From positions 1 to 10,535 of the forward strand of contig JAFGOA010000033.1 in NCBI GenBank assembly GCA_016926735.1: a DNA stretch of 10,535 bases, given 5' to 3'. This DNA comes from Promethearchaeota archaeon (GTDB taxonomy: Archaea; Asgardarchaeota; Lokiarchaeia; Sigyniarchaeales; SOKP01). The notes beneath the pieces are model-generated. The model was given only the letters and a program-made list of their open reading frames with translations. It ran no database searches and was not told the origin of the DNA. Within the stretch, counting starts at the first letter, position 1; the number at the start of each line of letters is the position of its first letter. The translations under genes and the position numbers were made by a program. Below are positions 1 through 10,535 of the stretch, one piece after another.

Positions 1-153
1 AAACGAGGTTTATTTTAATTGATTAAAGAGATTAAAATCAATGCGGACGTAAATCCTGCAATGAATATCCTAAGAAAAGTAGTTCCCACAACCTTCGATG
101 GTAAGGGAATAGAGGCGATGGTGTTATCGCTTGGAATTGTTATAATTTGTTGA
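1..153 (+). pseudogene. tnpB: 3' remnant of an IS200/IS605 (or IS607)-family TnpB RNA-guided nuclease gene, cut by the window edge
   Basis: Manual translation of frame 1 gives KRGLF*LIKEIKINADVNPAMNILRKVVPTTFDGKGIEAMVLSLGIVIIC*. This matches the typical TnpB C-terminus (RGLF...INADVNGAxNILRK...F.DGIEG) containing the RuvC-III Asp. A premature TAA lies at 16-18, and the usual NGA reads NPA. Not in the ORF track. Confidence 0.8.
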
Positions 154-178
154 TATTATTACAATTATATACAATTCT
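82..178 (+). ncRNA. Putative omegaRNA (reRNA) scaffold or transposon right-end hairpins overlapping the tnpB 3' end
   Basis: Three consecutive stems: TTCCC(83-87)/GGGAA(105-109) with inner ACC/GGT; GCGATG(115-120)/TATCGC(125-130); and a long imperfect hairpin GAATTGT(134-140)...ACAATTC(171-177). The position matches where TnpB guide scaffolds are encoded. The exact element end is not determined. Confidence 0.45.
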
Positions 179-217
179 TAATGGAACGTTAAAGGTTATA
201 CTGGTTCTAATAACATG

Positions 218-1306
218 TTAATTTCTTAATCTATCCCATATTTTTTTGATCTTTAAAGCTTTATCAAAATAAATTTCTATTCTATCCACAGTATCATTAA
301 AATCATGCATTTTTTTTGCTTGATCACAAGCATTTTCAATTAATTTCTTTTTATAATTTGAATCTTTTAGAATTTTTTCAATTCCTTGAATAAAATCATT
401 CAATGTTTTAGCTTTATAAGCCGAAAGATCATGTTCTAACCAGTTAAAGACTTCAATATCTCTTGCTACAATTGGTAAATAACAAAGAGATGCTTCAATA
501 AGTGGAAGACATAAATTTTCTTCATCTGAAGTATTCAATAAAATATCTGCTCCAAAATATGGTTCTCTAATATCTTCATAAAATCCTGTAAAAAAAACAT
601 TATTAAGATTCGATGCTTTCTCTACTTCTGGACTATTATTAATTGGACCTACCCAAATAAAATAATAATTTGGTAAGTTTTTTGCAATTTTACAGAAAGT
701 ATCAACTCTTTTTCTTTTCCAAATTAGTCCCACATTTAAAATAATAATTGCATCCTTAGGTATGTTATATTTTTTGTTAATATATTCACGGAACTTATCA
801 CGATAATTTTTTTTATCTGAATATTTTTTCAAGATTATTCCACTACTGACAGACAATATAGGATAAGTCTGTGTTTTTTGTATTCCTTCGATACATGATT
901 TCGCATAGTCACTTGGTGTAATTAACAAATGTGCTTGACTATACAGAAGTCTAACATAAAGTTTTACAAGCTTGTTGATAATTGAGACATTTGGTAATAC
1001 ATTGCCTTTAAGATCTTCATAAGTAGTATGAGCATGTTGTACGATGGCAGCAGTTTTTCTATATTTTTTTTTTAATTTATAGAGTTGAAATAATGTTATA
1101 GGATCAAAACTAGAGGAGCAAATAATATCAACATTACCTTTTTTAACCCATCCTGGTTTTTTTTCTCTTTGTGGAACCCATACATTATGTTGTCTATTTT
1201 TAAGTTCTTTAATAATATCTTCAGTTGTAACTTCTATTCCTCCAACTGTGTCTAGTTTTTTTAAATTTTTATAAATATGAAAGTTTACAATATAAATAAT
1301 ATTCAT
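218..1306 (-). CDS. Glycosyltransferase family 4 (GT-B fold), resembling CpoA-like lipid glycosyltransferases
   Basis: 362 aa with N-terminal GG (TVGGIE), HAHTTYED, ITPS, NVG...RKRVD, FIWVG, FTGF, and an E-x7-E-like motif (EENLCLPLIEA) followed by PIVARD. The substrate is not certain. Confidence 0.88.
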   Translation of the reverse strand: MNIIYIVNFHIYKNLKKLDTVGGIEVTTEDIIKELKNRQHNVWVPQREKKPGWVKKGNVDIICSSSFDPITLFQLYKLKKKYRKTAAIVQHAHTTYEDLKGNVLPNVSIINKLVKLYVRLLYSQAHLLITPSDYAKSCIEGIQKTQTYPILSVSSGIILKKYSDKKNYRDKFREYINKKYNIPKDAIIILNVGLIWKRKRVDTFCKIAKNLPNYYFIWVGPINNSPEVEKASNLNNVFFTGFYEDIREPYFGADILLNTSDEENLCLPLIEASLCYLPIVARDIEVFNWLEHDLSAYKAKTLNDFIQGIEKILKDSNYKKKLIENACDQAKKMHDFNDTVDRIEIYFDKALKIKKIWDRLRN

Positions 1307-1365
1307 AATTGAATTTATGAATTCAATGAAAAAAACTTAACTTCATTAGGAGATTATCAAAAATA
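1307..1365. promoter_or_regulatory. Divergent promoter region with an 8-4-8 inverted repeat and an SD-like AGGAGA before lipS2
   Basis: 59-bp gap between head-to-head start codons. ATTGAATT-tatg-AATTCAAT at 1308-1327; AGGAGA at 1348-1353. Confidence 0.45.
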
Positions 1366-2370
1366 ATGGATGTTAATAAAATAAGAATATCCAGTGGAAG
1401 TGCTATAGCGCTAGGATTAATTATAGGGAGAAAAATACAGACTCTTCCTACAACATGCTATCTAATGACTTATTATTCTGGTAAATGCATGGCTAATTGT
1501 AGTTTTTGTCCTCAAGCTAGATCAAATCAAGGGTCAGTAGATAAGCTTTCGAGAGTTAATTGGCCAATATTCCAATTTAAGGATTTCATTACTAAAATTA
1601 AATATATGAAGCCTTCTCTAAAATTCAAAAGAATTTGTATACAAACAATTAATTATCCAAATAATTTTCAAGATCTTATAGAAATTGTGAAAGAAATTAA
1701 AAAAGAAAGTTCTATCTCAATTTCAACCGCAATACCCCCTATGAATAAAGAAAAATTAAAAGAACTTAAAATAATAGGAGTAGAGAGAATTGGAATAGCT
1801 CTTGATGCAGCTACAGAAGAAACATTTGAAAAGATAAAAGGAAAAGGTGTAAAAAGTCTCTATTGTTGGAAAACTCATTATGAGAGTTTAATTGAAGCAA
1901 CAGAGATCTTTTCAAACAATTCTGTTTCAACCCATATTATTTATGGATTAGGAGATACACAAGAACAAATATTAAAATTAATATATAACCTAAAAAAAGT
2001 AGGAATATTAACTGCTTTATTTGCTTTTATGCCTATTAAAGATACTACATTAGAGAAATTTCAACGGCCAAATCTGTTTGATTTCAGAAAACTTCAGCTT
2101 GCTAGAGAAATTATAATAAACAAAGAACATTCATTAGAAGATATTACTTTTAATTTAAAAGGAGATATTATTAAAATCAATATCAATAGAAAAGATTTAA
2201 TGAATATTATTAATGAAAATGTTGTTTTTAGAACAACAGGATGCCCTGATTGTAATAGACCCTATTATACATCAACACCATCAGGACCTTACTATAATTT
2301 TCCTAGAATTTTGAATAATTTAGAAAAAAACGAAATATATAATCAATTGAAAGAATTAGTTAATTTTTAG
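1366..2370 (+). CDS. lipS2: Radical SAM lipoyl synthase component LipS2 (TK2248-like, biotin synthase-related)
   Basis: CxxxCxxC motif (CMANCSFC), PTTCYLMTY, LSRVNWP, and C-terminal TTGCPDCNRP, which matches the TxGCPxC(N/D)RP signature. Clustered with a lipoate ligase and a LipS1 gene. Confidence 0.88.
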   Translation: MDVNKIRISSGSAIALGLIIGRKIQTLPTTCYLMTYYSGKCMANCSFCPQARSNQGSVDKLSRVNWPIFQFKDFITKIKYMKPSLKFKRICIQTINYPNNFQDLIEIVKEIKKESSISISTAIPPMNKEKLKELKIIGVERIGIALDAATEETFEKIKGKGVKSLYCWKTHYESLIEATEIFSNNSVSTHIIYGLGDTQEQILKLIYNLKKVGILTALFAFMPIKDTTLEKFQRPNLFDFRKLQLAREIIINKEHSLEDITFNLKGDIIKININRKDLMNIINENVVFRTTGCPDCNRPYYTSTPSGPYYNFPRILNNLEKNEIYNQLKELVNF

Positions 2371-2379
2371 TATGTTTAT

Positions 2380-3159
2380 ATGAATGATTGGAGATTTATT
2401 CCACTTGAAACCAAAAATGGTTATTGGAATATGGCTTTAGATGAGGCAATATTAGAATCAGTAATTCAAAAAAGATCTCCATTTACAATAAGATTATATA
2501 AATGGTCCCCTTCAACAATAACAATAGGAAGAAACCAAAGTTTGCACAATGAAGTAAATTTAAAATTTTGTCAACGAGAAAAATTCGATGTTATAAGACG
2601 AATAACTGGTGGTGGTGCTGTTTTTCATGATAATAAGGGAGAAATTACATATTCAATTATCTGTTCATTAGATTTCTTAAAAAAAAGAAAAGCGTTAACT
2701 ATAATTGAACAATATGAGATTATTACAGATTGTATTACAGTTTGTCTTAAGAATTTAGGTCTTAAAACAAACAAAGGAATAATCCATTGTCCAGCTCTCT
2801 TTTTTAACAATAAAAAATTCTCAGGAAACGCTCAATTAAGAAAAAAAGGAATAATTCTGCAACATGGAACAATTTTATTAGATATAAATCCTGAATTAAT
2901 GTATTTTGCCTTAAAACCACCTCAAAATAGTTCTCATAATAGAATGGTTAAATCTGTAAGAACTAAATGCATTGGTATTAAAAATAGTATACCTAATTAT
3001 AAAGAACAATACTTTGTTGATTCTTTAAAACAAAGTTTTATGAATCAATTAGATATTTCTCTTCTAAATGGAACGATTGTTCAACGTGAAAGAGAATATG
3101 CAAAAAAATTAATAGAGGAAAAATATAAAAATAAAAAATGGTTGGAGAAATATGACTAA
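2380..3159 (+). CDS. lplA: Lipoate-protein ligase A catalytic domain / LipM-like octanoyltransferase (BPL/LplA/LipB family)
   Basis: NMALDEA, RRITGGGAVFHD, KFSGNAQ (catalytic Lys) and LQHGT. At 259 aa it has no C-terminal accessory domain. Confidence 0.85.
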   Translation: MNDWRFIPLETKNGYWNMALDEAILESVIQKRSPFTIRLYKWSPSTITIGRNQSLHNEVNLKFCQREKFDVIRRITGGGAVFHDNKGEITYSIICSLDFLKKRKALTIIEQYEIITDCITVCLKNLGLKTNKGIIHCPALFFNNKKFSGNAQLRKKGIILQHGTILLDINPELMYFALKPPQNSSHNRMVKSVRTKCIGIKNSIPNYKEQYFVDSLKQSFMNQLDISLLNGTIVQREREYAKKLIEEKYKNKKWLEKYD

Positions 3160-4204
3160 AATTTCTGAGCTTATCAATAAAATACATAATAGTAATGCTA
3201 ATTGGACAGATTACTCTAAGATTCTTAAATTAGAAAAGAATGAACTATATCCTTTTTTTAATATAGCTCAAAAAATAAAAAATGATAACTTTGGAAATAT
3301 TTTAAAAATATATATTCCGGGTAGAAAATTTCCTTCTATTAGTATTACAGGAAATCAATGTGAGCTTAATTGTGACCATTGTAATAAAAAATTTCTTAAT
3401 GGAATGAAATCAATTATAAGCAATCAAGATTTAAAAAAATATCTTTTAGATCATTATCAAAATGGAGGAATTGGAGCTTTAATTTCTGGTGGAAGTCTTT
3501 TAGATGGCTCAGTTCCATTATTTAATTTTTTAGATACAATTAAAGAAGTAAAAGCAAAAACAAATTTAATTTTTAATATCCATACAGGATTATTGAAGGA
3601 AAAAACCGCCAAGAAATTAGCAGAGGCAAAAGTAGATGTAATTTCATTTGATATTAATGTAGATTCTGAAGTTATTCATAATATTTATCATTTAGATAAG
3701 AATATAAATGATTATAAGGATGCAATTAACTTTTTAAAAGAATATAAACTTAATATTATTCCACACGTATGTTTTGGATTATATTATGGTAAATTACATA
3801 AAGAATTAGAATCATTGAAATTCATTAAAGAAACAATTGGAGCCCCATCTTTAATAGTATTGATCGCATTGATCGCTCCAAAGAATAATAAACTCTTATT
3901 TAACATACCTAATCCATATGAAATAGCAAAAATTATTACTTTAACCAGAATTATATTTCCAAAAACTGAAATATCATTAGGTTGCATGCGTCCAAGAGGG
4001 AGAGTTAGAGGAGAGATTGAAAGATATGCAATTAAAGCAGGGATTACAAGAATAGAGATCCCTCTAAGACAGACATATAATTGGATTTTAAAAAAATATC
4101 CCAAAATAGATATTAAATTCTATTCTGCTTGTTGTTCAATACCAAGAGAATATGAAGATAAAATTGTGGTAGATCAATTGGATCTTAAGAGATATTTGAG
4201 ATAG
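3152..4204 (+). CDS. lipS1: Radical SAM lipoyl synthase component LipS1 (TK2109-like)
   Basis: FPSISITGNQCELNCDHC (CxxxCxxC), LISGG, NIHTG, and the GCMRP and C-terminal CC (SACCS) signatures. Overlaps the ligase gene by 8 nt. Confidence 0.88.
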   Translation: MTKISELINKIHNSNANWTDYSKILKLEKNELYPFFNIAQKIKNDNFGNILKIYIPGRKFPSISITGNQCELNCDHCNKKFLNGMKSIISNQDLKKYLLDHYQNGGIGALISGGSLLDGSVPLFNFLDTIKEVKAKTNLIFNIHTGLLKEKTAKKLAEAKVDVISFDINVDSEVIHNIYHLDKNINDYKDAINFLKEYKLNIIPHVCFGLYYGKLHKELESLKFIKETIGAPSLIVLIALIAPKNNKLLFNIPNPYEIAKIITLTRIIFPKTEISLGCMRPRGRVRGEIERYAIKAGITRIEIPLRQTYNWILKKYPKIDIKFYSACCSIPREYEDKIVVDQLDLKRYLR

Positions 4205-4210
4205 CATAAT

Positions 4211-5560
4211 ATGAAAAGGATTGAGTTAATTGGAATTCAAGGTATTCCACTAATTAAAAGTGGAGACAATATAGCTGATATTATAATAAAAAAAATTGAC
4301 GAGAACAATATTCATCTAAAAAATAATGACATTTTAATTATTGCTCAAACAGTTATTTCCAAAAGTTTAGGATTAATAAAGAATTTAAGTGAAATTAAAC
4401 CAAGTGAAAAAGCAGAGAAAATTTTTAATGAAATTGAAAAAAAAGTACGGGATGCGAATCTTCCTCTAAAAAATCCACAATTAATTCAAGCAATAATTGA
4501 TGAATCAAATGATATTTTAATAAAAGAACATGTTTTGATAACAGAAACTAAACATGGATTTATTTGTGCAAATGCGGGGATTGATACATCTAATATAAAA
4601 GGTGAGGGGAATATATCCTTTTTACCAGATAATTCTGATATTGAAGCTAAAAAAATTAGAAAATTAATTAAACAGAAAATCAAAGTAGATATTGCTGTTA
4701 TTATTTCTGATTCATTTGGAAGGCCTTTCAGAAAAGGTTCAGTAGGGGTTGCAATAGGTTGTGCCGGAATAGAACCATTATTGGATAAAAGAGGATATAA
4801 AGATTTATATGGGAAAGAATTAAAATCAACATTAATAGGTCAAATAGATAATTTAGCTTCTTCTGCTCAACTTATAATGGGAGAATGTGATGAAGGCCTT
4901 CCCATTGTTCTTATCAGAGGATATTCATTCTCATTATCAGAGAATGGATCAATTATATCAATTTTAAGAAAAAAAAAAAATGACCTTTTTTTGAAGAAAG
5001 ATGAATATATAATTGAAAACTTTCTAAAAGGTCGTAGAAGTTATAAGTCTGAATATTCAAATAGAGAAGTCGATCAAAATATTATTAATGCTTCTATAAA
5101 GATCTCTCAATTTGCACCTAAAGCACATAATCGTATATTTGGGAAATATATTATTCTTAAAAAACAGCAAAGAAAAGATCTTATTGATAAAATGAATCAA
5201 AAACTATATGAAGATCTGACTAAAGATAATAGATCTGAAGATTTTATTTCAGAAAAAATTGCAAAAACACGAAATACCTTTTTAAATGCTCCCATATTGA
5301 TTCTTTTATGTTTAAATATCAATAAATTGATTCCATATCCCGATCAAGAGAGAAAGAATAATGAATTTTTGATTGGAGTCCAAAGTATTAGTTCTTCTGC
5401 AATTTATTTTATTTTAGCATTAGAATCAAAAGGTTTAAAATCTTGTTGGTATTCTGCTCCTTTATTTGCATCGAAAATAGTTCAAAGGGTTTTGCGGTTA
5501 TCTAAGAGTTTAAAACCAATGGCATTTTTCACAATTGGGTATCCAACAAACGAAAAATAA
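4211..5560 (+). CDS. cofE: Coenzyme F420-0:L-glutamate ligase fused to a C-terminal FMN-binding nitroreductase-fold domain (FbiB-like architecture)
   Basis: N-terminal ~260 aa carry CofE motifs GIPLIKSGD, ICANAGIDTSN, ISDSFGRPFR, LIMGECDEGLPIVLIRG and DLF. C-terminal ~185 aa carry nitroreductase motifs RRSY, APKAHN, NAPILI, GLKSCWYSAP and IGYP. Confidence 0.9.
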   Translation: MKRIELIGIQGIPLIKSGDNIADIIIKKIDENNIHLKNNDILIIAQTVISKSLGLIKNLSEIKPSEKAEKIFNEIEKKVRDANLPLKNPQLIQAIIDESNDILIKEHVLITETKHGFICANAGIDTSNIKGEGNISFLPDNSDIEAKKIRKLIKQKIKVDIAVIISDSFGRPFRKGSVGVAIGCAGIEPLLDKRGYKDLYGKELKSTLIGQIDNLASSAQLIMGECDEGLPIVLIRGYSFSLSENGSIISILRKKKNDLFLKKDEYIIENFLKGRRSYKSEYSNREVDQNIINASIKISQFAPKAHNRIFGKYIILKKQQRKDLIDKMNQKLYEDLTKDNRSEDFISEKIAKTRNTFLNAPILILLCLNINKLIPYPDQERKNNEFLIGVQSISSSAIYFILALESKGLKSCWYSAPLFASKIVQRVLRLSKSLKPMAFFTIGYPTNEK

Positions 5561-5604
5561 AAAAAGTTATTTAATTTCACAAAACCACTTAAAAGTGAAC
5601 TATA

Positions 5605-6534
5605 TTGAGTGATAGATATTTATTATTGGCTGGAGGAATTGGTGCTGCTAGATTTATTGAGGGGCTTATAAATGTTATAGATCAAGATAAATTGGATATT
5701 ATTGTCAATACTGGTGATGATATTGAATTATTTGGGCTACAAATATGTCCAGATTTAGATATAATTACCTATACTATAGCAAATATTGTAGATAAAAATA
5801 AGGATTGGGGGATTAAAGATGATTCTTTTATTTGTTTGAAAATGTTAAAAAATTATTATGATATTGGATGGTTTAATATAGGAGATAAAGACCTATCAAC
5901 TCATATCTTTAGAACGGATCTTTATAAGAAAGGATTAAGTAAATCAGAGATTACAAAAAGAATTTGCGAGAAATTAGGTGTTACTGCAAATATTATTCCA
6001 ATGAGTAATGAAAAAGTTGAAACCTTTATAAAAACGCCTAAAAAGCTCTTACATTTTGAAGAGTTCTTTGTTAAATACAAATGTAAACCAAAAATTTTAG
6101 ATATTATCTTCCAAGGAATTTCTAAATCAAAACCAAGTGAGGATATCTTAAAAAAAATAAATTTAGCAGGAAAAATAATAATATGTCCATCCAATCCGAT
6201 TGTTTCAATAGGTACAATATTATCTGTTCCTGGAATAAAAAATGCATTAAATAATGTTAAAGAAAAAATTTATGCAATTAGTCCAATAGTAGAAGGAAAA
6301 GCAGTTAAGGGGCCAACCAAAAAATTCTTGGAATTTTTTAACTTAGAATGTTCTTGTTTAAGTGTAGCGAAGCATTATAAATCCTTTTTAGGTAATTTTA
6401 TCATAGATATAAAAGATAAAAATTATAGATCAGAAATTGAAAAATTAGGGATAAAAACATACTGTTATAATACAATAATGGAAAATTTAGAGAAAAAAAA
6501 AGAGTTAGCAAAATTTGTAATTGATTTACTATAA
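5605..6534 (+). CDS. cofD: 2-phospho-L-lactate / phosphoenolpyruvate transferase for F420 biosynthesis (CofD/FbiA)
   Basis: LAGGIGAARF, IVNTGDD, CPDLD, WFNIGDKD, HFEEF, ICPSNPIVSIG and ISPIV. TTG start; adjacent to cofE. Confidence 0.93.
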   Translation: MSDRYLLLAGGIGAARFIEGLINVIDQDKLDIIVNTGDDIELFGLQICPDLDIITYTIANIVDKNKDWGIKDDSFICLKMLKNYYDIGWFNIGDKDLSTHIFRTDLYKKGLSKSEITKRICEKLGVTANIIPMSNEKVETFIKTPKKLLHFEEFFVKYKCKPKILDIIFQGISKSKPSEDILKKINLAGKIIICPSNPIVSIGTILSVPGIKNALNNVKEKIYAISPIVEGKAVKGPTKKFLEFFNLECSCLSVAKHYKSFLGNFIIDIKDKNYRSEIEKLGIKTYCYNTIMENLEKKKELAKFVIDLL

Positions 6535-6546
6535 GATTTATTTTTA

Positions 6547-8043
6547 TTATGTAGATCCAGAGGGGCTAGGTGATATCTCTTCTTCAATTTTAGGTTCTTC
6601 ATTTATCTCTGTTTCTATTTCTTCTTTTTTAACATAATCTCCAACTGAAGCAAGAATTTCTTTTATCTTACCTTCTTGTTTTAACCTAAGCACTAAACCT
6701 CTACTTTTTATAAATGATATAATCTTTGCTAAAACAGGAAAGAATAACATAATTGGCAATAATAGAATGATAATTGCTTCTGGATTAAAATTTGTTTCTA
6801 TAGATTGTACAATAGCATCTGGTAATCTAAAAACATTCACGAGAAACCATTTTGGATGGATAATAATAAAGCTTATTATTATTAAAACACCTAATCTTAA
6901 TAAAGTATTTATTAAAGTAGAGATGACTAAGTTCTTTACTTTAGGGGCAGAAGACTTTGCTGTTAATGTGTTTTCTGCCTCAGGGTCTTCCCTAAATAAT
7001 CTATCAACATAACTTCCTAAACGTCGAGTTTTTGACGCCGCTTGGATTAATTTTTTCTCTTCAGATTCAAGTTTTTTCTTTTCTATCATCTCTCGGATAT
7101 ATGAGAATCTTTTTTCTTTTTTCAATAGAAATTGTTCTATAGATTCTCTCTCTGTGCCTAATTCCTCTTTTTTCTTCTTAGCTTCTTCTTTAATTTTATC
7201 AATATTGGTAGTAACATGTACAGATTCCTTACGTAATAAGTTTAGTTGGGCTTCCAAACGTTCACGTCTTTTAAGAGACGGTTTTGTTACAGTATCTGCA
7301 TAATTTATTTGAAAGGATATTTCAAGATATAAATAACTGATAATTGCAAATAAAATGATTGGAGTACTGAAAAATTCGAAGAAATTATCAATAGGTATAT
7401 TTGAAAACGAATCGCTTAATGGGTCTATTAATTCATTTAAATTAATTATTCCTTTATCTTCAAGAAAATCATTAATTGGATTGAGCAAACCGAATAAATC
7501 AAGCATCTCTTTAAATTTATCTATCATTAGTGGAAATATAATCATTGCAACCAAAAATCCGATTGCTTTCAAATTATATTTTGTATTACTCTGTATAATT
7601 CCTCTAATTAAGTACATTATTGTAAAAATGAAAATCAATTGGAATATAAGTAAATAGATATCATTTGTAAGAGTTAAAATATTTGATAATAATAAATCAG
7701 GAATCTTTTCAAACGAAGGTATTGTTCCATCTGCAAAACTAAACCAATTACCTAATAAATTCCTGAAGAAGAGGTCCATAAAATTAATCATTTCTTGACC
7801 TCCAATTGCACTAAAAAGTCCTCCAATTAAATAAATAAAACCCATAACAACACAATACAATAACAAGAAAATTATTAGACTGAGTAAATCTTTTAAAGCA
7901 TAAACAAAATCAATTACTACCCAATTATCACCAACCATTAAAACCTCCTCAAAATTAAATAAAGAGAAAAAAATAGTTAAAATCCATACAAACAATAATG
8001 CATTTAAAACCCTTAAAAGTGTTAGATATATTTTTCTTTCCAT
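6547..8043 (-). CDS. Uncharacterised polytopic membrane protein with a central charged coiled-coil-like region
   Basis: 498 aa. About five hydrophobic segments in the N-terminal ~245 aa, a K/E/R-rich helical stretch (~aa 255-370), two more hydrophobic segments and an acidic tail. Starts 15 bp after the DUF58 stop, with GAGGGA upstream. Confidence 0.8.
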   Translation of the reverse strand: MERKIYLTLLRVLNALLFVWILTIFFSLFNFEEVLMVGDNWVVIDFVYALKDLLSLIIFLLLYCVVMGFIYLIGGLFSAIGGQEMINFMDLFFRNLLGNWFSFADGTIPSFEKIPDLLLSNILTLTNDIYLLIFQLIFIFTIMYLIRGIIQSNTKYNLKAIGFLVAMIIFPLMIDKFKEMLDLFGLLNPINDFLEDKGIINLNELIDPLSDSFSNIPIDNFFEFFSTPIILFAIISYLYLEISFQINYADTVTKPSLKRRERLEAQLNLLRKESVHVTTNIDKIKEEAKKKKEELGTERESIEQFLLKKEKRFSYIREMIEKKKLESEEKKLIQAASKTRRLGSYVDRLFREDPEAENTLTAKSSAPKVKNLVISTLINTLLRLGVLIIISFIIIHPKWFLVNVFRLPDAIVQSIETNFNPEAIIILLLPIMLFFPVLAKIISFIKSRGLVLRLKQEGKIKEILASVGDYVKKEEIETEINEEPKIEEEISPSPSGST

Positions 8044-8058
8044 TTTTATCCCTCTTTT

Positions 8059-9387
8059 TTAAAATGCTTTTCCCTTCTTTTTTGCTTCTAAGTAATTACT
8101 TAATACTTGGTTCATCATATCATCAGGTCCGACTGTTACAATATTTATACCTAAATTTCGAGCTTGTTGTTTTATTTCAATGATATGTTCCATCATCTCT
8201 TCAGCTATTGCTTCTGCTAAAGCTTTATCTGTTGATGACAGATCTATCTCGTGTATTTCGAACCATGGAGAAAATGGATTGATTACCATAACTGTATGTC
8301 CAAAAGGTATAAGTTTTTTTAGCCCATCTTTAATTTCCTTGACACTTGCTTCCAAATCAGAAATAATAAATATCAGACTCCTTTTTTGATATCTTTTTAT
8401 AAAATAATCCATCGCTTCAAAAATTCTGCACTTACCCTCAGGTTTTACTCTAGCTACAAAATCCAGTATTTGATAGAAATATTCTTCACCACTACCAGGT
8501 TTTAAAAAGTTAAAATTTTTTTTATCAGAAAAAGTAAAAACTCCTACATTATCTCTTCTTGTTAATGAAATTTTAGCTAATAACATACAAGCCCTGATAG
8601 CATATTCAAATTTAGTGTTGTCTATTGCACCTCCAGCCATGGAGTTTGAAGAATCTACTAAAATCATCATGCTAATATCTCTTTCAGTCTCAAATTCTCT
8701 AACTATTAATTTTTGAGTTCTAACACTTGCTTTCCAATCAATTAATCTGAATTGATCTCCAAAAACATATTTTCTCATACCATAAAATTCTGCCCCTAAG
8801 CCTTTTTGTTTTGATCTCTGAATACCATAGTTCAAATTTAATGATCTTTTTGATCCTAAAATCTCAATTCTTTTTATATCTTCATATGGAGGGTAAATTA
8901 ATACTTTAGTTACACTATTTGGTATTATTCTTTCAGCAGAGTTAAATCCAAGGCGATCTTTCACAGTCACAGAAAGGGGTCCAATGGGATATTCTCCTCT
9001 TACTTTTGGTTCTAATACATAAGAAAATTTAATCATTTCTTTTGGACCTATTCGAGTACTTATAAAATTTTCACCTAGAATCAATCTAAAAAGTTCTATA
9101 TTGATGTAATCTCTAATTTCTATAAAATCAAAACTATTTTTTCCAGTGTTTTCTACAATTACTTTTATATGTACAAAATCATCTTTAAAGATCTTTTCTT
9201 TTTCTAATTCTCTATGTACTCTCAGTTCTTCCACATTCATTTGATAATAAAATAATGGGAGACTAATAACAGAGCTAAACAACAGAATTATCCCAAAATA
9301 GATTAAAAAATAATTTACAAATGAAAATCCTGCTCCCAAAAAGAATACACTAAAAAGAACTAGTGTTCTTCCTTTTCCACCTAGCAT
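8059..9387 (-). CDS. DUF58 family protein with N-terminal TM segments, a beta-rich domain and a vWA-like domain (MoxR partner)
   Basis: RGEYPIGP...DRLG, the DUF58 motif GAEFYGMRKYVFGDQFRLIDWKAS, VREFETE, and a MIDAS-like DSSNS. Lies directly downstream of moxR. Confidence 0.9.
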   Translation of the reverse strand: MLGGKGRTLVLFSVFFLGAGFSFVNYFLIYFGIILLFSSVISLPLFYYQMNVEELRVHRELEKEKIFKDDFVHIKVIVENTGKNSFDFIEIRDYINIELFRLILGENFISTRIGPKEMIKFSYVLEPKVRGEYPIGPLSVTVKDRLGFNSAERIIPNSVTKVLIYPPYEDIKRIEILGSKRSLNLNYGIQRSKQKGLGAEFYGMRKYVFGDQFRLIDWKASVRTQKLIVREFETERDISMMILVDSSNSMAGGAIDNTKFEYAIRACMLLAKISLTRRDNVGVFTFSDKKNFNFLKPGSGEEYFYQILDFVARVKPEGKCRIFEAMDYFIKRYQKRSLIFIISDLEASVKEIKDGLKKLIPFGHTVMVINPFSPWFEIHEIDLSSTDKALAEAIAEEMMEHIIEIKQQARNLGINIVTVGPDDMMNQVLSNYLEAKKKGKAF

Positions 9388-9397
9388 TTTTTCTTAT

Positions 9398-9405
9398 CTC
9401 CCACC
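9398..9405 (-). promoter_or_regulatory. Shine-Dalgarno-like GGTGGGAG upstream of the DUF58 start
   Basis: The minus strand reads GGTGGGAG-ATAAGAAAAA-ATG in an otherwise A-rich spacer. Confidence 0.4.
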
Positions 9406-9454
9406 TTTTATTATCATCCTTTTTTTTTTTATTTTTTCCAGATTTTAAAAAAAA

Positions 9455-10468
9455 TTATATAGGAACTGGAATTTCCTCCATTATATGTTTAATTACTGCC
9501 CGAACGTCAAGTCCTTCTAATTCTGCTTCTGGTTTCAATATAATACGATGATTTAGCGCTGGAACTGTTAAAGCTCTTACATCATCAGGAGTTACATATG
9601 ATCTTCCAAGTATTGCTGCTCTCGCTTTTGAACATTTCATTAGTACTAAACTTGCTCTAGGTCCACATCCTAGTCCGATTTGAGGATGATTTCGTGTTTT
9701 TAAAATAATATCTCTTATATATTTTAAAATTCTATCATCTATATACACTTGATTTACTAAATTTTGAGCAGCTAGTAATTCAGGTCCTGTTGTGATTCTT
9801 TGTATCGAAGGATTATCACCAGATAATTGTCTTCTCATTATTTCAACTTCTTCTTCCTTTTCTGGATAATCTAACCATAGTTTAAAAAGAAATCTATCTA
9901 CTTGTGCTTCTGGTAATGGATATGTACCTTCCATTTCAACAGGATTTTCTGTCGCTATAACCATAAATGGTTTTTCTAATTCTAATGTTTGACCTTCAAT
10001 TGTAATTTGTCGTTCTGCCATTGCCTCGAGTAATGCAGCTTGAGTTTTAGGAGCACTTCTATTTATTTCATCTGCGAGTACAATATTAGCAAATAAAGGT
10101 CCTTTTTGAAGAATAAAAGTACCCTCTTCTTGTGAAAAAATTTTCGTCCCAGTTATATCTGCTGGGAGAAGATCTGGTGTAAATTGGACACGTCTGAAAG
10201 ATACTCCTAATGTATTTGCAAAGGTTTTTGCCATAACTGTCTTTCCAAGTCCTGGAACGCCTTTTTACCAATAATTCTATTTGAATTATATTTCTAGTAG
10301 GACGTGTCCATTTACGAGGAGTGAGACAAATAATTGTTGAAGTATTTCACCGCATCCCACTATAACCCTACTAACCTCGGAAAGAACTTCTTGTGCAATT
10401 TCTCTTATAGGTGCTACATCTAAGGTTTCTTGATTTTCAGGATTTATTTTTACCTTAGTTGGTGTCAT
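9455..10468 (-). CDS. moxR: MoxR family AAA+ ATPase in two exons, join(10468..10294, 10263..9455), 327 aa after splicing
   Basis: The track ORFs 10286..10468 and 9455..10234 are in the same frame. Removing 30 nt gives [14 protein letters not shown] (Walker A), followed by [15 protein letters not shown], Walker [37 protein letters not shown] and GPRA. Exon lengths are 175 + 809 = 984 nt. Confidence 0.9.
10264..10293 (-). other. Putative 30-nt bulge-helix-bulge (archaeal tRNA-type) intron in the moxR mRNA
   Basis: Intron sequence AAATATAATTCAAATAGAATTATTGGTAAA. Central 4-bp helix UACU(10299-10296)/GGUA(10269-10266), with bulges AG^A (10295-10293) and AA^A (10265-10263). There is an inner intron hairpin and an outer exon-exon stem. 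Cutting at ^ restores the GAA-GGC codons. Confidence 0.8.
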
Positions 10469-10535
10469 TTTTTTTTTTATACCTTCCTTTTTTTTTTATT
10501 TTTTTTTAATTATTCAATAATGAATAAACATGATA

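Follow-up and report, generated by a model that had tools for sequence, protein, structure and literature searches.

The MoxR ATPase gene at one end of the window (the whole 10,535-nt stretch of DNA that was analysed) raises the question of how a gene whose Walker A codons are split by extra nucleotides can still encode its protein. The window is contig C235 of genome G000, a metagenome assembly of 3.88 Mb in 238 contigs that is 99.3% complete by markers and has a G+C content of 26%; its relatives are Promethearchaeota, in agreement with the preliminary description, which had called the host a probable Asgard archaeon. The moxR gene lies on the minus strand, with its start at position 10468 and its end at 9455, and was detected as two open reading frame pieces: (i) 10286..10468, encoding 60 amino acids with GHVLLEI at the C-terminus before the stop; and (ii) 9455..10234, encoding 259 amino acids when counted from its first ATG, which comes after the Walker A motif. 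Across the junction the minus strand reads CAC GTC CTA CTA G-AAATATAATTCAAATAGAATTATTGGTAAA-AA GGC GTT CCA GGA CTT GGA AAG ACA. The insert at 10264-10293 (minus strand) is in-frame and carries three stops (TAA at 10286-10288, TAG at 10277-10279, and TAA at 10265-10267); its length of exactly 30 nt within the Walker A codons was as previously described. Exact excision of these 30 nt produces CTA CTA GAA GGC GTT and remakes the Walker A sequence GVPGLGKT. The two exons flanking the insert on the minus strand are (i) exon 1 (10294..10468, 175 nt), with its ATG at 10468, 58 codons, and the G of a split Glu codon, ending in GHVLL-E; and (ii) exon 2 (9455..10263, 809 nt including the stop), which starts with AA GGC GTT. 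Together they amount to 984 nt, or 327 codons plus the stop. A GGAAGG purine run was observed upstream of the moxR ATG.

The downstream piece was found by Pfam to contain AAA_3 (positions 15-131 of 131, E 9e-56) and AAA_lid_2 (E 9e-24), while a Pfam search with the 60-residue upstream piece gave no domain match; orthologues align across exon 1. The assignment to MoxR is based on these two domains, on the Walker A motif that is whole after excision, and on a neighboring gene with DUF58 and VWA_2 matches by Pfam (8059..9387, minus strand), positioned immediately downstream of moxR. DUF58/VWA genes are the usual partners of MoxR ATPases, and the location of this one directly 3′ of moxR indicates an operon that works. 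A tRNA gene search of the window found none.

The 30 nt at 10264-10293 are very probably an archaeal BHB intron in the moxR coding sequence, which would be cut by EndA at both bulges before ligation of the exons. Reading along the minus strand, the predicted fold is composed of the 5′ strand of an outer exon-exon helix (UGGA, a bulged C, and ACGUC; 10301..10310), a C at 10300 that is one partner of a C-A mismatch, the exon strand UACU of a central 4-bp helix (10296..10299), and a 5′ bulge A-G^A (10293..10295) with the cut predicted between 10294 and 10293. These are followed by an inner intron hairpin formed by AAUAUAAUUC and GAAUUAUU with an AAAUA loop (10270..10292), the intron strand GGUA of the central helix (10266..10269), a 3′ bulge A-A^A (10263..10265) with the cut predicted between 10264 and 10263, and the 3′ strand of the outer helix (10253..10262), consisting of the A that completes the mismatch, GGCGU, and UCCA. 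Every pairing that had been listed in the preliminary description was present. In G000 and in the related genome G003, the central helix UACU/GGUA has four of four pairs, one of them G-U, between bulges AG^A and AA^A, which is the BHB arrangement; it is flanked by four inner pairs that adjoin the 5′ bulge, as well as the hairpin, and by an outer helix in which the C-A mismatch is followed by five pairs, which makes five of the first six positions paired.

The position of the cuts was examined by enumerating all 361 cut pairs lying up to 9 nt from the moxR junction. Three of these pairs restore the protein and two give a strict BHB (defined as a central helix of 4/4 and an inner helix of at least three pairs), with exactly one doing both; the earlier claim that the EndA cut rule predicts a junction restoring frame and motif is thus borne out by a unique solution. 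Across the whole genome, the strict pattern was matched 1,561,361 times over 2 × 3,880,929 positions × 107 lengths, or about 1.9e-3 per position and length. The folding energy of a 65-nt stretch was -14.4 kcal/mol (z = -3.13), a value equalled by 1 of 200 shuffles, and a 91-nt stretch around the intron had z = -2.35, equalled by 3 of 200. Some observations on the fold speak against the EndA intron reading. The exact 3-4-3 conformer in G000 is not the minimum-energy structure, as it lies 2.5 kcal/mol above a minimum that slides one pair (-12.6 versus -15.1 kcal/mol); and in genome G002 a competing register with the central helix ACUA/UGGU is neater, although it was rejected since its cuts would lead to a 28-nt excision that breaks the frame.

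We then compared the locus with its orthologues, as the preliminary description had proposed for intron presence and absence. In an initial set of 30 orthologous loci, 25 lack the insert and have an unbroken GH[VI]LLEGVPGL[GA]KT, while the other five share an interruption at one and the same codon, hereafter site 1: G000 and G003 by an identical 30 nt, G002 by 30 nt with four changes, G001 by 31 nt, and G012, which belongs to another genus than that of the window, by 32 nt. In a wider survey of 49 moxR loci (some genomes having been fetched twice), nine were flagged from six genomes and 40 were uninterrupted. With 31 and 32 nt, the inserts of G001 and G012 put the reading out of frame, such that exact removal alone works; the exons of these two genomes are in different frames, by which read-through of the stops or a tolerated insertion is ruled out as an explanation. 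The same five genomes bear on whether the insert is an assembly artefact or is carried by only part of the DNA population. G000 being a metagenome assembly in 238 contigs would leave room for such an error, but five separately assembled genomes have the insert, with diverged sequence and in three lengths, and the probability of an artefact is therefore vanishingly small. Comparison of the site-1 versions also qualified the description of the motif as slightly relaxed by one C-A mismatch: the mismatch is there, but the relaxation is wider, as the outermost central-helix pair is U-U in three of the five versions (G002, G001, and G012; 3/4 pairs, the relaxed form), a further point against the EndA intron reading. 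The strict BHB outcome for site 1 applies accordingly to the G000 and G003 versions. A tree of the moxR genes groups the genus of the window, with its four genomes, in a single clade (support 100/98) in which all members have the site-1 intron, and the intron is therefore old within the genus. G012 is placed outside this clade in a poorly supported region, and G018, the sister of another genome (G007) with inserts at other positions, has no intron, so that further gains or losses belong to the history.

A rival explanation is that moxR is a decaying pseudogene, or that it has been split for good and makes two polypeptides; standard gene callers would indeed give two ORFs here. This explanation was examined through the selection acting on the exons. 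When all six interrupted moxR genes were conceptually excised and compared with 25 intact ones, 312 codons were aligned with no gaps, no extra stops, and no other defect in the carriers. Pairwise dN/dS ranged from 0.022 to 0.054 among the interrupted genes versus 0.026 to 0.060 for intact pairs, so the elevated ratio that had been named as the sign of a decaying pseudogene was not observed. For example, the moxR genes of G000 and G001 differ at 165 nucleotides and by 16 amino acids. Purifying selection thus acts on the moxR exons of the carriers as strongly as on intact orthologues. The eight GVPGLGKT codons, which follow the insert and precede the downstream piece's first ATG, show synonymous differences only across the five carriers, and no ATG, GTG, or TTG start comes before them. 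The insert has also been kept across the genus with dS up to 1.3-1.5. With these results, a pseudogene or permanently split gene is extremely unlikely.

Three additional inserts were found in moxR: (i) at site 2, a second insert of 30 nt in G012, between FTP and DLLP; (ii) at site 3, an insert of 29 nt in G007, between AMAE and KQ; and (iii) at site 4, an insert of 31 nt, also in G007, between ELE and GLD. The motif of site 2, CACC-[AG^U]-9 bp-GGUG-[AG^A], is a textbook BHB, as is that of site 3, GCAG-[AA^U]-6 bp-CUGU-[AU^A]. A site-4 junction at GAG/GGT was discarded for its poor fold (-4.7 versus -17.6 kcal/mol) and replaced by a synonymous junction 2 nt upstream, with which the site takes the canonical form AAUU-[AG^A]-5 bp-GAUU-[AA^A]. 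The four intron positions are independent, and at each of them exactly one protein-restoring excision passes the strict BHB test, compared with two or three strict outcomes per 361 local cut pairs. The G007 site-4 intron is related in sequence to that of site 1, with which it shares the exon context UAG^...^AAGG; this relationship is the basis for considering that the introns may spread to new sites. A 20/20-nt match of the 3′ half of the moxR intron at C69:34649-34668 (E 1.6e-4) was rejected, as it lies antisense within an intact 595-codon ORF.

Covariation in the BHB helices, another check put forward in the preliminary description, was assessed using the copy at site 4 and the four different versions of site 1. 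In this set, 90% of the cells were paired versus 27-50% with slid partners, seven pairs had changed on both sides, and none of 500 shuffles matched the score; compensatory changes were located in the inner hairpin of G012 and of the site-4 copy of G007. With five sequences, this evidence is modest when taken alone. Another rival explanation is that the RNA remains uncut and the ribosome hops over 30-32 nt. Such translational bypassing is known from phage T4 gene 60, where it is associated with a stop near the junction, a stable hairpin in the gap, and identical take-off and landing codons. The moxR insert resembles this case in having a stop two codons past the junction and a stable hairpin, yet matched take-off and landing codons are missing (GAA or CUA before the gap, and AAA before GGC after it). 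Bypassing also does not need a conserved, covarying helix in which exon 1 pairs with the insert's 3′ end and 3-nt bulges fall exactly at the junctions, as seen at four moxR sites and in seven other genes. A ribosomal hop is on these grounds highly unlikely, and BHB splicing is retained as the preferred reading.

The genome was next searched for the enzymes that BHB splicing would call for. Two EndA paralogues were identified in G000, on C33 and C100, with tRNA_int_endo scores above the Pfam cut-off (100.8 and 66.3 bits). The finding of two paralogues fits the (alpha-beta)2 EndA with an L1 loop, tied to broad specificity, that is attributed to Asgard archaea in the available text of Kaneta 2018 (PMC5829648). 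Introns were called by ARAGORN in 19 of the 52 tRNA genes of G000, which implies that BHB splicing is in heavy use. In contrast to EndA, no RtcB was found in the 238-contig assembly either by Pfam model or by tblastn with the proteins of three relatives; RtcB was found in 11 of 13 genomes searched, including all three congeners, which carry the same moxR intron. Its absence from G000 speaks against the EndA intron reading, and we tentatively take it as an assembly gap. The missing ligase, together with the departure of several site-1 versions from the strict motif, could otherwise be read as a sign that the RNA is excised by machinery other than EndA and RtcB, whether a self-cleaving fold or another pair of nuclease and ligase, the resemblance to a BHB being secondary. 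However, the EndA cut rule alone gives the correct junction at every position tested, EndA is present in G000, and RtcB is present in the congeners. To our knowledge, 30 nt is also too small for any class of self-splicing intron, which counts against a self-cleaving fold. Excision by other machinery is thus very unlikely.

For the EndA-dependent route, we infer cleavage, ligation, and the identity of the enzymes as follows. The moxR gene would be transcribed with the insert included, and the pre-mRNA would fold with the terminal exon-1 bases UACU paired to the GGUA of the intron 3′ end, each splice site being held in a 3-nt bulge. An (alpha-beta)2-type EndA would cleave after the second base of each bulge, and an RtcB-type ligase would join CUACUAG to AAGGCGUU, remaking the 327-residue MoxR ATPase and releasing the intron. 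The preliminary description had proposed a spliced protein-coding gene, and this proposal gained support from the five-genome conservation at the same codon, the purifying selection on the exons, the covariation, and the two EndA paralogues. When structure and the presence of introns in other genes are added, the predicted intron is strongly supported by the sequence comparisons. No contig covering the locus was obtained from three metatranscriptomes of the same study, which contain almost none of the sampled sequence words; this outcome leaves the balance for splicing unchanged.

The suggestion that moxR might point to a hidden class of mRNA introns was followed up in the rest of the genome and agreed with what was found: at least eight further BHB mini-introns, in seven other genes, are among the candidates listed for G000, all with a central helix of 4/4 at the protein-restoring junction. 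They were picked by eye and homology, with a bias towards junctions in motifs familiar to us. The candidates are located in an iorB-like POR-domain gene (C4:54826-54855, 30 nt), an EF-2 paralogue, within GHIDHG-K-TT (C188:20431-20461, 31 nt), DnaG (C192:7776-7806, 31 nt), a DeoC-family aldolase with two introns (C50:42770-42799 and 42170-42201, 30 and 32 nt), a ThiF-like gene (C108:9843-9872, 30 nt), a thymidine/AMP-phosphorylase-like gene (C50:76347-76376, 30 nt), and NadE (C143:3050-3079, 30 nt). The family names of some of these genes are those to which we presume they belong, while others were assigned by Pfam. Counting moxR, the candidate introns of G000 number at least nine, spread over eight genes, and close relatives include both genomes that carry them and genomes that do not. 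Pfam searches with the separate halves of the genes revealed single domains that are split: POR begins at profile position 29 of 173; GTP_EFTU in the EF-2 paralogue is matched weakly (E 0.03) at positions 1-15 by the upstream half and at 17-187 by the downstream half; ThiF begins at position 32 of 238; and DeoC stops at 220 of 229. For the ThiF-like candidate, an excision of 36 nt was considered and dropped, the 30-nt excision being suited to both the protein and the BHB.

Orthologues with and without the intron were found for the iorB-like gene (10 carriers versus 13 continuous), the phosphorylase-like gene (11 versus 14, with the junction placed except in G009), DnaG (11 versus 13, with five genomes having 37-40-nt inserts that lack an assigned junction), the EF-2 paralogue (4 carriers, 25 continuous, and 1 unclassifiable), and the ThiF-like gene (4 carriers, 18 continuous, and 1 unclassifiable). 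For NadE, at least four relatives are continuous among the matches listed, and the aldolase introns were compared in relatives by open-frame lengths; the introns of these two genes are less fully checked. Covariation was strong in these larger sets and exceeded that of moxR, with 95.1% paired versus 23-53% slid and six double-change pairs for the iorB-like gene, and with 98.7% paired versus 26-43% slid and eight double-change pairs for the phosphorylase-like gene. In the iorB-like, phosphorylase-like, and EF-2 paralogue genes, the central helix has in its exon strand a third-codon position at which synonymous change goes along with change of the intron partner, as for the exon codons AGU/AGC of the iorB-like gene and CAC/CAU of the EF-2 paralogue. 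Pairing of exon with intron through covarying synonymous sites is exactly what a BHB substrate requires.

The extent of this class in G000 was estimated by genome-wide scans for frame-fusing BHB candidates, in which the canonical register was compared with cuts shifted by 1-2 nt. No excess was detected in any of the four settings, with canonical versus shifted counts of 5726 versus 5646-5964, 17 versus 17-18 (the strictest filter), 70 versus 76-92, and 111 versus 100-110; the BHB mRNA introns of G000 should thus number tens at most, not hundreds. As neighboring genes give too high a chance background, the candidates were read by eye. False positives recognized in this way were gene-to-gene junctions with a ribosome-binding site and start codon inside the 'intron' (presumably carA/carB, rpl1/rpl10, and others) and an HdrA-like in-frame TGA.

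A BHB intron in the pre-mRNA of crenarchaeal cbf5 is said to have been described by Watanabe 2002 and Yoshinari 2006. The preliminary description had called cbf5 the well-documented archaeal mRNA case, and the available texts of PMC7714728 and PMC2738675 are in accord. In the portion of Yokobori 2009 (PMC2738675) at hand, pre-mRNA splicing is confirmed for cbf5 alone and the others are predicted only; in that of Schwarz 2020 (PMC7714728), cbf5 is the sole mRNA intron reported until then, to which one in the 5′ UTR of HVO_1309 of Haloferax volcanii is added. Among more recent sources, a 2025 EndA structure paper (PMC12397907) cites the cbf5 papers only for mRNA introns, a 2026 review of non-canonical splicing (PMC13149111) covers tRNA and IRE1 splicing only, and a preprint of October 2026 on non-canonical multi-intron tRNA genes of Asgard archaea (10.64898/2026.10.13.758758) makes no mention of mRNA, each of these statements applying to the accessible part of the source. 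A search of openly accessible full-text articles turned up no description of a BHB intron in any mRNA of Asgard or Loki archaea.

Similar to the crenarchaeal cbf5 intron as outlined in the available text of PMC2738675, the predicted moxR intron is within the coding sequence, is bounded by a BHB, occurs in a lineage with a hetero-oligomeric EndA, and has been gained or lost among relatives. It differs in gene (moxR) and lineage (Promethearchaeota, Asgard), in the four positions occupied across relatives, and in the company of at least eight introns elsewhere in its genome, in seven further genes; in addition, cbf5 splicing was shown by experiment, whereas the moxR intron is known here from sequence comparison. 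The HVO_1309 intron, going by the available text of PMC7714728, likewise makes an mRNA rather than a tRNA or rRNA the EndA substrate, but it sits in an untranslated leader and leaves the frame unbroken, while moxR would need removal of the insert to make its protein. The moxR intron therefore appears to be of the cbf5 kind, with its weight coming mainly from the family-wide set of predicted mRNA mini-introns in an Asgard lineage. Concerning this set, we lean slightly towards the view that, in a Loki-type Asgard family, uniform BHB mini-introns of about 30 nt have colonised many protein genes, including core ones (the EF-2 paralogue, DnaG primase, and NAD synthetase), and may spread to further positions. 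Production of ordinary proteins would in that case depend on the tRNA-splicing enzymes. If true, mRNA splicing by protein enzymes would be routine in the closest prokaryotic relatives of eukaryotes, and this lineage, with its presence/absence pairs, would offer a testable case of it. Gene callers will also take genes of this kind for split or broken ones, which would bias the gene inventories and the numbers of pseudogenes given for Asgard archaea.

Eukaryotes have a comparable event in the IRE1/RtcB splicing of HAC1/XBP1 mRNA. It differs in that its endonuclease, IRE1, is unrelated to EndA and recognizes another structure, and in that it serves as a regulated switch under stress. The likenesses to the predicted moxR intron, taking the accessible part of PMC13149111, are a protein-only and spliceosome-free process, a short mRNA intron, a change of frame, and joining by a tRNA ligase. 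Closer at hand are the multi-intron tRNA genes of Asgard archaea, which, as far as the available text of 10.64898/2026.10.13.758758 extends, are alike in lineage, in presumed enzymes, in having short BHB introns, and in repeated gains, many tRNA introns being found in G000 too. Unlike in these tRNA introns, synonymous codon sites were found here to covary with the intron; codons make up the exon half of the motif, and synonymous sites would in this way be tied to RNA structure.

The site-4 intron in moxR of the related genome G007 was found to be related in sequence to the site-1 intron of the window (regions compared: locus L034, positions 603-660, and window positions 10253-10309). The two introns have in common the bulges AG^A and AA^A (where ^ represents the predicted cut), are placed in an identical exon context, UAG^...^AAGG, and are each flanked by exons that encode L-E-G across the junction. 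Taken together, these shared features suggest that an intron copy was transferred to a look-alike site. The window's own genome, G000, also encodes two EF-2 paralogues of 44% identity (contig C138:6030-6965 and locus L149), of which only one has an intron; as in moxR, this intron is positioned within the G1/P-loop motif.

Relatives of G000 displayed inserts or in-frame stop codons in two other intron-bearing genes. The aldolase matches were interrupted by (i) one TGA, one TAG and one TAA in G002 (L251), (ii) two TAA in G015 (L254), and (iii) one TAA in G005 (L260), all away from both intron positions of the G000 gene; these stops probably represent additional intron positions in the aldolase gene. 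Inserts of 37-40 nt in dnaG were detected at one common site (IFGQ|TEGL) in G013 (L231), G009 (L232), G011 (L234), G004 (L236) and G006 (L237), and shared a TTCGGCT-like core; scripted placement of these inserts did not find a convincing BHB register. An in-frame TGA was also identified in G000 (C231:22347-22349; L125:848-850) in the context ...FPTDDCSI*ILGPKMLEANRHKNI..., within a gene that we take to be HdrA-like, with the TGA presumably at the position of a cysteine. This codon probably specifies selenocysteine rather than marking an intron.

RtcB, the ligase proposed to join the exons, is encoded by all three congeners of G000; neither the Pfam model nor tblastn searches with the proteins of three relatives detected a gene for it in the whole G000 assembly. 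Its apparent absence is surprising in a genome that has a completeness rating of 99.3% and relies on predicted BHB splicing. The tRNA genes called by ARAGORN in G000 include a tRNA-Pyl (C62:359-696) and a tRNA-Lys (C101:10180-11010), with introns of 245 nt and 736 nt, respectively; these two may be false calls or tRNA genes with long introns.

Within the window, the moxR-DUF58 pair is directly followed on the minus strand by a 498-codon ORF (6547-8043), which matched no Pfam family and could belong to the operon as its third gene. The plus strand carries a cluster (1366-6534) assigned by Pfam to two radical SAM genes, a lipoate-protein-ligase-like gene, an F420 gamma-glutamyl ligase-nitroreductase domain fusion, and CofD.
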